Positions 1 to 64,000 of a DNA stretch of 64,000 nucleotides are shown here, one piece after another. Location of the stretch: positions 19,382 to 83,381 of the forward strand of contig JBGVLE010000076.1 in the NCBI GenBank assembly GCA_045124135.1, written 5' to 3'. Under the pieces are notes generated by a model. The model did not search any database, was not told the origin of the DNA, and worked only from the letters and a program-made list of their open reading frames with translations. Source of the DNA: Alloprevotella sp. Its GTDB lineage: Bacteria > Bacteroidota > Bacteroidia > Bacteroidales > Bacteroidaceae. Positions within the stretch are counted from its first letter, which is position 1; each line of letters begins with the position of its first letter. The translations under genes were made by a program, and so were the position numbers.

Positions 1-106
1 TGAAGAGCAACTCTTTTTGTGCCGTTTCAATTGTCTTGCCGTCGTTACGGTAGTAGGCATACACCAGCTGAACCACTTTCAGCCTAATCAATTCTCTGTT
101 AATCAT
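1..106 (-). CDS. nusB: Transcription antitermination factor NusB, N-terminal part (runs off the window)
   Basis: Manual translation from ATG at 106: MINRELIRLKVVQLVYAYYRNDGKTIETAQKELLF, resembling the Bacteroidales NusB N-terminus. Confidence 0.8.
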   Translation of the reverse strand, partial: MINRELIRLKVVQLVYAYYRNDGKTIETAQKELLF

Positions 107-540
107 AAGTGTGTGTTGATGACTTGTGATTTGTAGACTGCAAATTTAGGAATAAATCGACGACTGACGGCATTTTTTTGCCGACAAAGATTTATTGGCC
201 GGGTTTTTGCCGCCTCAAGTTGGCATTTGTCTCGGAAAAACGGAAAATGGTGCCGGTGGCGGATGATTGATCGGACATAGTTCATTCGTGTGGGTATATA
301 TGGTATGCGATGGGGTGGGGTGTTCAGAAAATGATGGGTCTTGGTGTGGGCATTTTGTCAAGATAGCGGCTAAAAAACGGCCTTTCTGCCCGTGATTTAC
401 CGCTCTGACCTTCCTTCCCCTTCCCAAATTGCCCTTGGCGTCGGCCTTCGTCTCGTACTCAGCGCTCCAAAACCTTACCGTGCCGCCTCGGTCCCAACCT
501 GCCGAGAATGCCATTCCGGAGAATTTTTAACCATTTTTGA

Positions 541-825
541 AGTTCAAATGGAGGGGCCTGGGGTGACGCAAATAGTTGGTTTTTTCTTCTAAAAGCCGTC
601 TGGCGCGGACGGAATGGCGGTAAAAAGTTCACAAATTCAAGATTTTCGCTCCTGTCATAAGGACCGTCGGTCGCGGAATAAGGACAGATATTACGGGGCT
701 AAGGACAATTTTTCCTGTCCTTAGCCCCGTAACGGCCTGAAAAGCACAAAAAAAGAGGCCACAGGGGGCTCTCTCTTATTTCCTACTTCAAAGATAACGC
801 CAAAAGGCGCCACGCCAAAAGACAA
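541..825 (-). repeat. Dispersed ~285-bp intergenic element, copy 1 (strand = direction of its promoter-like module)
   Basis: GTTCA(542)..GTGACG(563); unit centres at 657/678/699/720; CAAAGATA 789-796; AAAAGACAA 817-825. Confidence 0.85.
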
Positions 826-844
826 TCAGGCCGCCGACGGTCTG

Positions 845-1477
845 TCACAGGCCGCATGCCGTGAGCATGGCGTCGCCCATTTGCTCCTGCTCGGGGCCGA
901 GGGCCATGAAATGCATCACGGCGCGTTGGGCAGCGGCAGCCACACGGCGGTCGGCCACGGCCGAGAGTTCGCTGCGGGCCTGGTCCATCAGTTCGCGGGC
1001 ATCGCGGGGCGCGGGCGTCATGCCGTTTTTGAAGAGTGCCGAGAAGAGCAGCCAGCCACAGAGACGGAACAGACGCTCTTCGCGGGCCACCCACTCGAAG
1101 GCCTTGGACGAGGCGTAGGGCAGGCGGGCAAAAAGATGGGCCGTAGTGCACTCGGCCTCTTCTTCAAACTGCATCTGCTCCACCCAAAGGTCGGCCAGCT
1201 CGGCATCAAAAGCCTCGGTGGGCATCAGCATGGCGGCAAGCAGGCGACACTCGCGGATGTTTTCTTTCCAGAGAGCGGCCGCAAGGTCGTAGGTGTGGGG
1301 CAGCGTCGCGGCCAGTTCTCTCAGTCGCGGCAGTTCAACACCGAAGTTGACTTTATAGGTGAGACCTTTCTCACGCATGGAGGCGCTCACCGGACCGTTC
1401 ATCAGGCCGCGGCAAGCGCGCTTGATGGCAATGATTTGTTCGTTGGTTTCCATTTGCATAATGATAAGACCGAGCAC
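845..1477 (-). CDS. DNA alkylation repair (AlkD-like HEAT-repeat) family protein
   Basis: 210-aa ORF with YKVNFGVELPRL, LWKENIRECRLLA motifs typical of the family; true start probably at MQMET/METNE. Confidence 0.75.
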   Translation of the reverse strand: MLGLIIMQMETNEQIIAIKRACRGLMNGPVSASMREKGLTYKVNFGVELPRLRELAATLPHTYDLAAALWKENIRECRLLAAMLMPTEAFDAELADLWVEQMQFEEEAECTTAHLFARLPYASSKAFEWVAREERLFRLCGWLLFSALFKNGMTPAPRDARELMDQARSELSAVADRRVAAAAQRAVMHFMALGPEQEQMGDAMLTACGL

Positions 1478-2239
1478 TCAGAACGCCTGAAAACGCAGGC
1501 CGAGTGCGAGGGTGAGGGTTTCAAAGAAAGAGAGTTGTCTGTTGGGGATGGACGACACGAGATAGAGATCGCTCATGCTCAATTCGTAGTAGAAAGCCAC
1601 TGAGCGGTTGAACTTGCGGTGCCGCCTCGGTATGTTGTAGCGCAGGCGCTGGCCCACGAAGAGGTTGTAGCGCACTTTGGTGTTGAAACCATAATAGCCT
1701 TTGGTGTATTTCGAAGGGGCTTTCTCCCAGAAGCCTTCACCGAAGATGCAGTTGATGAACGCACCGGCTGTGAGCGGCTCGGCCGTCCATCGGCGACTCT
1801 TGAAGAGGGGCAGGTGCCAGGGCACGAAGCGTTGTTTGACGGTAAGCGTCTGGTGTATGTCGTCGCCATTGGCCTTGGGGACAAAACCCCAGAGCACGTC
1901 GGTCTCCCACTGTTCGCGCCGGCCGTAATACCAGCCGATGCTGATGGAGAAGGCGCCGATGCCGCCGGCCACCTGGAAACTCGTCTGATTGGGGATGAGG
2001 TGGTTCCAATTGCGACGGAAACGCTCGGTGCGGCGGGCGTAGGGCGTGACAGGCTCGGAGTGGTCGGTGGAGCCGTGGATGTCGGCCGTGCAGGCGGGCA
2101 GGGTGTCGGGGGCCGCCTCGACGGTGATGACGGAGTCGGTCGGCGTGGCGATGGGGACGCTCCCGGCGGCGTGCGTATGGCCGTTGGCGCCCAGACCAAT
2201 GGTCAGGGCGATGAGGCTTTTAGTAATCAATGACTTCAC
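1478..2239 (-). CDS. Hypothetical exported protein, probable outer-membrane beta-barrel
   Basis: Signal peptide, alternating beta-strand pattern, C-terminal Phe (LGLRFQAF). Confidence 0.6.
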   Translation of the reverse strand: MKSLITKSLIALTIGLGANGHTHAAGSVPIATPTDSVITVEAAPDTLPACTADIHGSTDHSEPVTPYARRTERFRRNWNHLIPNQTSFQVAGGIGAFSISIGWYYGRREQWETDVLWGFVPKANGDDIHQTLTVKQRFVPWHLPLFKSRRWTAEPLTAGAFINCIFGEGFWEKAPSKYTKGYYGFNTKVRYNLFVGQRLRYNIPRRHRKFNRSVAFYYELSMSDLYLVSSIPNRQLSFFETLTLALGLRFQAF

Positions 2240-3038
2240 GATGGTATCCTCCGTCTTTTTTCAGGGTGAAAATGAGATATTTCCGGCCTTTGGCAGAGCC
2301 GCATTGGTAGTATTTGAAGCCGTCGCCGTAGGGCTCGAACTCGATGGTGGCGTGCTGGTGGCCGCAGATGGCAAACTGCAGGTCGGGATAGGTCTGCATC
2401 TTTTCGTGAAACTGCGGCGCGATGTTGTTGTTGAACTGGTCTGAATACGGCGAGGCGTGCATGGCCGCGATGGTGCGGCGTGTGGTCGGCGCCAAGGCCT
2501 GAAGGTCGGCATTGATAAAGGCAAAATCGGGGATGGGTACCGAGTAGTCGTGCTCGAGCGCATTGGTGTCGAGACAGATAAAGTGGGTGTCGCCGGCATC
2601 AAACGAGAAGTTGGGCGTGCCAAACATCGTCTGGAACACACGCGGCCCGTTGGCCAGACAGTCGTGGTTACCGATGAGGCAGACATAAGGCACGGCCAGG
2701 CGCTCCAACTCGTCGCGCATCCATTCAAACTCACGCGTGGCACTGAAATCGGTCAGGTCGCCACAGTGTATGACAAAATCTATTTCGGGCCGGGCATTGA
2801 TGCTGTTGACGGCGTCGTGGGTCTCGTCATACCAACGCTGGGTGTCAGAGATGACGGCAAAGACGATTGAGTCACGCCCCTGGGTGGCGCTTTCGATACG
2901 CGCAATGTTGCGTGAGTTGATGTCTTTGGGGCCGTCAAAGCGCCCGTCGTAGGGATGAAAGTCGAGAAGGGCGCAGCCGTTGAGGCCCGTCAGCAGCGCC
3001 AGAACGATGCCGAGACGTGAGATAAACGGTGTTTTCAT
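2220..3038 (-). CDS. Calcineurin-like metallophosphoesterase lipoprotein
   Basis: Motifs SDTQ, GD, GNHD, MH, GHQH; lipobox LNGC. Confidence 0.85.
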   Translation of the reverse strand: MKTPFISRLGIVLALLTGLNGCALLDFHPYDGRFDGPKDINSRNIARIESATQGRDSIVFAVISDTQRWYDETHDAVNSINARPEIDFVIHCGDLTDFSATREFEWMRDELERLAVPYVCLIGNHDCLANGPRVFQTMFGTPNFSFDAGDTHFICLDTNALEHDYSVPIPDFAFINADLQALAPTTRRTIAAMHASPYSDQFNNNIAPQFHEKMQTYPDLQFAICGHQHATIEFEPYGDGFKYYQCGSAKGRKYLIFTLKKDGGYHREVIDY

Positions 3039-3150
3039 CTTGAGGGGATTAAAGGATAGTCGGGTGAGGGATGGCCGGCTATTGTCGCGGCCTCAGAGTG
3101 TCTGTGTTTAGTGAATTGTTTATATTTTTGCAGGCAAATTGTTGCAAACA

Positions 3151-4065
3151 ATGAAGCGGGGTTTTTCGAAATCAGAACTGCGCGGTCTCTTTGCCGTTCT
3201 CGTCATCCTGTTTGTCACGGCGCTTTGCAAGGTGTGGTGGCAAGGGGCCGCTGTGCGTAGCGATGTGTCGGCCGTGTCTGATGCAGAGCGGTCGGCGCTG
3301 GCCGCTTTTGAGTCGCAGGTGCCGGACGCGAGTGCCGCCGGGCCGTCTTCGCCTTCGTCACAGCCTGTGTCGCGGGGCGAATTGTTTGCCTTCAACCCCA
3401 ACACTGCCGACGAGGCCACGCTGCGCCGCTTGGGCCTGACCGACCGCCAGATCAGCAACCTGATGAAATACCGTGCCGCCGGCGGACGTTGGCGCAGCGC
3501 CGATGACTTTTCAAGACTCTACGGCCTCTCTGCCGCAGAGTTTGAGCGGCTCAGGCCCTACGTCGTTGTCGAGCCGCTTGCCGGCGAGGCTGTCGGCCGG
3601 AATGGTCGCGGCGAGACGGCACCACGGGCCCACGGTCGGCAAGATTATGTCAAGGCGGAAAAGTTGCCGGCCGGCACAAAAGTCAATCTCGTCACCGCCG
3701 ATACCACTTTGCTCAAACAGATTCCCGGCATCGGGAGCTGGTATGCCCGCAAGATCTGCCGATACCGCGAGAGCCTTGGCGGCTTTGTCTCTCTGGCGCA
3801 ACTCTCAGAGGTGGAGGGACTGCCCGAAGGTCTTGCAGAATGGTTTGAGCCTATCCGACAGCCGCAGGTGAGGCCGCTCGACATCAACCACGCTACGTTC
3901 TCGCAGCTCGTGCGCCATCCCTATTTGTCTTATGAGCAGGTGAAGGCCGTCTTTGACTATCGCCGGAAATACGGGGCGCTGAAAAGTCTGGACGAATTGC
4001 AGCTCACGGGCCTCTTCACAGCGGCCGACGTGGCGCGGCTCCGGCCCTATGTGGCCTTTCGTTGA
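3151..4065 (+). CDS. ComEA-like helix-hairpin-helix domain protein
   Basis: Three HhH modules (FNPNTAD, VNLVTADTTLLKQIPGIG, LDINHAT) after an N-terminal TM helix; TATTTTTG box at 3123-3130. Confidence 0.8.
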   Translation: MKRGFSKSELRGLFAVLVILFVTALCKVWWQGAAVRSDVSAVSDAERSALAAFESQVPDASAAGPSSPSSQPVSRGELFAFNPNTADEATLRRLGLTDRQISNLMKYRAAGGRWRSADDFSRLYGLSAAEFERLRPYVVVEPLAGEAVGRNGRGETAPRAHGRQDYVKAEKLPAGTKVNLVTADTTLLKQIPGIGSWYARKICRYRESLGGFVSLAQLSEVEGLPEGLAEWFEPIRQPQVRPLDINHATFSQLVRHPYLSYEQVKAVFDYRRKYGALKSLDELQLTGLFTAADVARLRPYVAFR

Positions 4066-4068
4066 GGC

Positions 4069-5106
4069 TTATTCTTCGGTAGGGGGCACAGGCGGCTTGC
4101 AGTCGTGCACAAGGTTTTTGTTGCCCACTTTTACCAGCGCCACGCCGATGAAAATCCAGATGAGCTCCCTGATGCGCGTGAAAAAGCCGGTGAACACACC
4201 CAGACCGAGGCCGTCGCGATAGCCCAACACTTTGATGATGATGGCCAGACCGCCTTCGCGGGCACCCATCTGCATGGGGAAGAAAAACAACAGATTGCCC
4301 AGCAGTGACGAGAAGGCCAGAATAAGCACGGCGTCTACAAACGACACGGGTGTGCCGAAGGCCATAAGGATGAAATAAAACTCCAGCGAGTTGACCACGC
4401 GGCCCAGATATTCCATGAGCAACGACCCGTAGAAGGCGCGCGGCTGGGTGTGGAGATAGGCTATGTTTTCGTCGATTTGGGCCATACTCTCCATATTCTT
4501 GTCGTAGAATTTGCGGGCATAGCCTTTGACAAACGGAATGTAGAGCAGGATTTTGTAGAGCTTGACGATAAGCCCGTTTTTATAGCCCTTATAAAAAAAA
4601 TAGAGTGCAAAAGCGAGCACAGCCACGAAGACGCCGCCACAAGCCCACAAGAAACCGTCCATCTTTTCAAAATAAAACACCACAAACAACACGGCCGCTG
4701 ACGTCCACAGGCAGATGTGGGAGAGAATGTGCATCATCGAATAGAGCACCACCGCCGACATGGCCCGCGTCGTGCCGATGTGGCCCGCCAGTTCCATCAC
4801 GCGGTAGGGACCTCCGCCGAAACCGAAGGGCGTGGTGTAGCTGAAGGCAAAGCCCGACACCGTAAGCTTGTAGGCGTGGCGGAAACGCAGGTGCTTGTCG
4901 TGCTGACCACTGTTGACGATGAGCTGAAAGGCCACGGCGTTGAAGGCATAGACAAAAATCCACACACCCACCACCAGCGGCAGATAGGCAATGGCCTGAG
5001 GCAGACGGTTGCGCAGGGCGTGCCAGTCTACGTCAAACGTGCAGAGCATCACCACTATCGCGCCGATGCCGAAAAGCAAGAAGAGATTTCTAAAGAGTGG
5101 TTTCAT
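4069..5106 (-). CDS. Lysylphosphatidylglycerol synthase TM-region / YbhN flippase-like membrane protein
   Basis: Multi-TM protein with TTPFGFGGGPYR and PMQMGAREG motifs. Confidence 0.75.
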   Translation of the reverse strand: MKPLFRNLFLLFGIGAIVVMLCTFDVDWHALRNRLPQAIAYLPLVVGVWIFVYAFNAVAFQLIVNSGQHDKHLRFRHAYKLTVSGFAFSYTTPFGFGGGPYRVMELAGHIGTTRAMSAVVLYSMMHILSHICLWTSAAVLFVVFYFEKMDGFLWACGGVFVAVLAFALYFFYKGYKNGLIVKLYKILLYIPFVKGYARKFYDKNMESMAQIDENIAYLHTQPRAFYGSLLMEYLGRVVNSLEFYFILMAFGTPVSFVDAVLILAFSSLLGNLLFFFPMQMGAREGGLAIIIKVLGYRDGLGLGVFTGFFTRIRELIWIFIGVALVKVGNKNLVHDCKPPVPPTEE

Positions 5107-6010
5107 AAGTGTCAAGTCGTTGCGTCAGTTCGCGGCAAAGCCGCTCGTGCCTGGCGCGCATATAGAAAAAGAGTATGTTCATTATCGTGATTTCAAACAC
5201 AGGGTATATCCAGGGTTGTCCCACAAGGATGGCCACGTAGAGCACTATGGCCCGGGTGTTGAAGGTGAGGATGTTGGCCCACTTCATCAAGGGCAGGCTG
5301 CCGGCGCGAAAGTCGTCGCGCAACTGTTGGGGCAGGGCTGTGGGGAAGCGTTGCTTCAGGGCCGAGTGGAAACGTTGGAAGGCCGGCGTCAAAGACTCTT
5401 GCGACTTGGTGTAATTGCGATAGAAAAAAAGGAAAAGCTTCCAGGCCCCGTCTTTCTTCCACGAAAGCGATTGAAACTCTTGGGTCAGTTTGGCAGCATT
5501 ATCGAGTTCGCTGCCGCTCTCGCCTTTGAGGAAAAAGAGGTGGATATTGCGGTAGTAGTCGGCCAGTTGGCATTGTTTGCCGTGGCAGATGAAGCCGGCG
5601 AAAGCGCAGAGCAGCCATATCCAGATGCCCCACACGGGCATGAGTCTGAGACAGATGGCGGCGTAGATGGCAAAAAACCACACGTCGCCGGCAAAGCCGT
5701 CGAGTATTCTGCCCCAGCGTGTCTTCTTGCCGGTCATGCGGGCCAGCTGGCCGTCGCAGCTGTCGTAGAGGTTGGCCCATACGAGCAGGCCGATGCCGAT
5801 GAGGCTGTAGGTGAGGCCTTCAAAATAAAACATGACGCCGGCGGCCAGGCCCAGAAAGATAGACAAAATGGTCACCACGTTAGGGTGAACGCCGAAGGCA
5901 TTGAAGAAGTTGGCCCATAAAAGACCCAGTGGGCGCGTGAAGTGAATGTCGAGCCACTCCTCGGTGTCCATCGACTTGAAGGTGGCGGCGAGTTTTTTGT
6001 TTTCTGCCAT
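5090..6010 (-). CDS. CDP-alcohol phosphatidyltransferase family protein
   Basis: Signature D-x2-DG-x2-AR-x7-G-x3-D (YDSCDGQLARMTGKKTRWGRILDG). Confidence 0.9.
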   Translation of the reverse strand: MAENKKLAATFKSMDTEEWLDIHFTRPLGLLWANFFNAFGVHPNVVTILSIFLGLAAGVMFYFEGLTYSLIGIGLLVWANLYDSCDGQLARMTGKKTRWGRILDGFAGDVWFFAIYAAICLRLMPVWGIWIWLLCAFAGFICHGKQCQLADYYRNIHLFFLKGESGSELDNAAKLTQEFQSLSWKKDGAWKLFLFFYRNYTKSQESLTPAFQRFHSALKQRFPTALPQQLRDDFRAGSLPLMKWANILTFNTRAIVLYVAILVGQPWIYPVFEITIMNILFFYMRARHERLCRELTQRLDTYETTL

Positions 6011-6050
6011 ATAAGAGGTTGCGAAAAGTTGACAAATGGGTGACGGCCGC

Positions 6051-6881
6051 TCAGTCGTTTGGCTGAGTCTCGGCCAGAATGCGTTGGGCTATGGCCTCAG
6101 CGGCTTCGGCGCAGCAACGTGAAAAACTGGGCCAATCGTTGAAATCGATAATCCAGGCCCGGCCGTCGCTGTCGATGATGCAGTCGCCGCCATACACGGT
6201 CAGGCCGCTCAGACGTGCTGCCTCGTCGGCAATGGCTTTGAGCCGGCAGGCATCAAAAACATAACCCTTGGGGGCGCCATTATGGCTCTCCAGTCCGAAT
6301 TTGCTGAACGAAGGACCGGCCGTGGGGTAGTAGTGATGGAAAAAGGCCGTGCCTTCCACACCATAGAATTTCACCAGGTCGCCGGCCACGTGAGGGAAAA
6401 TGAGTACGTCGTCGACGCCGCGTGCCTTGAAGTGCTCCAGTCTGTCTGCCACCTCGTCGCCGGTGGCGGCAAACTGCACGTCGGTGGCTTGCTGTGCACA
6501 CGCATCGCCGCGTTTGAGCCAATAGGCCCGGTTTGGGTTGGCATTGACGGCATCCAGGCCGACATCCGGCACGACAGGCAGACCGGCAGCCACGAAAAGT
6601 TCCGTCAGATGCCGGCGGCTGCCTGAGAGCAGGGCGTGGGGGGAATTGATGATGGGTGAGCCTTCGGCCTCCATCTGGGCCAGACGTCGGAGCGTCTCCG
6701 TGTGGCGTGCCATGCAGAAGGCTGCGCCGAAGGCCGTCGGCAAGGCGTCGTCTTCGCAGACGGTGGCCACGTGGTGGCCCTCATGCCTCAGTTGCTCGGC
6801 CACGGCTTGCAGTATGGCGGCGTCGCGTGCCTCCGAGTTGGGCGAAAAGCGCGGCGACCGGCCTATTCCCACTATTCTCAT
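6051..6881 (-). CDS. Hypothetical ATP-grasp-like protein
   Basis: WLKRGD and YGGDCIIDSDGRAWIIDFNDWPSF resemble ATP-grasp C-terminal motifs. Confidence 0.55.
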   Translation of the reverse strand: MRIVGIGRSPRFSPNSEARDAAILQAVAEQLRHEGHHVATVCEDDALPTAFGAAFCMARHTETLRRLAQMEAEGSPIINSPHALLSGSRRHLTELFVAAGLPVVPDVGLDAVNANPNRAYWLKRGDACAQQATDVQFAATGDEVADRLEHFKARGVDDVLIFPHVAGDLVKFYGVEGTAFFHHYYPTAGPSFSKFGLESHNGAPKGYVFDACRLKAIADEAARLSGLTVYGGDCIIDSDGRAWIIDFNDWPSFSRCCAEAAEAIAQRILAETQPND

Positions 6882-7585
6882 GTTTCGTTCAAGAATTGTT
6901 CGGCCTTGACGATGTCTTCGGCGTGGTCCACGTCCATTATCTTTTTCATTGGCCAGGCTTTCAGGCGCATGCCATCTTCTACGAGGCCGCGCTGGAAGTT
7001 GCGCATGCGGCTTTGTCCCTCTGCCATGCAGCGTCGCAAGGTGTTGAGACAGTCAGGCTTCAAAGCATAGATGCCGCCGGAGATATAGCTTACGCCCTCG
7101 GCCGGTTGGTCGAGAAAGGCGGTGATGTCCAGTGTTTCGTCGGTGGCCACATAGAGCGGTTTCTCATCGTCGACAAAGTCTGTCACAGCCATCAGGCCGT
7201 CGCAATCAGAGGCTTTGAAGGCTTCGATATAGTGACGGAACTCGTCTTCCCTGAAGATTGTGTCGACGGTAGTGAGGCAGAAAGGCGCGTCGCCAAGGTC
7301 GCGGCTCAGTTCAAAGAAGCTGTGCATCGAACTCGGCGTGGTCTTCACGGTCAGCCGTATGGGTGCGCCTTCGCCGCGCTGTATAAGCGTTCTGACGTGG
7401 GCTTCGGTCTCAGGGTGCAGGCGGTTGACGATGATGCAGATTTCTTCAGCCCCGTTTTCGTTGAAGATGCGGATGAGGCGGTCTATCATGGCTTCGCCGC
7501 CGAGGCGTACCAGCGGTTTGGGCACGTTGATGCCCTCTTGGGCCAGGCGTGATCCTTCGCCGGCGGCGATGATGGCAAATTTCAT
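6878..7585 (-). CDS. Nucleotidyltransferase (NTP_transferase family)
   Basis: N-terminal IIAAGEGSRL...PKPL motif; C-terminal DVDH. Confidence 0.85.
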   Translation of the reverse strand: MKFAIIAAGEGSRLAQEGINVPKPLVRLGGEAMIDRLIRIFNENGAEEICIIVNRLHPETEAHVRTLIQRGEGAPIRLTVKTTPSSMHSFFELSRDLGDAPFCLTTVDTIFREDEFRHYIEAFKASDCDGLMAVTDFVDDEKPLYVATDETLDITAFLDQPAEGVSYISGGIYALKPDCLNTLRRCMAEGQSRMRNFQRGLVEDGMRLKAWPMKKIMDVDHAEDIVKAEQFLNET

Positions 7586-7642
7586 GTGGCTGATGTGTGG
7601 GAATGGGCCGCAGTGCGGCGTGGTGTTGATGGTTGTGAAGGT

Positions 7643-8788
7643 TTATTCGCCGCCTTGGGGTTGTGACTGAGGGGCAAAGCGTCCGCGTCCGGCGTCTTCG
7701 CGTCGCTCGTGATAGAGTTTGGGCAGCGGGTTTTTATAGGCCTCGCGGACGGCTATGCGGTTGCGGTAGAGGTCGATGGCGGCATAGATGGCGGCTCTGA
7801 AGGAACCTTCAGAGGCGATGCCTTGTCCGGCAATGTCGAAGGCCGTGCCGTGGTCGGGCGAAGTGCGCACGTAGGGCAGACCGGCGGTGAAATTGATGCC
7901 GTCGTCCATAGAGAGCGTCTTGAGTGGCGTGAGGCCCTGGTCGTGATACATAGCGAGTATGCCGTCGAACTTGGCGTAGGCGCCCGAGCCAAAGAAACCG
8001 TCGGCAGGATAGGGCCCGAAGGCGCGTATGCCTTTCGCCGTCGCTGCGGCAATGGCCGGAGCTATGATGGTCTTCTCTTCTTCGCCCATTGTGCCGTCGT
8101 CGCCGTTGTGCGGGTTGAGTCCCAGTACGGCGATGCGTGGTGCCGGTACGCGGAAGTCGTGGCGCAGGCTTTCGCCCAGCCAAGTGATTTTCTCTTCAAT
8201 CAGTGCCGGTGTCAACGCTCCTGCCACCTCGGCGAGCGAGATATGGGTGGTGGCCAGTGCCACACGCATCATGCTGTTGGCCAAAATCATCAGCGGTTGT
8301 TCGCCGTGGCCCAGACGATTGCAGAGATACTCTGTATGTCCGGCAAAACGGAAGTCTGCGCTCTGTATGGCGGCTTTGCAGATGGGGGCCGTTACGAGGG
8401 CGTCGATGGAACCGCTTTTGAGTGCCTCGGTGGCGGCTTCGAGGGCCACGTAGGCCACGTGTCCGGCTTCGGGGTCGTTGTGCCCGAAGTTGGTGGTAAA
8501 GTCCTTGTCGTAGCAGTTTACCAGATTGAGGTGGCCGCGTTGGGCCTCTTCGGCCGAGTTGACGATGTGGAAGTTGGTCTCCAGCCCCAACGCCTTGCGG
8601 TGATAGGCCGCAATCTTCGCACTGCCGAAGACCACCGGCAGGCAGAGGTCGAGCATCGTCGGGTCGCTAAAGGCCTTCAGAATGAGTTCGAGGCCCACGC
8701 CGTTGGGGTCGCCTTGCGTGATGCCTATCTTTATGAGCGGTTTGGGTGCGTGGCTGTGTTCAGTTTGCACCGTGTTGTTTGGTTCCAT
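7643..8788 (-). CDS. pdxA: 4-hydroxythreonine-4-phosphate dehydrogenase
   Basis: ITQGDPNGVG, GHTE, LNPH, MYHDQG, RTSPDHGTAFDIAG. Confidence 0.95.
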   Translation of the reverse strand: MEPNNTVQTEHSHAPKPLIKIGITQGDPNGVGLELILKAFSDPTMLDLCLPVVFGSAKIAAYHRKALGLETNFHIVNSAEEAQRGHLNLVNCYDKDFTTNFGHNDPEAGHVAYVALEAATEALKSGSIDALVTAPICKAAIQSADFRFAGHTEYLCNRLGHGEQPLMILANSMMRVALATTHISLAEVAGALTPALIEEKITWLGESLRHDFRVPAPRIAVLGLNPHNGDDGTMGEEEKTIIAPAIAAATAKGIRAFGPYPADGFFGSGAYAKFDGILAMYHDQGLTPLKTLSMDDGINFTAGLPYVRTSPDHGTAFDIAGQGIASEGSFRAAIYAAIDLYRNRIAVREAYKNPLPKLYHERREDAGRGRFAPQSQPQGGE

Positions 8789-8832
8789 GATATATAAGTT
8801 TGGATGAAGGGAATGCTTGTGAATGTTTCGGT

Positions 8833-9927
8833 TTATTGTCCGGCGGCCTTCTGGCTTTCTTGCCGTGCTGTCGAGAGCAGGCCGCAGGCGGCGAAGATGT
8901 CTTGTCCTCTTGAGGCTCTTATGGTGGTGAAGAGGCCGTGGGCGGTGAGATAGTCCCTGAAGCGTTCCATGCGTTTGTCGTCTACGCCGTGAAGCGGCGA
9001 GTCGGGGATGTCGTGGAAGCGTATGAGGTTGATGCGGCAGTCGAGGTCGCCCAGCAGGTTGAGCAGGGCGTCGGCGTGGCGCAGGGTGTCGTTCACGCCG
9101 TCGAAGAGGATATATTCAAATGAGAGCCGGCGTTGCCTGGGCGTCTGCGGGTTGCGCGGATGTTTGCGCCAGCAGTCTTGTTGGGCCAGCAGGGCCACCA
9201 CGTCGGTGATGCTCCAGGCCCGTTCGGCCGGCATCAGTCGGGCTCTTTCGGCCGGTAGGGGATGGTGAAGGCTGATGGCAAGATGGCAGGCACTCTCTGT
9301 GACGAAGCGGGGCAGACCCTTGGCGAGGCCCACACTCGACACTGTGATGCGCTTCGGACTCCAGCCGTAGCCGTCGTCGGCCGTCAACCGCTCTGTGGCG
9401 CGAAGCACGGCCTCGAGGTTGTCCATAGGTTCGCCTTGTCCCATAAACACGATGTTGGTCAGCGTGTCGCGCTCAGGAAGCGAATTGATCTGGTTGAGAA
9501 TGTCGGCTGCCGTGAGCGAGGCCACGAAGCCCTGTCTGCCGGTCATGCAGAAGGCGCATCGCATTTTGCAGCCCACCTGACACGACACGCAGAGCGTAGC
9601 CCTGTCGGCATCGGGGATATACACCGTCTCCACGAAATGGCCCTCGGCGGTGGGGAAGAGGTATTTCACCGTGCCGTCTTTGCTTCTCATCTCGTCGATG
9701 GGCGGCATGGCCCCCACTTCATAGGTTTCGGCCAGTCGGGCGCGTGCGGTCTTGGAGAGGTTGGTCATTTGGTCGATGCTCGTGGCGTGTTTGCGATAGA
9801 GCCAGTCGGCCATTTGTTTGCCCGTGAAGGCGGGCAGTCCGAGTCGTGTCGCCACATCCTTGAGTTCGGCCGTGTTGAGGCCGAGCAGGCGCTGTTTGTT
9901 GTGGGGTGATTGCTCCGTTGCGTTCAT
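8833..9927 (-). CDS. rlmN: 23S rRNA m2A2503 / tRNA radical-SAM methyltransferase
   Basis: CVSCQVGCKMRCAFC, FMGQGEP, RASRGQDIFAACGLL; start placed at MNATE (9927), upstream ORF extension is spurious. Confidence 0.95.
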   Translation of the reverse strand: MNATEQSPHNKQRLLGLNTAELKDVATRLGLPAFTGKQMADWLYRKHATSIDQMTNLSKTARARLAETYEVGAMPPIDEMRSKDGTVKYLFPTAEGHFVETVYIPDADRATLCVSCQVGCKMRCAFCMTGRQGFVASLTAADILNQINSLPERDTLTNIVFMGQGEPMDNLEAVLRATERLTADDGYGWSPKRITVSSVGLAKGLPRFVTESACHLAISLHHPLPAERARLMPAERAWSITDVVALLAQQDCWRKHPRNPQTPRQRRLSFEYILFDGVNDTLRHADALLNLLGDLDCRINLIRFHDIPDSPLHGVDDKRMERFRDYLTAHGLFTTIRASRGQDIFAACGLLSTARQESQKAAGQ

Positions 9928-10082
9928 AGGCGGTGTTTTGTCTGCAAAATTACGCAAAAAACTCTGAAGCGGCGAATATTTTCCGAGGCATGATGAATGG
10001 GTTTCGGGTATGGGCGCAAGCAAAAGCGGCCATCTCCCGATAAAGGAGACAGCCGCTATGCGTGTCGAAGATGACGTTCTGT

Positions 10083-10253
10083 TTATTCGCCCGGAGCGAT
10101 GGCGCCGGAGGGGCAGACATCGGCGCAGGTGCCGCAGTCTACACATACAGAGGGGTCGATTGAATACTTTTCGCCTTCAGAGATGGCGCCACTGGGGCAT
10201 TCGCCGATGCAGGTGCCGCAGGCGATGCAGTCGTCGCTAATTACGTAAGCCAT
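10083..10253 (-). CDS. 2x[4Fe-4S] ferredoxin, 56 aa (not in ORF track)
   Basis: Manual translation MAYVISDDCIACGTCIGECPSGAISEGEKYSIDPSVCVDCGTCADVCPSGAIAPGE; two CxxCxxCxxxCP motifs. Confidence 0.95.
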   Translation of the reverse strand: MAYVISDDCIACGTCIGECPSGAISEGEKYSIDPSVCVDCGTCADVCPSGAIAPGE

Positions 10254-10665
10254 TGTGTGTAATGTTTTGAAGTTTGATATTAAAAATGAAATGTCTTTGT
10301 CGTGACTCGCGGCCTTTTTGCGCCTTGAGTTAAGGCAAAGTTAGGATAACGCCCAATAACGGCCAAGTGTTTTGCCCGCTTTTTTTGTTTTGGGAGAAAA
10401 ATATAAGGTTTTGTCAATGGGGGATGTGCCGCACGCCCTCGTTTGTGCGTCGGTCGGCCATGGGCTCTGTTGATGCTGACAGATGCCCGAAAGTGCCCGC
10501 TTCAATGGCAGGATTTGACGGAATTGTGTGCCGGCCGTCGCGGGTGTGGGCGAAAAAGCCTAACTTTGCGTTGGGACGCTTGCGGCCTTTTGGCCATATG
10601 TCCCGACCATTTGCCCAGCGAAGGCCATTGGCTTTCCTTTCGTTTTACGGTTTATGTCCTTTGAT

Positions 10666-12216
10666 ATGAAAAATACCTACGTTCCCGCATCAGTCTGTCC
10701 GCTCATTGCCGCGGCCGGCGCCGTGTGCTTTGGCTTGCCGGCAAAGGCCCAAACGGCCAAGCCGCGGCCCAATGTCATTATGATTGTGGCCGACGACCTG
10801 GGCTACGGCGATCTCTCGTGCTATGGCGCCACGCGTGTCAACACGCCCAGTGTCGACAGTCTGGCGGCTCATGGCCTGCGCTTCACCGATGCCCATGCCT
10901 GTGCCTCAACCAGCACGCCCTCACGCTTTGCCCTGCTCACCGGGCTTTATCCCTTCCGCCAACGTGGCACCGACGTGGCTGCCGGCAATGCCGGTATGAT
11001 TATCCGCCCTGACACCTACACGCTCGCCGATGTGTTTCAGACGGCCGGATACACCACCGCAGCCATCGGCAAGTGGCACCTCGGACTGGGCAGCCGTACG
11101 GCACGGCAAGACTGGAACGGCATGCTCGACCAGTCGCCGGCAGACCTGGGCTTCGACTACCATTATATTATGGCTGCCACGGCCGACCGCGTGCCCTGTG
11201 TGTTCATAGAGAATGGAAGGATTGCCAATTACGACCCCTCGGCTCCCGTGGAGGTGAGCTATCAAAAGAATTTCGAAGGAGAGCCCACCGGCCGAGACAA
11301 TCCCGAACTGCTCACCAAACTGCGCCCCAGCCACGGCCACGACCAGAGCATCGTCAACGGCATCTCGCGCATAGGCTATATGAAGGGGGGCGGCAAGGCG
11401 CTGTGGCGCGACGAAGACATTGCCGATTCCATCTCAAGCCACGCCATAAGTTTCATTGAACAGGCAGGCAATCGCCCCTTCTTCATCTATCTCTGCACCA
11501 ACGACGTGCACGTGCCCCGTATGCCACACGAGCGTTTCCGCGGGAAAAGTCCGATGGGGCTGCGTGGCGAGGCCATTTTGCAGTTTGACGAGACCGTGCG
11601 CCAAGTGACCGATGCTCTGCGCCGCCTCGGACAGGCCGACAACACCCTGATCATCTTGACCAGCGACAACGGCCCGGTGCTCGACGACGGTTATGCCGAC
11701 CGGGCCGTCGAACTGGCGGCCTACCACCGGCCGGGCGGCACGTTCAGGGGCGGGAAGTACAGTGCCTATGAAGCCGGCAGTGCCGTGCCCTTTATTGTCA
11801 GCGGTCCCGGCGTCAAGCATCCCGGCACCACGTCGGCGGCCTTGGTTTCCCAGATTGACGCCTTGCGCTCACTGGCTGCCTTAGTCGGCGTGAAAGTGCC
11901 CGACGACCTGGTCACCGACAGTCACGAAGCCTTGGCTACATGGCTCGGCCGAAACCACAAGTCGCGGCCCTATGCCGTCTCTATGGCGGCCAACCACAAC
12001 CTCAGTCTGCGCACCGACCGCTGGAAATACATTCCGCCCCATGCCGGCGGGGCCGTCATCACCTGGGGCCCGGTCATCGAGACCGGCAACAGCAGCCAGC
12101 CCCAACTCTATGACATGCGCGCTGACCGCCAAGAGCAAACCAACGTGGCCAAAGACTACAGCCGCGTGGTGAAACAACTCGCGGAATGGCTCGAAAAGGT
12201 GAAAAGCGGCGAGTGA
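10666..12216 (+). CDS. Exported arylsulfatase-family (S1) sulfatase, Ser-type
   Basis: ADDLG, S-T-P-S-R-F-A-L-L-T-G, GKWHLG, SDNG; signal peptide; TAACTTTG box at 10561. Confidence 0.9.
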   Translation: MKNTYVPASVCPLIAAAGAVCFGLPAKAQTAKPRPNVIMIVADDLGYGDLSCYGATRVNTPSVDSLAAHGLRFTDAHACASTSTPSRFALLTGLYPFRQRGTDVAAGNAGMIIRPDTYTLADVFQTAGYTTAAIGKWHLGLGSRTARQDWNGMLDQSPADLGFDYHYIMAATADRVPCVFIENGRIANYDPSAPVEVSYQKNFEGEPTGRDNPELLTKLRPSHGHDQSIVNGISRIGYMKGGGKALWRDEDIADSISSHAISFIEQAGNRPFFIYLCTNDVHVPRMPHERFRGKSPMGLRGEAILQFDETVRQVTDALRRLGQADNTLIILTSDNGPVLDDGYADRAVELAAYHRPGGTFRGGKYSAYEAGSAVPFIVSGPGVKHPGTTSAALVSQIDALRSLAALVGVKVPDDLVTDSHEALATWLGRNHKSRPYAVSMAANHNLSLRTDRWKYIPPHAGGAVITWGPVIETGNSSQPQLYDMRADRQEQTNVAKDYSRVVKQLAEWLEKVKSGE

Positions 12217-12310
12217 AGGCGAAACGTTACACTCAGCCCATTTACCGACCATTCGTGAGGCCAGAAGCGGTCGCTCCAATAGTCTAAGACGATGGCCGCA
12301 GGCTTTGCGG

Positions 12311-12597
12311 TGGTACAAAAACAGGGGTGGTGTGTGACAAAATTTATCTGAAAATCTTTTGAAAACCATCGCCGACGTCGCAGAAGCGATGGTTTTCGAC
12401 ATAAAAACGTCTTGCGTCGCTCGCGACGGCTTTTCCGACGTACGCCCATAAGGACTGTCGCCGCGGCGATAAGGACAGTTTTCTCTGTCCTTATGACAGT
12501 AAAGCACTGAATAACAATAAAAGAGGCCCCGTTAAGGGCCTCTTTTTCTTTTCTTACCTCAAAGGTAAGACCAAACGGCTGGTCGTAAAAAGACAAA
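12311..12597 (-). repeat. Dispersed ~285-bp intergenic element, copy 2
   Basis: Unit centres 12448/12469/12490; perfect hairpin 12519-12546; CAAAGGTA 12560-12567; AAAAGACAA 12588-12596. Confidence 0.85.
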
Positions 12598-12678
12598 GGG
12601 AGCGGGAGATGGGAGTGGCACTTTGGTCTCCGTCGTTGCAGGCCATGGCGTGCCGTCTCCGACAGAGTCTTTCCGTCG

Positions 12679-13452
12679 CTATTTGATGTGTTCGCGTATC
12701 TTGGCAAGGTAGTCGTTGAGTCCGGCTTCGTCCTTGCGGTCGATGATGTCGATGAGCGTGCCCAGTTCGTTGCGGATTTTCTCCACCTGTCCCGATGTGC
12801 GGGGATTGAAGAGAATTTCGCGCAAGAGGCAGGCATCTTCGCCCAACACTCCTTTGGCAATGGCCATGTGGCGCTTGAAGGTGGTGCCGGGGGCGTCCTG
12901 GTGTTTCATCACGGCTGCAAAGACAAACGTCGAGACGAAGGGGATGCCCAGCGAGTAGGCCACGGTCTCGTCGTGCTCTTCAAAACTGTATTCGCAGATG
13001 TGCAGGCCCAGCCGCGTGTAGAGGTCTTTGAAGAAGATGCGGCCCATATAGTCGCCCTCGGTGATGATGATGGCGTTCTCGTTGGAGAGGGCACCCAGAT
13101 TGGCAAACGTGGGGCCGAACATGGGGTGGGTGGAGACGTAGCGGTGGCCGCAAGAGGCGTAGTATTCGTGCAGTCCGGTCTTGACCGAAGCGATATCGCT
13201 CAAGATGCAGTCGGAGGGCAGATGCGGCGTGATCTCGCGAAACACGTCGAGCGTGTATTTGAGCGTCACGGCATTGATGACGAGTTCGGGCTTGAAGGCC
13301 TCGATCTCTTCGATAGTGGTGAGCCGCTCGGTGTTGTACATAAAGCGCAGGCGGCGCGGGTCGGCATCATAGACGGCCGTGGTGTGGTCGAAACTGAGCA
13401 GGTCTACGAAAAACGAACCCATCTTGCCGGCGCCGAGAATGAGGATGCGCAT
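12679..13452 (-). CDS. tyrA: Prephenate dehydrogenase
   Basis: GAGKMG Rossmann motif, SDIASVK, STHPMFGP; last gene of the aromatic operon. Confidence 0.85.
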   Translation of the reverse strand: MRILILGAGKMGSFFVDLLSFDHTTAVYDADPRRLRFMYNTERLTTIEEIEAFKPELVINAVTLKYTLDVFREITPHLPSDCILSDIASVKTGLHEYYASCGHRYVSTHPMFGPTFANLGALSNENAIIITEGDYMGRIFFKDLYTRLGLHICEYSFEEHDETVAYSLGIPFVSTFVFAAVMKHQDAPGTTFKRHMAIAKGVLGEDACLLREILFNPRTSGQVEKIRNELGTLIDIIDRKDEAGLNDYLAKIREHIK

Positions 13453-13464
13453 GGTCGTGACGGT

Positions 13465-14535
13465 TTAGTCTTTGTTCATCACGTCAATTTGCTGGCGCAC
13501 GCTCTCTTCGTGGATGGCCTCGAATACGGTCTTCATGAACTCAGAAGACATACCGCAGAGCACACCCTGGGCACCGCGCTTGTCGATAATCTCGGAGTAG
13601 CGTCCGGTCTGCACGACGGCCATACCATGTTCGCGCTTGAACTGGCCGATTTCGCGGCTGATGCGCATACGCTTGGAGAGCTGTTCGATGAGGCTGTTGT
13701 CAATCTCGTCAATCTGACGGCGCAGCGCTTCGAGGCTCTCGGTGGTCTGGGTGTTGCTGCGGATGATGAGCTTGTCGAGTATGAAGTCGAGCACGTCGGG
13801 CGTCACCTGCTGTTTGGCGTCACTCCAGGCGGCGTCGGGGCAGCAGTGGCTCTCGATGATGAGGCCGTCGAAGCCGAGGTCCATGGCTTGCTGGCAGAGC
13901 GGAGCCACGAGTTCGCGTGCGCCACCTATGTGGCTGGGGTCGCAATAGATGGGCAGGTCGGGATAGCGGCGGTGCAGTTCGATGGGGATGTGCCACATGG
14001 GCAAGTTGCGGTAGAGGCGCTTGTCGTATGAAGAGAAGCCGCGGTGGATGACGCCGAGGCGGGTGATGCCGGCGCCGTTGATGCGCTCCAGACCGCCAAT
14101 CCAGAGTTCGAGGTCGGGGTTGACAGGGTTCTTCACCAGCACGGGGATGTCTACGCTTTTGAGCGAGTCGGCCAGTTCTTGCATGGCAAAGGGGTTGGCC
14201 ACGGTGCGGGCACCAATCCAGAGGATGTCCATACCGGCTTCAAGAGCGGCCTCTACGTGTTTGGGCGTGGCCACTTCGGTGGCGATAAGCATACCCAGTT
14301 CTTGCTGCACGCGCTGCATCCAGGGCAGGCCCACCGTGCCGACGCCTTCAAAGCCTCCGGGTTTGGTGCGGGGCTTCCAGATTCCGGCGCGGAAGATTTT
14401 GATGCCTTTCTTAGCCAGACGGCCGGCGGTGTCCATCACTTGCTGTTCGGTCTCGGCCGAGCAGGGGCCGGAGATGATGACCGGACGTTTCATTTCAACG
14501 CCGGGAAAATTGAGGGGTGTGAGTTCAAGTGCCAT
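13465..14535 (-). CDS. Bifunctional DAHP synthase (type I-beta) / chorismate mutase
   Basis: GPCSAE, RAGIWKPRT, WIGART, DPSH, ESH; C-terminal LRRQIDEID..R chorismate mutase domain. Confidence 0.9.
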   Translation of the reverse strand: MALELTPLNFPGVEMKRPVIISGPCSAETEQQVMDTAGRLAKKGIKIFRAGIWKPRTKPGGFEGVGTVGLPWMQRVQQELGMLIATEVATPKHVEAALEAGMDILWIGARTVANPFAMQELADSLKSVDIPVLVKNPVNPDLELWIGGLERINGAGITRLGVIHRGFSSYDKRLYRNLPMWHIPIELHRRYPDLPIYCDPSHIGGARELVAPLCQQAMDLGFDGLIIESHCCPDAAWSDAKQQVTPDVLDFILDKLIIRSNTQTTESLEALRRQIDEIDNSLIEQLSKRMRISREIGQFKREHGMAVVQTGRYSEIIDKRGAQGVLCGMSSEFMKTVFEAIHEESVRQQIDVMNKD

Positions 14536-14559
14536 AATTATGCTTTGTTTTTTATGTTT

Positions 14560-15750
14560 TTATTTGGATGATTGGAATGCTTGACGAATGCGGGTCAGTG
14601 CCTCTGCGAGTTTCTCCTCTTTGGCACAGAGCGAGATGCGCACGTAGCGCTCGCCGTTTGAGCCGAAGATGAAACCGGGCGTGATGAAGACGCGGGCTTC
14701 GTGGAGCACACGCTCGGTGAGCGACTCGGCTGAGGGGAGGTCTTCGGGTATGCGGCCCCAAAGGAACATGCCGACCTGGTCGGCGTCGTAGCGGCAACCC
14801 ATAGCCTCCATGATTTCGCCGGCCAGCTTCCGGCGACGGCTGTAGACCTTGATGTTGGCCTCTTCGTGCCAGGCGTCGGAGTTGGCGTAGGCTGTGGCGG
14901 CGGCCAGTTGCAGCGCGCGGAACGTGCCCGAGTCGATGTTGCTTTTCACCTTGAGTATCCACGACACAAACTCGGCGTTGGAGGCCAGCATACCCACGCG
15001 CCAGCCGGGCATGTTGTGGCTCTTGCTCAACGAGTTGAACTCTATGCAGCAGTCTTTGGCGCCGGGGATTTGCAGGATGCTCAGATGCTCATGGCCGAGG
15101 ATGAAACTATAGGGGTTGTCATTGACCACCACAATGCCGTGGCGACGGGCAAAGTCTACGAGGCGTTCGTAAGTCTCACGTCGGGCTGCGGCGCCTGTAG
15201 GCATGTTGGGGTAGTTCACCCACATGATCTTCACGCCATCCAGGTCGGTCTTTTCAAGCGCATCGAAGTCCGGCTGCCAATGATTTTCGGGCCGGAGGTC
15301 GTAGTTGACAATTTCGCATCCCAATATCTTGGAGAGTGAGGTATAGGTGGGGTAGCCCGGGTTGGGCACGAGCACCTTCTCTCCCGGATTGACAAAGGCC
15401 AGAGTGACGTGGAGAATGCCCTCTTTGGAGCCGATGAGGGGTTGTATCTCAGTCTTGGGGTCGAGGTCAACGCCAAACCAACGTTTGTAAAAGCCGGCCA
15501 TGGCCTCTCGCAGTTGTGGGATGCCCGTGGTGGGCTGATAGCCGTGAGCGTCGGCCTTTTGGGCCTCACGGCAAAGCGTCTCGATGGTTTCCGGCGAAGG
15601 CGGCATGTCGGGGCTGCCTATGGCAAGCGAGATGATGTCTTTGCCTTCGGCGTTGAGGCGGGCCACTTCTTTGCCTTTTCTTGAGAAATAGTATTCCTGT
15701 ACGCAAGAGAGACGGCCGGCCGGTCGGATGGCGTGGTTATTTTCCTTCAT
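14560..15750 (-). CDS. PLP-dependent class I/II aminotransferase (probable aromatic/prephenate aminotransferase from context)
   Basis: NYPNMPTG, DNPY, SLSKSHNMPGWRVG. Confidence 0.85.
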   Translation of the reverse strand: MKENNHAIRPAGRLSCVQEYYFSRKGKEVARLNAEGKDIISLAIGSPDMPPSPETIETLCREAQKADAHGYQPTTGIPQLREAMAGFYKRWFGVDLDPKTEIQPLIGSKEGILHVTLAFVNPGEKVLVPNPGYPTYTSLSKILGCEIVNYDLRPENHWQPDFDALEKTDLDGVKIMWVNYPNMPTGAAARRETYERLVDFARRHGIVVVNDNPYSFILGHEHLSILQIPGAKDCCIEFNSLSKSHNMPGWRVGMLASNAEFVSWILKVKSNIDSGTFRALQLAAATAYANSDAWHEEANIKVYSRRRKLAGEIMEAMGCRYDADQVGMFLWGRIPEDLPSAESLTERVLHEARVFITPGFIFGSNGERYVRISLCAKEEKLAEALTRIRQAFQSSK

Positions 15751-16564
15751 ATTCTCCGAGTATTTTGAGTTCTTTGATGAGCGGTCTTACGGCGTCGATG
15801 CTTTGGCGGTAGCGCAGGTAGTCGTCGAAGCTGACATCGATGTAGAAGAGGTATTGCCATTCGCGGCCGATGATGGGCAGCGACTGGATTTTCGTAAGGT
15901 TGATTTTGTAGAAAGTAAAGATGCTGAGCACCTGAGAGAGCGAGCCTTCTTCGTGAGGCAGGGTGAAGACGAGGCTGGCCTTGTTTGACTTGTTGAGGTC
16001 GCGCAGACGGTCGGCGTTCCATGGGTCGCAGAGCACGAGGAAACGTGTGTAGTTGTGCTTGTTGTCTTCGATGGATTTCTGGAGGATGCGCAGTCCGTAG
16101 AGTTGGGCAGCTCCGGCGTGGCAGATGGCGGCGTGGCCTTTCAGGGCATTGCGGCTGATGTTTTCGGCGGCGCCGGCGGTGTCTTCCACTTCGACCACCT
16201 TGAGACGCGGATGCTTGTCGAGAAATTCCCGGCACTGGGCCAGAGCCACGGGGTGGGAGTTGACCTCAGTGAGGTCGGGCCAGTCTTGTCCCGGCAGGCA
16301 CATGATGCTATGCTCGATGTGGAGCTTATGCTCGCCGATGATGGTCATGCCGCTGTCGCGCAAGAGTTCGTAGTTGTGGAGCAGGCTGCCGGCGATGGTG
16401 TTTTCTATGGCCATCATGCCGAGGCAGTTGTCGTCGGCCTTCATGGCATCGAAGAGCCCCTTGAACGTATCACAACAGACGGGCTCAACCTCTTCGCCGG
16501 CAAAATATTCGTGGGCGGCGATGTCGTGAAACGACCCTCTGATGCCTTGGATTGCTACTTTCAT
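15737..16564 (-). CDS. pheA: Prephenate dehydratase
   Basis: QGIRGSF, AIENTIAGS, SHPVALAQC, NYTRF, ACT domain LTKIQSLP. Confidence 0.92.
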   Translation of the reverse strand: MKVAIQGIRGSFHDIAAHEYFAGEEVEPVCCDTFKGLFDAMKADDNCLGMMAIENTIAGSLLHNYELLRDSGMTIIGEHKLHIEHSIMCLPGQDWPDLTEVNSHPVALAQCREFLDKHPRLKVVEVEDTAGAAENISRNALKGHAAICHAGAAQLYGLRILQKSIEDNKHNYTRFLVLCDPWNADRLRDLNKSNKASLVFTLPHEEGSLSQVLSIFTFYKINLTKIQSLPIIGREWQYLFYIDVSFDDYLRYRQSIDAVRPLIKELKILGEYEGK

Positions 16565-16571
16565 ATTCTTG

Positions 16572-16610
16572 ATAAAAATAAATCCCGCTCCTTAGGTTGA
16601 AGCGGGATTT
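16572..16610 (-). terminator. Attenuator terminator upstream of pheA
   Basis: Minus strand AAATCCCGCT-loop-AGCGGGATTT followed by ATTTTTAT, ending a few nt before the pheA ATG. Confidence 0.85.
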
Positions 16611-16659
16611 TGAATGAGGTGATTGCTTGTTTGTTTTGGCACACAACGTCCCGCTTCGC

Positions 16660-16713
16660 TTATTCGGCAAAGTAAAAATAGGCGTAAAAGTAAAACGAGC
16701 GGTTCGTGAGCAT
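16660..16713 (-). CDS. Phe/Tyr-rich attenuation leader peptide MLTNRSFYFYAYFYFAE (not in ORF track)
   Basis: Manual translation; 4 Phe + 4 Tyr within 9 consecutive codons; followed by antiterminator and terminator. Confidence 0.9.
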   Translation of the reverse strand: MLTNRSFYFYAYFYFAE

Positions 16714-16906
16714 AAGACTCTTTGGATGTGCTTTGTCGGCGCCGGTCGGCTCATTCTGGGTGTCTGGCCGTGACGTTGCGCCTTATAGGTGTGGGTTTAT
16801 GCAGCAAAAGTAATACTATTTCGCTTAGTTAACAAAACTTTTTGCCGTTTTTTTGTTGTTGGCGTAAAAGAATGTCAGAAATGCGGGCGGCATTGTGTCG
16901 TTTTGG

Positions 16907-17536
16907 TTACCAGACGTTGTAGTGTATGTTGCTTTGGTCAAATTTGTCTTTGGGTTGTGGGTTGCCTTTGGGATAGCCCACGGGGATGAGGTTGAAGGGC
17001 ACGATGTCTTCGGGCAGGTTGAGGGCGCTCTTGACGGCCTGCATCCGCTCTTCATAAGGATAGACACCCGTCCAGACGGCTCCAAGACCCATCGACTCGG
17101 CCATCAGCAGCAGGTTCTCGGTAGCCGCCGAGCAGTCAAAAGGCCAGTTGCGAGACGGGTTCCCGTGTTTGTCGGTGACGCTCATATCGCCACACACCAC
17201 GATGGCGGCCTGGGCTTCGGGCAGCATCTTGGCAAAGGGCAGACTGTCGGACAAAGCGTCGAGTGTCTCCCGCTCGTTGATGACGACAAAACACCACGGG
17301 CGCATATCGCGGCCGGTCGGGGCTGCCATAGCGGCACGTACGAGGGTGTCGAGTTGCTCCCGGCTCACCGGCCGGTCGGTGTAGCTTCTCACACTCTTAC
17401 GACTCAAGATGTTTTCCATCACGGTCTGTTTGGGTTCAATGCCCGACTGGTTTTGCGAGACAAAGACGAGACGCACCAAGGCTGCCACAAGAGCGATGGC
17501 CAATATGAGGCACACAAATTTATATTTGTCAATCAT
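16907..17536 (-). CDS. Nitroreductase family protein with N-terminal membrane anchor/signal
   Basis: ILSRKSVRSY, AAMAAPTGRDMRPW, ENLLLMAESMGLGAVW; hydrophobic N-terminus. Confidence 0.85.
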   Translation of the reverse strand: MIDKYKFVCLILAIALVAALVRLVFVSQNQSGIEPKQTVMENILSRKSVRSYTDRPVSREQLDTLVRAAMAAPTGRDMRPWCFVVINERETLDALSDSLPFAKMLPEAQAAIVVCGDMSVTDKHGNPSRNWPFDCSAATENLLLMAESMGLGAVWTGVYPYEERMQAVKSALNLPEDIVPFNLIPVGYPKGNPQPKDKFDQSNIHYNVW

Positions 17537-17550
17537 TATGATGTGAGGTT

Positions 17551-18819
17551 TTAGAGTTGCGGGGAAGTGTTGCCGTGGGCGGCAGAAGGGGTGTCGTTTA
17601 CTTTATGACCAACCGGATGTGAACCGGAAGTCTGTGCCTTACGGCCGCCCTCGGACATTTCCAGCAGCAGGCCGAGCGGGCAGAGGCATCTGCACCACGG
17701 ACGGGGGATGAACAAGCCGGCCACCACGAAGACCAAGGCCAGGACGATGACACCAATGCCGGCCGTGTGCAACGAGAAGAGGGCGAAGGGTTCGTAGTCG
17801 AGCAGCCAGGCGCCGGCGCCAAACCACAGGGCGGCCAGCAAAGCCATCAAGGCCACCATGCGCACCATACGCATCACGTTGAAAACCGCTTGCGACACCT
17901 TGACCTTAGGCACGGGCAACATCCAGGCCAGTTCTTGAAGGGCACCATAGGGACACACCCAGTTGCAATAATAATGGCGTCGGCCCAGAATGGGCATCAC
18001 GATGGCCACAAGCAAGACAATGACCAGCGGCAAGTAGAGCAAGGGGTCGAGGCCGTGACTGATCCAGCCGCGGAGCAGCGATACCGAAAGCGTCTGCCCG
18101 GCCCAGAAGCCCAAGACGCCGACATTGAGCAACAACACCGCCACCCGCACGGCCTTGACGCGTTTGTTTGACCAAGCAGCCATAGCGCCAAGCGACAGGG
18201 CCACGACGACCACCACCGTCAGCCCCCAGCGGATGCCGGGCGTGTCTTGGTCGGAAGTGAATGTGTCAGAACGTGCCGCCAGAGTGAGGCGCAGTGTCTC
18301 TTTGATGCCGTTGCTCGACATCGTGGCACCGCTCATGGCGTCGAGTTTGGAGGGATGAATTTGGTTGAAAGTCTTGCCCACCACCTGCTGAAACAGATGG
18401 GCCTCGGCTTCGGCGTAATAGTCTGGTGTCTCAGCATTTTCGCCTGAGGCCAGTGCCTTGAGCGTGTCGGCCGAGAAAAGCAGATAGAGCGGCGTGGCCC
18501 CGGCAAAGCCTGTCACCTTGGCGGCATAGGGTTGCGTGGCTACGAGCAGGCCGATGTTGTCCCCGGCCGCCGATTTTACCAGCCATGAGGCCGAGTCGTT
18601 GGGTTGCAGACTGACGTTTTCTGCCAGTCCCAGACGGCTGATGGCCTCTTTGTCGGGCAGCAGTGAGTGGTCGGTGAGCTGGGCGCTCTGAGGGCCTGCG
18701 CCAATCTCCATACCGAGCAGCCGGCCCGTCCATACGACGGTGCCTGCCAACAGCAGGAAAACGATGAGCAGGGATATGGCGTGTTCGAGCAGATTGATGA
18801 GTTTGTTCGTGTGGAGCAT
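17551..18819 (-). CDS. Membrane protein with FMN-binding domain and 4Fe-4S (NosR/NapH-like) domain
   Basis: GFAGATP, ETPDY, DAMSGAT flavinylation-type motif; CNWVCPYG and CRCLCPLG. Confidence 0.8.
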   Translation of the reverse strand: MLHTNKLINLLEHAISLLIVFLLLAGTVVWTGRLLGMEIGAGPQSAQLTDHSLLPDKEAISRLGLAENVSLQPNDSASWLVKSAAGDNIGLLVATQPYAAKVTGFAGATPLYLLFSADTLKALASGENAETPDYYAEAEAHLFQQVVGKTFNQIHPSKLDAMSGATMSSNGIKETLRLTLAARSDTFTSDQDTPGIRWGLTVVVVVALSLGAMAAWSNKRVKAVRVAVLLLNVGVLGFWAGQTLSVSLLRGWISHGLDPLLYLPLVIVLLVAIVMPILGRRHYYCNWVCPYGALQELAWMLPVPKVKVSQAVFNVMRMVRMVALMALLAALWFGAGAWLLDYEPFALFSLHTAGIGVIVLALVFVVAGLFIPRPWCRCLCPLGLLLEMSEGGRKAQTSGSHPVGHKVNDTPSAAHGNTSPQL

Positions 18820-18861
18820 ATAAGCGATTGTGCGGATGAGACGTGAGGTGAGGGAGTCTGT

Positions 18862-19908
18862 TTAGGCTTCACGCAAGAAGTCGAAAGCCTCAAAGACGTC
18901 TTTTTGTGTGGCGTGGCAGTCGAGGGCTATGTTGCCCACGCCGTTGAGCAGGGTGAAGTTGATGACGCCGGCTTGGTTTTTCTTGTCGTGGCGCATCAAG
19001 TCGTATAGGTGGTCGTAGACCTTGCAGTCGAAATCAAACGTGCCATAATAATCGCGGATGAACCTGACGCATTGCCGCATCACGCTCTCAGGGAATTGGC
19101 GAAGCGTGCAACTCAGATAGAGTTCGCACACCAGTCCCCAGGCCACGGCATACCCGTGCAACACGGCCCTGTCTTGTTCGAGAGCCAGACTCTCAAGGGC
19201 GTGGCCGAAAGTGTGTCCGAGGTTGAGCGCTTTGCGCAGACCGTGTTCGTGTGGGTCGGCCTTGACAAACTCTTCTTTCACCTTGATGCTTTCGGCCACC
19301 ATAGTTTGCAGCCGCGGCAGGTCGGGGTGTTTCAAGTCGAAGTCGAGATGCCGGCTGAGCAGGTCTTGGCCGCTGAGCAGGGCGTGCTTGAGCATTTCTG
19401 CGTAACCAGAGCGGATGTTTTCGCTATCGAGCGTGTGGAGAAACTGCGTATTGATAATCACGGCTTCGCTCTCGTTGAACACACCGATTTCGTTTTTCAG
19501 TCCGTCGAAGTTGATACCGGTTTTACCGCCCACGGCTGCGTCTACCATAGCCAATAGGGTGGTGGGGATGTTGATGAAACGAATGCCACGCTTGAAGGTG
19601 GAAGCGGCAAAACCGCCCAAGTCGGTCACCATACCGCCGCCGAGGCAGACCATCATGCTGTGACGCGACCCGCCGTTACGGCCAAGTTGTTGCCACACGG
19701 AAGCCAGCGTGTCTAGTGTCTTATGGGTATCGGTGGTTCCGATGACGATGTGGGTGGCACCCTCAAGCGCCTTGCAACCGTTGAGCAAGGGCAGGCATTG
19801 TTCGTGAGTGGTGGTGTCGGTGAGCACAAAGAGTCTGTCGGCCTTAGCCTCGCAGAGCGCAGTGACCTCGTCGCAGAGTGCGGTCGACAAGATGATTTGT
19901 TGAGCCAT
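18862..19908 (-). CDS. aroB: 3-dehydroquinate synthase
   Basis: GGGMVTDLGGFAAS, PTTLLAMVDAAVGGKTG, LNLGHTFGHALE. Confidence 0.95.
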   Translation of the reverse strand: MAQQIILSTALCDEVTALCEAKADRLFVLTDTTTHEQCLPLLNGCKALEGATHIVIGTTDTHKTLDTLASVWQQLGRNGGSRHSMMVCLGGGMVTDLGGFAASTFKRGIRFINIPTTLLAMVDAAVGGKTGINFDGLKNEIGVFNESEAVIINTQFLHTLDSENIRSGYAEMLKHALLSGQDLLSRHLDFDLKHPDLPRLQTMVAESIKVKEEFVKADPHEHGLRKALNLGHTFGHALESLALEQDRAVLHGYAVAWGLVCELYLSCTLRQFPESVMRQCVRFIRDYYGTFDFDCKVYDHLYDLMRHDKKNQAGVINFTLLNGVGNIALDCHATQKDVFEAFDFLREA

Positions 19909-19913
19909 GGCGT

Positions 19914-20369
19914 TTAGTCTTTTTCGTAGTCGATAATGGCCTGACGATAGGGTTCGGGGATATCGGCCGAGGTTTGTGTTTTGAGAGAGAAGCAAACCAT
20001 CACCGTGGCGCACTGGCACACCACGTTGCCTGTCTTCTCATTGATGGCGCGCTGTTCGAGCGTAAAGCTTTTCTGTCCCAGGTGCGATATGCGGGTTTCC
20101 ACCACTATGGGGTCGCCATAGAAGATGGGCGAAAAAAAATCGGCGTTGATGTTGGCCACCACCGGCACGACGTCGGCGTTGCGATAGTTCACTTTGAGCA
20201 CCTTCACGAGATAGTCTTCCTTGCCCAGATCATAAAAGGCGAAATAGGCGTTGTTGTTGACGTGGCCGTAGCGGTCTACGTCGTTGAAGCGTAACTGTAT
20301 GGGCAGACGGTGGCGGAAGTGTTTGAGTTCGTCGGCCACGTTGGGTTTGGGTTTGCCGTGGGTTTCCAT
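19914..20369 (-). CDS. Acyl-CoA thioesterase (4HBT/YbgC-like)
   Basis: RFNDVDRYGHVNNNAY motif. Confidence 0.85.
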   Translation of the reverse strand: METHGKPKPNVADELKHFRHRLPIQLRFNDVDRYGHVNNNAYFAFYDLGKEDYLVKVLKVNYRNADVVPVVANINADFFSPIFYGDPIVVETRISHLGQKSFTLEQRAINEKTGNVVCQCATVMVCFSLKTQTSADIPEPYRQAIIDYEKD

Positions 20370-20500
20370 ATTGATGGAGATGGGAGGATGAAAGATGAGA
20401 TTAGACATGAAGACCCGGCAAAAGTGACCACGCACTGGTGGGCATTTTGTCGGGTCGGATAAATGGGTTGGCACAGGGGCGGATTGAGGTTCAGACCATA

Positions 20501-21385
20501 TTATTTGCTCATCGACATTGCGCCGGAGCCTATCATCTGACCGTCGACAAAGATATAGGCCGAGTAGTTGCCGGCACTGAGGTATTCTGAGACGGCAACA
20601 TAGACGGTGACGTGTTGCTCCTCGCCCGTGTATTCTATGGTGCGGGCGGCAGAATAGTCAATGTCCTTGTTCTCGTAGCGGAATGTGCCACTGCGACCTA
20701 CCACGTCGTTCGTCGGCTTAAGCAGGCGGACGTAGACCGCGCGGTTGCCCGTCTTGGCCGTGACGTTGCGGGTGATGGTGAAGTTGATGGCAAACTTGGC
20801 CACGTCTTTGCTGCGTTTGGCGGCTTTGCCGTTGCTCTTGAGAGCACTGATGCTGATGCCGGTGGCATTGAGCTGTGAAGCCACGGCCACTTGGTCTGAA
20901 AGTTGGCTGTTGCGCTCGTTCACCTGTCGGTTTTCCTGTCGGGTGCGCTCGGCTTCGGCGCGTGCTTCGTCGCGTTCGGTGGTGAGCGTGGCGTTGATTT
21001 GTTGGAGCGAGTCTACTTGGCGCACGTAGTCTCTCAAGACGGCACGCACGGTCTCCAGTTCTTTTTTGAGCCGGAGGATTTCGGCGGCGCTTGTGGTCTT
21101 GAGGTTTTTCAGCTCTTTGAGCAGTTCTTCGGCGCGGCGCTGTTCGGCGTCGAGGCGGGCCACAAGTGAGTCGTCTTTGATGTCTTTTTTCATTTCGCCA
21201 TATTGGGCAGCAAAGTCGGCATATTGGTTTTCCATTTCTTTGCGGTCCATTTCGGCCAATTGGCGAAGCTCTTCAAGTTCCTTGTCTTTGTCGCTTTCGC
21301 TCGACGAACCGCCACAACCTGTCAGCCCGGCTGCGGCCGTAAGGCTGATGAAGGCAAGGATAAATCGGAGAGTCAGTTTTTTCAT
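20501..21385 (-). CDS. Hypothetical lipoprotein, long coiled coil plus C-terminal beta domain
   Basis: Lipobox LTGC; heptad-rich central region. Confidence 0.65.
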   Translation of the reverse strand: MKKLTLRFILAFISLTAAAGLTGCGGSSSESDKDKELEELRQLAEMDRKEMENQYADFAAQYGEMKKDIKDDSLVARLDAEQRRAEELLKELKNLKTTSAAEILRLKKELETVRAVLRDYVRQVDSLQQINATLTTERDEARAEAERTRQENRQVNERNSQLSDQVAVASQLNATGISISALKSNGKAAKRSKDVAKFAINFTITRNVTAKTGNRAVYVRLLKPTNDVVGRSGTFRYENKDIDYSAARTIEYTGEEQHVTVYVAVSEYLSAGNYSAYIFVDGQMIGSGAMSMSK

Positions 21386-21406
21386 TTTCGGTAAGTCTGA
21401 TGGGTG

Positions 21407-22429
21407 TTAGTCAATGACGGTGTTCCAGCCGTGTACGTCGGGTTCGATTCCATACTGGATGTTGCGGAGTTTGTGATAGAGTTTCTCAGAGACCGGCCCG
21501 GGTTTGCCGTCTTTGGCAATGACGTAGCTTTTGTGGTTTTCCATGTCGTCGATGCGGCCGATAGGACTGATGACGGCTGCAGTGCCGCAGGCGCCGGCTT
21601 CTTCAAACGTGGCCAGTTCTTCTTCGGGGATTTGGCGGCATTCCACGGCCATACCCAGATCTTTGGCCAGTTGCTGGAGACTCTTGTTGGTGATGGAGGG
21701 CAGGATGGACGTAGACTTCGGCGTGATGTATTTGCCCTCTTTGATGCCGAAGAAGTTGGCGGCGCCACACTCGTCGATGTATTTCTTCTCTTTGGCGTCG
21801 AGATAAAATTCGCAAGAGTAGCCGGCGTCGTGGGCCATCTTGTTGGCACGCAGACTGGCAGCGTAGTTTCCGCCCACCTTATAAATACCAGTGCCAAGCG
21901 GCGCGGCGCGGTCAAATTCACGGATGATGACGTAATTGGTTGTAGCGAAACCGCCCTTGAAATAGGGACCAACAGGAGTGACGAAGATGAGGAAAAGATA
22001 TTCGTCGGCCGGGTGAACGCCCACTTGGGCACCGGTGCCGATGAGCAACGGGCGCAGATAGAGGGCAGCACCGCTCTCGTAGGGCGGAATGAAACGCTCG
22101 TTGAGTTTCACCACTTTCTTGGCCATCTCGATAAACAGTTCGGTGGGCACCTCAGGCATCAGAATGCCGCGGCAAGTGCTTTGCAGGCGCTCGGCATTGT
22201 CTTTGAGGCGGAAAATACGGATTTTGCCGTCGGGGCATCTGAAGGCCTTCTGACCCTCAAAGGCTTCCTGTCCGTAGTGCAGGCAGGTGGCGGCCATATG
22301 GATATTGATGGTGTCTGACGAACAGACTTCGATTTCTCCCCATTTACCGTTACGATAGGCGCAACGCACGTTGTAGTCGGTGGGCATATAGCCAAATGAA
22401 AGGTTGGCCCAGTCAATGTTGTTTTCCAT
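21407..22429 (-). CDS. ilvE: Branched-chain amino acid aminotransferase
   Basis: LHYGQEAFEG, LYLRP, KVGGNYAASL, ECGAAN, ILPSIT, CGTAAVISP. Confidence 0.95.
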   Translation of the reverse strand: MENNIDWANLSFGYMPTDYNVRCAYRNGKWGEIEVCSSDTINIHMAATCLHYGQEAFEGQKAFRCPDGKIRIFRLKDNAERLQSTCRGILMPEVPTELFIEMAKKVVKLNERFIPPYESGAALYLRPLLIGTGAQVGVHPADEYLFLIFVTPVGPYFKGGFATTNYVIIREFDRAAPLGTGIYKVGGNYAASLRANKMAHDAGYSCEFYLDAKEKKYIDECGAANFFGIKEGKYITPKSTSILPSITNKSLQQLAKDLGMAVECRQIPEEELATFEEAGACGTAAVISPIGRIDDMENHKSYVIAKDGKPGPVSEKLYHKLRNIQYGIEPDVHGWNTVID

Positions 22430-22579
22430 TATCTGAATGTTTTGTTGTTTAGCTTGAAAGGTGACGGCAATGCTTTCGAATTGCTTATAATCTCTGCAAA
22501 TTTACGCATAATCATTGGAAAAGGCGGTCAAAATGTGATAAATATGCGTTTGACGGCCTTTGAGTGGTTTTTAAGACGC

Positions 22580-22614
22580 AAAAATCCCGGGCCGAAAGAG
22601 GACCCGGGATTTTT
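22580..22614. terminator. Rho-independent terminator after the acyl-CoA dehydrogenase gene
   Basis: AAAAATCCCGGG / CCCGGGATTTTT inverted repeat. Confidence 0.75.
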
Positions 22615-22645
22615 CTTATGGTGGCTGTCACGCCTAAACGTGCGG

Positions 22646-24355
22646 TCAGCCCTGAGCGTAATCTGCCAAGTCTGCCGTCGTCAGGGAGGTGATGAAACTA
22701 TAGTGCTTGGCCACGTCGGCTTCGGCATGGCGGGCATACACTTTCACACTCTTACCGAAGAGTTCGGCGTTGGTCGTGGCGTTGTGGAGCAAGAGGTGGA
22801 GCATGATGATATCGGCAGCCATTTCGACGAGGTGGCGCGCACAGAGGTCGTGGTAGTTCTGGTCGGCTGCCTCTTTGACGCGTGCTACTACTTCCTCAAA
22901 CTTGTTGGCCATCTCTACGGCTTTGGCGCTGATGGCGGCATAGTCGGCGCTTACTTCGGCACCCTCAAATTCGCGCATCTGAGCCAGATAAGAGCCGTTG
23001 GTGACGTAGCGGATGGCGGCTACGACCTGAAGCTGCGTGGTGCCTTCATAGATAGAGGTGATGCGGGCGTCGCGGTAGTAGCGTTGGATGGGGTAGTCCA
23101 TCATAAAGCCCGAACCGCCGTGTATCTGGATGGCGTCGTAGGTGTTTTGGTTGCAATATTCAGAGTTCATACCCTTGGCCAGTGGTGTGAGCGAGTCGGC
23201 CAGTTTGGCATATAGCTTCTGCTCTTTGCGTTCCTCGGGCGTGAGTTTGCGCTCACGGGCGATGTCGTCGAGTGCCTTGTAGATGTCGACGTAGCGGGCA
23301 CACTGATAGAGCAGGGCGCGGCCGGCGTCGAGTTTGGCCTTCATCGTGGCGAGCATATCCTGTACGGCGGGGAACTCAATAATGGCTTTGCCGAACTGTT
23401 CGCGGTCGCGGGCATAAGCCAGACCTTCGTTGTAGGCAGCCTGTGAGATACCTACACTCTGGGCGGCAATGCCCAGGCGGGCACCATTCATCAGGGCCAT
23501 CACATATTTAATAAGACCCAGCTTGCGCTCACCGACAAGTTCGGCCTTGGCATTCTTGTAGACAAGTTCGCAGGTGGGCGAACCGTGTATGCCCAACTTG
23601 TTTTCGATGCGGCGCACGTTGACTCCGCCGTCGCGCTTGTCATAGATGAACATAGAGAGGCCGCGGCCGTCGGAGGTGCCTTCTTCAGAGCGTGCGAGAA
23701 CGAGGTGGAGCTCGGCGTCGCCGTTGGTGATGAAGCGTTTCACACCGTTGAGGCGCCAGCAGTTTTCGGCTTCGTCAAAAGTGGCTTTAAGCATTACGCT
23801 CTGCAGGTCGCTGCCAGCGTCGGGCTCAGTGAGGTCCATCGACATCGTTTCGCCCTCGCAGATACGTGGAATGAAGCGGCTGTGTTGGTCTTCGTCGCCA
23901 AACTCATAAAGCGTCTCAATGCAGTCCTGGAGGCTCCAGATGTTGCCAAAACCGGCATCGCTTGCTGCCACCAGTTCGGCACACATCGTGTAGGGTGTGA
24001 TGGGGAAGTTGAGACCGCCATAGCGGCGCGGCATAGTCATACCGTTGAGGCCGGCTTTGACCATGGCGTCGAGGTTACGGGCGGTGCCTGATGCATAATT
24101 AACGCGGTCGCCCACGTGATGGGGGCCTTCGAGATCCACACCTTCGGCGTTGTCGGCAATGGTGTTGCCGGCCAGTTCGCCTGTGATGTCGAGCACGCGG
24201 TCAAAGTTGTCCATGGCATCGTCAAAGTCGAGCGGTGCGTAGTCGTAAGCGTCTTTATCGCGGAAGTCGCGCTCTTTGAGTTCCACGATGCGCTTCATGA
24301 GCGGATGGTTAAGTTCAAACCTCAGCTCGGGGTGGTCTGTATAATTGTTGGCCAT
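22646..24355 (-). CDS. Acyl-CoA dehydrogenase (ETF-linked)
   Basis: MDLTEPDAGSDL, GVKRFIT, ENKLGIHGSPT, IQIHGGSG, SIYEGTTQLQ. Confidence 0.9.
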   Translation of the reverse strand: MANNYTDHPELRFELNHPLMKRIVELKERDFRDKDAYDYAPLDFDDAMDNFDRVLDITGELAGNTIADNAEGVDLEGPHHVGDRVNYASGTARNLDAMVKAGLNGMTMPRRYGGLNFPITPYTMCAELVAASDAGFGNIWSLQDCIETLYEFGDEDQHSRFIPRICEGETMSMDLTEPDAGSDLQSVMLKATFDEAENCWRLNGVKRFITNGDAELHLVLARSEEGTSDGRGLSMFIYDKRDGGVNVRRIENKLGIHGSPTCELVYKNAKAELVGERKLGLIKYVMALMNGARLGIAAQSVGISQAAYNEGLAYARDREQFGKAIIEFPAVQDMLATMKAKLDAGRALLYQCARYVDIYKALDDIARERKLTPEERKEQKLYAKLADSLTPLAKGMNSEYCNQNTYDAIQIHGGSGFMMDYPIQRYYRDARITSIYEGTTQLQVVAAIRYVTNGSYLAQMREFEGAEVSADYAAISAKAVEMANKFEEVVARVKEAADQNYHDLCARHLVEMAADIIMLHLLLHNATTNAELFGKSVKVYARHAEADVAKHYSFITSLTTADLADYAQG

Positions 24356-24361
24356 TGTCGT

Positions 24362-25384
24362 TTATTTGCTGTTTTCTTTGTAATACTTGATCATCTTGGG
24401 CACGACCTCTTCGACCGAACCTGTGATGACGTAGTCGGCAATCTGGTTGATGGGGGCTTCGGGGTCGGTGTTGATAGAGATGACAATGCCGCTCTCTTTC
24501 ATTCCGGCCACGTGCTGGATGGCACCGCTGATGCCGCAGGCGATGTAAACCTTCGGGCGCACGGTGACGCCGGTCTGGCCAATCTGCCGGTCGTGTTCGC
24601 AGAAACCGGCATCGACGGCGGCGCGACTGGCACCCACCTCGCCGTGAAGTTCTTCGGCCAGTTTGACCAGCAGGTCGAAACCCTCTTTTGAACCAACGCC
24701 ATAGCCGCCGGCCACCACGATGGGAGAGCCTTTGAGGTTGTTGCTGGCCTTTTCGACATGGCGCTCGATGACCTTGACCACATAGTCGGTCTCGGGCACA
24801 TACTTGGCCACGTCTTCGTAGATTATATCGCCATTATAATATTCGGCCACTTTTTCAGCCTTCATAACGCCAGAGCGCACGGTGGCCATTTGCGGTCGAT
24901 TGTCGGGGTTGACGATGGTGGCCACGATGTTGCCGCCGAAAGCCGGTCGGATCTGATAGAGCAGACCGTCATAGTGTTTGCCGGTCTTCTTGTCGTCGTA
25001 GTCACCAATCTCGAGGGCAGTACAGTCGGCCGTGAGTCCGCTGGTAAGCGACGAAGACACGCGCGGACCGAGGTCGCGACCGATGACAGTGGCGCCCATC
25101 AGACAAATTTGCGGTTGCTCTTGTTTGAACAGGTTGACCAGAATGCTGGTGTGGGGCTTGGAGGTGTAGGGATAGAGACCTTTGGCGTCAAACATATGAA
25201 GCTTGTCCACGCCGTGGGCCAGAATGTCTTTTTCCACTTTTCCCGTGATGCCGCTGCCGGCAGCGATGGCTTCAAGCTGTACGCCGAGCTGGTTGGCGAG
25301 TTTGCGGCCTTTGGTGAGGAGTTCGTAAGACACCTCTTCGACGGTTGTGCCGTCTATTTCGCAATATACAAATACGTTGTTCAT
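24362..25384 (-). CDS. etfA: Electron transfer flavoprotein subunit alpha
   Basis: GLTADCT, RPAFGGN, GASRAAVD, QIGQTG, CGISGAIQH. Confidence 0.93.
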   Translation of the reverse strand: MNNVFVYCEIDGTTVEEVSYELLTKGRKLANQLGVQLEAIAAGSGITGKVEKDILAHGVDKLHMFDAKGLYPYTSKPHTSILVNLFKQEQPQICLMGATVIGRDLGPRVSSSLTSGLTADCTALEIGDYDDKKTGKHYDGLLYQIRPAFGGNIVATIVNPDNRPQMATVRSGVMKAEKVAEYYNGDIIYEDVAKYVPETDYVVKVIERHVEKASNNLKGSPIVVAGGYGVGSKEGFDLLVKLAEELHGEVGASRAAVDAGFCEHDRQIGQTGVTVRPKVYIACGISGAIQHVAGMKESGIVISINTDPEAPINQIADYVITGSVEEVVPKMIKYYKENSK

Positions 25385-25433
25385 TTCTTGAAAGTTGATT
25401 GCGTCGTTGTGTGTTAGTCCGGAAGTGAGTGAC

Positions 25434-26309
25434 TCATCCGATGGTATGGCTTTCGAGCAGTTCTTTGATGAGGCCTTCCACGTCGGCGTCGGCACCTGTG
25501 AGGCGCTTGCTCTCTTTGGCTTTGAAAACAATGTTTTGCACGGCCTTCACCTTGGTGGGCGAGCCGGCCAGACCGCATTGGTTGAGGTCGCCGTCCACGT
25601 CGGCCACGCTCCATTGCGTCACGGTGAGGTAAGGCTTACGCTCATATTCCTCGGCATAAGGCAGACTGCCGTCGGCCGGCCGCTCCATAGGGGCAGAGGC
25701 ACGTTTGTATTTCATCACGAGTTTGGCGTTGCGAGGGCGGCAAGGTGCGGCGTTGCCGTTGACTGTAATCAGGACGGGCATGGGCGCTGTGACGCGTTCG
25801 ATGCCGCCGTCGATGGTGCGCGTCAGCGTGACGATGCCGTCTTTCACACTGTCCACGCTCGTCACGTATGTCACCTGGTTGATGTCGAGCTTCTGAGCTA
25901 CTTGCGGCCCCACCTGTGCCGTGTCGCCGTCGATAGCCTGGCGGCCGCCAATGACGATGTCGGGCAGACCGATCTTACGGATGGCCATAGACAGGGCGTA
26001 GCTGGTGGCCAAGGTGTCGGCGCCGGCAAAGGCACGGTCGGTGAGCAACACGCCGCAATCGGCGCCGCGGTAGAGTCCTTCGCGGATGACGTCGGTGGCG
26101 CGGGGAGGCCCCATCGTCAGAATAGTCACGGTAGAACCTGGATGCTCGTCTTTGAGGCGCAGGGCCTGTTCGAGCGCGTTGAGGTCTTCGGGATTGAAAA
26201 TGGCGGGCAAGGCGGCACGGTTGACGGTCCCTTCGGGAGTCATCGCGTCTTTACCCACGTTGCGCGTGTCGGGTACCTGCTTGGCAAGTACAACTATCTT
26301 CAGACTCAT
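25434..26309 (-). CDS. etfB: Electron transfer flavoprotein subunit beta
   Basis: KQVPDT, NPED, MGPP, AGADTLATS, GRQAIDGDTAQVGP. Confidence 0.93.
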   Translation of the reverse strand: MSLKIVVLAKQVPDTRNVGKDAMTPEGTVNRAALPAIFNPEDLNALEQALRLKDEHPGSTVTILTMGPPRATDVIREGLYRGADCGVLLTDRAFAGADTLATSYALSMAIRKIGLPDIVIGGRQAIDGDTAQVGPQVAQKLDINQVTYVTSVDSVKDGIVTLTRTIDGGIERVTAPMPVLITVNGNAAPCRPRNAKLVMKYKRASAPMERPADGSLPYAEEYERKPYLTVTQWSVADVDGDLNQCGLAGSPTKVKAVQNIVFKAKESKRLTGADADVEGLIKELLESHTIG

Positions 26310-26504
26310 TTGTAATAATAATTATAAGGTGTATAGTATTAGTGTAGAACGAAAAAGAAGTCCGGAGGGGTTAAATCCCTCTTCTCGGCGAAGTTAGTGC
26401 AACTCGGCGAAAAAGCCAAAATTATTACCGGTTTTTTCAGCCTCACGGGTTTTGCCGGGGTGTAAAACCTTCCCCGTTAAGCCCTTTCAGCGCCTGTGTT
26501 GATC

Positions 26505-26540
26505 AAACAAAAGACGACCGGCAACAATGCCGGTCGTCTT
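26505..26540 (-). terminator. Rho-independent terminator after leuB
   Basis: AAGACGACCGGC / GCCGGTCGTCTT stem followed by a T-rich tract on minus. Confidence 0.75.
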
Positions 26541-26564
26541 GAGATGTATGAAAAGGGTTGGACC

Positions 26565-27626
26565 TTAGTGGTTGCGGATGTAGTCGGCAATCCACGCGCC
26601 CACCTCTTTGGTGCCGTATTTGGCGCCGCCCTCAACCTGGATTTCGGGGGTGCGGACGTTTTGGGCCAGACTGGCGTCGACGGCCTCGCGGATGAGGGCA
26701 CCTTCGGCCGTCAAGCCGAAATATTCAAACAGCATGGCGGCTGAGAGAATTTGAGCCAGAGGATTGGCTATGTTGAGGCCTTTGGCTTGAGGCCAGGAGC
26801 CGTGGATGGGTTCAAACACAGGGGTGCTCTCACCGGTAGAAGCCGAGGGCAGCAGACCCATAGAGCCTGTGATGCAAGAGCCCTCGTCGGTGAGGATGTC
26901 GCCAAAGGTGTTTTCGGTCACCATCACGTCGAAATAACGCGGTTCTTGTATCATACGCATGGCCGCATTGTCCACATACATGAAGTCGGTCTCAATGTCG
27001 GGGTGCTTGGCGGCTACCTCTTTGGCCACTTTGCGCCACAGACGGCTCGAAGCCAAGACGTTGGCCTTGTCCACCACGGTGACGTGCTTGCGGCGGCGAC
27101 CGGCGTATTCGTAGGCCACTTCAAGGATGCGCTCCACCTCCTGGCGTGTGTAGGCATTGGTGTCGTAGGCATAGTCATCGCCCTCTTTCTTCTCGCCGAA
27201 ATACATACCGCCGGTGAGCTCACGGATGCAGATGAAGTCGGCACCTTTGACGAGTTCGTCTTTGAGCGGGGATTTATGCACGAGGCAGTCGAAGGTGGTC
27301 ACGGGACGTATGTTGGCAAAAAGACCGAGCTTCTTGCGCATGGCCAGCAGGCCTTGTTCGGGGCGCACTTTGGCGTTGGGGTTGTTGTCGAATTTGGGGT
27401 CGCCCACCGAAGAGAACAACACGGCGTCTGCCTCTTGGCAGATTTTGAAAGTCTCTTCGGGGAAGGGATCGCCTACGGCGTCGATGGCAGCGGCGCCGCA
27501 AAGGGCCGGCGTGAAAGTGATGTCGTGGCCGAAGCGGCTGGCAATGGCTTTCATCACCTCGACGCCCTGCACGGATATCTCGGGTCCGATGCCGTCGCCG
27601 GCCAAGACTGCAATGTGGAGTTTCAT
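26565..27626 (-). CDS. leuB: 3-isopropylmalate dehydrogenase
   Basis: [37 protein letters not shown]. Confidence 0.93.
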
Positions 27627-27647
27627 ATCTTGTATGTTTTGAGTTTG

Positions 27648-28574
27648 TTATTTGTCTTTTTTGCCAAAGATGGAGAAGTGCACATAGCGTTTGGGATGTG
27701 CCTTGAGGTCTATCATGAGCGAGTCGGCGTGGCGCAGTGTGCCGTTGAGGTTATCATAGACGCCGCGGTCGTTGAGGAAGAGGCCGAGGGTGTTGTCGCG
27801 GCTCTGCAGTTTGCCGCTCAGATAGCTGGTGGTCTGGTTGAGGTTGTCGGTGGTCTGTCTGAGGCCGGCCAATGTGGCGTTGGCGTTGTCGACGGTGCCT
27901 TTGATGTCGGTCTGTGCCAGCTGGTGGCTGACGCTTTCCAGATTGGTGCCTATGCGGTTGGCCTTGGCCATCAGTCCGGGCACTTCATTGTGCATCATCG
28001 TGTTGAGAGCAGCGGTGCTCTCTTTGAGGTTCTGGGTGATTTCGGCCGTGTTGTGAAGCATTTCTGCCAATGCCGGGTCGGCAGTGAGGCGGTTGAGATT
28101 GCCCATGATGGAGTCGAGTTTGGGCAGGAGTCTTTCCACGGCCGGGAGCATAGTCTCAAGTTTGTTCATGGCCCCTTCGTGAATGCCGCCGATGATGGTG
28201 TCGCCCACTGAGAGGTTCTGTGTGGGGTTGGGACCGAGCACGAGGCTCATCTTCACGCCGCCCATCAGTTCCGATTCCAGTTCGGCGGTGGTGCCGACAG
28301 GCACGTTCATTGACTTGTCCACTTCGATGCATACCACCACATTGTCCGTGCGGCTGTAGTCATATTGGATGTCGCGCACGATGCCCACGGGATAGCCGTT
28401 GGCATAGACGGCGTTGGACACGGCAAGCCCCTGGATGTTGTGGAACTTGACGTAATAGGTATGGGTCGAACTGAAGATGTTGATGCCTTTGAGGAAGTTC
28501 AGGCCTATCCAAAGCAAAACGATGGCTACAACGGCCATCAGGGCAATTTTCACCTCTTTACTGATGCGTATCAT
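27648..28574 (-). CDS. MCE/MlaD family protein
   Basis: N-terminal TM, GL...VYANGYPVGIV MCE domain, C-terminal DLKAHPKRYVHFSIF. Confidence 0.85.
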   Translation of the reverse strand: MIRISKEVKIALMAVVAIVLLWIGLNFLKGINIFSSTHTYYVKFHNIQGLAVSNAVYANGYPVGIVRDIQYDYSRTDNVVVCIEVDKSMNVPVGTTAELESELMGGVKMSLVLGPNPTQNLSVGDTIIGGIHEGAMNKLETMLPAVERLLPKLDSIMGNLNRLTADPALAEMLHNTAEITQNLKESTAALNTMMHNEVPGLMAKANRIGTNLESVSHQLAQTDIKGTVDNANATLAGLRQTTDNLNQTTSYLSGKLQSRDNTLGLFLNDRGVYDNLNGTLRHADSLMIDLKAHPKRYVHFSIFGKKDK

Positions 28575-28609
28575 AGTTGGTCTGCTGTATGTGTCTGTCT
28601 GTTGGGTGC

Positions 28610-29875
28610 TTATTGGCGTTTGGCTCGTTTGATGGCTTCGGCCAGGTTGATGCGCTCACCGTCTACAAACGCCACGATGAACGTGTCGGGGAATTTGGCT
28701 GCGATGTCGCGTTGTGTCTTTTTGATTTCGGCGTAGCTTGTGGTGGCGCCGTGGGTGTATTTGTAAAGTCCGTTTTCGCGGTATGAGTCGACGGGCGAGA
28801 GCGATTTGAACCGTTTGTCGCCGGCCTTGAGCGGTCTGTCGGTGGCAAAGAGCTGCACCTTGAAAACCGGTTTGCCGCTCTCTTTGTCTGCCGTCTTGAC
28901 GGTCGTTGCTTTGGGCTCGGCCTTTTGTGTCTGGCTTTCAGTTTGGCCGCTCTGGCGCTCTGCCGGCAGGCTTTCTTCTTTGGGCGCTTCGGGCACTCTG
29001 AGACGGTCGGGCTCGGCGTTGTCAATCTTGTCGGGGGCTATGAGGGGCGAGAACGAGGCGGCGACGTTGCCAGCATGGGTCTTGATGTATTTCTGGATGC
29101 CTGCGGCAATGCTGCGGGCCATGGCCGACTGCCCGGCCGAAGAGAGGAGGTAGGTCTCTTCTTCGGGAGTGGAGATGAAGCCCAATTCGGTGAGAACGGC
29201 CGGCATGGAGGTCTTGCGCAACACGAGGAAGCCGGCTTGATGCACTCCCTTGTTCTGTCGTCCGGAATTGACGTATTGCTGCTGTATGGATCGGGCCAGT
29301 TCGACGCTTTGCTTCATATAGCGGTCCTGCATCAGCTCAAAGATGATGTAGCTTTCGGCCTTGTTGGGGTCAAATCCCTCGTAGGTCACCTTGTAGTCTT
29401 TCTCATAAGTGATGACGGCGTTCTCACGCTTGGCCACCTCTAGGTTGGCTGCCGCACGCGCCATACCGAGTGTATAGGTCTCGGCGCCGTAGGCTATGCG
29501 GCCTTTGGGCAGGGCGTTGGTGTGGATGGAAATGAAGAGGTCGGCCTTGTTGCGGTTGGCGATGTCGGCCCGCGTCTGCAGTGGAATAAACACGTCGGTC
29601 TGGCGCGTATAGACAATGCGGAGGTCTGCCGATGAGGCTTTGAGCAGCCTGCCTGTCTCGAGTGCCACGGCCAGGTTGATGTCTTTCTCTTTGCCGCGAC
29701 TTCCCACGGCTCCTGCGTCGTGGCCGCCGTGTCCGGCATCAATCACGATTGTGAAGCGGCGGCTGTCTTCGTCGTCGGCCAGTGCCGCAACAGGCCAAGC
29801 CAGGAGGACGGCCCAAAGCAAGAGGCGGATGTGACGGAAAGCACGACGCGACAGGCGCATGGCGGTGAAAGACAT
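28610..29875 (-). CDS. N-acetylmuramoyl-L-alanine amidase (Amidase_3)
   Basis: IDAGHGGHDAGA, EKDINL, FISIHTNA, VLTELGF; start uncertain (29875 or 29860). Confidence 0.9.
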   Translation of the reverse strand: MSFTAMRLSRRAFRHIRLLLWAVLLAWPVAALADDEDSRRFTIVIDAGHGGHDAGAVGSRGKEKDINLAVALETGRLLKASSADLRIVYTRQTDVFIPLQTRADIANRNKADLFISIHTNALPKGRIAYGAETYTLGMARAAANLEVAKRENAVITYEKDYKVTYEGFDPNKAESYIIFELMQDRYMKQSVELARSIQQQYVNSGRQNKGVHQAGFLVLRKTSMPAVLTELGFISTPEEETYLLSSAGQSAMARSIAAGIQKYIKTHAGNVAASFSPLIAPDKIDNAEPDRLRVPEAPKEESLPAERQSGQTESQTQKAEPKATTVKTADKESGKPVFKVQLFATDRPLKAGDKRFKSLSPVDSYRENGLYKYTHGATTSYAEIKKTQRDIAAKFPDTFIVAFVDGERINLAEAIKRAKRQ

Positions 29876-30061
29876 AGTGAAAGTTTTTGAGTGACGCCGC
29901 AAAGGTAGGCAATTTTTTCAAAAAAACGCGCGCCACGTTTTGGGTTTTAGTAAGATAACGCCTGTGTCGGTCCCTGTCTGCCGGCCATCGGGCGCAGGTC
30001 TGCCCGACCGGCATCTGCAGCCGACTGCCTCTGCGATGGAGGTGCGGCAATGGCTGCCGGA

Positions 30062-30348
30062 TGTTCACAACCGAGGGTTGAAAATGACGAAAATACCTTG
30101 ATTGTTTGCAGAAAATCATCTCCGGCAGTCGCCGTGGCCGCTCAAAAAGCCCGAAACGGCCACTTTCATCTCTTTTCTTGGGCTTGGATGCGCCTGTCAT
30201 AAGTCCGAATAATCCTGTCATAAGCCCGATTTTTTCTCTCCTTATCCCCGTAAACGTTTGAAAATGAACGAAAGTGACTCTCTCAGGGCCTTCCTCCTTT
30301 TCTCTTGCCTCAAAGATAGTTTCATTTTGGCGGAATGAAAAAGACAAA
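30062..30348 (-). repeat. Dispersed ~285-bp intergenic element, copy 3
   Basis: GTTCA 30063, ATGACG 30084; unit centres 30199/30220/30241; CAAAGATA 30311-30318; AAAAGACAA 30339-30347. Confidence 0.85.
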
Positions 30349-30522
30349 AGGCGCATCGGCGGAGGGGTGGGGCTATGTCCTTATATATAATATAGGAGCG
30401 TCTGCCGAAAAGTGACACGGCGTCACGGAAAGCGGCGAAGAATTTTACAAAAGAAAGAAAATATTATAGAAAATGTCTTTGTGGTTAAATCAAAAGGAAT
30501 AACCTTACACCTGTAAAGCAGA

Positions 30523-31910
30523 ATGAATGAAAAACTAAACAAAACTATACTCAAACTTATGGAAACAAAACCGATGAAAAAGAAATGGGTGATCATGTTC
30601 GCTCTGATGGCGCTTGTGGACATAGGCGGCATCTTCAGTCCCGAAGGCGTGACGCTGTGGGAGAGTGACGATGCCGTCGACACGGCCGATGTGGCCTGGA
30701 TGATTACGGCCACCATCTTCGTGTTGATGATGACGCCCGGCCTCTCGTTCTTCTACGGCGGCATGGTGGGCAAGAAAAACGTCATTTCCACCATCCTCCA
30801 GAGTTTCATCGCTATGGGACTGGTGAGCGTGATATGGGTGGTCGTGGGTTTCAGCCTATCATTCGGCAGCGATATCGGCGGCGTGATAGGCGACCTGCGC
30901 ACGTTTTTTATGTTCGACGGCGTGGGCGGCAAAACCGACGCTCTGCTGGCGCCGACCATACCGCTGGCCCTTTTTGCCCTCTTTCAGATGAAATTTGCCA
31001 TCATCACGCCCTCGCTCATCATCGGTTCGTTTGCCGAGCGCGTAAAGTTTTCGGCCTATCTGGTCTTTATGGCGCTCTTCTGCATCATTATTTATTGTCC
31101 CTTGGCCCATTGTACGTGGCATCCCGAAGGCCTCTTCAAACAGTGGGGCGTAGTGGACTTTGCCGGCGGTATTGTGGTGCACGCCTCGTCGGGTGTGGCA
31201 GCCTTGGCCGGAGCCATTTTCCTGGGACGGCGCAACCGCGCCATACGTTCAGACGCACCGGCCAATGTGCCTTACGTCATTCTCGGTGCCGCCATGCTTT
31301 GGCTCGGCCGGTTCGGTTTAATGCCGGTTCGTCGTTGCGGGCAGACTCCATAGCTGTCAAGGCATCCCTCAACTCCAACACGGCCTGTGCCACGGCTATG
31401 CTCACCTGGCTCTTTTTCGACTGCCTGCGCGGACGCAAAGCCCCGGCCATGGGCGCAGCAGTGGGAGCCGTGGTCGGTCTGGTGGCCATCACGCCGTCGG
31501 CCGGTTACGTCACGGTGGGACAGAGTTTCTTTATCGCTTTCGCCACAACCATCGTGTGCAATGTGGCCTGCCACCGCACCGAAAACTCACAACGCCTTGA
31601 CGATGCCCTCGGCGTCTTCCCCACACACGGCACGGGCGGCATCGTGGGCACCATCCTCACGGGTATTTTCATCCAGGAAGGTCTCATTTCCGGCACTGCC
31701 GAGGGCTGGAGCGTCTTTGGCTATCACCTGCTGGCCGTGGTCATTGTCTTTGTCTACACTTTCGTGATGAGCATGGCCCTCTATTGGATTGTCAACAAGA
31801 TGATACCGATGCGCGTGTCGCACGAGAGTAAACGACTCGGCCTCGACGTAAGCCAGCATGGCGAGACCTACAACTTTGCAGACGCCCAGACCGAAGAGGT
31901 CGACGACTGA
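30523..31910 (+). pseudogene. amt: Ammonium transporter (Amt family) split by a 1-bp deletion near 31318
   Basis: First frame ends ...MLWLGRFGLMP; second frame continues FNAGSSL...; expected WFGFNAG restored by adding one base in GGTTT-AAT. Confidence 0.8.
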
Positions 31911-32086
31911 CAAGCCTACACAACCTGTCTTCATACGCACAACGTCATAACCTAAAACAACACAAAAACAACATTAAACTAAGACTGGATTTGATAGGTA
32001 GGTGACGGACGAGAGGTGAAACGTCTTCTCTTGAAGGCTTTCCCATCTCGCCCGTTTGGCGTATTTTTGCAGAAAAATTAACGACT

Positions 32087-33316
32087 ATGACTGCCGACCC
32101 TAAACATATTCACATCGCCGACTATGTCTACGACCTCCCCGACGAGCGTATCGCCAAATATCCCAAGGCCGTGCGCGACGAGTCCAAACTGCTACACTAT
32201 CGCGACGGCGAGGTGGGCGAAGATGTCTTTCACAATCTCCCCGACTATCTGCCCGCCGGAGCCTTGATGGTGATGAACAACACCAAGGTGATACGCGCCC
32301 GACTGCACTTCCACAAAGCGACCGGCGCCCTCATTGAGGTGTTTTGTCTCGAACCACACACACCGGCCGACTATCAGGTCTCGTTTGCCACACGTGGCAG
32401 TGTGACGTGGACGTGTCTGATTGGCAATCTGAAAAAATGGAAAGAGGGCGTGCTGGAACGGCCGGTCGACGTTGGCGGCCATACCGTGATGCTCCGGGCA
32501 GAGCGGCTGGGCGTGAGCGGAACCGGACACGAAGTGCGTTTCAGCTGGACCGACGACAGCCTCACTTTCTCAGAAGTGCTCGAAGCTATCGGCGAGCTCC
32601 CTATCCCGCCCTATCTCAACCGTGAGACCGAGGCCTCAGACCTTCAGACCTATCAGACCGTCTACTCCAAAGTGAAGGGCTCGGTGGCGGCGCCGACTGC
32701 CGGCCTCCATTTCACCGACCGCGTGCTCGAGGCCCTTGCCGAGCGGGGTGTGGAACTGGACGAGGTGACCCTTCACGTCGGGGCCGGCACGTTCAAACCT
32801 GTCAAGTCCACAGAGATTGGCGGCCACGAAATGCACGCCGAACAGATAGCCGTGCGCCGACAGACCATAGAGCGCCTCATTGCCCACGGCGGACAATGCA
32901 TCGCAGTGGGCACCACCTCTGTCCGCACCCTCGAGAGCCTATATTATATAGGAGTGGCTGTGAAAGACAATCCCTCGCTCTCGCCCGACGACCTGACCGT
33001 GACCCAATGGCAACCCTATGACCGTGCTGCCGCCGATACGCCTTTGGCTACGCTCGAGGCGCTCCGGTCGCTTCTGGATTATATGCAGCGCCACGACTTG
33101 CAGACCATTCACGCTTCCACGCGCATCATCATCGCTCCCGGCTATCAGTTCCATATTGTCAAGACGCTCATCACCAATTTCCACCAGCCGGGCAGCACGT
33201 TGCTTCTGCTCGTCTCGGCTTTTGTAAAAGGAGACTGGCGGCGCATCTACGATTATGCCCTGAGCCACGATTTCCGTTTCCTCTCCTACGGCGACAGTTC
33301 CATATTGAATTTTTGA
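32087..33316 (+). CDS. queA: S-adenosylmethionine:tRNA ribosyltransferase-isomerase
   Basis: NNTKVIRARL, LPIPPYL, YQTVY, GSVAAPTAGLHF, TLHVGAGTF, VGTTSVR, TNFHQP. Confidence 0.95.
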   Translation: MTADPKHIHIADYVYDLPDERIAKYPKAVRDESKLLHYRDGEVGEDVFHNLPDYLPAGALMVMNNTKVIRARLHFHKATGALIEVFCLEPHTPADYQVSFATRGSVTWTCLIGNLKKWKEGVLERPVDVGGHTVMLRAERLGVSGTGHEVRFSWTDDSLTFSEVLEAIGELPIPPYLNRETEASDLQTYQTVYSKVKGSVAAPTAGLHFTDRVLEALAERGVELDEVTLHVGAGTFKPVKSTEIGGHEMHAEQIAVRRQTIERLIAHGGQCIAVGTTSVRTLESLYYIGVAVKDNPSLSPDDLTVTQWQPYDRAAADTPLATLEALRSLLDYMQRHDLQTIHASTRIIIAPGYQFHIVKTLITNFHQPGSTLLLLVSAFVKGDWRRIYDYALSHDFRFLSYGDSSILNF

Positions 33317-33317
33317 C

Positions 33318-33824
33318 ATGAAAGACAACGACAAAGAACTCCTCCCCTTGACCGACGAACAAGGGCAGATCGTGGGCAAAGCCACGCGAGGCGAATGTCA
33401 CGGTGGGTCTATGCTGCTGCATCCTGTCGTTCACTTGCACGTGTTCAACCTGGCGGGTGCGCTCTATCTTCAGAAACGGCCGGACTGGAAAGATATTCAG
33501 CCGGGACGATGGGACACGGCCGTGGGCGGCCATGTGGATTGGGGCGAAACCGTCGAAGAAGCTCTGCGCCGGGAGGTGCGCGAAGAGATTGGCCTCACAG
33601 ACTTCACGCCTACGTTCATTTGCCGCTACGTCTTTGAGAGCCAGAGAGAGCGCGAACTCGTCCACGTCTATCAGATCGTCACCGACTGCCCGCTCAGCCC
33701 ATCAGCCGAGACGGCCGGCGGGAAATTTTTTTCGCGTGAAGAAATACTGTCGCTCATTGGCAACGACCACTTCACACCCAATTTTGAACAAGAGTGGCAA
33801 CGCCTGTTTGGGAAGAAAGATTGA
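33318..33824 (+). CDS. NUDIX hydrolase (IDI-like)
   Basis: WDTAVGGHVDWGETVEEALRREVREEIG Nudix box. Confidence 0.85.
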   Translation: MKDNDKELLPLTDEQGQIVGKATRGECHGGSMLLHPVVHLHVFNLAGALYLQKRPDWKDIQPGRWDTAVGGHVDWGETVEEALRREVREEIGLTDFTPTFICRYVFESQRERELVHVYQIVTDCPLSPSAETAGGKFFSREEILSLIGNDHFTPNFEQEWQRLFGKKD

Positions 33825-33837
33825 ATATGACAAAACA

Positions 33838-33878
33838 AAAAAGCTACCGGCCTGAGACTGTCAGAGCGGTAGCTTTTT
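33838..33878. terminator. Bidirectional terminator between convergent NUDIX and TPR genes
   Basis: AAAAAGCTACCG / CGGTAGCTTTTT. Confidence 0.8.
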
Positions 33879-33881
33879 TAT

Positions 33882-34862
33882 TTAAAATCCATAAGGGTTG
33901 AGCCGTCTGGCCTGGTCGTTCAGCCGGTTTTCAAGGTTTGAAAACTCCCCGTCGACCTGCTCGGCAATCGAGGGCTCGATTTCCAAAGCCTTTTTGAGGT
34001 CTTCCATAGCGCCGGCTTCGTCTTTGAGCGTGTGCTTGATGCCGCCGCGCAGTTTGTAGGCCTCGGCAAAGTCGGGCAGGCTGCCGATTGCTTCGTCACA
34101 CACCCTGAGCGCTTCGTCTGTTCGTGAGGCGGCAAGGTGGGTCTTGGCCAACCATAAGAAGGCGTCGCGGTTGAATGGATTGAGTTCAAGGGCCTGAGCC
34201 AATGCGGCCACGGCTTCGTCATACTGTCCGCCGGTCGCGAGCACTCTGCCGTGAAGAATGAAATCTTCGTCTTCGGCCTCGTCGCATTGGGTCAATACGG
34301 TCGTGTCTTGAAGAGCCTCAACGGCCGATCCCATCTCAAGCAACACCTGCGCTCTCAGCCGCCGGGCCAGACGAAAACCTTCTGCCAGGGCGAGTGCCTG
34401 GGTGAGGCGGGCTATGGCCATAATGTCGTTGTGAAGGGCGTGGGCTGCAACTGCCGAGAGATAGGCGGCGCGTGGCTCGTCAGGGTGGGCGGCAATCAGC
34501 TTCTCTGCCGTGTCGAACATCGCCTCATACTGGTCTGTCCGTCCCTGGGCCCGGGCCAGGAGCAGAGCCGTCTCGACGTTGTCGGGTTGTGCCTCACATA
34601 GTGTTTCAAGCACGGGGCGGGCTTTTCCAAAATCCTGCAAGGCGAGGTAGGCCTCGGCCAGATAGCCCTTCACTTGCAGGCAGTCCGGGCAAAGTTCAAG
34701 GGCATTTTCAAAATAGGGCGCGGCAATAGCGGCCTCGCCCATTTTGAGTGCGTGCACGCCGTTGTCGCGCTGGATGTTGAATTGCCGCTCGATGTCCTTC
34801 TGTTGCTTGGCTTCGGGAGACAAAGTCTCTTTCTTGCCGAAGAGTTTGTCGAGCAGTCCCAT
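33882..34862 (-). CDS. Tetratricopeptide repeat protein
   Basis: Repeated A..L.P TPR pattern (ALELCPD, ALELNPF, ALEIEP). Confidence 0.85.
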   Translation of the reverse strand: MGLLDKLFGKKETLSPEAKQQKDIERQFNIQRDNGVHALKMGEAAIAAPYFENALELCPDCLQVKGYLAEAYLALQDFGKARPVLETLCEAQPDNVETALLLARAQGRTDQYEAMFDTAEKLIAAHPDEPRAAYLSAVAAHALHNDIMAIARLTQALALAEGFRLARRLRAQVLLEMGSAVEALQDTTVLTQCDEAEDEDFILHGRVLATGGQYDEAVAALAQALELNPFNRDAFLWLAKTHLAASRTDEALRVCDEAIGSLPDFAEAYKLRGGIKHTLKDEAGAMEDLKKALEIEPSIAEQVDGEFSNLENRLNDQARRLNPYGF

Positions 34863-34864
34863 GA

Positions 34865-35722
34865 TTAACCGTAGATGATCTTGCCGCTTTCGTCTTCGTA
34901 GGGTGCCAGATCCTTGGCATACTGGTTCATGGCTCTGAGGCTCATGCCCATGCTTGAGAAACCGCCGTCGTGGAAGAGGTTCTGCATCGTGACTTTCTTG
35001 CAGAAGTCAGAGAAGAGCACCACGCAATAGTTGGCACACTCTTCAGCGGTGGCATTGCCAAGAGGCGACATCTTGTTGGCGAAGTCCATCATGTTGTCGA
35101 TGTCCTTGATGCCTTTACCGGCTGTGGTGGGCGTGGGCGACTGAGAGATGGTATTGATACGTACGTTCTTTTCGCGGCCATAGATGTAACCGAACGAGCG
35201 GGCAATGCTTTCGAGCATACTCTTGGCATCGGCCATATCGTTGTAACCGAAGAAAGTGCGCTGTGAAGCCACATAGGTCAGGGCTACTACCGAACCGCCT
35301 TCTGCAATGGCGTCCTGCTTCTTGGCCACCTGAAGCATCTTGTGGAAAGAGATGGCAGAGATGTCGAGCGTCTTCTGGAGATAACCGTAGTCCAGATCGT
35401 CATACGTGCGATGTTTGCGCACGTTGGGGCTCATACCGATAGAGTGGAGCACAAAGTCTATCTTGCCGCCAAGTTTCTCAACGCTTTCCTTGAAAACCAC
35501 CTCGAGATCTTCCACGCTGGTGGCATCGGCAGGGATAATCGGTGCATTGAGTTTTTCAGAGAGTTCGTTAAGTTCACCCATGCGCAAGGCCATAGGCGTG
35601 TTGCTCAAAGTGATGATGGCGCCTTCTTCAACAGCTTTCTCAGCTACTTTCCAGGCGATTGACTCTGAGTTCAAAGCGCCGAAAATGATACCGCGCTTAC
35701 CTTTCAACAAATTGTGGGTCAT
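34865..35722 (-). CDS. fabI: Enoyl-ACP reductase
   Basis: GALNSESIAW, VLHSIGMS, YNDMADAK, NTISQSP. Confidence 0.9.
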   Translation of the reverse strand: MTHNLLKGKRGIIFGALNSESIAWKVAEKAVEEGAIITLSNTPMALRMGELNELSEKLNAPIIPADATSVEDLEVVFKESVEKLGGKIDFVLHSIGMSPNVRKHRTYDDLDYGYLQKTLDISAISFHKMLQVAKKQDAIAEGGSVVALTYVASQRTFFGYNDMADAKSMLESIARSFGYIYGREKNVRINTISQSPTPTTAGKGIKDIDNMMDFANKMSPLGNATAEECANYCVVLFSDFCKKVTMQNLFHDGGFSSMGMSLRAMNQYAKDLAPYEDESGKIIYG

Positions 35723-35855
35723 GTCTTTTTATTTTAGAAACTTAAAAACGGCGCAAAATTACTCATTTTGTGCAATACAGGCAAGTGTATGCCTAAAAAA
35801 ACTTGCAGCGCAGCCTTTTTATAAGGTTGCGCTGCACTGTTATAATGGGTTTGTT

Positions 35856-37643
35856 TTAGGCTTCGGCGTTAGGGCGCTCGATGTAGGCAATCACATCGCC
35901 TTTGGCCACGTGGCTGCCTTGCTTGGCGTTGATCTCTACCAGTTTGCCGCCGAGAGCAGCCGGCAACTCGACAATCTGGCCGTGGGCATTCTCTATGTAG
36001 CAGAAGAAGTCGCCTTCGGCATATTCTTTGCCGATGAAAGGCTCAATGCCTTTGACGCATTCGCCATCGCCACCGATTTCCCAGAGCACGATACCGCCTT
36101 CGGGAGCCACAATGGCGTCGGCTTTGGCGTGCTTGAAGGCTGCAGCCTCTTCGGGGCTGATGCCCTGCGAAGCGCTCTTGTCTTTGGCGGCTTGCAGGTC
36201 GGCCAGGAAGCGTTTCTTCGCGGCACCGCTCTTATAGTCGCGATATTGTGTCTCGTGCATGGCAAACTCAAAGAGTTCTTCGTCGTCCTGTCCGCGGTCC
36301 CAGCCGTTTTCTTCCATTTCTTTTTCAAAACGGGCGAGGTCGTCGGGATAGTAGCTCTGCGGGTCGGCCGTGGTGAACTCATAGCCTTTCTCTTTGGCCA
36401 GTTGCTTGATTTCGTCGGCCACCTCACCGGGCAGTTTGCCGCTCTTGCCGAGAATCATACCCCAGATGCTGTCGTCCATCATCGTGTAGCGGGGCTTGCC
36501 CATCGACTCGGTGAGGAGATTCATCAAGGCAATGTTCTTGACATATTGCGAGAAGGGGGTGACGAGGGGAGGATAACCCACGCGCGGCCATACATAGGCC
36601 ACCTCGTTGAAGAGCTTGACGAGCAAGGCGTCTTCAGAGAGCGGCTCTTTGCCTTCTTTGGCGCGGTTGCTGTTGATGGCAGCCTGCACGCCTACGAGGT
36701 CGGCCATCATCGAGCCCATCATACCGCCGGGCAGACCGCAACCCAAGAGGAGCGAACTCATCAGCTTGTTGGCAGGGTTCATGAAGTAGCCGAGGAAGTC
36801 GTCGATAAACTCTTGGGTGAGTTTGCGTGCTTCCATATAGGCGTCCATATTGATTTCGGGCACGTCGAAGCCATAGTGCTTGAGCATAGACTGTACCGAG
36901 ATGACGTCGGGATGCACCTTGCCCCAAGAGAGCGGCTCCATAGCCACATCGATCACGTCGGCGCCGTTTTTGCAAACCTCCAGAATGCTGGCCATCGACA
37001 GACCGGGACCGCTGTGGCCGTGGTATTCGATGATGATCTCGGGATGTTTGTCTTTAATCATCTTGGTCAGTTTGCCCAGCATGGCGGGCTGTCCGATACC
37101 GGCCATATCCTTGAGGCAGATTTCGGGCGCACCGGCCTCGATAAGCTGGTCGGCGATGCCGGCATAATACTCAGCGGTGTGGATGGGCGAGGTGGTGATG
37201 CAGAGGGTGGCCTGAGGCGTCATACCGGCCTCAAGGGCATATTTGATTGAAGGGATGATGTTGCGCACGTCGTTCAGACCGCAGAAGATGCGGGTGATGT
37301 CGACACCTTGTGCGTGTTTCACCTTATACATCAGACGGCGCACGTCCGCCGGTACGGGGAACATACGCAGCGCGTTGAGGCCGCGGTCGAGCATGTGGGT
37401 CTTGATGCCCACCTCGTTGAAGGGTTTGGTAAAGGCGCGTACGGCCTGGTTGGGGTTTTCGCCATAGAGCAGGTTGACCTGTTCGAAGGCGCCACCGTTG
37501 GTTTCTACGCGGGCGAAGCAGCCCATCTTTATGATGACCGGAGCAATACGTTCGAGCTGGTCTTTGCGCGGTTGGAATTTGCCGCTACTCTGGAACATGT
37601 CGCGGTAGAGCAGGCTGAATTGGATTTTACGCTTTGCTGTCAT
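35856..37643 (-). CDS. Pyruvate carboxylase subunit B / oxaloacetate decarboxylase alpha-like carboxyltransferase with C-terminal biotinyl/lipoyl-like domain
   Basis: RDMFQS, ETNGGA, CLKDMAG, HGH, PGGM, PPLVTPFSQ. Confidence 0.8.
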   Translation of the reverse strand: MTAKRKIQFSLLYRDMFQSSGKFQPRKDQLERIAPVIIKMGCFARVETNGGAFEQVNLLYGENPNQAVRAFTKPFNEVGIKTHMLDRGLNALRMFPVPADVRRLMYKVKHAQGVDITRIFCGLNDVRNIIPSIKYALEAGMTPQATLCITTSPIHTAEYYAGIADQLIEAGAPEICLKDMAGIGQPAMLGKLTKMIKDKHPEIIIEYHGHSGPGLSMASILEVCKNGADVIDVAMEPLSWGKVHPDVISVQSMLKHYGFDVPEINMDAYMEARKLTQEFIDDFLGYFMNPANKLMSSLLLGCGLPGGMMGSMMADLVGVQAAINSNRAKEGKEPLSEDALLVKLFNEVAYVWPRVGYPPLVTPFSQYVKNIALMNLLTESMGKPRYTMMDDSIWGMILGKSGKLPGEVADEIKQLAKEKGYEFTTADPQSYYPDDLARFEKEMEENGWDRGQDDEELFEFAMHETQYRDYKSGAAKKRFLADLQAAKDKSASQGISPEEAAAFKHAKADAIVAPEGGIVLWEIGGDGECVKGIEPFIGKEYAEGDFFCYIENAHGQIVELPAALGGKLVEINAKQGSHVAKGDVIAYIERPNAEA

Positions 37644-38095
37644 AAATACGTGGTATGTTTAATGTGTCAGAGATAATTGCTGTTCTCTCTTGCTCAAAAA
37701 GTGAGGTTTTGAGCAATTATGCTGCAAAAGTAATACTTTTCTTTGTAATATATATGTTTTGCTCCAATTTAGCGCACTTCATCTGCCGGGGAACTGTCTT
37801 TCAGGTGCAAGGGAGAATGAGGCTGCCGGTGGATGCTGGCGATAATTCGGTGATTGGTGTCTGTGTTCGTCTTTTCGACTCGTTTGTCCTGTTTTACGCA
37901 ACCCCTATATATATTATAGCTATGCCAAAGGCAATTTTTTGTAGAAAAAAGCGCAATGCCACTGCGGATTTTTCTCTGTTTGTTACGCAAATCAGAGATT
38001 TTTTTGCAAATTTGCGCCGAATAAGAATGAGTTAGGCCGCAGAGGTTGTATGATTTGTTCCAGTCCGGCGGTAGCTATCCAATAATTAGATTTTT

Positions 38096-38527
38096 ATGGC
38101 ACTTTTTCTCAACAAAGTAGTTGGTGATTTTAGCAAGGGTACCGGCGACAGCGATATTCTTTTTTCTAAAACAGTCAAGGCTGGCAAGCGTATTTATTAT
38201 ATCGATGTCAAGCAAGACAGACACAACGAACTTTACATCTCTATCACGGAGAGCAAGAAAATCAAGGAAGGCACCGAAGAGGAGCGACCGATGTTTGAGA
38301 AACATAAGATTTTCCTTTATCGCGAAGACCTTGAGAACTTTATGAACGCTTTTGCCGACGCGGCACAATACACTTTCGACAATTGTCCGCGGCGCCAGTA
38401 TGACTACTCACGGCGCCAGACGAGCTATGCCGACCATGATTCGGCTTATGGTCATCATGGCGTGGCCGAAGAGTCTGAAGGCTACGACACGGCGTCAAAG
38501 CCGGATCTCTCTGACCTGGTATTCTAA
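38096..38527 (+). CDS. DUF3276 family (PUR-like nucleic-acid-binding) protein
   Basis: FSKTVKAGKRIYYIDVK..ITESKK..KHKIFLYREDL. Confidence 0.75.
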   Translation: MALFLNKVVGDFSKGTGDSDILFSKTVKAGKRIYYIDVKQDRHNELYISITESKKIKEGTEEERPMFEKHKIFLYREDLENFMNAFADAAQYTFDNCPRRQYDYSRRQTSYADHDSAYGHHGVAEESEGYDTASKPDLSDLVF

Positions 38528-38557
38528 TCCGAACGTCTATCCCCAAAACTTATCAGA

Positions 38558-38608
38558 CCTCCTATGGGCGCAATGAGATGATTTGCGCCCATGGGAGGCC
38601 GTGTTTTA
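38558..38608 (+). terminator. Terminator after the DUF3276 gene
   Basis: CCTCCTATGGGCGCAA / TTGCGCCCATGGGAGG stem, then GTGTTTTATT. Confidence 0.65.
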
Positions 38609-38839
38609 TTCTCCCCCCCAATTGTTGCCTTTTCCCCAATCACCCAATCACACGTTTGTAACGCGTTGAGAGAAAGCATAATGTGGTGATTGGACGCTCC
38701 AGTCACGCTCAGTCACGCCGCCGGACGGTTTCAAGGGCGTCAAACACCGCCTTTATGGTGTCGGAGGAGTGGTGTCGTGGGGCGCAAACCTATTGGGCTT
38801 TGATGGATGAGGACGACTAAAAGTGCCGGATAGCATATA

Positions 38840-38872
38840 AAGACAACGCCCGGACCATTGACGGTCCGGGCG
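38840..38872 (-). terminator. Terminator after the phosphate transporter gene
   Basis: CGCCCGGACC / GGTCCGGGCG stem with a T-rich tract on minus. Confidence 0.65.
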
Positions 38873-38907
38873 GTCTGTTGGGCGGCCATTGAGGCCGGTG
38901 AGGTTGT

Positions 38908-41151
38908 TTATGCCTGGAAGCGCTTGGAGGCGCGGAGCAGGTGGCGGGTCATCGACACCAATTCTTGCAGCTCCTGCAAGGTGTTGAGATAGAGCAGGGC
39001 CACTTTGATGTTGCTGTCTTCGCGCTGTATGCGGTCTTGTTGTTTGTGGCGGATTTGTGAGATGCGGGCCTTGATGGCGTTGCCCTCAACCAGCAGTTCG
39101 TCAGAATCGGCAAAGTTGCCCGACACAATCATATCTTGTGAGCGAGAGAGCAGTTTGTCCACGTCGTTGAGCACCGGCCGCAACTCTTCACAGCTTTCGG
39201 GCGGCAGCGGATTGAAGTTGTTGTCCACATGCTCCATCACCGGTTCGAGCATACGCTTGAGCGAATAGATGATCTGCGTGGAGTTGTTGCAGCCCAGGTG
39301 GAACCACGTGTTTTTCTCTACGGCCTGCATATAGTCAATCTTGCGCATACCGAGGATTTCCTTGCGGCGATAGCGTTTCCATTTGTTTTTCATTTCGTCG
39401 ATGGCGTGGCCCACGTTGCGCAGGCTGCGCACGTCTTCGTTCATCAGTCCTGAGGTGATGCCGCTCAGGTTTTCGCGTGTGAAGTTGATGAGTTCGGCCT
39501 GTGTCTGCGTCACATGCTGTTTGAGCAGTTGCCAGGTCTCGCGCTTGTCGTGGCTACGCACCAACTGGCGGAAGAGCGTGTCGACCGTGTCGGTTTCTTG
39601 CTTTTTCTTGAATTTACGGTTGTTGTTGACCAATACGAGCACGAGCACGCCGATGAGCAGAATCATTGAGAAGATGCCGCCCACGTGGTTGAGCGTGGCT
39701 ATGATGAAGCTCATGATGAAGGCGGCGCCGGCTGTGATGAACCAGCCGCCGATGACGGTGATGACGCCGGTGATGCGATAGACGGCGGTCTCACGTCCCC
39801 AGGCTTTGTCGGCCAGACTCGTACCCATGGCTACCATGAAGGCCACGTAGGTCGTAGAGAGCGGCAATTGGAGTGACGTGCCCACCACGATGAGCAGACC
39901 GGCCAGCACCAGATTGACAGAGGCACGCACCAGGTCGAAGGCCACACCCTCGTCGAGCACGGACTCGTCGGTGTTGAAGCGGGTGCCCAGCCAGGCTTTG
40001 ATGCCGCGCGGCACAAAGCGGTTGACGGCCTGCGTGCCGTTGAGCACGTTGCGTACAATCTTGCGGGCTATGCGTGAAGAGCTGAACACCTCCTCGCCGT
40101 CGTCCTGGCGCGACAGGTTGACTGTGGTTTCAACCACCTTGTGGGCCTTTTTGGAGCTGAAGATGGCGATGGTCATGATGACGCCGGCGGCGATGAGGAA
40201 CAGGTGTTTCATGGGCAGTGTCGACGGACCGGCCAGCACGTTCATACTATAGCCGGCAGCCTCGGTCGTGCCGTGATGGGCAGAGAAGTCGATGTACGAC
40301 TCCAAGCCAGCCAGCGGCGTACCGATGAAGTTCACCAGGTCGTTGCCCGCAAAGGCCATGGCCAGCGAGAACGTACCGAACAACACGATGACCTTGAATA
40401 TATTTATATGGAGCAGGTGCAAGATTTCGGTCAAAACCGTGAACACCACAAGGCCCACCAGGAGAATGGTCATGTGATGGCTTGCCACCCAGTCGGACAC
40501 ACCGAGCATTTTGAGCAGGTCTGAGCCTTTGAGGCCACTCACCAGCAGGAAGTAGAAAATGGCCGTCACACTGATGCCGCCAAACAGGGCGATGCTCCAG
40601 CGCAGGTGCTTCTTGTAGTTGAAAGTGAAGACGATACGCGTGATCCACATCACCAACAGACCAAACACAAAGGCGATGGCCACCGAGAGGAATATGGCAA
40701 TGATCACCTGCAAGGCCTTGTCGGTGTTGATGAGCTGGTCGTAGGTGTAGCTCGAACCGATGATCTTTGACATGGCAATGGCCGAACTACCGCCCAACAG
40801 GCCGAACACCATCGACACGGTGGTCGACGTGGGCATGCCCAGCGTGTTGAAAATGTCGAGCAGGATGATGTCGGTTGCCGCCACCGACAGGAAGATGCAC
40901 ATCACGTCGTCCAGCGAATAATAGGCCGGTGTGAAAATGCCGTGTCGGGCAATGTCCATCATGCCGCTGCTGGTCGAGGCACCCACGAAGATGCCTATGG
41001 CGGCCACGATGAGGATGGTGCGGAACCGCGCCGCTTTGGCGCCGACGGCGGGACTCAGAAAGTTTACGGCATCATTGGCCACACCTACAGACAAATCAAA
41101 GGTGGCCAGAATAAAAAGGAATATCAATATTCCAAGATAAATTAAGTCCAT
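38908..41151 (-). CDS. Inorganic phosphate transporter (PiT family) with C-terminal PhoU-like domain
   Basis: GVANDAVNF, PTSTT, GNDLVNF, PLSTT motifs. Confidence 0.85.
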   Translation of the reverse strand: MDLIYLGILIFLFILATFDLSVGVANDAVNFLSPAVGAKAARFRTILIVAAIGIFVGASTSSGMMDIARHGIFTPAYYSLDDVMCIFLSVAATDIILLDIFNTLGMPTSTTVSMVFGLLGGSSAIAMSKIIGSSYTYDQLINTDKALQVIIAIFLSVAIAFVFGLLVMWITRIVFTFNYKKHLRWSIALFGGISVTAIFYFLLVSGLKGSDLLKMLGVSDWVASHHMTILLVGLVVFTVLTEILHLLHINIFKVIVLFGTFSLAMAFAGNDLVNFIGTPLAGLESYIDFSAHHGTTEAAGYSMNVLAGPSTLPMKHLFLIAAGVIMTIAIFSSKKAHKVVETTVNLSRQDDGEEVFSSSRIARKIVRNVLNGTQAVNRFVPRGIKAWLGTRFNTDESVLDEGVAFDLVRASVNLVLAGLLIVVGTSLQLPLSTTYVAFMVAMGTSLADKAWGRETAVYRITGVITVIGGWFITAGAAFIMSFIIATLNHVGGIFSMILLIGVLVLVLVNNNRKFKKKQETDTVDTLFRQLVRSHDKRETWQLLKQHVTQTQAELINFTRENLSGITSGLMNEDVRSLRNVGHAIDEMKNKWKRYRRKEILGMRKIDYMQAVEKNTWFHLGCNNSTQIIYSLKRMLEPVMEHVDNNFNPLPPESCEELRPVLNDVDKLLSRSQDMIVSGNFADSDELLVEGNAIKARISQIRHKQQDRIQREDSNIKVALLYLNTLQELQELVSMTRHLLRASKRFQA

Positions 41152-41479
41152 AGAGGGCTGGTTTTATAGGCTTGAGAGGCTCAATAAAGGCCTTGCTGCC
41201 ACGGCACACGCCGCGGCTGAACCCACGACAGAGCTGCCGGCCAAGCGCCGGCAGCTGATGTCGTGTGAGCTTCGTCACCTGTTGGGTTACTGACCGCAAA
41301 GTTAATTTAATCTTCCTTTTACGGGCCAATGTTACAGGGATATTTTCTAAAATTACTTAACACCGGTGCCGGCCATTTGCTCCCGGACGGGTTTATAACT
41401 GTCTGTGTTTTAGTGGTTAGAGCTTAGGCTCCTGGTTTTCTTCCGCTCACCGCGTTTCGGTGTGCAATGTGCGGCATAC

Positions 41480-41835
41480 TGTTCACAAAAGCCGGTCGCC
41501 TGTGACGGTCTCCAACATCTTTTAAGGGTCTGCCGCCGATTTTGATATTTTGTGTCACGGTATGTGTGGGATTGTTAAAAACGCTTAACGATAATCGTAA
41601 GAGTCAAACAATCAGGACGATATGTCTTCTGAATGTTCTGAAGAACCGTTCCTGCGCCTTCAAAAGCCTGTTTTGGCGGCCCGGCATAAGGCCGGTATTT
41701 CCTGCCATAAGCCCAGGCAAAACAGTCCTTATGTCCGTAACCCCTTGAAACGCAAAAAGAGAAGCCTTTTGTGGACCTCTCTTCTTCTTTCCTGTATCAA
41801 AGATAGCCCTCATACCGTCTGGCACCAAAAGACAA
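41480..41835 (-). repeat. Dispersed intergenic element, copy 4 (about 70 bp longer)
   Basis: GTTCA 41481, GTGACG 41502; unit centres 41686/41707/41728; CAAAGATA 41798-41805; AAAAGACAA 41827-41835. Confidence 0.85.
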
Positions 41836-42121
41836 TAACCCGCCCTGTATGCCATAGCACCGCCTTTCTGCCAGGAGACAAGGCTTATGTCGTGACGTAT
41901 ATACCTGATATCCAAAAATATCAGAAGGATATACAGACCGCAGCCGCAGGCCCTCCGGGCAAAGCCTGCTCGGTTCGCGCATTGCCGGCCGTCCTTTACC
42001 AATACTTGAAACGAAACGCCTAAACCACCTTAATTCAAGTGGCTTAAATGCTTTTTCTGCTCCAAACTTTCGTTTATTCCGCCGATTTGGAGTATTTTTG
42101 CATTTCGAAAACCCCATACTT

Positions 42122-42760
42122 ATGAGTATATTCAGCAAACTATTCAAAAAGAACAAAGCCAAAGACCAAGGCTGGCGCGTGGGCGGCATGGAAGACTTCA
42201 TGGCCCTTATCCGCGTCTACTATCAGGCTGTGATGGCTGCCAATCTCGGCATCAACAACATCGCCGCACTGCCCGACCTCCGCGTCTTCAAGCATACCCT
42301 CCAGGTGCCCACGGTCAACAACAAACTGGGACTCGGAGAGAAAAACAAATGCAAGAAGATGCTTTCGGAAATCTATGGCATCTCAGACAACTTCTTCAAA
42401 GAGATTGACCAGAGCGTCAAGCGTAACTGCAAGAATATGCAGGCCGTGCAGCCTTATTTCTATGCCTTCCAGGGCTTCTCGCAGGAGCTTATGATGCTTG
42501 TCGGCAACCTGATGAAATGGAAATTCCGCGTACCCGGATTTATGAAAGGCGCCTTGCGCACCATGACCGAAAAGACCGTCAACGACATTCTTACCAAGGA
42601 AAACTGGAAAAAAGACGATGTGCGCAAGGCTTGCTATGCCATACGCCAATACCAGCAGCGCCTGGGCTATAGCGGCAGCTGGATGGCCGAATATGTCTAC
42701 AACGTCGTCATCCTTGCCAAGAAAGAGCCCAAGCCCAAAGACGTCGACACAAAGAAATGA
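42122..42760 (+). CDS. Conserved hypothetical protein
   Basis: Clean 212-aa ORF with host codon bias; TATTTTTG box ~25 nt upstream. Confidence 0.7.
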   Translation: MSIFSKLFKKNKAKDQGWRVGGMEDFMALIRVYYQAVMAANLGINNIAALPDLRVFKHTLQVPTVNNKLGLGEKNKCKKMLSEIYGISDNFFKEIDQSVKRNCKNMQAVQPYFYAFQGFSQELMMLVGNLMKWKFRVPGFMKGALRTMTEKTVNDILTKENWKKDDVRKACYAIRQYQQRLGYSGSWMAEYVYNVVILAKKEPKPKDVDTKK

Positions 42761-42835
42761 CAGCCGGCAGGCCGTCGCGTCAGTGCACACAGCGTCTACA
42801 ACAAAGCCAAGCGAACTGCATAACACGCCCAGACC

Positions 42836-43129
42836 ATGACCAAAGAGGAAGAACAAAACCTGCAAGTCCTGCAGACAAGGGTGAGACAACTCATCCTCGC
42901 CTACAACGAGCTGCAACGGCAAAACCGGCAACTCACAGAGGAATTGCGCCTGTGCAAAGACAAACAGCAGCAGGCCGAGGCATTGCGCGAACAAGCCGTC
43001 GCACAATATGCCAACCTGAAGGCGGCCAAAATCCTCGAAGTCTCAGGCGAAGACGTCAAAGCCACAAGAGCACGCCTGGCCAAACTCATCAAACTCGTCG
43101 ATAAGTCTATTGCACGACTCAACGTCTGA
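42836..43129 (+). CDS. Coiled-coil protein upstream of zapA (ZapB-like by position)
   Basis: 97-aa heptad-rich ORF adjacent to zapA. Confidence 0.65.
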   Translation: MTKEEEQNLQVLQTRVRQLILAYNELQRQNRQLTEELRLCKDKQQQAEALREQAVAQYANLKAAKILEVSGEDVKATRARLAKLIKLVDKSIARLNV

Positions 43130-43151
43130 CACCGACTAAAACGCTTTCCAT

Positions 43152-43487
43152 ATGAGCGCAGAAGACAAAAACAAAGCCGACAAACTCAACATACAGTTGA
43201 TGATTGGCAATCAGATGCACCCCATCACCATCCGGCGTGAACTGGAAGAGGTGTTCAGAAAAGCGGCAAAGAAAATCAACGACAAACTCAGCCGCTATCG
43301 CGAGTCGTACCCTAATCTCAGCTACGAGAGGTGTATGTCCATCACTCTGCTCGACTTTGCCGTCTATGCGCTCCAGGCCGAAAACAGTGCGGCCACACAG
43401 CCCTACGACGACGTGGTCAAGCAACTGACGGTCGAAATCGAACAGGCACTCGCCACTGCCAAGGCCCAAGACGAAGACGAGGCCTGA
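43152..43487 (+). CDS. zapA: Cell division protein ZapA
   Basis: [24 protein letters not shown] pattern; zapA-rny synteny. Confidence 0.8.
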
Positions 43488-43557
43488 CAACCGCAGACCC
43501 AACGGCACAACGCCACAGACCTTAAACATACAACTATAATATATACATTCAAACATC

Positions 43558-45090
43558 ATGGAAACAGTCATAATGATCGTCGTCGGCGTCATTCTCGGCA
43601 CGGCGATTGGATTCGGCTTCTTCAGATATGTCCTCGGAAAAAAATATCAGCGCATCATCGACCATGCGCACAAGGAGGGCGAAGTCATCAAAGAGTCTAA
43701 ACTGCTTGAGGTCAAAGAGAAATTCCTCAACAAAAAAGCCGAACTCGAGAAAGAAGCCAACCAGCGCAACCAGCGCATGTTGCAGCAGGAGAACAAACTC
43801 AAACAGCGCGAACTCACACTCAACCAGAGACAAGAAGAAATCGGGAAAAAGAAAAACGAACTCGACGCCTTCCAGAACAAACTCAACTCGCAAGCCCAGC
43901 TCCTCACCGCCAAAGAGCAGGAACTCGAGAAACTGCAACTCCAAGAGCGTGACAAACTCGAGGAACTCAGCGGACTCTCGGCCGAAGAGGCAAAAAAGCG
44001 ACTCGTCGAGTCTCTCAAAGACGAAGCACGCACCGACGCCCAGTCGTATATCAACGAAATCATGGATGACGCCAAGATGACGGCCAACAAAGAGGCCAAG
44101 CGCATCGTCATCCAGACCATTCAGCGTGTGGCCACAGAGACGGCAATCGAAAACTCCGTGACCGTCTTCCACATCGACAACGACGAAGTCAAAGGACGTA
44201 TCATCGGACGCGAAGGCCGCAACATCCGTGCCATCGAGGCCGCAACCGGCGTGGAGATTGTCGTAGACGACACCCCCGAAGCCATTGTCATCTCTGCATT
44301 TGACCCCGTGCGCCGCGAAATCTGCCGCTTGGCACTTCACCAACTCATCGCCGACGGACGCATCCATCCGGCACGCATCGAGGAGGTCGTTGCCAAGGTC
44401 AAGAAACAGATTGAGGAAGAAATCATCGAGACCGGTAAACGCACCACCATCGACTTGGGTATACACGGCTTGCATCCTGAGCTGGTACGCATAGTCGGCA
44501 AGATGAAATACCGTTCATCCTACGGACAAAACCTGCTCCAGCACGCTCGCGAAACGGCCAACCTCTGTGCCATCATGGCATCAGAACTCGGACTCAATCC
44601 CAAGAAGGCCAAACGCGCCGGTCTGTTGCACGACATCGGTAAGGTGCCCGACGAGGAGAGCGAACTGCCTCACGCACTCTACGGCGCCAAACTTGCAGAG
44701 AAATACAAGGAAAAGGCCGAAATCTGCAACGCCATCGGTGCACACCACGACGAGGTGGAAATGACTTCGCTGCTTGCACCCATCGTTCAGGTCTGTGACG
44801 CCATCTCGGGCGCACGTCCCGGCGCACGCCGCGAAATCGTCGAGGCTTACATCAAGCGACTCAACGACCTCGAAAACATTGCCATGAGCTATCCCGGCGT
44901 CACCAAGACCTACGCCATTCAGGCCGGACGCGAACTCCGCGTCATCGTCGGCGCCGACAAGGTAGACGACAAACAGGTCGAAACGCTCAGCGGAGAAATT
45001 GCACGCCGCATACAAGACGAAATGACCTATCCCGGACAGGTCAAAATCACCGTCATCCGCGAGACACGCTCTGTCAGCTACGCCAAATAA
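43558..45090 (+). CDS. rny: Ribonuclease Y
   Basis: N-terminal TM, coiled coil, KH ([13 protein letters not shown]), HD (GLLHDIGK), YAIQAGRE. Confidence 0.96.
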
Positions 45091-45303
45091 GCCGGCCGAC
45101 TTAACTATACGGACAGCATGAGGTGGTGCAGCAAGGCTGCACCGCCTTCACCGTTTTAAAAAACGTACGGGCCTTATGCCGCTACGATGTGGCCCTCTGA
45201 GACGAACAAGGCGGCAACAAAGCAGCTGCAAAATGACAAACTGCGGCTTACGTTTGGATTTTGCGCTCATTAGCACTAAATTTGCACCTGAAATTGGGAT
45301 AAT

Positions 45304-46164
45304 ATGCGTCAATTAAAAATTAATAAGAGCATCACGAACCGCTCAAGCGCGGCTCTTGATAAGTATTTGGTGGAAATCGGACGTGAGGAACTCATCTCGA
45401 CCGATGAGGAAGTGGAACTTGCACAACGCATTCATAAAGGCGACGCCGAAGCGCTCGAGAAACTCACACGGGCCAACCTGCGCTTTGTCGTGTCGGTGGC
45501 CAAACAATATCAAAACCAGGGCCTCGCACTAAACGACCTCATCGACGAAGGTAACCTCGGACTCATCAAGGCTGCCAAGAAGTTTGACGAAACCCGCGGC
45601 TTCAAATTCATCAGCTACGCCGTGTGGTGGATCAGACAAAGCATCCTTCAGGCCATCTCCGAGCAAAGCCGCATTGTGCGTATGCCCCTCAACCAAGTGG
45701 GCTTTCAGAGCAAACTCACCAAGGCCATAGTCAATTTTGAGCAGGAGTTCGAGCGCCGTCCCTCTGCCCAAGAGCTGGCCGACATCCTTGAGACAGACAT
45801 CACCAAGGTGCAGGAGGCGCTCGGCACCAATGGCAAGAAAGTCTCTGTAGATGCCCCGTTCCAGGACGACGACTCCAACAGCCTCATTGATATTATGACC
45901 GACGAGAGCGCGCCGGGCACTGACAACCAGATGGAGAAAGAGTCGCTCGCCTCAGACCTTGAGGCGGCTCTTGCCACACTCACCGACCGTGAGCGTCAAG
46001 TGCTCAAAATGCTCTTCGGCATCGGCCGAAACGAAATGACGGCCGAAGAAGTGGCCAACAGCCTTAACCTCACCCGTGAGCGCGTCCGTCAGATCAAGGA
46101 GCGTGCACTACGTCGTCTGCGTGAGGCTTCCAACATCAAAATTCTTATGAAGTATCTCGGCTGA
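45304..46164 (+). CDS. RNA polymerase sigma factor, RpoD/SigA family (Bacteroidota type, no region 1.1)
   Basis: ANLRFVVSVAKQY, EGNLGLIKAA.KFD.TRGFKFISYAVWWIRQ, TRERVRQI. Confidence 0.92.
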   Translation: MRQLKINKSITNRSSAALDKYLVEIGREELISTDEEVELAQRIHKGDAEALEKLTRANLRFVVSVAKQYQNQGLALNDLIDEGNLGLIKAAKKFDETRGFKFISYAVWWIRQSILQAISEQSRIVRMPLNQVGFQSKLTKAIVNFEQEFERRPSAQELADILETDITKVQEALGTNGKKVSVDAPFQDDDSNSLIDIMTDESAPGTDNQMEKESLASDLEAALATLTDRERQVLKMLFGIGRNEMTAEEVANSLNLTRERVRQIKERALRRLREASNIKILMKYLG

Positions 46165-46200
46165 GACTGTTTAAAAGACTGCAGTCTTAAGCCCCACAAC

Positions 46201-46256
46201 ACATATCGCGCACATTCGCTGCCCCAGAAGCAAGCGGATGTGCGCGATGTCTTTTC
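46201..46256. terminator. Hairpin between convergent sigma and lrgB genes
   Basis: ATCGCGCACATTCGCT / AGCGGATGTGCGCGAT followed by GTCTTTT. Confidence 0.65.
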
Positions 46257-46276
46257 TCCCACAAACGGGCAGAGAC

Positions 46277-46972
46277 CTAAACGTTGAGCATCGGGATGAT
46301 GCAGGGCGTGAGCAACGAGGTGAGAATACCGTTGAGCGTCAGGCCGAGGCTGGCATAAGCGCCTTGGATGCGACTACGGTCCATCGAGGTGGCTGTGCCT
46401 AAGGCGTGAGCCGCAGTGCCCATTGACAAACCTTGCGCCACAGAGCCGCGTACGCGGGCAAAGCCCATCGTCTTGTAGCCGCATACCGCACAAAACAGAC
46501 CGACACAGACCACCACGGCTGCCGTAAGCGAAGGTATGCCGCCAATGCTGTTGGTCACCTCCATCGCGATGGGCGTCGTCACCGACTTAGGCGCTAACGA
46601 AAGGATAACCTCTCGCGAAGCCCCCATCTCCTTGGCAATCCACACCACAGAGACAATCCCGACAACGCAACCCACTAACTCGCAAAGCAGAATGGGGACC
46701 AGCTGGCGCTTGATGCGGCTGAGCTGGAGATACAAGGGGACACCGAGGGCCACCACCGCCGGCCGGAGCCAGAACTCTATCATCTGGCCGCCTTTATTAT
46801 AGGTGTCGTAACTAATGTCAGCAAGCCAAAGGAAGGTAATCACCGTGGCAATAGACACCAAGATAGGGTTCATCACCACCCAGCCCGTTTTGCGCCTCAA
46901 CAGTTTGCCCAGAAAATAGGAGCCAAAAGTGAGCGCAATCAGGAAAAACTCATTGGAGAAATACGCCTTCAT
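46277..46972 (-). CDS. lrgB: LrgB family membrane protein
   Basis: AVVALGVPLY, PKSVTTPIAM, GTAAHALGT. Confidence 0.9.
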   Translation of the reverse strand: MKAYFSNEFFLIALTFGSYFLGKLLRRKTGWVVMNPILVSIATVITFLWLADISYDTYNKGGQMIEFWLRPAVVALGVPLYLQLSRIKRQLVPILLCELVGCVVGIVSVVWIAKEMGASREVILSLAPKSVTTPIAMEVTNSIGGIPSLTAAVVVCVGLFCAVCGYKTMGFARVRGSVAQGLSMGTAAHALGTATSMDRSRIQGAYASLGLTLNGILTSLLTPCIIPMLNV

Positions 46973-47349
46973 GCTTTGCCTCCTTCCTCTTCTTCATCAA
47001 AATCGCTGTGAGTGGCCTTGCCATAAAGCTGGTGCACCCAGCCTGTCACGGCCAGCACCAGAACCGTCGAAATGACCGACGCCACGACGATGGGGAGCCA
47101 CTCGGCCTTAATGAGCTTGAAGTGGCACATAATGGCCACGCCGGGTGGAACAAAGAAGAAGCCGATGTTGGCCACAAGAAAGTCGGCCAGCGTCTGCACC
47201 CATTCGAGCCGGACGACGCGGAGTTGTAGAAAAAGTGTGAGCAGTAGCATACCAACAATGCTCGAAGGCAGGGGGATGCCCGTGAAAAAGATGAGCAGTT
47301 CGCCCAAAGCAAGACAGCCAAACAGAATGGCCAGCTGGCGGATCATCAT
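46969..47349 (-). CDS. lrgA: CidA/LrgA family holin-like protein
   Basis: IPLPSSIVGM, FFFVPPGV; overlaps lrgB start. Confidence 0.88.
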   Translation of the reverse strand: MMIRQLAILFGCLALGELLIFFTGIPLPSSIVGMLLLTLFLQLRVVRLEWVQTLADFLVANIGFFFVPPGVAIMCHFKLIKAEWLPIVVASVISTVLVLAVTGWVHQLYGKATHSDFDEEEEGGKA

Positions 47350-47456
47350 AGTCGTTTAGTGTTTAGTGGAATAAGAGTAGTATGTGGCAAATGCTGTGCC
47401 GCAGACGACTGAAGCGTCTGCGGCAGTATGATATTACATTCAAGTTTCGGCCGGTC

Positions 47457-48389
47457 TTAGCGGTTTCGTGTCAAGATAACGATGACCACGGCAGGGATAA
47501 TCAGGAAGAAGCCCAGGATGATGTTCCATGTGATGGCTTCGCCGAAAAAAACGGCGCCCATAATCACCGCAGTCATCGGCTCCATTGAGCCCAACACGGC
47601 CGTCATCGTCGAGCCGATGTTCTTTACCGAAATCACAAGGCTGAGGTTGGTCACAACGGTGCAGAGCAGGCCGAGCAAGATGAGGTCGGCCGCCTGGGTC
47701 GGTGTGGTTATGAGCTGGAAACTTTCTTGTCTGAAAGCTTCTGCGCCAAATATCAGTGCGCCGAAGAAGACGATGTAGAAAGTCAGTTTCAAACCTTCCA
47801 TATTGGCCACGCGCGACCGGTTGACGCGTATGAGGTAGAGCGCAAAACAGGCCGCCGAGATGAGTTCCAGCACCACACCTCTGACGGCCACCTGAGAGCC
47901 TTCCGTGGGCCAAGAGAGCACGGCTACGCCGCCCACGGCCATAATCACGGCCATGATGGAGGCTGGACGTCGCGACTCATTATAATATAGCATCATCAAG
48001 ACGGCTGTCAGGACGGGATACATAAAGTGCAGCGTCGTGGCCACGCCTGACGACATATACGGATAACCGGCCAGCAGGAACATCGCCGCACCGTCTGACA
48101 AGAAGGCCAGATACATCAGGGTCACAATCTCACCGCGGCTGATGCGGAATGAGCGCCGCTTGATCAGCATCAGGACTGCCATAATCACCGAGGCAATCAT
48201 GAACCGGTAGAACAATATCGACATCGTCGTCATGGCGTTGGGATTGTCCTGCCCCATTTCGCCGCAGATCGGCAGAGTGAATGTGGGAATGAGGCCATAG
48301 AATACGGCAGCGGTGAGACCGAAGATGAGACCGCGAGTGCCCGGTGAACTCAGGCTGCTCATAGCGCCGGGAGGAATGTGAAAAGCCAT
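47457..48389 (-). CDS. DMT/EamA family transporter
   Basis: Ten TM helices in two EamA repeats, LGSMEPMTA; start uncertain. Confidence 0.85.
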   Translation of the reverse strand: MAFHIPPGAMSSLSSPGTRGLIFGLTAAVFYGLIPTFTLPICGEMGQDNPNAMTTMSILFYRFMIASVIMAVLMLIKRRSFRISRGEIVTLMYLAFLSDGAAMFLLAGYPYMSSGVATTLHFMYPVLTAVLMMLYYNESRRPASIMAVIMAVGGVAVLSWPTEGSQVAVRGVVLELISAACFALYLIRVNRSRVANMEGLKLTFYIVFFGALIFGAEAFRQESFQLITTPTQAADLILLGLLCTVVTNLSLVISVKNIGSTMTAVLGSMEPMTAVIMGAVFFGEAITWNIILGFFLIIPAVVIVILTRNR

Positions 48390-48477
48390 AGCAAAGTTTG
48401 AAAGGGTTGTGTGAAAAAATCGGAGTCTCCTGCAAGTCAGGATCTCCGATGTATGACGGACGGAAAACAGTTCCGTT

Positions 48478-49290
48478 TTAAGGTTGACGTTTGATGATTT
48501 CTCTGAAAATATCTGCCATAAGCGGCTGAACGGCATTGGCGGCACGCTGCACTTCTTCGTGGCTCACCTCCGGTATGTCGTCGCCCACGCCCATATCCGT
48601 AATCACGCTGATGCCGAACACGCGCATGCCGCTGTGGCGGGCTACGATGACTTCGGGTACGGTGCTCATGCCCACGGCGTCGCCGCCAAACGTGCGGAAC
48701 ATTCTGTATTCGGCCGGCGTCTCAAACGTGGGGCCCTGGGTGGCGATATACACACCCTCTTGAACCTTGATACCTTTTTCCCGTGCAATTTCGCGGGCCT
48801 GGTCAAGGAATGCCTTGTCATAGACCTGGTGCATGTCGGGGAAGCGAGGCCCTGTGGGGAAATTGGGACCGTGGAGCGGATGTTCGGGCATAAAGTTGAT
48901 GTGGTCGGTGATAAGCATCAGGTCTCCCACACTGAATTTCGGGTTGAGGCCACCCGAGGCGTTGCTGACGAAAAGGTTCTTGATGCCCAGTTCATACATC
49001 ACGCGGATGGGGAAAGTGACGGTCTTCATGTCGTATCCCTCATAGTAGTGGAACCGTCCTTCGAGCGCCATTACCTCTTTACCACCCAGACGGCCGAAGA
49101 GCAGGCGGCCGTGATGGCCTTCGACGGTCGAAACCGGGAAATTGGGAATGTCTTGATAGGCAAAGGCGTCGATGATGTCAATCTCTGAGGCGAGTCGGCC
49201 CAGTCCGGTACCGAGTATGATGGCCGTCAGTGGGCGGCTTTGTGTGTGGCAACGTATCCAGTCTGCCGTGTCTTTAATCTTTTGAAGCAT
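48478..49290 (-). CDS. punA: Purine nucleoside phosphorylase (trimeric type)
   Basis: ILGTGLG, STVEGH, GRFHYYEG, GPTFETPAE, VGMSTVPE. Confidence 0.93.
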   Translation of the reverse strand: MLQKIKDTADWIRCHTQSRPLTAIILGTGLGRLASEIDIIDAFAYQDIPNFPVSTVEGHHGRLLFGRLGGKEVMALEGRFHYYEGYDMKTVTFPIRVMYELGIKNLFVSNASGGLNPKFSVGDLMLITDHINFMPEHPLHGPNFPTGPRFPDMHQVYDKAFLDQAREIAREKGIKVQEGVYIATQGPTFETPAEYRMFRTFGGDAVGMSTVPEVIVARHSGMRVFGISVITDMGVGDDIPEVSHEEVQRAANAVQPLMADIFREIIKRQP

Positions 49291-50344
49291 AGTCTGTGAT
49301 TATGTGGTTAAATGCATTGTGATGGTTGGCAATGAAACGCACCTCGATGGGTTGGACGTAGAGGCGGCGGCGCAATTGTTGCGACAGTTTTTCGGCCTGG
49401 GCCAGAAAGCGGGCCGCGTCTTTCTCCGTCGTGAGGGCCAGAGTCTCTTTTCCTTGTGCCAAAGCCTCCTTGTCGAGTGTTTCAAAGGCTTGGTTGAGTC
49501 GCTTGAAATCTTGGGCTGAAAAGTGATGATGGTCGGCGAAACGTTGAGGCCGGACCTCGGCCCCTTGGGCTTTGAGATGCGCATAAAGCGGAGCCGGTTT
49601 GGCAATGCCGGTGATGGTCATGACCGGCAGTCCGTCAATGTCGGGACAAGGTGAGGCCTCTTGTGGAAACAGCGGATAGGGTCTGCCGTAAACGAAAGTC
49701 GTGAAAAACACCTTCTGGCCTTTTCGTGGCGACAACTTCTTGAAAATCCGAGCCTGTTCGGCCTCTGAGAGCTGCTGAGGACATTTGGTGACAATAATGA
49801 GGTCTGCCCTTTTTGCCCCTCTGGCCGACTCCCGAAGCCGGCCTGCCGGCATGAGCCAGTCGTGGCAATAAAGCCGGGCGTAGTCGGTCAGGAGGATATA
49901 AAGGCCGGCTTTGACGTGCCGGTGTTGGTAGGCGTCGTCAAGCACTATGACGTCTGCCGGGGTCTCTTGTCTCAGACGCTCAATGCCGCGGCATCGTTGC
50001 TCATCCACGGCGACGATGCAGTCCGGTATCTTGTGTTTGATTTGAAAAGGTTCGTCGCCAATTTCTTCGGCCGTCGTTTCGGCTGTCGCCAGTCTGTAGC
50101 CCTTGGTCTGCCGTCCGTAACCGCGGCTCAGCATAGCCACGTGCCGGTCGTGCAACAGGCGGATGAGGTATTCCGTATGCGGTGTTTTGCCCGTACCGCC
50201 CACGGCGAGGTTGCCCACGGCAATGACAGGCACGTCAAACTGCCGCTCGGACATGATGCCTTTGTCGAAAAGCAGGTTGCGCACACTCGTCACCGCGTCG
50301 TAGACCACGGCCAAGGGCCAGAGCAGACACATCGGGCTAAGCAT
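49274..50344 (-). CDS. lpxK: Tetraacyldisaccharide 4'-kinase
   Basis: VGNLAVGGTGKTP, LSRGYG, GDEP, LDDAYQH, PAGRLRE, TEKD. Confidence 0.95.
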   Translation of the reverse strand: MLSPMCLLWPLAVVYDAVTSVRNLLFDKGIMSERQFDVPVIAVGNLAVGGTGKTPHTEYLIRLLHDRHVAMLSRGYGRQTKGYRLATAETTAEEIGDEPFQIKHKIPDCIVAVDEQRCRGIERLRQETPADVIVLDDAYQHRHVKAGLYILLTDYARLYCHDWLMPAGRLRESARGAKRADLIIVTKCPQQLSEAEQARIFKKLSPRKGQKVFFTTFVYGRPYPLFPQEASPCPDIDGLPVMTITGIAKPAPLYAHLKAQGAEVRPQRFADHHHFSAQDFKRLNQAFETLDKEALAQGKETLALTTEKDAARFLAQAEKLSQQLRRRLYVQPIEVRFIANHHNAFNHIITDYASKD

Positions 50345-50349
50345 TGGCC

Positions 50350-52110
50350 TTAATGCAGTTGTGGTTCGAAGGGCATACGGGCCTGCAGGCAGTCGCTGCC
50401 TTTGAGTTTCAAGACGAAGCGGAGCGGTTGGTAGTACTGGCCTAAGGTAGTCCTTACTTCGCGTTCCATATAGTTGTCTTTATATTCGCCCATCAATTGG
50501 TCGAGCCAGTTGGCCGGCGCGGGATAGTCGGCCAGTCGGTATTGTCTGACCTGGGCCTTCCTTGCCGCCACCTTGATGGCGTCGTCGAGAGTGCCGAGTT
50601 TGTCCACAAGCTTCAGTTTGAGAGCCTGCCTGCCGGTCCATACGCGTCCTTGGGCAATGCTGTCGGTATAGGCTGTGCTCAAATGGCGGCCTTCAGCCAC
50701 ACGCTTGAGGAAGAGCCGGTAGCCGCGCTCCACGTATTGCTGCATCGCCTGGCTTTCGGCGGCAGTGAACGGCCGGTCTATTACGCCGAAGTCTGAGGCC
50801 TCGTTGGTCTTGACCACGCCTACGTGCAGGCCGAGTTTTTCGGTCATCAGACCGCTCAGGTCGGGCACCATGCCAAAGATGCCGATGCTGCCGGTGAGGG
50901 TGGTGGGCTCTGCCACAATGAAGTCGGCCCCGCTGGCCATATAGTAGCCGCCTGAGGCTGCATAGCTGCCCATAGACACGACGACGGGTTTCTTTTTCTT
51001 GAGTTGCTGCACGGCGCGCCAGATTTGTTCGGAGGCAAAGGCGCTGCCGCCGCCGGAGTTGATGCGGAGCACCACGGCCTTGACATTGTCGTCCTGGGCC
51101 AGTTGGTCGAGGTCTTTCACCACTTCCGGGCCAACGATGAGGTTTCCGCCGCCCATCAGGCCGCCTCCTTCGGCGCCCACGATATCGCCGTAGGCATAAT
51201 AGATGGCGATTTCGCCGTCGCCGTCGTTGTCGTCTTCATAGCAGAGTGCCAGGTCGGCCGCTTCGACAAGGTTCAGGCTCTCGCTCACACGCTTCTGCAG
51301 CCTGTCGCGCATTTCGTCTACATAAGCCGTTCCGTCAACGAGTCGCTTTTTCACGTAGTCTTCGGCGTCGGCAAAGGTGGCATAGCTGTCGGCAATGGCG
51401 TTGAGAGAGTCCACGGGAATGTTTCGCGACGCACTCACGTCTTTGCACACCACCGTCCAGATGTCGTTGATGAAACTCTGCATCTGTTCGCGGTTGGCCT
51501 CGCTCATTTCGGTGCCGGTGAAAGGTTCCACGGCGCTCTTGTAGGTGCCCACACGGAACACCTGCATCTTCACGCCGATTTTGTCGAGCAGTTCTTTGTA
51601 AAACATCGGGGTCGCCGCAATGCCTCGCCAGTCGAGCATACCGCTGGGGTTAATGTAAATGCTGTCTGCCACGCTGGCCACATAATAGGCGCCTTGGGTA
51701 TAGTTTTCGCCATAGGCCATCACAAACTTGCCCGTCTTCTTGAAATCGGTCAGGGCCTTACGGATTTCTTCGACAGTGGCAAAGTCGGCACTCAGCAAGC
51801 CGGCTTCCACATAGATGCCTTCGATGCGGTCGTCCTTAGCCGCCACCTTGATGGCCTTGAGAATATCGTTGAGCCCTTGGTTGTTTAATGCTTCCGAGTT
51901 GAAGAAGGCGTCAAGCGGACTTGCCGTATAGCGCTCTTCGACCATCCCATTGAGATTGAGGTGCAAGACCGTACCCTGGGTGATGTTGGGCCGTTGGTCG
52001 GCCGAGGCCATCATAGAGAAAAGCATCACCAGAAACATCACAGAGGTGAACACCGAGACAATCAGCGATCCGACGATGACGGCCAGCACTTGTTTGAAGA
52101 AAGCTTTCAT
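50350..52110 (-). CDS. sppA: Signal peptide peptidase SppA (67K type)
   Basis: GTYKSAVEP, RINSGGGS, AASGGY, TGSIG, GRVWTG. Confidence 0.95.
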   Translation of the reverse strand: MKAFFKQVLAVIVGSLIVSVFTSVMFLVMLFSMMASADQRPNITQGTVLHLNLNGMVEERYTASPLDAFFNSEALNNQGLNDILKAIKVAAKDDRIEGIYVEAGLLSADFATVEEIRKALTDFKKTGKFVMAYGENYTQGAYYVASVADSIYINPSGMLDWRGIAATPMFYKELLDKIGVKMQVFRVGTYKSAVEPFTGTEMSEANREQMQSFINDIWTVVCKDVSASRNIPVDSLNAIADSYATFADAEDYVKKRLVDGTAYVDEMRDRLQKRVSESLNLVEAADLALCYEDDNDGDGEIAIYYAYGDIVGAEGGGLMGGGNLIVGPEVVKDLDQLAQDDNVKAVVLRINSGGGSAFASEQIWRAVQQLKKKKPVVVSMGSYAASGGYYMASGADFIVAEPTTLTGSIGIFGMVPDLSGLMTEKLGLHVGVVKTNEASDFGVIDRPFTAAESQAMQQYVERGYRLFLKRVAEGRHLSTAYTDSIAQGRVWTGRQALKLKLVDKLGTLDDAIKVAARKAQVRQYRLADYPAPANWLDQLMGEYKDNYMEREVRTTLGQYYQPLRFVLKLKGSDCLQARMPFEPQLH

Positions 52111-52144
52111 AAAGTTATTGTGTGATAGGAAAGAGGATGAATGT

Positions 52145-52894
52145 TTAGAGTTCTATCTCGACGGGGCAATGGTCCGAGCCCATAATGTCGGTGTGGATTT
52201 TGGCACTCTTCAGTTCCGGCACGAGCCGTTGCGAAACGAGGAAGTAGTCAATGCGCCACCCCACGTTCTTTTCGCGTGCGCGGAAACGGTATGACCACCA
52301 TGAGTAGGCCCCTTCAAGGGTGGGGTAGAAGTGGCGGAAGGTGTCGCAAAAACCGGCCTTGAGCAAACGGCCGAAACTTTCGCGCTCTTCGTCGGTGAAG
52401 CCGGCGTTGCGGCGGTTGGTCTTGGGATTCTTTAGGTCTATCTCTTGGTGGGCCACGTTGAAGTCGCCGCAGACGATGACGGGCTTGTGCCGGTCGAGTC
52501 GGCAGAGGTATTCTCTGAAGGCGGCGTCCCATTGCATGCGATAGCCGAGTCGGCGCAGTTCGTCTTGTGAGTTGGGCACGTAGACATTGACCAGATAAAA
52601 CGTCTCCATTTCGAGCGTCACCACGCGGCCTTCCTTGTCGTGATCGTCAAGGCCAATGCCCTGTGCCACGCTAAGCGGCGTGTGGCGGGTAAATATCACC
52701 GTGCCCGAGTAGCCTTTTTTCTCCGCATAGTCCCAGTAGCTCTGATAGCCCTCAAACTGCAGGTCAATCTGGCCTTCCTGCAATTTGGTCTCCTGCAGAC
52801 AGACGAAGTCGGCGTCGAGCGCGGCGAACGTTTCGCCAAACCCTTTGCCGCAACAGGCGCGCAGACCGTTGACATTCCAAGATATAAACTTCAT
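52145..52894 (-). CDS. xth: Exodeoxyribonuclease III
   Basis: SWNVNG, LQETK, YSG, YVPN, GDFNVAH, WWSYR, WRIDY, SDHCP. Confidence 0.95.
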   Translation of the reverse strand: MKFISWNVNGLRACCGKGFGETFAALDADFVCLQETKLQEGQIDLQFEGYQSYWDYAEKKGYSGTVIFTRHTPLSVAQGIGLDDHDKEGRVVTLEMETFYLVNVYVPNSQDELRRLGYRMQWDAAFREYLCRLDRHKPVIVCGDFNVAHQEIDLKNPKTNRRNAGFTDEERESFGRLLKAGFCDTFRHFYPTLEGAYSWWSYRFRAREKNVGWRIDYFLVSQRLVPELKSAKIHTDIMGSDHCPVEIEL

Positions 52895-53110
52895 ATTGTT
52901 AATATATTGCACATACATTAAGGCAAAAGTAGCTAAGTTGCGCCTAAAATCCAAGGCCTTTCAGCATTTTTTGATACCTTTGCCATCGAATTGAAAACGC
53001 TACTCCATAGTTTCCCTGATTTTTTCACCACGGGTGTGAAGTCCGGTCTGCTTTGCTGACATTGGTCTATGCTTTGGCCGACTGCCCGCCCTTGTCAAAA
53101 CGTCTGCAAA

Positions 53111-54175
53111 ATGAAGTCTGCATATATTCGTCTTATGGCCCTTTCGCTCGGTTTCAGTGCGCTCACGTCGGTGGCCCAGTTCCGCTTCGACCAGGTGCGC
53201 CGCGAGATGGGCACATTGCTTTGGAAAAATCCCTCTTCGGCTGTGTTCACGCTGACCAATACCGACACCACCGACGTGGTGATTGAGAGCGTCCGTCCCG
53301 ACTGTGGTTGCACGTCGGTGGACTATCCCCGCACGGCCATAGCCCCGGGCGGAAAGGCTGACATCAAGGTGACCTACGACGCCGCCCTGTTGGGCCACTT
53401 CGAGAAAATCGTCGACGTCTGCACCAACCGCGGCGACCGCCGCCTGACAGTGAGCGGCGACGTGGTGCTTGAGGTGAAAGAGCGCCCCGAACGCTATCCC
53501 TACCACATCGGCGACTTCTGTCTCGATGCCGACCAGGTGGAATTTGACAATGTGCGCCGCGGCGACAATCCGGTCAAAGTCATTCGTGTCTACAATGCCG
53601 GACGCCAGACCATCTCGCCCGAACTGATGCACCTGCCCAAGTATCTCAGCGTGGCCACAGAACCGGCCTCAATACGCCCAGGTCGGACAGGGCGCATCCT
53701 CCTTCAGTTGGAGAGCGAGCAACTGCGCAGTCTCGGCCTCACGCAGACCGAGGTATTCCTCAGCCGCTTTAAGGGCGACCGTGTCTCGGCCGACAACGTC
53801 ATCACCATCTCGGCGACTCTGCTCCCCGAAACGGCGACTTCGACTGTGGCCACGGCTTCTTTCCCGCAGGCCACGCTTGACAGCACGGCGCTTTATATGG
53901 GCGATTTGGCCTTGAAAAAGGAACTCAAGCGCGAAGTCTTACTCACCAACACCGGCACAGCCTCACTCGAGGTGCTGGCTCTGCAAGTCTACAATCCCGG
54001 CCTGCAGGTGAGCCTCAACAAGTCTACGCTCAAACCCGGCGAGTCGGCCAAAATCAAAATCAAAGCGCGCCGCTTCAAGGGCATCCGCAAGGGACGCCGT
54101 CGGGTGTTGCTCATCACCAACGACCCGGTGCGCCCCACGATTGTCATCGACCTTTCCATTGCCAATGCCGGCTAA
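53111..54175 (+). CDS. DUF1573 domain (Ig-like repeats) exported protein
   Basis: Signal peptide; VRPDCGCT, IAPGG motifs. Confidence 0.8.
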   Translation: MKSAYIRLMALSLGFSALTSVAQFRFDQVRREMGTLLWKNPSSAVFTLTNTDTTDVVIESVRPDCGCTSVDYPRTAIAPGGKADIKVTYDAALLGHFEKIVDVCTNRGDRRLTVSGDVVLEVKERPERYPYHIGDFCLDADQVEFDNVRRGDNPVKVIRVYNAGRQTISPELMHLPKYLSVATEPASIRPGRTGRILLQLESEQLRSLGLTQTEVFLSRFKGDRVSADNVITISATLLPETATSTVATASFPQATLDSTALYMGDLALKKELKREVLLTNTGTASLEVLALQVYNPGLQVSLNKSTLKPGESAKIKIKARRFKGIRKGRRRVLLITNDPVRPTIVIDLSIANAG

Positions 54176-54235
54176 GCGGTCGTTGGGGCGCCCGGCGTGG
54201 GCGGCGCCCGGCGTGGGTGTCGGCTGCGTGTCGCT

Positions 54236-54520
54236 TTTGTCTTTTTCGCTTGCAGCCGTCAGCGTTATCTTTGACGTAGGATAAAACAAAGAGGAGGCCT
54301 TTGGCCTCTTTTTTTGTGCCTGGCGGCCCGTACGGGGATAGGGCCCGTTTTTCCTGTCCTTATGGCAGGAATTTCTGTCCTTATTCCCGCAATGTTTTTC
54401 CCTAAAGCTGTCGGTTTTCAGCGGTTCAAACTGCCGCCGCATCAGCCTGGAGGCATTCCCGAAAGCATTTCAGGCAAAAAAATGTTTAGTTTCGTCACGC
54501 TCGACCCGCCTTTCTGAACA
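54236..54520 (+). repeat. Dispersed ~285-bp intergenic element, copy 5 (inverted orientation)
   Basis: TTGTCTTTT 54237-54245; TATCTTTG 54266-54273; unit centres 54338/54359/54380; CGTCAC 54493, TGAAC 54515. Confidence 0.85.
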
Positions 54521-54555
54521 AGTCCTGCGCCACCCTCTCTTTCCCACTATACAGC

Positions 54556-54591
54556 AAAAACGCCCGTCTCATCGTTTGACGAGACGGGCGT
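54556..54591 (-). terminator. Terminator after the M23 peptidase gene
   Basis: ACGCCCGTCTC / GAGACGGGCGT stem with T5 on minus. Confidence 0.75.
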
Positions 54592-54631
54592 CTGTATGGA
54601 TTTGACGTGTGCCTTGGTGGCTCGCGGCAGC

Positions 54632-55528
54632 TTAGTATCTCAAGATTTGTTTGTTGCGCAGGCGGCTGTTGCGCGTAAGGTTGTTGTTGCGGCAGAGCAC
54701 CTCCATCTTCACGCCGAGCTTCTTGGCCACTTTGGTGAGCGTGTCGCCACGTTTCACCTGATAGAAGTGAGTGGCCTTGCCGCCATTCTGTGCCAGCTGG
54801 CTGCGACCGTCGTTGGCCACAGTGCCTTTGGAGCCTTTCTCGGGGTTGTGGAAGACGAAGTAGTCCGACGTCACGTCTTGGTTGGGAAAGTCGAAGAGCA
54901 GTTCGGGATTGATGGCCACGCCCAGCAGACGGGTCTCAAAGTGAAGGTGCGAACCGAAAGAACGGCCCGTGTTGCCTCCCAGACCGATGGGCTCGCCGGC
55001 TTTCACCTCTTGGTTGGCAGCGACGAGATGTTTCGACAGGTGACCGTAGATTGTCTCAAGGCCGTTGTCGTGACGCACCACGATGTAGTAGCCGTAGCCA
55101 CCGGCATCGTAGTTGGCACAACGCACCTTGCCGTCGAAGGCTGAGACGATGGTGTCGCCGGTATAGACCTTGATGTCCAGACCCTTATGCTGGCGGCGGA
55201 AGGCCGGGCGATAGCCGAAACGGCTCGTCACCAGACGGCTCGGCGTAGGCATGGCAAAACCACGCAAATCTATGCGGAAGCTGTCGGGCACTTCAGAGGC
55301 AGCATAGCAATGGGCCCTGTCGGTGTTCCAAGAGCTATACAACTGGTCTACGGCGTTGTTGTCGTAGCGTGTCAATATGTAACGTTGAAGCGAAACAGAG
55401 TCTACTGCTTTGAGTTTGCGGTCTATGGGAGCTTGGTTGGCAATGAGGTCCTGACCGAAAGCGGTGACGGCCGAAGCAGCCAAAAGCAAGCAACAAGCAG
55501 AACGCTTTATTATAGATTTAAGATGCAT
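54632..55528 (-). CDS. M23 family metallopeptidase with C-terminal LysM domain
   Basis: HKGLD, YGHL, HLHFE; YQVKRGDTL LysM. Confidence 0.9.
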   Translation of the reverse strand: MHLKSIIKRSACCLLLAASAVTAFGQDLIANQAPIDRKLKAVDSVSLQRYILTRYDNNAVDQLYSSWNTDRAHCYAASEVPDSFRIDLRGFAMPTPSRLVTSRFGYRPAFRRQHKGLDIKVYTGDTIVSAFDGKVRCANYDAGGYGYYIVVRHDNGLETIYGHLSKHLVAANQEVKAGEPIGLGGNTGRSFGSHLHFETRLLGVAINPELLFDFPNQDVTSDYFVFHNPEKGSKGTVANDGRSQLAQNGGKATHFYQVKRGDTLTKVAKKLGVKMEVLCRNNNLTRNSRLRNKQILRY

Positions 55529-55742
55529 CGGAATGGAGGTTTTTCGCCTGCAAAATTACAAAAACTTAAGGGGGCGGCAAATTTTTCTTATGGATTAACA
55601 CTATTAAAAAAGTCAAAATGAGCCATTTGACGCGTGGCGGAGGGGCTGTGAGGGTGTAAGTGACGGCGTCAAAGAGTGGAGGTATGTGTTGCCGGCTGAG
55701 CGCTTTTTGCGTAAATTTGCCGTTGGTTGTCAGATGTTGCCC

Positions 55743-56453
55743 ATGAACGATTGTTTCGATTTCAAACCCTTCAGGATTTATCACGACCGCTGCGCCATGC
55801 GGGTGGGCACCGACGGTGTCTTGCTCGGTGCGTGGTGTGAACTGCCTGCCGGCTGCCGCGTGCTCGATGTGGGCGCGGGGTCGGGACTCATCGCAATGAT
55901 GGCTGCCATACGCGGTGCCGGCGAAGTGGTGGGGCTCGAAATAGATGCCGAGGCCGCCGCCCAGGCCCGCGACAACGTGGAACTGGCAGCCGGCGTGTTG
56001 CCTTGTGGCGTCACGGTGGAGACCGCCGATGTCTTGACCTATACTGCTGCGTCGCTTTTTGACGTTGTGGTGAGCAACCCGCCCTTCCACACCGAGCAGA
56101 CGGCAGCCCCCGACAAGCGGCGCGCACAAGCCCGACAGGCCGACCTCTTGCCTTACGACCGACTGATTGCCGCGGCGGCCAGTCTGTTGCGCTCCGGCGG
56201 TTCGTTCCAGGTCATCTGGCCCTATGCTTCGGCCTCCGACTTCCTGATGGCCGCGTCGACGGCAGGCTTTTCGCTCCGCCGGCAAACGGTGGTGGTGACC
56301 AAAGACGGCGCCCGGCCCAAACGGGTGTTGCTTCACCTGGTCAAGGCGCCCTATCTCGACACGTTGCCTCGCCACGACACTCTCGTGCTCTTCGACGCCG
56401 ACGGCCACAAAACGCCGGAATACCAATCGCTCACGGACGCTTTTTATCTTTAA
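55743..56453 (+). CDS. tRNA1(Val) adenine-37 N6-methyltransferase-like protein
   Basis: MRVGTDGVLLG, VLDVGAGSG, SNPPF. Confidence 0.85.
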   Translation: MNDCFDFKPFRIYHDRCAMRVGTDGVLLGAWCELPAGCRVLDVGAGSGLIAMMAAIRGAGEVVGLEIDAEAAAQARDNVELAAGVLPCGVTVETADVLTYTAASLFDVVVSNPPFHTEQTAAPDKRRAQARQADLLPYDRLIAAAASLLRSGGSFQVIWPYASASDFLMAASTAGFSLRRQTVVVTKDGARPKRVLLHLVKAPYLDTLPRHDTLVLFDADGHKTPEYQSLTDAFYL

Positions 56454-56510
56454 TCCCGGCAGGCCTCAGCGTTTCGCCATTTTCCTTTGATTCAAAACCA
56501 CATCCACGAT

Positions 56511-56930
56511 ATGAAAACCATTTCAAACCTTGCCGTCGGCCTTCTCACCGCCATCATGGTGGCGGCTTGTGGTCAGCAAAACAATCCCCATCCCGAATGG
56601 TCTGAGGCCCGAACAGCCATGGAGGCCGAGGGACAAGTCATTCTCTCAAAGGCGCGTGCCGCTCTGGCTCGTCAGGATTTCGACACCGCCCGAAGTGAAG
56701 TGGGCCAACTGCGCCACCGCTGCAAACTCGCCTACGACGCACGCAACGCCGGCATCCTCTTGCTCGACTCCATAGAGATTGCCGATGCGCAAAGCAGGTT
56801 GGGCGATGTGAGCCGGCAACTTGACACGGCCACGCCGCCGACCGACTCGTTGCAGGCCTTGCAGGAAGAACTCGTCATGAGGGTCAATTTCTTCAAACGT
56901 AAACTCACTCACGACAAAGCTAAGCAATAG
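56511..56930 (+). CDS. Hypothetical lipoprotein
   Basis: Lipobox VAAC; helical body. Confidence 0.65.
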   Translation: MKTISNLAVGLLTAIMVAACGQQNNPHPEWSEARTAMEAEGQVILSKARAALARQDFDTARSEVGQLRHRCKLAYDARNAGILLLDSIEIADAQSRLGDVSRQLDTATPPTDSLQALQEELVMRVNFFKRKLTHDKAKQ

Positions 56931-57014
56931 GCCTCCTTTGTGCCGTTTCGTCAGACTCGGCCCCTTTTGCGGCATCGCAGAGAGGCGTGCCGATGGTCCT
57001 ATATTATTATATGT

Positions 57015-59303
57015 ATGTCTTTTGATTTTCAGTCTGCGCTCAACGAAGCACAATGGGATGCCGTGGCCTATTGCGACGGCCCCTCGCTCGTCATTGCCGG
57101 AGCCGGTTCCGGCAAGACGCGTGTGCTCACGTATAAGATAGCCTATCTCATCTCGCAGGGTATGATGCCGTGGCAGATTCTGGCACTCACTTTCACCAAC
57201 AAGGCCGCCCGTGAAATGAACGACCGCATTGCCGGCGTAGTGGGCGAGGAGGCCGCACGCCAAGTGTGGTCGGGTACATTCCACAGCATATTTGCCCGCA
57301 TACTCCGCATCGAAGCCGCCTATACGGGCTATCCCTCCGACTTCACCATCTACGACGCCTCCGACAGTCTCAGCCTCATCAAGTCCCTCATCAAAGAACA
57401 AGGACTCGACGACAAGGTCTACAAACCCCGCCATATCGCTTCACTTATCTCCGAGGCCAAGAATGCGTTGATATTGCCCGCACAATACCTGTCGGACCCC
57501 GCCATTGCCCAACGCGACCGCATTGCCAATGTCGCTATGGCCGGAACGCTCTATGCCCTTTACAATCAACGCCTCAAGGCGGCCAACGCGATGGACTTCG
57601 ACGACCTGCTGCTACAGGCTTGGTTGCTCTTCGATCAGCATCCCGACGTGACGCAGCGCTATCGTGAGCGCTTCCGCTACATCCTCATCGACGAATATCA
57701 GGACACCAATGCCGTGCAACACCAGATAGTGCGCCAGTTGGCTGCCACCGACGCCCGTGTGTGTGTGGTAGGCGACGACGCGCAGAGCATTTATTCGTTT
57801 CGTGGCGCACGCATCGACAATATCCTCGGCTTTCAGAGTCAATATCCTTCCACCCGTCTCATCAAGCTGGAGCGCAACTACCGTTCCACGCAGACCATTG
57901 TCAACGCTGCCAACAGCCTCATCCGCCACAACAAGAGCCAGATACCCAAAGAGGTGTATAGTCAGCAGGAACAGGGTGAGCCGCTCAAGGTATTCCAGAC
58001 CTACAGCGAGAAAGACGAGAGTGCCAAGATAGCAGGCGAGGTCCACAGGCTGCACAATTGGGAAAGCGTCCCCTACGACCAAATCGCCTTGCTCTACCGC
58101 ACCAATGCACAGAGCCGCTCGTTTGAAGAGACGTTCCGCACGATGGGGATACCTTATCGCATTTACGGCGGCCTTTCGTTTTATCAGCGCAAGGAGGTGA
58201 AAGACCTCATCGCCTATTTCCGCCTGGTGTGCAACCCTCACGACGAAGAGGCCTTTAAGCGCATCATCAACTATCCGGCACGTGGCATCGGTCAGACCAC
58301 GTTGGGCAAAATCCAGATGGCGGCCACGGCTTCGGGGATGTCGCTCTGGCAGGTCTGCTCGGCACCCGACGACTTCGGCCTGGCACTCAACAAAGGCACA
58401 AAGGCCAAACTGCAAAACTTCGTGGCACTGATGGTGGGCTTCAGAGAGCGACTGCACAGCGACTGTGGCTCTGTCTTGGCTTTGGAAATCATCCGGCGAA
58501 GCGGCATCCGCGCCGAGCTCCAGGCAGACCTTAGTCCTGAAGGTGTCAGCCGGCAAGAAAACGTCGAGGAGTTGCTTAATGCCATCAAGGCCAATGAGGC
58601 TGAGGTCTATGAGGAAAGCGGCAACGACCGCGTGCTCCTCACCGACTATCTCGCACAAGTGGCCCTGCTCACCGATGCCGACGAGAAAGAAGACACTACG
58701 CCGCGCGTGTCACTCATGACGATACACGCAGCCAAGGGTCTGGAGTTTGACACGGTTTTCGTCACCGGGCTTGAAGAAGACTTGTTCCCTAACGCCAACG
58801 CCAAGCTCTATCCGCGAGAGATGGAAGAAGAGCGCCGCCTTTTTTATGTGGCCATCACGCGTGCTAAAAAGCGGTGTTACCTCACCTATGCCACAAGCCG
58901 TTTCCGCTTTGGTAAGATTGAGTTTGGCCATGTGAGTCCTTTCGTCGGCGAGATTGATGCGCGTTTTCTTGATCAGCGTCAGGCGCAATCGGCCGGTCGT
59001 TTCTCGTCGCCGTCTTCGTCTTCCGGTTTCACGTCCCGGCCATCTTTCTTTTCTTCGAAGCCTTCTGTGCCGCAGCCGCCCAAGCCCACAATGCAGCGGG
59101 TGGCACCTGCGCCGGCCGGACCTTCACTCCAGTCCAACGGCACCCTTTCAGTGGGTATGAGGGTGGCGCATGAGCGGTTCGGCAAAGGCACCATCGAGGC
59201 GCTCGAAGGCACCGGCGACAGCGCCAAAGCCCGAGTCAACTTCGACAATGCCGGTTGCAAAAACCTCCTCCTCAAGTTTGCGCGGCTCACCGTCATCGGG
59301 TAA
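57015..59303 (+). CDS. pcrA: ATP-dependent DNA helicase UvrD/PcrA
   Basis: AGAGSGKT, DEYQD, GDDAQSIY, NYRS, TIHAAKGLEF, EERRLFYVAITRA; C-terminal tudor-like domain. Confidence 0.93.
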   Translation: MSFDFQSALNEAQWDAVAYCDGPSLVIAGAGSGKTRVLTYKIAYLISQGMMPWQILALTFTNKAAREMNDRIAGVVGEEAARQVWSGTFHSIFARILRIEAAYTGYPSDFTIYDASDSLSLIKSLIKEQGLDDKVYKPRHIASLISEAKNALILPAQYLSDPAIAQRDRIANVAMAGTLYALYNQRLKAANAMDFDDLLLQAWLLFDQHPDVTQRYRERFRYILIDEYQDTNAVQHQIVRQLAATDARVCVVGDDAQSIYSFRGARIDNILGFQSQYPSTRLIKLERNYRSTQTIVNAANSLIRHNKSQIPKEVYSQQEQGEPLKVFQTYSEKDESAKIAGEVHRLHNWESVPYDQIALLYRTNAQSRSFEETFRTMGIPYRIYGGLSFYQRKEVKDLIAYFRLVCNPHDEEAFKRIINYPARGIGQTTLGKIQMAATASGMSLWQVCSAPDDFGLALNKGTKAKLQNFVALMVGFRERLHSDCGSVLALEIIRRSGIRAELQADLSPEGVSRQENVEELLNAIKANEAEVYEESGNDRVLLTDYLAQVALLTDADEKEDTTPRVSLMTIHAAKGLEFDTVFVTGLEEDLFPNANAKLYPREMEEERRLFYVAITRAKKRCYLTYATSRFRFGKIEFGHVSPFVGEIDARFLDQRQAQSAGRFSSPSSSSGFTSRPSFFSSKPSVPQPPKPTMQRVAPAPAGPSLQSNGTLSVGMRVAHERFGKGTIEALEGTGDSAKARVNFDNAGCKNLLLKFARLTVIG

Positions 59304-59309
59304 CTATGC

Positions 59310-59358
59310 CAAACATCCCCGCCACTTCTGCAAAGCGCAGTGTGGCGGGGATGTCGTT
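59310..59358. terminator. Hairpin between convergent helicase and lipoprotein genes
   Basis: ACATCCCCGCCAC / GTGGCGGGGATGT. Confidence 0.65.
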
Positions 59359-59378
59359 TCTGGTGAAGTCGGTGTGGC

Positions 59379-60218
59379 TTATTTCGCTTTCTTCTGTATG
59401 CCGGCAATCAGCTGCTTGGCATAGTCGGTGAGCAGGGGTTGTATCTCGGCATAGGGAATGGTGCAGTCGGGCATACCCATGGCATAGCAGGCAATCTCAT
59501 AGGCTTGGTATTGGAATTTGACGCCGTCAGGCTTGAGCGCGGGAGCTTGGGCGGGCAGCGTGAACTCATTGAAATCGCTCAGCGTGCACGACTGGTATTC
59601 GTCTTTGGCCAGCACGTGCTTCTGGATGAGTTTCAGCAATTTGTCTTTGCCTTTGGACAGGACGATGTCGTCTAAGGTGAGTTGTTTGCCCGTATTGGCG
59701 TCGAACGTGGCAATCATCTCCATCGGCATGCCGTGGGCACCGCCGGTGTAGACATAGCTTTCGCCCTCGTAGGTGATAAACGTGGGATAGCTGCATTCTA
59801 AGTCTATGTCCATTTTCAAGCTATATGGCGGCATGGGATGCTCTTCGTTGGCAAAGTCGGCCTGAACCTTGTCGCCTTCGGCTATGAACGCTTTGGCCGC
59901 CGTCTTGATGGCTTCAATCGGGTCGTTGAGGTCGGTGGCCTTCGCGTCGCATTGTTTCAGCAGATAAAGGCGTATGGCGTCCACCACCTTGGGGTTGCCG
60001 CTTGTGGGATAGTCCATCTCCAGCTCGTAGCGCGACTTCTGTCCCATCTCCACTTTGAGTTTTTTTGTTGCAAACTTCTGGTCGGCTGCAGGCGCAGTGT
60101 CTTGCGTTTGGGCCGCCGTAGAGTCTTTGGCGGTGTCTTTGTTGGCTTGTTCAGATTTGCATGAAACCGTGGCGCCGGCAATGACGACAGCGGCGGCAAT
60201 AAGAAGCAGTTTTTTCAT
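59379..60218 (-). CDS. DUF3298/DUF4163 (RsiV-like) lipoprotein
   Basis: Lipobox TVSC; YTGGAHG, FQYQAYEIACYAMG. Confidence 0.8.
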   Translation of the reverse strand: MKKLLLIAAAVVIAGATVSCKSEQANKDTAKDSTAAQTQDTAPAADQKFATKKLKVEMGQKSRYELEMDYPTSGNPKVVDAIRLYLLKQCDAKATDLNDPIEAIKTAAKAFIAEGDKVQADFANEEHPMPPYSLKMDIDLECSYPTFITYEGESYVYTGGAHGMPMEMIATFDANTGKQLTLDDIVLSKGKDKLLKLIQKHVLAKDEYQSCTLSDFNEFTLPAQAPALKPDGVKFQYQAYEIACYAMGMPDCTIPYAEIQPLLTDYAKQLIAGIQKKAK

Positions 60219-60351
60219 GATAGGTATGAGGAATTTTGAGGTTAAATAGTCAAGTCTTGTCGTTATGACAGGCCAAAGATAGCCAAAGCCGCCGGATGCG
60301 CCGCGGTGTTTATCATTAAAAAAGTGTAAAGCAGCCTTTTGTCATATAGAT

Positions 60352-60391
60352 AAAGAGAAGCCACCTTCTTGTGTGAAGATGGCTTCTCTTT
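60352..60391 (-). terminator. Terminator after tRNA-Lys
   Basis: AAAGAGAAGCCA / TGGCTTCTCTTT. Confidence 0.75.
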
Positions 60392-60467
60392 TGGTGATTC
60401 GCTTGGGGTTCGAACCCAAGACCCCAACATTAAAAGTGTTGTGCTCTACCAGCTGAGCTAGCGAATC
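60392..60467 (-). tRNA. tRNA-Lys (anticodon UUU), CCA encoded
   Basis: GATTCGC acceptor stem, AGCTCAGCTGGTAGAGC D arm, loop CTTTTAA, GGTTCGAACC T arm. Confidence 0.97.
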
Positions 60468-60493
60468 AAACCGTTATTGCTGTTAAGCGAGTG

Positions 60494-60501
60494 CAAAGAT
60501 A
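60494..60501 (-). promoter_or_regulatory. Bacteroidota sigma-A -7 box (TATCTTTG) of the tRNA-Lys gene
   Basis: Matches TAnnTTTG, 26 nt upstream of the tRNA 5' end; same octamer as in the dispersed element. Confidence 0.7.
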
Positions 60502-60597
60502 GCGGTTTCGCCAGTATCTGCCAAGTGTTTCGCCGCTTTTTTTGCTTGAACTGTTGTTTTTTTTGTCAAAACGGGAAGGCGTTGCCTGTCTCTCAGG

Positions 60598-61797
60598 TCA
60601 GTAGTCTGTGTTTTTTTGCCATTCGGGCGTCTTCCATAGTCCGTGGGTGAAGTCCGGTATGGGCGTGGGCCGGCTGCCGGCTGCTGCCGAGAGGGCCGTG
60701 AGCGGGCTGAGGCTCGACCATTCGGCGGCGTCGTAAACGTCGATGTCGAGCGGCAGTCCGTGACGGAGGCAGTGGATGAGCCGTGCGTCCATTGCGTAGT
60801 TCATTTCGTTAGGCACTCCTATGGCGTGGCCTTCTTCCCATAGCCGGGCAGCGTGTCCTGAGGTGAATTGTCTGGCATAGGCCAAAGCCTTGTCGCCGAT
60901 GAGGGTGTCGCCGGTTTGTGGTGTGAAGATGGTGGGTTGCGGATATTTCTGCATGAAACCCTTTGTGCCGCACACGGTCTGCAGACGGTTGTAGGGCCGC
61001 TGCGTCGACACGTCGAGTTGCAGCATGATGGTGGCGCCTTTGGCCGTGTGGATGAGTGTGGTGTTAAGCGGCGGCGTGAGGTTGTCGTTGTCCTTGTGGG
61101 TGTTCGACATTGACACGAGATATTGCATACGGTCTCCGCGGTGCAGTCCTATGAGATGGGCGATGGGGCCCAAGGCATGGGTGGGGTAGGGATTGGCACC
61201 GTGTCTCAGCAGACTGCGCTGCATCCAGCTGGGCTCTATCGGTCGGCCTTCTTCGTCGCGCTGGTCGGCGAGGTGGTGTATGTAAGCGCCTTCGAGGTGG
61301 GTGAGCCGGCCGAGCTGGCCTTGTCGGTAGATTTCGAGTGTGGCCAGTGCGTAACGGTCATAGCAGCAGTTTTCGGTCATGAAGCAGTGCCGTCGGGTGG
61401 CCTCGGCGGTTTCGACGAGCAGGTGACACTCTTCGATGGTCGTGGCTGCCGGCACCTCCACGGCCACGTGCTTGCCCTGTCGCATGGCTTCCACGGCCAT
61501 AGGCGTGTGGGTGTGCCAGTCGGTGCAGATATAGATGAGGTCAATGTCGTTATGCCGGCAGGCCTCTTTCCATCCGTCTTCGCCTGCGAGCAGTTGGGCT
61601 TTGGGGCGTCCGCTCCGCATCAGTTCGTCGTTGGCGGCTATGAGCCGCTCTTCGTCGAGGTCGGCCAGCAGGCGTATTTCAGCGCCACGAATGAAGGCAT
61701 AGCGGCGCAGGGTTTTGAGCCCTCTGCCGCCCAGGCCGATGAGGGCAATGCGCACAAGGGGGATAGGCTCACAGCGCAGTTGGAAGACGTCTTTCAT
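60598..61797 (-). CDS. Gfo/Idh/MocA oxidoreductase, GH109-like
   Basis: IGLGGRG, HVAVEVPAA, MTENCCY, GAYIH, YPTH motifs. Confidence 0.8.
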   Translation of the reverse strand: MKDVFQLRCEPIPLVRIALIGLGGRGLKTLRRYAFIRGAEIRLLADLDEERLIAANDELMRSGRPKAQLLAGEDGWKEACRHNDIDLIYICTDWHTHTPMAVEAMRQGKHVAVEVPAATTIEECHLLVETAEATRRHCFMTENCCYDRYALATLEIYRQGQLGRLTHLEGAYIHHLADQRDEEGRPIEPSWMQRSLLRHGANPYPTHALGPIAHLIGLHRGDRMQYLVSMSNTHKDNDNLTPPLNTTLIHTAKGATIMLQLDVSTQRPYNRLQTVCGTKGFMQKYPQPTIFTPQTGDTLIGDKALAYARQFTSGHAARLWEEGHAIGVPNEMNYAMDARLIHCLRHGLPLDIDVYDAAEWSSLSPLTALSAAAGSRPTPIPDFTHGLWKTPEWQKNTDY

Positions 61798-61910
61798 TGG
61801 CGGGAAGGTTTAAGGTGTGAAGGGCAGTGCGGCTTGACCGTCTAAAAATACACCGGCGGGTGTATCGTCCGTTTTGGTGATACACCCGCCGTATGAATAA
61901 GGCTTTTATA

Positions 61911-62165
61911 TTACTTCTTCTGTGATTTACCGTAACGGCTCATGAACTTGTCTACGCGGCCGGCGGTGTCGACGAGCTTGGACTTACCGGTGTAGAAGGG
62001 GTGAGACGAGCTTGAGATTTCGAGTTTCACTACGGGATAGGTCTCGCCTTCAAATTCAACAGTGTCGTTGGTTTTGCAGGTAGAGCGAGAGAGGAACATG
62101 TCGCCGTTGCTCATGTCTTTGAATACGACGGGACGATAGTTCTCGGGATGAATGCCTTTTTTCAT
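61911..62165 (-). CDS. rpmE2: 50S ribosomal protein L31, type B
   Basis: [17 protein letters not shown]...[12 protein letters not shown]...GRVDKF. Confidence 0.96.
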
Positions 62166-62377
62166 TGTTGCTATGTCTTTTTAGTGATTTCTAATGGATT
62201 GCGTTGTTGGTAAACTGGTTGTTTCGTGCAATGGGATTGAAACGGCGGCAAAGTTACGTTTTTCTCTCTAAAAGGCAAAGGTTTAGTGCCTTAAAATTTT
62301 TCGCCGTGACCCGTTGCTGCCGAATTTTGGCATAGTTGGGAAAAGGCGAAAGCCGTGTGTGGCAACGCCCAGCCGTT

Positions 62378-62662
62378 TTTGTCTTTTTGCTATCCGGCTT
62401 TTGGGCTTATCTTTGAGGTAGGATAAAAGAAGAGGAGGCCTTTTGGGGTCTCCTCTTTGTATTTCAGATGTTTACGGGGCTAAGGACAGGAAAAACTGGC
62501 ATAAGGACAGGATTTTCTGCGATACTGACAGTTTTTCTTCTCTGCCGTTTCGTCTCATTTTCATACCATTCCGCCAATTTTTTGTGCCGTGTGGCCGCTT
62601 CCGGCCGTATGGGCTGTTGAAAGATGTGGCATTGCGTCACGGTCGACCGGCGGTTTTGTCTG
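62378..62662 (+). repeat. Dispersed ~285-bp intergenic element, copy 6 (inverted orientation)
   Basis: TTGTCTTTT 62379-62387; TATCTTTG 62408-62415; hairpin 62430-62457; unit centres 62480/62501/62522; CGTCAC 62635. Confidence 0.85.
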
Positions 62663-62670
62663 GCCCGGTC

Positions 62671-63816
62671 TTAACACGTGGCAGCCATGGCGCGCTCGAG
62701 GCGGTCGATGAAGTCGTCGGCCTGGGCGACGGTGAGGCAGAGGGGCGGCAAGAGGCGGAGGATGTTGGTCGAGGCCGTGCCGGTGAACACGTGTTCTTCT
62801 TTCACCAGATGCGTCCGCAGGGCCTTGATGGGTTGGGCGTATTCGATGCCAATCATCAAGCCTTCGCCACGCACGTCGGTGATGGCGGGATTGTTTTCGG
62901 CCAATTCACGGAGGCGTTTCAAGAGATGGGCACCCACGTGGGCGGCATTGTCGATGAGTTTTTCGCCCTCGATGACGTCGAGAACGGCAAGGGCTGCCGC
63001 ACAGGCCAGATGGTTGCCGCCGAAGGTGGTGCCGAGTTGGCCGTAGACGGCCTGGAATTTGGGCGAAATCAAGACACCGCCCATCGGGAAGCCGTTGCCG
63101 ATGCCTTTGGCCACGGTGATGAGGTCGGGACGTACGCCCAAATGCTGATGGGCAAAGAAGCGGCCGCTGCGGCCATAGCCACATTGTATTTCGTCACAGA
63201 TGAGCACCGTGCCTTTGGCGTCGCAGGCCTCACGCAGTCCCTGCATGAATTCTGCAGTAGCCATACGGATGCCACCCACGCCTTGGATACACTCCACGAT
63301 GACGGCAGCCACGTCGCCTTTGTCAAGCTCGGCCTTGAAGGCATCAAGGTCGTTGAGCGGCAAGAAGGTGACGTGTCCGTTCTGATTGATGGGCGCCACG
63401 ATTTTGGGGTTGTCGGTGGCTTCGACGGCCAGTGAGGTGCGGCCGTGGAAAGCATGGCCGGCGGCCAGGACGCGACGGCGACCTGTATGGAACGAGGCCA
63501 GCTTCAGTGCATTTTCATTGGCTTCGGCGCCCGAGTTGATGAGGAAAAACGCATAGTCTTCATAGCCGCTGGCCTTGCCAAGTCGCTCGGCCAGACGTAC
63601 TTGCAGACTGTTTTCCACCGAGTTGGAATAGAAGCCCAACGTGGCGGCCTGGCGGCTGATGGCTTCCACATAGTGCGGATGGCAATGGCCTATGCTGATG
63701 ACGGCATGGCCGCCGTAGAGATCAAGATATTCGGTGCCGTGGGTGTCCCAGACGTGGCAACCGCGACCTTTGGCAATTTCAATGTCAAAGAGGGGATAGA
63801 CAGGATAAAGTTGCAT
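62671..63816 (-). CDS. argD: Acetylornithine aminotransferase
   Basis: DLYGGHAV, NSGAEANE, FHGRT, DEIQCG.GRSG, AKG, GTTFGGN; downstream of argC. Confidence 0.92.
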   Translation of the reverse strand: MQLYPVYPLFDIEIAKGRGCHVWDTHGTEYLDLYGGHAVISIGHCHPHYVEAISRQAATLGFYSNSVENSLQVRLAERLGKASGYEDYAFFLINSGAEANENALKLASFHTGRRRVLAAGHAFHGRTSLAVEATDNPKIVAPINQNGHVTFLPLNDLDAFKAELDKGDVAAVIVECIQGVGGIRMATAEFMQGLREACDAKGTVLICDEIQCGYGRSGRFFAHQHLGVRPDLITVAKGIGNGFPMGGVLISPKFQAVYGQLGTTFGGNHLACAAALAVLDVIEGEKLIDNAAHVGAHLLKRLRELAENNPAITDVRGEGLMIGIEYAQPIKALRTHLVKEEHVFTGTASTNILRLLPPLCLTVAQADDFIDRLERAMAATC

Positions 63817-63878
63817 ATGAAGGTTTTGAGGCAGGCCGGTCGGCCTGTGTGGGGAGTGATGATTTCTGAAATAATCGC

Positions 63879-64000
63879 TCAGAAGCCGAGCGGTTTGAGA
63901 CGCAGTCCGGTGGTCTCTTCAAGCCCGAACATGAGGTTCATATTTTGCACGGCCTGGCCCGACGCGCCTTTGAGCAGGTTGTCGATGCACGCCGTGACCA
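63879..64000 (-). CDS. argC: N-acetyl-gamma-glutamyl-phosphate reductase, C-terminal end (partial)
   Basis: Manual translation [39 protein letters not shown]. Confidence 0.92.

Follow-up and report, generated by a model that had tools for sequence, protein, structure and literature searches.

The window, i.e. the whole stretch of DNA analysed, comprises 64,000 nucleotides of contig JBGVLE010000076.1 of an Alloprevotella sp. assembly. Its intergenic regions contain six copies of a repeat of about 290 bp, four on the minus strand and two on the plus strand; below they are read in the direction of their predicted promoter, from the head to the tail.

Copy 1 (541-825, minus strand; identified by the alignment, an nhmmer score of 238 bits and the geometry) has its head at 825 and its tail at 541. 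The conserved head TT(T)TGTCTTTT, representing the -33/-45 region of the putative promoter, occupies 817-828 (orthologue identity 95.5%), and the -7 box TATCTTTG, of the form TAnnTTTG, is situated at 789-796 (94.4%, vs. 68.9% for the 20-nt spacer). Next come a hairpin at 746-786 (dG -16.2 kcal/mol) with a purine-rich 5' arm, a T-rich 3' arm and then a T-run, and, at 652-732, TTAC with four 15-bp units recognised by the unit motif, which follow each other with a 21-bp period and are separated by A/T-rich 6-bp spacers. The variable stretch at 570-651 has kept its length and not its sequence, as seen from the identities, and has no hairpin above the shuffled control; the tail, (C)GTCAC-N16-TGAAC, is at 541-569 (orthologue identity 79%). 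All these parts lie on the minus strand.

Copies 2 and 3 are supported by the alignment, nhmmer and the geometry, and copies 4-6 by the alignment and the geometry. Copy 2 (12311-12597, minus strand) is located between convergent genes, with the head at 12588-12596, the box at 12560-12567 and GTCAC at 12334-12338; its orthologue in the related genome G059 is 87.5% identical. Copy 3 (30062-30348, minus strand; head 30339-30347, box 30311-30318, GTCAT 30084-30088) lies between divergent genes, and its orthologue, 71% identical overall, retains the head, the box and the units. Copy 4 (41480-41835, minus strand; head 41827-41835, box 41798-41805, GTCAC 41502-41506) is a long variant. Copy 5 (54236-54520, plus strand; head 54237-54245, box 54266-54273, GTCAC 54494-54498) is again between convergent genes, and the identity to its orthologue is about 95% from the head to unit 3 and about 70% in the distal part. 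In copy 6 (62378-62662, plus strand; head 62379-62387, box 62408-62415, GTCAC 62636-62640) TGAAC is degraded; the orthologue is 85% identical.

A dispersed repeat family

The alignment of the six copies has 53 invariant columns and a common order of motifs, in agreement with the ordered modules that an earlier note on this DNA had described at the same six places. A profile made from these copies yielded 204 nhmmer hits in the genome the window belongs to (G000; 2.35 Mb, 138 contigs, 55% G+C), and one profile iteration resulted in 151 distinct loci, 133 of full length and 18 partial. The pattern TTGTCTTTT-N17-25-TAnnTTTG matched this genome 87 times, vs. 0-1 for the reversed control, with 85 of the 87 matches falling within elements. 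The resemblance of the six stretches is far beyond chance, and they are confirmed as members of a real dispersed family with about 150 copies per 2.35-Mb genome, so that the extrapolation of the earlier note to hundreds per genome had the right order of magnitude. The family makes up about 2% of the genome and is found in 11-28% of inter-operon spacers.

The copies are strongly diverged: the identity between paralogues is 50% (median), about 60% for the nearest neighbour, and 81% at most. Despite this, the modules and their spacing are retained. The genomes compared here are metagenome-assembled (MAGs), 54-99% complete, with gene calls from a crude in-house caller; young near-identical copies could be unassembled in such genomes, yet only six of the 18 partial loci are situated at contig ends.

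In five window copies the distance from the start of the -7 box to TACGG of the first unit is 65-66 nt. For copy 3 the pattern search gave 60 nt, the match being 5 nt early, and reading the sequence places it in the same 65-66 register. This spacing had been reported as 69-70 bp from another reference point, and it is indeed constant. Likewise, TGAAC ends 254-256 nt from the box start in five copies, which is the fixed length that the earlier note had counted as 247-249 from the box end; in copy 4 the value is 325 nt. Genome-wide, the box-to-GTCAC lengths form classes of about 220 nt, about 241 nt (+21) and about 311 nt (+90), and copy 4 belongs to the +90 class. There are also short forms consisting of the head, the hairpin and the tail without units, e.g. 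G000:C31:1644-1733.

Promoter, hairpin and unit array

The head block TTTTGTCTTTT is the most conserved part of the family (about 1.8-2 bits per position in 223 aligned hits) and is followed by 20 unconserved nucleotides and TAnnTTTG. Within the window TTGTCTTTT and TAnnTTTG are 20 nt apart, 21 nt in copy 4. In the box, TA and TTTG are near-invariant, the middle pair being TC, TA, CC, AA, AC, TT or AT. TAnnTTTG with free middle bases is the pattern of the Bacteroidetes -7 element, and the boxes of the family have the -7 element expected of Bacteroidetes sigma-A (ABfr) promoters; a conserved A is located about 5 nt 3' of TAnnTTTG. The conserved TTTG of TTTTGTC is 26 nt from the -7 box, vs. the canonical -33 spacing of 19-21 nt, and a properly spaced -33 TTTG is limited to copies with G after TTGTCTTTT. 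Each copy is shown to carry a promoter motif of the Bacteroidetes type, with its activity and start site predicted.

Relative to this predicted start, the hairpin with its T-run spans +8 to about +45, and its loop is fixed at +23 to +29. The stem has 14-17 bp (mean 16.6 bp), again with a purine-rich 5' arm, a T-rich 3' arm and T-rich sequence after it. Its mean minimum free energy is -18.8 kcal/mol on the promoter strand vs. -14.0 kcal/mol on the opposite strand (Wilcoxon p 2e-18), and 278 G.U pairs are present in the promoter-strand hairpins. Chimeras with arms swapped between copies average -15.0 kcal/mol and shuffles -11.3 kcal/mol, the exchange of arms costing about 3.9 kcal/mol; the covariation counted on a hand-set 14-bp helix was reached by none of 500 shuffles. 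RNAalifold on a MAFFT alignment found no structure, since the hairpin is offset by a few columns from row to row, and the structure was assessed instead by folding each copy, by the arm-swap test and by the counts on the hand-set structure. By these measures the hairpin acts like a promoter-strand structure formed in RNA or in a single strand.

About 7 U are found within 12 nt past the hairpin core, so that both the stable hairpin and the T-run of an intrinsic terminator are present. A simple terminator scan did not flag copy 1, and flagged the core of copy 5 on the opposite strand only; it probably missed these hairpins because the T-run pairs with the A-rich arm. Together with the A- and T-tracts the hairpin looks like a bidirectional intrinsic terminator, predicted to work best in the promoter direction.

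The hairpin is followed by TTTCAG, 4-6 nt, TTAC and then three, sometimes four, 15-bp units at a 21-bp period, with 6-bp A- or T-tracts as spacers. The unit consensus is CNGNC-MTWAK-GNCNG with the core CTGTCCTTAT/ATAAGGACAG, and units 1 and 2 form an inverted pair ATAAGGACAG-N6-CTGTCCTTAT. The 21-bp register corresponds to two helical turns. Single units occur in both orientations with the register kept, and at their variable positions the complementarity is not above the shuffled level under any pairing scheme (within a unit, between units, or between the outer arms). Since either orientation occurs and RNA-type covariation is absent, the units are shown to be read at the level of DNA and not RNA. 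The array looks like a set of candidate dedicated binding sites in double-stranded DNA. In the whole genome, 100 of the 105 occurrences of the strict unit motif are inside elements and five outside. DnaA and LexA boxes were rejected as the identity of the units, as only about 4-5 of 9 positions match and the spacing is wrong.

The approximately 85 nt located 3' of the units have no sequence conservation (paralogue identity 35-42%), while their length is kept. The best local hairpin in this distal stretch scored -9.0 vs. -8.5 for shuffles, with no strand asymmetry and no positioned T-run, and in the distal two thirds of the element neither a 3' end signal nor a second terminator stood above the shuffled controls. 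The tail consensus is TTTTTGTCAC-N11-12-TTTTTGAACA. The element ends, TTTTTGTCTTTT and TTTTTGAACA, are direct and not inverted repeats, TTTTTG(T/A)(C/A) being common to the head and the tail; in the family alignment there is no conservation beyond them.

Selection on orthologous copies

Three other species of the genus, about 90% identical to the window's genome (ANI) and syntenic with it, carry the family (G059, G074 and G106, with 83, 84 and 60 pattern matches, respectively). In 20 orthologous pairs, which are not independent of each other, the identity is 0.955 in the head, 0.944 in the -7 box and 0.95 in TTACGG, followed by the hairpin stems (0.85-0.87) and the units (0.84-0.87). It is lower in the tail (0.79), the unit spacers (0.74), the variable stretch (0.72, about the neutral level), the -33/-7 spacer (0.69) and the hairpin loop (0.68). 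Judged by these identities, the promoter, the hairpin and the units are shown to be under purifying selection in the orthologous copies. The earlier proposal that the spacing was kept while the sequence drifted is supported, for the motifs as well, and reflects selection; in the promoter, for instance, the head and the -7 box at 95.5% and 94.4% enclose a spacer at 69%.

When the relatives' copies were placed on the window's genome by their flanks, the length differed by at most 2 bp in 30 of 45 cases. The family is old and now static, no longer visibly mobile, and the purifying selection on these immobile copies suggests that it acts at the level of the host.

Distribution and sister families

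The full signature was found in four of the 148 genomes of the genus and in none of approximately 380 genomes from 34 other genera of the family Bacteroidaceae. A scan of 185,579 species genomes showed only these species among the matches listed, the carrier MAGs there being 'Bacteroidales bacterium W0P37.017', 'Prevotellamassilia sp. isolate 39' and 'Alloprevotella sp. PUUB25_bin.006'. Viral contigs gave six pattern matches, all due to chance, and no profile hits, and no match was found in plasmid and phage records. In Rfam, the whole window at the gathering threshold returned only a tRNA, and copy 1 at E<=10 only chance microRNA-type matches far below the threshold. No described equivalent of the family was found in the literature searched, which bears out the opinion that it matches no named family.

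BLAST with one copy found nothing in 40 relatives, the divergence between copies being too great, so that patterns and a covariance model were used for the search instead. The covariance model (R1) scored 107-136 bits in the carriers, and the nearest non-carriers were weak, with 25-38 bits. The latter matches (G143, G124, G117, G132, G121), when read, turned out to be sister families with the same 21-bp architecture and different unit sequences. In G143, a promoter and a terminator precede TTAC and AGTCCCTGGGACAG units at 21 bp (about 4 loci), and in G124 they are followed by one CTGTCCCTATGACAG unit and then by CTACATG-N-CATGTAG units; the elements of both genomes have the canonical 20-nt promoter spacing. 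G117, G132 and G121 have arrays of ACGGGGCTAAGGCCAG / CTGGCCTTAGCCCCGT at 21 bp just 3' of stop codons, apparently without the promoter module. The 14-mer GGCCTTAGCCCCGT occurs there 209, 96 and 75 times, respectively, at spacings of 21 or 42 bp, and the sister family of G117 has doublets with stems of 14-16 bp.

The best explanation for a common architecture with lineage-specific units is that a mobile repeat spread in separate bursts. A lineage-specific unit pattern arising from bursts is known for REP/REPIN families (PMC3116915, PMC3733652).

Genomic context

With respect to the neighbouring genes, 20 copies are located between convergent genes, 35 between divergent genes, 33 in tandem with the genes and 31 in tandem against them. 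Thus, the orientation of the copies relative to the neighbouring genes is random. Among spacers of at least 60 bp, the element occupies 28% of the divergent, 16% of the convergent and 11% of the tandem ones, and no copies were found in short intra-operon junctions of this genome.

Where the head faces the 3' end of a gene, the median distance to the stop codon is 32 nt. The hairpin of the element would hence be the first terminator available to these genes, as the 32-nt gap leaves no space for another one.

Mobility

The longest word shared by the two flanks of a copy averaged 4.42 vs. 4.38 for shuffled pairs in 24-nt flanks, and 6.95 vs. 6.95 in 120-nt flanks, with no sign of target duplications. 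Terminal inverted repeats are absent from the family ends. The absence of both, noted earlier from the six copies alone, holds statistically; target duplications of 2-4 bp would have eroded and may have escaped this test.

Presence or absence of a copy differs among the four species at two loci, G000:C71 (~20.9 kb) and G000:C26 (~2.6 kb). At both, the flanks are non-homologous and hence look like the result of replacement or deletion, not of clean insertion. The comparison of orthologous loci, suggested earlier, does reveal variable presence, and neither a clean insertion nor an empty site.

A search for a recombinase or transposase linked to the copies, in which Y1 transposases and tyrosine recombinases were considered, did not reveal such an enzyme. 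The window's genome encodes a single IS200-like/RAYT-type Y1 transposase (Y1_Tnp, G000:C98:28600-29052), which is flanked by a different palindromic repeat and not by the family repeat. Its homologues were found in 62 of the 148 genomes of the genus, and not in the carrier G074 and in G117, G132, G121 and G143 (54-89% complete). The RAYT/Y1 transposase was rejected as the mobiliser because of these flanking repeats and this distribution. Two of the seven tyrosine recombinase genes of the genome adjoin a copy, which is near chance, because about 8% of spacers hold one; a link to these genes was rejected on this ground. None of the 18 partial loci has a transposase gene next to it, among the Y1 transposase and tyrosine recombinase families searched. 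For CGTC-type REPs a mobilising enzyme could not be named either (PMC3733652).

Comparison with known repeats

Among known sequences, the family is closer to bacterial extragenic repeats such as REP/BIME, BOX and Correia than to a long ncRNA gene. As with the REP, BIME and REPIN repeats of Proteobacteria, including the IHF-binding RIB/RIP BIMEs and the gyrase-binding BIME-2, its hundreds of copies are exclusively extragenic, are frequent at the 3' ends of genes and between convergent genes, and consist of short palindrome-like units with alternating orientation and defined linkers. The palindromic units, inverted doublets and high extragenic copy number by which REPs and REPINs are recognised are found here at 151 loci. 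Both groups lack terminal inverted repeats and target duplications, are inherited vertically with lineage-specific sequence variants, and have proposed roles in termination, at mRNA 3' ends and in protein binding; binding of a protein to the unit array, as proposed here, would resemble the binding of gyrase or IHF to BIME/REP arrays in enterobacteria.

The differences are also clear. The units are 15 bp at a strict 21-bp period, whereas REPs are hairpins of 20-40 bp. REP palindromes bear a GTAG or CGTC tag at one end (PMC3733652), but this tag is absent at the units of the family, which are preceded by TTAC instead. A cognate RAYT gene that the repeats flank and whose distribution follows theirs was not found. 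Unlike REP/BIME, the family has an internal promoter, a separate strong terminator and a tail about 160 bp away, and unlike REPINs it has no abundant master sequence (median 50%, nearest about 60%), whole copies being about 50% identical. The sister family of the G117 type, however, does show a master sequence (209 exact 14-mers).

BOX of Streptococcus pneumoniae and Correia/NEMIS of Neisseria are modular intergenic repeats with approximately 100-250 copies in genomes of about 2 Mb. The family shares with them the varying number of internal modules (as in boxB) and the presence of promoters, terminators or protein-binding (IHF) sites, but there is no sequence similarity. In addition, Correia elements have terminal inverted repeats and a TA duplication, BOX has boxA and boxC ends, and the promoter of our family is predicted to fire inwards into the terminator and not outwards. 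MITEs are likewise small, non-coding, multicopy and intergenic and arise in lineage-specific bursts, but here terminal inverted repeats, target duplications and a parent IS sharing the ends were not found, and outside the motifs the copies, which are old, have diverged strongly.

Iteron or operator arrays of plasmid origins and partition sites consist of three to five repeats of about 15-20 bp near a promoter. The unit array has the same two-helical-turn spacing, and the orientation of a single repeat can vary, as is the case for sites of ribbon-helix-helix proteins. In contrast to such arrays, however, the family is chromosomal, has about 150 arrays and adjoins neither a Rep nor a Par gene.

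Much work has been devoted to the dispersed extragenic repeats of Proteobacteria and of a few Firmicutes, and hardly any to those of gut Bacteroidales; the carriers of this family are four uncultured Prevotellamassilia/Alloprevotella-like gut species. Its distinctive features are the combination of a promoter, a terminator and a 21-bp-phased array in one cassette, and measurable purifying selection on the motifs of copies that no longer move. This makes it a good case for the study of how selfish repeats become host elements of gene boundaries or chromosome structure.

Interpretation

We consider the family to be a REP/BIME-like extragenic repeat, formerly mobile and now kept by the host as a self-terminating promoter-terminator unit beside an array that binds a protein or forms curved DNA, and assign to this reading a probability of roughly 0.55. 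Among the four options listed in the earlier note, the old non-autonomous mobile family and the protein-binding sites fit best, and the ncRNA and the operator module are not supported. The family would have been a non-autonomous mobile element that multiplied in the stem lineage of the four-species clade, related lineages carrying their own variants of the 21-bp-period design; past mobility is something we infer from the lineage-specific families only. Each surviving copy would be a self-contained gene-boundary module whose hairpin stops transcription coming from either side. The internal promoter would make only a hairpin RNA of about 45 nt or merely hold RNA polymerase, and a putative dedicated dimeric protein would bind the double-stranded DNA of the phased units along one face, the DNA being intrinsically curved. 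One point against this reading is that the benefit for the host of about 150 promoters firing straight into a terminator is not obvious.

If the hairpin were the product under selection, the copies would encode about 150 short RNAs of about 45 nt with purine-rich 5' arms, for instance titrating an RNA-binding protein or nuclease as a sponge or decoy, and the repeats downstream would be relics of the mobile ancestor. In line with this, the promoter and the hairpin stems are among the parts best conserved between orthologues, the hairpin appears to be optimised as the promoter-strand RNA, G.U pairs included, and the short forms without units keep the head, the hairpin and the tail. However, the units and TTACGG are constrained too (84-95% identity), G117, G132 and G121 keep unit arrays apparently without the promoter module, and the stems differ from copy to copy, so that there is no common seed sequence. 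We regard this explanation as unlikely.

The preferred reading can be extended to a bolder one, in which the copies are host-maintained, self-terminating mini transcription units combined with an array for a dedicated protein. Spread over the whole genome, some 150 such elements, either transcription-driven or carrying loaded RNA polymerase, would then set boundaries or topology as a bacterial analogue of chromatin insulators, derived from a mobile repeat and with unit sequences that evolve lineage by lineage within the genus. To our mind this extension is quite unlikely as it stands.

If the internal promoter were read through the units to the tail, the copies would be multicopy genes of an ncRNA of about 240 nt, one of the options raised earlier. 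The promoter is conserved with the right pattern of variation, its distance to the tail is kept, and the fold of the whole element is slightly better on the promoter strand (-75.3 vs. -69.8 kcal/mol). Such a transcript, however, would meet the strong hairpin and T-run at +8 to +45. The region beyond has no conserved structure, strand asymmetry or terminator (-9.0 vs. -8.5 for shuffles) and evolves at the neutral rate (72% identity), while the units occur in both orientations without pairing covariation, and Rfam gives no hit. This option was not borne out, as the hairpin ends at about +45, the distal part is neutral and unstructured, and the units appear to be read as DNA; it is improbable.

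An equally small chance is left for a currently active non-autonomous element of the MITE or REPIN type, copied in trans by a transposase, e.g. Y1. The lineage-specific unit variants imply independent bursts, one Y1_Tnp gene is present, two loci vary in presence among the four species, and TTAC directly 5' of the inverted unit pair may recall the cleavage sites of IS200/IS605 elements such as IS608. On the other hand, near-identical copies are absent (nearest about 60%, maximum 81%), and the lengths and positions are stable between the species. In addition, neither target duplications nor terminal inverted repeats are seen, both polymorphic loci are messy replacements or deletions and not clean insertions, and the Y1 gene is flanked by another repeat and was not found in G074, G117, G132, G121 and G143.

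We give as little credence to promoter-operator cassettes that would place the neighbouring genes in the regulon of a unit-binding protein. A promoter with phased palindrome-like sites may resemble an operator array, and the elements are enriched in divergent promoter regions, 28% of which are occupied. However, there is no tandem bias (33 vs. 31), and 20 copies are between convergent genes. The terminator, moreover, separates the promoter from everything downstream, and only five of the 105 unit motifs are outside elements. The promoter-operator module driving neighbouring genes, another of the earlier options, is not supported by these tandem counts.

Finally, att-like or iteron-like sites for nucleoprotein complexes of recombination or replication, with the kept length reflecting the wrapping of DNA that includes the head, the units and the tail, could account for the 21-bp register, the A-tract spacers, the constant length of about 255 bp, the TTTTTG(T/A)(C/A) direct repeats of the head and the tail and the position of two of the seven tyrosine recombinase genes next to a copy, but are very improbable, as about 150 dispersed chromosomal sites are unlike any known att or ori system, the recombinase adjacency is near chance (about 8% of spacers hold a copy), and no rearrangements between copies were observed in about 100 kb of synteny with G059.

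For the annotation of promoters, terminators and small RNAs in these MAGs, the family should be masked or modelled explicitly, and its lineage-specific unit variants could serve as strain or species markers.

Size and module variants of the element

In the genome from which the window comes (G000), the element occurs in several sizes. A longer size class comprises window copy 4 (41480-41835) and approximately 26 other loci, the latter of 380-420 bp; here the distance from the -7 box to the tail exceeds that of the main class by ~70-90 nt. In copy 4 the extra sequence adjoins the tail, and it includes a second GTCAC-like motif. At the other extreme there are short forms devoid of units, in which the head, the box and the hairpin are followed directly by the tail or by nothing more (C31:1644-1800, C20:9324-9406 and C6:42-123; C-numbers denote contigs of G000). 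Units can also be found without the promoter, at C37:5127-5237, where a hairpin precedes them, and at C13:11861-11970. Finally, two copies stand in tandem at C131:70617-71309; with 71% mutual identity, they are among the most similar pairs in this genome.

Sister families in related genomes

In three genomes of the genus (G117, G132 and G121), arrays of ACGGGGCTAAGGCCAG / CTGGCCTTAGCCCCGT units with the 21-bp period are situated directly downstream of stop codons (e.g. loci L151-L161 and L163-L168). This sister family is present in high copy number, the exact 14-mer occurring 209, 96 and 75 times, respectively. All three genomes are incomplete, and a search of them revealed no Y1 transposase.

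The sister element of G143 at L150:1175-1520 (contig C50 of that genome) is bordered on both flanks by a ~22-bp direct repeat, within which TGCATAATTATGCA forms a perfect palindrome; L162, the second copy in G143, is without this repeat. One possibility for the flanking repeat is a target or att-like site; another is a regulator site of the adjoining genes. The sister elements of G124 (L169-L171) start with GATTTTAACAC and end with ATGTTAATGTC, and these ends, matching at 8 of 11 positions, could be imperfect terminal inverted repeats. Two distinct unit types are observed within one array in these elements.

Y1 transposase and a second repeat family

A single IS200-like/RAYT-type Y1 transposase gene (151 aa, HUH motif present) is encoded in G000, outside the window, and is adjoined by a large palindromic structure of ~280 bp (together C98:28100-29053). 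This structure is composed of a second repeat family, with approximately 23 copies of GCCCTGTAAGGGC and 19 copies per strand of CCCAGGGCAGAGGTG. The gene and the second family look like a separate REPIN-RAYT pair.

Other features in and near the window

The sole Rfam match in the window is a tRNA gene (60395-60467, minus strand).

Just past the window end (C76:87142-88555), only the tail of a copy is left in G000, and after it comes an open reading frame of 403 aa, predicted by a crude gene caller. At the same locus the related species G059 retains a full copy and just the last ~140 nt of this frame; the difference is a lineage-specific rearrangement. Within the window, 434 nt without a called gene (107-540) separate the tail of copy 1 (541-825) from the next called gene, and at ~361-375 G059 is longer than G000 by ~370 bp.

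Follow-up and report, generated by a model that had tools for sequence, protein, structure and literature searches.

The phased quasi-palindromes studied here are one module of a non-coding intergenic element of about 290 bp, each copy of which carries its own predicted promoter and its own terminator-like hairpin. Six copies lie in the window, the 64,000-nt stretch of Alloprevotella sp. DNA that was analysed. We consider it, with moderate confidence, a self-contained element that is maintained by its host and in which the 21-bp-phased units serve for protein docking. The original prediction, which drew attention to the units, missed that they belong to an element bearing a promoter and a terminator.

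Organization of the element

Copy 1 occupies positions 542–829 of the window on the minus strand (nhmmer core match C76:20210-20054, corresponding to window 829-673; alignment A1). Its array of four 17-bp quasi-palindromes spans 651–730 (units at 651–667, 672–688, 693–709 and 714–730), with 4–5 bp between neighbours and a period of 21. Re-reading of the region at 651–732 placed the ATAAG, CTAAG and CTTAG centres at 657, 678, 699 and 720, as had been claimed, and the perfect inverted pair described for this copy is likewise present, since TTACGGGGCTAAGGACA (691–707) is the exact reverse complement of TGTCCTTAGCCCCGTAA (716–732). On the promoter side of the array, the minus-strand reading gives a GC-rich, terminator-like hairpin with a T-run (748–781) and a promoter (789–825), in which Box A with the -33 motif (TTGTCTTTTG, 816–825) and the -7 box (TATCTTTG, 789–796) are separated by a 19-nt spacer containing a small palindrome. 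The distal box, GTTCA..GTGACG, lies at 542–568 on the other side of the array.

The five further arrays that had been named in the window were found at the predicted positions, each within a copy of the same element. Copies 2 to 4 have their promoters on the minus strand, like copy 1. Copy 2 (12312–12600; units 12442–12458, 12463–12479 and 12484–12500) is flanked by convergent genes, copy 3 spans 30063–30351 (units 30193–30209, 30214–30230 and 30235–30251), and copy 4 spans 41481–41839 (units 41680–41696, 41701–41717 and 41722–41738). The promoters of copies 5 and 6 are on the plus strand. In copy 5 (54233–54522), Box A (54235–54246) and the -7 box (54266–54273) are followed by the hairpin and T-run (54288–54316), three units (54332–54348, 54353–54369 and 54374–54390) and a distal box at about 54493–54522. 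The distal box of copy 6 (62375–62650; units 62474–62490, 62495–62511 and 62516–62532) is degraded.

The order of modules is thus a promoter (TTTG-N19-TAnnTTTG), a GC hairpin with a T-run, the units, a spacer of about 100 bp and the distal box, and the 5' boundary of the element is sharp. Box A has the consensus TTTTGTCTTTT(G), its 3' end supplying the TTTG at -33. A 19-nt spacer, usually with a small variable palindrome, leads to the -7 box TATCTTTG, and the terminator-like hairpin that follows consists of a purine-rich arm, a GC stem, a loop and the T-run. Between the hairpin and unit 1 stands TTTCAG..TTAC. Unit 1 usually reads ..ATAAGGACAG and is followed by a 5–6-nt A/T spacer, while unit 2, CTGTCCTTATGNCAGG, is separated from unit 3 by an A/T spacer of 5 nt. 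The post-array spacer of about 100 bp is not alignable between copies. The distal box, TTTTGTCAC-N13-TTTTGAACA, is mostly located 101–104 nt past unit 3, and about 45% of copies have a recognisable one, as against 0.16% by chance.

Sigma-A promoters of the Bacteroidota have the consensus TTTG at -33 and TAnnTTTG at -7, separated by about 19 nt. Copy 1 has TTTG-N19-TATCTTTG, copy 5 has TTTTC-N19-TATCTTTG, and the element consensus agrees. Upstream of the tRNA gene in the window (60395–60467, minus strand), the stretch 60468–60520 contains TTG-N20-TATCTTTG, that is, the element's own -7 octamer about 20 nt past a TTG; on this comparison, Box A/B fits the Bacteroidota consensus and is a predicted sigma-A promoter. 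The palindrome in the promoter spacer (798–815 in copy 1) has arms of 4–5 bp and a TTTT or AAAA loop, as in CGCC-AAAA-GGCG. Its sequence varies among copies, and between orthologues few parts of the core are less constrained.

Copy number, phasing and genomic spacing

A whole-element profile search of the 2.35-Mb, 138-contig assembly to which the window belongs found 151 distinct loci, of which about 126 are full length. Arrays contain three units (52 cases) or four (12 cases). The 21-bp period holds in these additional copies: of 171 distances between recognisable neighbouring centres, 135 are exactly 21 bp and three are 22–23 bp, so that 135 of the 138 near-21 distances are exactly 21, and the remaining distances are due to spurious extra motif matches or to 42-bp skipped units. 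It is also correct that the centre occurs in either orientation, RFF being the commonest arrangement, with RFR and FFF next. A genome-wide scan had been proposed for the 17-mer. The arrays are confined to the element, with no orphan founder arrays found elsewhere in the genome. The motif CCTGTC-N5-GACAGG alone, with a tolerance of three mismatches, shows no significant enrichment (39 matches versus 28 expected) because its arms are degenerate.

By rough gene calls, all of the loci are intergenic, and they occur in every orientation relative to both neighbours. Where the upstream gene is co-oriented, the element starts a median of 43 nt past the stop codon, and 48 of 116 copies face a convergent gene downstream. 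Given these convergent neighbours and the full range of orientations, the element is not an mRNA leader. A role for the distal box as a promoter of the downstream gene was considered and rejected, with the box present in 27 of 69 copies before co-oriented genes and in 27 of 52 before convergent genes. Replication polarity was rejected as well, as element orientation showed no relation to GC skew or to local gene strand.

The element copies are over-dispersed along the chromosome, with roughly one per 13 kb. In this fragmented MAG with its rough gene calls, the distances between neighbours on the same contig (n=72) had a median of 12.7 kb and a CV of 0.47, and only 1 of 72 (1.4%) was below 5 kb. 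Null models of three kinds, which drew random intergenic gaps, placed elements uniformly or fixed the count on each contig, gave CVs of 0.85–1.02 (minimum 0.63 in 1000 draws) and placed 33–41% of distances below 5 kb (minimum 17%). Likewise, adjacent eligible gaps were both occupied 8 times, versus 21.2 +/- 3.8 expected. The only close pair in the genome (G000:C131:70744-71311) consists of two full tandem elements about 400 bp apart in the same orientation.

Conservation between orthologues

An exact 21-period pattern scan of public genomes pointed to three MAGs, namely Bacteroidales bacterium W0P37.017, Prevotellamassilia sp. isolate 39 and Alloprevotella sp. PUUB25_bin.006. The window's own genome (G000) was compared with three sister MAGs (G050, G055 and G065), which share about 90% identity with the window and are collinear with it across elements. 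At 30 of the 31 testable loci in these MAGs, the element is present at the G000 site, mostly with a footprint within a few bp of the same length; one copy is degraded. Identity between orthologues is 0.75–0.91 in the core, which is almost without indels, versus a neutral 0.63–0.70 in the flanks and the internal spacer. By module, it reaches 0.93 in Box A, 0.86–0.90 in Box B, 0.80–0.86 in the hairpin arms and 0.82–0.87 in the units, as compared to 0.66–0.70 in flanks and spacer in this breakdown. Conservation is strongest in Box A, the -7 box, the hairpin arms and the 10-mer CTGTCCTTAT that units 2 and 3 contain.

This constraint on the core is equal whether the upstream gene is co-oriented or divergent, and therefore the promoter, hairpin and array form a unit that is functional in its own right. 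Among the orthologues, at most one doubtful flip was seen in about 60 units and one in about 25 spacers, none of them convincing. The element is thus under purifying selection and kept by the host; with sites shared between genomes and free of inversions or rearrangements, it is not currently mobile, and it does not act as a recombination switch. The elements were also considered as recombination breakpoints, and this was rejected: synteny appeared broken only where contigs end or where an unrelated repeat lies.

One difference near copy 1 is an insertion of about 360 bp in G050 (G050:C30:102377-102749, opposite window 361–375), located between nusB and the copy 1 orthologue. Part of it is about 80% identical to G000:C117:43922-44170 and recurs beside another element (L006), so that the insertion probably represents a further small repeat family.

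DNA-level and RNA-level features

Alternative RNA pairings of the units had been put forward as a further possibility, and they are not borne out as a conserved feature. An RNAalifold consensus fold of 67 copies contained 0 pairs. The three unit-internal stems are paired in 54.1% of cells, as compared to 57.7% in shuffles, and a hairpin between units 1 and 2 in 67.6%, as compared to 69.9%; covariation scores for both sets of pairings were below those of shuffles. Mutual information revealed local couplings only, namely the all-A or all-T make-up of spacers and the choice of ATAAG or CTTAT as centre. The dyad symmetry therefore resides in the consensus only, as in a recognition sequence, and is not a stem kept by compensatory change. 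Against Rfam, the tRNA was the only match in the window above the gathering threshold, and copy 5 had no match at E<=1.

The fold energy of the unit region is equal on the two strands (-17.9 and -17.4 kcal/mol). The terminator-like hairpin, in contrast, folds family-wide at -18.6 kcal/mol on the promoter strand versus -13.3 kcal/mol on the other. This bias of 5 kcal/mol is the G.U signature of RNA-level selection in the promoter direction. Where double changes in the hairpin separate orthologues, pairing is kept in 13 of 17.

The spacers between units are pure A, pure T or AnTm in 178 of 252 cases and TnAm in 3 of 252, and among mixed runs, 65 of 95 lack a TpA step, versus 11.4 expected (maximum 22 in 2000 permutations). 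Whether a spacer carries A or T bears no relation to how the flanking units are oriented. On either strand, these 5-bp stretches are A-tracts of the DNA type, although RNA stability could also explain an avoidance of UpA. Taken together, the fold, covariation and A-tract results point to a strand-symmetric DNA-level feature beside an RNA-level hairpin.

Proposed function and alternative explanations

The exact period, the lack of covariation and the A-tract spacers favour a platform on one face of the DNA over RNA helices. The original prediction had proposed a phased platform for a dimeric protein. Its helical phasing stands, while a symmetric dimer is not required: the best-kept part of the unit is the asymmetric 10-mer CTGTCCTTAT, and an asymmetric 10-mer within a pseudo-palindrome fits a sequence-specific reader that need not be a symmetric dimer. 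In the mechanism we propose, the sigma-A promoter of each copy would fire into the hairpin and U-run, which would act on the promoter-strand RNA to yield mostly a very short transcript and would stop incoming transcripts too. The 17-bp quasi-palindromes directly downstream would present three 10-bp words (ATAAGGACAG or CTGTCCTTAT), as a rule two in direct and one in inverted orientation. Placed 21 bp apart with 5-bp A-tracts between them, all of the sites would therefore lie on one side of the helix at a spacing of two turns. A putative sequence-specific DNA-binding protein may then occupy the array cooperatively on bent DNA, and array and mini transcription unit together may serve as chromosomal punctuation, providing transcriptional insulation and/or shaping local DNA topology or nucleoid organization. 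Running counter to a DNA platform, the conserved promoter points into the array, and read-through RNA containing the units is possible. A more specific role, in which the elements are regularly spaced boundaries of topological or transcriptional domains and act as sites for gyrase, a nucleoid protein or condensin, appears rather improbable.

The direction of the promoter is the starting point for another explanation, in which the element is a multicopy small-RNA gene. Here read-through transcripts with three CUGUCCUUAU/AUAAGGACAG words would act by binding or titrating an RNA-binding protein, or by folding into alternative hairpins, in the manner of a sponge RNA or of FopS. The promoter at the 5' edge of the element is canonical and strongly conserved, the hairpin has its strand-specific G.U signature, copies occur between convergent genes where an mRNA leader is impossible, and multicopy sRNA families with sigma-A promoters exist in Bacteroides (FopS; PMC11697453). 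We nevertheless judge a small-RNA gene unlikely. A strong hairpin with U7 separates the promoter from the units, there is no covarying pairing and no Rfam match at E<=1, and the units are strand-symmetric in their orientation flips, their interchangeable A and T spacers and their equal fold energies; FopS RNAs, moreover, are about 65–70 nt long, have 14 copies and differ in sequence.

A phased array could also be what remains of a non-autonomous mobile element, MITE- or REP-like, whose units were once transposase sites, whose even spacing is a footprint of target immunity and which has no present function. Arrays of ~22-bp end-binding sites and cis-immunity are established in Mu and Tn7 and may serve as a precedent by analogy, and the distribution of the element is suggestive, with about 150 copies in a four-species clade, strong full-length matches in none of about 60 congeners and 140 family genomes beyond it, and a unit word of its own in each congener that has an analogous element. 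However, all modules are under purifying selection between orthologues, and the marks of transposition are lacking. The ends share the direct word TTTTGTC, which is not inverted, so there are no terminal inverted repeats; no target-site duplication emerged over 25 offsets (best z-score 2.3); and each element has a single array. MITE-type insertion polymorphism was not seen either, the 30 occupied loci of 31 being of equal length in genomes that are about 90% identical, with the one degraded copy as the only exception. Nor did a specific transposase emerge: Y1_Tnp is not clade-specific, and rve is represented by one sub-threshold match. On balance, a mobile relic is a doubtful explanation. Far more improbable is the suggestion, made with the original prediction, that the units belong to a site-specific recombination or inversion system. 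Units 1 and 2 do form an inverted pair of binding elements around a 6-nt asymmetric spacer, and with the third, direct element the RFF layout resembles an FRT-like recombinase core site with an accessory element; centres and spacers also occur in both orientations among paralogues. Between orthologues, however, these orientations are stable, 30 of 31 sites are kept in place and length, synteny is kept apart from breaks at contig ends, and a chromosome with some 150 active sites in both orientations would become scrambled. With regard to the invertible promoters of Bacteroidales, Box A has no inverted copy, the distal box is direct, and the layout is stable in orthologues.

Whereas dispersed bacterial repeats are usually seen as selfish or structural debris, this element is selected both in place and in sequence across four species. 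To our knowledge, almost nothing is known about how chromosomes in this phylum organize their transcription units or DNA topology. If a reader protein of the phased docking array exists, about 150 defined sites per genome would be available for studying such organization in gut Bacteroidales, and if the elements should prove to be domain boundaries, they would constitute a sequence-defined bacterial insulator system in a Bacteroidales lineage. Even a modest reading accounts for a large share of the lineage's long intergenic gaps and carries a warning that the element promoters should not be annotated as gene promoters.

Comparison with known repeat systems

Literature searches found no description of this element, and several known systems share some of its features. 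Like the REP/BIME repeats of Enterobacteria and Pseudomonas, which are associated with RAYT, the element is high-copy, strictly intergenic and located at gene 3' ends, with palindromic units in alternating orientation; REP/BIME repeats are believed to be bound by proteins (IHF, gyrase) and have ties to termination and topology. In contrast to them, its units have no GTAG/CGTC tag, its palindromy is without covariation, and each copy has a full promoter and a separate terminator. Nor does it resemble a REPtron, as the RAYT gene is not flanked by the element and stem pairing is not maintained (54% versus 58% in shuffles). Correia/NEMIS of Neisseria and BOX of Streptococcus pneumoniae are likewise modular, dispersed intergenic repeats with hundreds of copies per ~2-Mb genome and carry promoter, terminator or protein-site functions. 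However, Correia repeats have TIRs and target duplications, whereas the element has neither TIR nor TSD; BOX is built of boxA-boxB(n)-boxC hairpin RNA modules rather than a fixed array of 3–4 units; and both are strain-polymorphic, while the positions of the element are orthologous and constrained. Iteron, pho-box and LytTR-type operator arrays, in which short words at 21–22 bp place proteins on one helix face, recall the layout of one inverted and two direct sites. They differ in being few loci beside a regulated promoter or origin, in contrast to about 150 arrays without fixed orientation to genes.

Two systems are closer taxonomically. The BrickBuilt minisatellite-MITE of Porphyromonas gingivalis consists of 23-nt units without spacers, 1 to 22.8 per array, between a leader and a tail with inverted ends, at 19 copies per genome (PMC4596501). 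It shares with the element an occurrence in Bacteroidales, an intergenic location, a repeat unit roughly two turns of the helix long and promoter activity (PMC4596501), the last being predicted in the case of the element. The element differs in its period of 21 bp, its A-tract spacers, its arrays of 3 or 4 units and its approximately 150 copies. The FopS sRNA family of Bacteroides thetaiotaomicron comprises 12–15 copies that produce RNAs of about 65–70 nt with a conserved 5' seed (PMC11697453). Its members are similarly paralogous and non-coding and have individual sigma-A(Bfr) promoters, but they have no sequence or architecture in common with the element. BrickBuilt and FopS are analogues of the element and not its relatives.

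Distribution and candidate partner genes

The lineage carrying the element is a four-species clade of uncultured gut Prevotellaceae. A sequence-only model of it (R1) gave strong full-length matches in only 4 of the 61 genomes sampled from the genus (G000, G050, G055 and G065) and weak partial matches in a few others; in 140 further family genomes from 35 genera, it gave nothing at E<=1e-5. Analogues of the same architecture, recognised through weak R1 matches, occur in congeners, with a TTTG-N19/20-TAnnTTTG promoter leading to a purine-rich hairpin and T-run and then to 3–5 units with a period of about 21 nt. They were found at L081, L086, L091 and L097 in G004, at L083 and L087 in G063, at L085 and L094 in G059, at L082 in G057, and at L084 and L090 in G014. 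In G004, the analogous element has only about 15–19 copies. The unit words of these congeners are species-specific, while a junction ...CAGG-ATTTT-C is common to them; examples are CTAAGCCCAGTCCAGG-ATTTT and GCAGTCGCAGG-ATTTT-CTAAG. Their distal box reads GGTTAAA..GTTAAT, and its word is also found just upstream of the promoter. Their boundary word, GTTAA, differs from that of the G000 element and stands at both ends. The G000 clade thus carries a greatly expanded variant of a genus-wide family. That the unit words differ among congeners would require either a co-evolving reader or separate amplifications.

Two gene families were examined as possible partners. A link to RAYT was rejected, as a different repeat (GGCCTGAAAGGCC-AACAAGAC...) flanks the Y1_Tnp gene (G000:C98:28597-29052), and of the 25 congeners (out of 61) with Y1_Tnp homologues, most are without the element. 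This AT-rich, RAYT-like gene of 151 aa, the genome's single copy, lies outside the window at locus L076 (G000:C98:28100-29052), and a second, unrelated repeat family (CACGGCCTGAAAGGCCAACAAGACCATAGCCCAGGGCAGAGG), with about 10 copies in the genome, adjoins it. A link to DUF6078 (PF19555) was also rejected. The family had no match in G000, G050 or G055 and only a sub-threshold one in G065. In G004, a distance of 150 nt separates one element from a short DUF6078-like ORF upstream of it, and the gaps after homologous DUF6078-like genes elsewhere contained no such element. A full-length DUF6078 gene in the same genome (L095 1477–2010, G004:C1) has an array of GGGAGTACTCCC palindromes, with a period of about 22 bp, immediately after it, an arrangement that is unrelated to the phased-unit element.

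Follow-up and report, generated by a model that had tools for sequence, protein, structure and literature searches.

At positions 62,378 to 62,662 of a 64,000-nucleotide stretch of bacterial DNA (hereafter the window) lies one of six copies of a repeated element, each of which opens with a pair of promoter-like boxes directed into a hairpin. A preliminary description read this arrangement as a sigma-A-like promoter transcribing the element inwards, giving either a terminated RNA of about 45 nt or, on read-through, an RNA of about 240 nt containing an array of 21-bp units, and thus a possible attenuation switch. The locus raises the question of what such a promoter produces and what the remainder of the element does. 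The promoter and hairpin are the front end of an intergenic module of ~295 bp, which is present in ~130 copies in a Prevotellamassilia-like gut bacterium and is described in no database.

Genome, element search and family consensus

The assembly searched comprises 2.35 Mb in 138 contigs with 54.8% G+C, and the window corresponds to positions 19382-83381 of contig C76. The argD-like aminotransferase encoded beside the element shows 97% identity to "Prevotellamassilia sp. isolate 39" and 79% to P. timonensis. The boxes pattern TTGTCTTTT-N19-22-TAYCTTTG was found at exactly six sites in the window, against a mean of 0.00 in 100 shuffles. The spacings first reported, 20 nt in copies 1, 2, 3, 5 and 6 and 21 nt in copy 4, proved exact, with 0.00 such sites expected. 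The relaxed pattern TTGTCTTTT-N19-22-TAnnTTTG gave 87 matches in the assembly and 0 in the backwards control, and was matched 0-3 times per genome in 40 related genomes. A profile built from the copies found with the boxes pattern recovered 131 full-length elements in the genome, and within the window exactly the same six copies. The family makes up ~1.6% of the genome.

A family consensus of ~295 nt was derived from 125 extended copies. It begins with TTTTGTCTTTT, N20, TAtcTTTG and aggtAgGAAAaAAG, and continues with a hairpin section, in which a loop joins a GA-rich arm to a CU-rich arm carrying a T run, followed by tTTTcAg. The array section consists of cTTACGGGcATAAGGACAG and two or three further 21-bp units, and the 3' part of ~100 nt that cannot be aligned, then TTTTTTGTCAC..CgACCCcc.TTTTTGAACA. 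TTTTGTC is found at both ends of the element, in the consensus and in the distal block, as a direct repeat.

Rfam, searched at the gathering threshold and at a permissive E-value, held no family for the element and returned only tRNA-Lys and a chance match to ylbH, the best score of the element (20.3 bits against a gathering score of 50). Full-text literature searching found no description of such a family, the BrickBuilt element of Porphyromonas gingivalis being the nearest, and no element match was found in plasmid and phage collections. An origin on viral contigs was rejected, the six pattern matches on such contigs not being elements.

The six copies in the window

The copies and the parts of copy 6 are as follows (coordinates are those of the window).

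541-825, minus strand: copy 1, whole element
789-825, minus strand: copy 1 boxes, by pattern match
12311-12597, minus strand: copy 2, whole element, with sulfatase and prephenate dehydrogenase genes converging on it
12560-12596, minus strand: copy 2 boxes, with -7 box TACCTTTG
30062-30348, minus strand: copy 3, whole element
30311-30347, minus strand: copy 3 boxes, by pattern match
41480-41835, minus strand: copy 4, whole element, with a spacer of 21 nt and a degraded distal block
41798-41835, minus strand: copy 4 boxes, around the 21-nt spacer
54236-54520, plus strand: copy 5, whole element, with DUF1573 and M23 peptidase genes converging on it
54237-54273, plus strand: copy 5 boxes, by pattern match
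62379-62415, plus strand: copy 6 boxes, by pattern match
62376-62388, plus strand: copy 6 block A, TTTTTGTCTTTTT, where the element begins on its 5' side, its 3' T run lying where a -33 TTTG would be expected
62388-62407, plus strand: copy 6 spacer of 20 nt between block A and the -7 box, fixed in length and free in sequence
62408-62415, plus strand: copy 6 -7 box TATCTTTG, of the Bacteroidota form TAnnTTTG
62419-62428, plus strand: copy 6 predicted start region and purine-rich leader TAGGATAAAA, where the consensus aggtAgGAAAaAAG is conserved
62429-62458, plus strand: copy 6 hairpin, GAAGAGGAGGCCT, loop TTTG, GGGTCTCCTCTTT, with a T-rich 3' arm followed by GTATTTCAG
62472-62531, no strand assigned: copy 6 array, TTACGGGG and then three 21-bp-phased units, a presumed double-stranded DNA docking array
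62532-62629, no strand assigned: copy 6 middle region, unalignable between copies and constrained in length
62630-62662, no strand assigned: copy 6 distal block CATTGCGTCACGGTCGACCGGCGGTTTTGTCTG, family consensus TTTTTTGTCAC..CgACCCcc.TTTTTGAACA

Copy 6 lies between the divergent rpmE gene and the 3' end of argD, and its array units are centred at 62480, 62501 and 62522.

Promoter boxes

The established Bacteroidota consensus TAnnTTTG leaves its two middle positions free. Among 97 parsed copies, TTGTCTTTT was exact in 90, and the spacer between block A and the -7 box measured 20 nt in 91 copies, 21 nt in five and 19 nt in one. The -7 variants were TATC (42 copies), TATA (23), TAAA (11) and TACC (7), each followed by TTTG, so that variation was confined to the two free positions. 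The octamer of copy 2, TACCTTTG, had been said to differ at a free position; it does, and the variants in the rest of the family behave likewise.

In 12 pairwise comparisons of orthologues, which cover six loci and three related, non-independent species (G059, G074 and G106), identity was 94% in the -7 box, 87% in block A, 57% in the spacer and 54% in the upstream flank. The spacer, free across copies as well, is thus unconserved in sequence as first described. The likeness to the tRNA-Lys promoter also held: on the minus strand, TATCTTTG occupies 60494-60501, ~26 nt ahead of tRNA-Lys, and cTTG precedes it by another 20 nt, which is the same box at the same spacing.

Genome-wide, TTTG-N19-21-TAnnTTTG had 146 intergenic and 26 genic matches, which makes it ~27-fold denser per base in intergenic DNA; 36 of the exact matches lie within elements, that is, in 36 of the 131 copies. 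At the -33 place, which is the 3' end of the 9-mer, the elements carry TTTT, TTTG or TTTC with the spacing fixed at 20 nt. By geometry, pattern of variation and cross-species footprint the boxes behave like a Bacteroidota sigma-A promoter. What was proposed as sigma-A-like is supported by the TAnnTTTG -7 box and the fixed spacing, whereas the -33 TTTG is matched only approximately. Because the full -33/-7 geometry is conserved around a free spacer, a working promoter would be the simplest explanation. The strictly conserved TTTTGTC reaches further upstream than the -33 box and, as it also recurs in the distal block, may serve a second role.

Two other roles for this end of the element were ruled out. 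The promoter does not serve the downstream gene, since that gene is convergent in 50 of 116 cases, and TTTTGTCTTTT is not the tail of a terminator, since no hairpin was found upstream of block A (z ~0 in both gene contexts).

Hairpin and predicted short RNA

Hairpins downstream of the boxes had been reported for copies 6, 2 and 5, and folding energies confirmed all three. For the copy 6 hairpin, sense-strand folding gives -22.1 kcal/mol (z -3.9) and antisense folding -13.9; the corresponding values are -17.8 and -11.9 for copy 5, and -20.0 and -18.2 for copy 2. For the family, the 48 nt after the start region of each copy were folded as RNA on both strands in 112 copies. The sense strand was the more stable in 97 of these (Wilcoxon p 2e-15), with a median folding energy of -18.1 kcal/mol, compared with -12.35 kcal/mol for the antisense strand.

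The stems of the 112 copies contain 298 G.U/U.G pairs as against 10 A.C/C.A single mismatches, an excess of which part could come from arm composition (a purine arm facing a T-rich arm) and not from selection on pairing. When the 5' arm of one copy was joined to the 3' arm of another, the energy changed from -18.1 kcal/mol for native arms to -13.3 kcal/mol for chimeric arms (p 3e-7), although chimeric arms still pair fairly well. Between species, copy 6 shows a compensatory change, AAGAGGAGG/CCTCCTCTT in the genome under study (G000) against AGAAGGAGG/CCTCCTTCT in G074, and the hairpin of copy 3 differs in sequence in G059 and G106 with the pairing retained. This bias and these substitutions argue that the hairpin is selected as RNA of the promoter sense.

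Purines make up 84% of positions +4 to +22 after the -7 box. In 85 of the 112 copies, at least six T were present in an 8-nt window over or after the 3' arm, the T-rich window starting ~+35 after the -7 box. The short T tract of the preliminary description is present as a T run in these 85 copies, but most of it belongs to the stem's 3' arm, and much of it is able to pair with the A/G-rich 5' arm. Because the T run is thus base-paired inside the stem, a simple terminator scan missed the hairpins on the sense strand and is uninformative here. With this structure the hairpin looks like an intrinsic terminator of sense transcription, ~40-45 nt after the start. Promoter-like boxes together with a sense-selected, terminator-like hairpin make inward transcription into an RNA of ~40-45 nt the best reading; the length follows from a start assumed ~5-8 nt after the -7 box, and this very short terminated RNA is most likely the only product of the module.

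With a co-oriented upstream gene, a median of 34 nt separates its stop from the element and no hairpin lies between, so hairpin 1 probably also ends the transcript of that gene, and may mainly be its terminator. This is one of several observations which fit a pure DNA landmark, in which the boxes would recruit polymerase or another protein without any useful RNA and the hairpin would be a bidirectional terminator, shielding a nucleoprotein complex and ending the upstream gene's transcript. The 5' arm of the stem is rich in A and the 3' arm in T, the whole element is of fixed geometry, with 99-103 nt from its start to the first array unit in 79 of 100 copies, and at locus L031 in another species a terminator is followed directly by an array without a promoter. 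We nevertheless consider this combined reading distinctly unlikely. Sense-strand folding of the hairpin is clearly superior, conservation of the boxes is no lower next to a divergent upstream gene, such as rpmE at copy 6, and the -33/-7 geometry with its free spacer is most simply that of a working promoter.

Array, middle region and distal block

The array unit is an asymmetric motif, CTGTCCTTAT-nSC-mG, which occurs in either orientation. Distances between consecutive CTTAT/ATAAG centres were exactly 21 in 127 of ~158 cases and 42 in nine, with none of 20 or 22. About 30% of the units are flipped; the orientation patterns were <>> in 39 copies, >>> in 16 and <>>> in 13, with <><, <<> and others also present. 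At variable mirror positions no covariation was found, with fewer pairs than expected by chance (z -2.5, -3.5). The 6-nt spacers between units are 82-91% A/T at their centre, A and T being interchangeable, and the array cores are 87% identical across orthologues.

The middle region of ~100 nt has a median folding z of -0.2 relative to shuffles. Beyond it comes the distal block, whose GTCAC is 255-260 nt away from where block A begins in 58 of 100 copies; the distal block as a whole has an orthologue identity of 73%. Distances between the first unit and the distal block group into classes of 124, 135, 145.5, 156.5 (the main class), 166.5, 177, 188 and 198 nt, in steps of ~10.5, a quantisation that could partly reflect half-unit slippage and not selection. 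Among copies of the main length class, AT content varies with a period of 10-10.5 bp.

Sites in either orientation at integral helical turns are those of a phased double-stranded DNA array. The ~10.5-bp quantisation, the orientation-flipping sites and the A/T-neutral spacers point to the rear half acting as double-stranded DNA with docked protein, and it looks like a phased docking site for a putative sequence-specific DNA-binding protein. No candidate for this protein was found in the genome, the matches to HU-HIG and to the Y1 transposase being without link to the elements; HU-HIG was set aside, none of its three matches adjoining an element. By inspection, the distal block also seems unlikely to be a second sigma-A, sigma-54 or ECF promoter, as the spacings do not fit.

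These properties of the rear half bear on the read-through product. In the reading put forward at first, the hairpin is an attenuator and regulated read-through yields a functional RNA of ~240 nt, whose 21-nt repeats could act as a protein sponge or as part of a structured small RNA. The promoter boxes and terminator-like hairpin on which this builds are real, and some copies (e.g. copy 2) have a second hairpin and T run before the distal block. The attenuation switch was not upheld. The stem begins ~10 nt past the predicted start, which leaves no room upstream for an anti-terminator, so no anti-terminator is possible; neither an anti-terminator nor a ligand-binding leader of the kind that defines attenuators and riboswitches was found upstream, and no Rfam family matched. 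If there is any switch here, it would consist of protein on DNA and not of alternative RNA folding.

The functional array RNA was likewise not supported. Units in both orientations would give complementary and not identical RNA motifs, covariation within units is absent, A and T are interchangeable in the spacers, and the 10.5-bp quantisation of the distances, a helical phase, has no rationale in RNA. Folding shows no strand asymmetry in the array (55 v 43) or in the middle region (48 v 39). A sponge small RNA of the CsrB type would have repeats in one orientation and strand-specific conservation or structure, neither of which was observed. An attenuator with a long functional RNA is on this evidence very improbable.

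Genomic context and distribution among relatives

Gene contexts were taken from a crude ORF caller. With the orientation of the upstream and downstream neighbour given relative to the element, they were opposite/same in 35 cases, same/same in 31, opposite/opposite in 28 and same/opposite in 22. Element orientation showed no bias with GC skew (22/21 against 28/23, p 0.84) and was unrelated to the local gene strand.

The sister species G059, G074 and G106 are ~89% identical to G000 over syntenic DNA, and all six window copies occupy orthologous positions in them. The syntenic region of G059 (~64 kb) holds the same six copies and no others, and in that of G106 copies are present wherever its contigs cover. 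The orthologous position of copy 5 is occupied in G059, G106 and G074; more distant species gave no positional conservation for it, synteny being broken there. In this sample, which is small (one window, three species), there was no presence/absence polymorphism.

We scanned 148 genomes from the genus with a sequence model that covers the first 169 nt. This model matched at full strength only in G000, G059, G074 and G106, and about 20 other species had partial matches, either to the promoter/hairpin part (e.g. G004, G076, G124, G143) or to the array part (G117, G121, G132). Three copies in G004 have the same build in other words: GGATTTGG-N20-TTACCTTTG, a GA/CU hairpin with a T run and GTTACGrGG, followed in the rear half by 21-bp units of different sequence between A/T tracts and by a distal GGTTAAAtATGTTAAT. 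Downstream of argD in two other species (L031 and L053), arrays without a promoter follow the terminator of the gene. In the distant species G024, locus L019 seems to be a variant element orthologous to the one at C76:102211 of G000, in the same orientation.

From the full and partial matches, the different words of G004 and the promoter-less arrays it follows that the family is genus-wide and mosaic, with lineage-specific motifs. Motifs that change by lineage while the architecture is kept suggest co-evolution with partners acting in trans, turnover of copies, or both. Within the sister species, the copies appear as stand-alone units that are kept by selection.

Comparison with known repeats

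Several known repeat systems share parts of this design. The BOX elements of Streptococcus pneumoniae (boxA-boxB(n)-boxC) and the Correia elements of Neisseria are modular and occur in ~100-250 intergenic copies in genomes of ~2 Mb. They can carry promoters or terminators, fold as RNA and are regarded as mobile, in the Correia case with inverted ends and duplication of a TA. The modules of these elements are not known as phased DNA sites. The present family resembles them in copy number and modular build, but differs in its helical-phase constraints and its orientation-flipping sites.

REP and BIME sequences of enterobacteria, bound by IHF or gyrase, are species-specific intergenic repeats which serve as protein docking sites, terminators or mRNA stabilisers. 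Their versions differ by lineage, and REPs are simple palindromes linked to a RAYT transposase. The family described here has, in contrast, its own promoter. A RAYT/IS200 link was rejected, since the single Y1 transposase gene of the genome is flanked by a different, REP-like hairpin family.

Plasmid iteron and operator arrays (pSM19035 omega heptads, P1, RK2) have 3-5 sites ~two helical turns apart, direct or inverted, beside A/T-rich DNA and a promoter. They occur once per replicon, beside the gene of the binding protein, whereas the present family has ~130 chromosomal copies, no partner gene nearby and no plasmid match.

BrickBuilt of P. gingivalis is a MITE/minisatellite with ~19 copies, always intergenic, made up of a leader, tandem ~23-nt repeats and a tail, with segments that have promoter activity (Klein et al. 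2015, PMC4596501). Both families belong to Bacteroidota, are intergenic and have a leader/repeats/tail order, and BrickBuilt has small inverted-repeat ends, a variable repeat number without spacers and near-identical copies. The present family differs in having no inverted ends, 3-4 units at a strict 21-bp period, highly diverged copies whose modules are under selection, a consensus promoter pointing into a terminator, and stability of position from one species to another.

A leader/repeat/tail precedent with promoter activity of this kind would favour a selfish modular repeat, MITE-like or BOX-like, that spread by transposition, its promoter and terminator being incidental and sometimes affecting neighbours. 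The ~130 intergenic copies of modular build, the lineage-specific versions of the modules in a mosaic across the genus, the promoter-less arrays in other species and the TTTTGTC at both ends would also be expected of such a repeat. The family lacks its hallmarks, however, since neither terminal inverted repeats nor variable target-site duplications were seen in the 125-copy consensus. No copy was gained or lost in G059 over the ~64-kb syntenic region at ~89% DNA identity. The free segments are saturated with change, yet every module has been kept, and orthologues show purifying selection on the modules. Neither the sole Y1 transposase gene, with its own hairpin repeat, nor the plasmid, phage and viral-contig searches provided a carrier. 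A selfish origin of this kind is therefore rated as unlikely.

Proposed mechanism and significance

The module is read here as a composite, in which a sigma-A promoter fires into its own terminator next to a phased docking platform that is looped or bent to a distal site. What is observed comprises the motifs and their geometry, the selection acting on them and the hairpin's strand bias, and from these we infer transcription, termination and protein binding; in the reading as a whole, confidence and doubt are evenly balanced. Sigma-A polymerase would bind the -33-like, T-rich end of TTTTGTCTTTT and the TAnnTTTG 20 nt further on. Transcription would start ~5-8 nt after the -7 box and run through the purine-rich leader, and the GA-arm/CU-arm hairpin ending in a U run would terminate most transcripts after ~40-45 nt, the predicted RNA consisting of a short 5' leader and the hairpin.

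Behind the terminator, three or four asymmetric CTGTCCTTAT sites would be presented in either orientation, exactly two helical turns apart and with A/T tracts between them, followed by ~100 bp that are free in sequence but of a length kept in helical register, and finally by the distal block, TTTTGTCAC..ACCC..TTTTGAAC. A putative sequence-specific protein may dock cooperatively on one face of this array, bending or looping the DNA to the distal block. The terminator would insulate the protein complex from the promoter and from upstream genes; alternatively, the protein complex may control the promoter and any read-through.

An extension of the composite reading, which we hold to be rather improbable, is that the ~130 copies are host-maintained landmarks, in each of which a constitutive promoter makes a short purine-rich hairpin RNA beside a platform for a fast-evolving DNA-binding protein, and the RNA or its transcription loads, primes or marks the complex. 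If so, the family would be a bacterial system resembling insulators or domain boundaries, or a priming system, and its recognition code (boxes, unit and distal block) would co-evolve by lineage across Prevotellamassilia.

Transcription signals and nucleoid proteins of Bacteroidota are poorly known. Roughly one fifth of the best consensus promoters of this genome belong to the module, and in annotation its sites risk being mis-called as gene promoters, terminators or small RNAs. The 131 paralogues and their orthologues are at the same time a natural data set for the rules of sigma-A promoters and terminators in uncultured Bacteroidales. Should the short RNA and the DNA platform cooperate, Bacteroidota would have in this module a dispersed element of a new kind, regulatory or architectural.

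Element boundaries and tandem copies

The motif at the 5' boundary of the element was found again in its distal block, both in copy 6 (window 62376-62388 compared with 62630-62662) and in the copies of another species of the genus (G004; loci L012, L017 and L021), and in both genomes the recurrence is a direct, not an inverted, repeat. Elements of the source genome (G000) carry TTTTGTC at both ends; at the G004 loci, TGTTAAT occurs twice, once ~15 nt ahead of the start block and a second time within the distal block.

A tandem pair of elements was located outside the window, at 70350-71350 of contig C131 in the source genome. The first has two distal blocks with ~40 nt between them, and the second is without block A and retains the -7 box, hairpin and array.

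Across the whole source genome, the sign of GC skew matched gene strand in 29 of 31 30-kb windows. Skew therefore indicates the replication strand here, despite the fragmentation of the assembly.

Resemblances around the hairpin

Rfam returned a weak match to the ylbH leader at window 62423-62527 (+), which at 20.3 bits (gathering score 50, E 0.032) was judged to be due to chance.

A ~50-nt pyrimidine-tailed segment of the element is flanked by GAG|GTAGGA, conserved after the -7 box, and by a T-rich run ending TTTCAG|G after the hairpin (window 62416-62467 and equivalents in other copies), resembling the eukaryotic 5' and 3' splice-site consensus, respectively. This likeness is almost certainly a coincidence of purine leader and terminator tail.

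REP-like hairpins

The only IS200/Y1-type transposase gene of the source genome (164-aa frame) also lies outside the window. Short GC hairpins, whose loops are TGTAA or TTTCA, are clustered in front of this gene:

C98:28100-29050, transposase gene; example hairpins before it GGGCTGTAAGCCC, GCCCTGTAAGGGC and GGCCTTTCAGGCC

These hairpins are a REP-like repeat family distinct from the promoter-hairpin-array element, possibly forming a RAYT-type pairing with the transposase gene.

Arrays without a promoter module

Arrays of 21-bp-phased quasi-palindromes (ACGGGCCTTAGCCCCGT) were detected in two other species:

L031:4276-4363, array downstream of argD, Prevotella-like MAG
L053:4170-4208, array downstream of argD, second Prevotella-like MAG

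Because both follow immediately 3' of a gene's terminator and are without the promoter module, the 21-bp-phased array is an independent, more widespread module.
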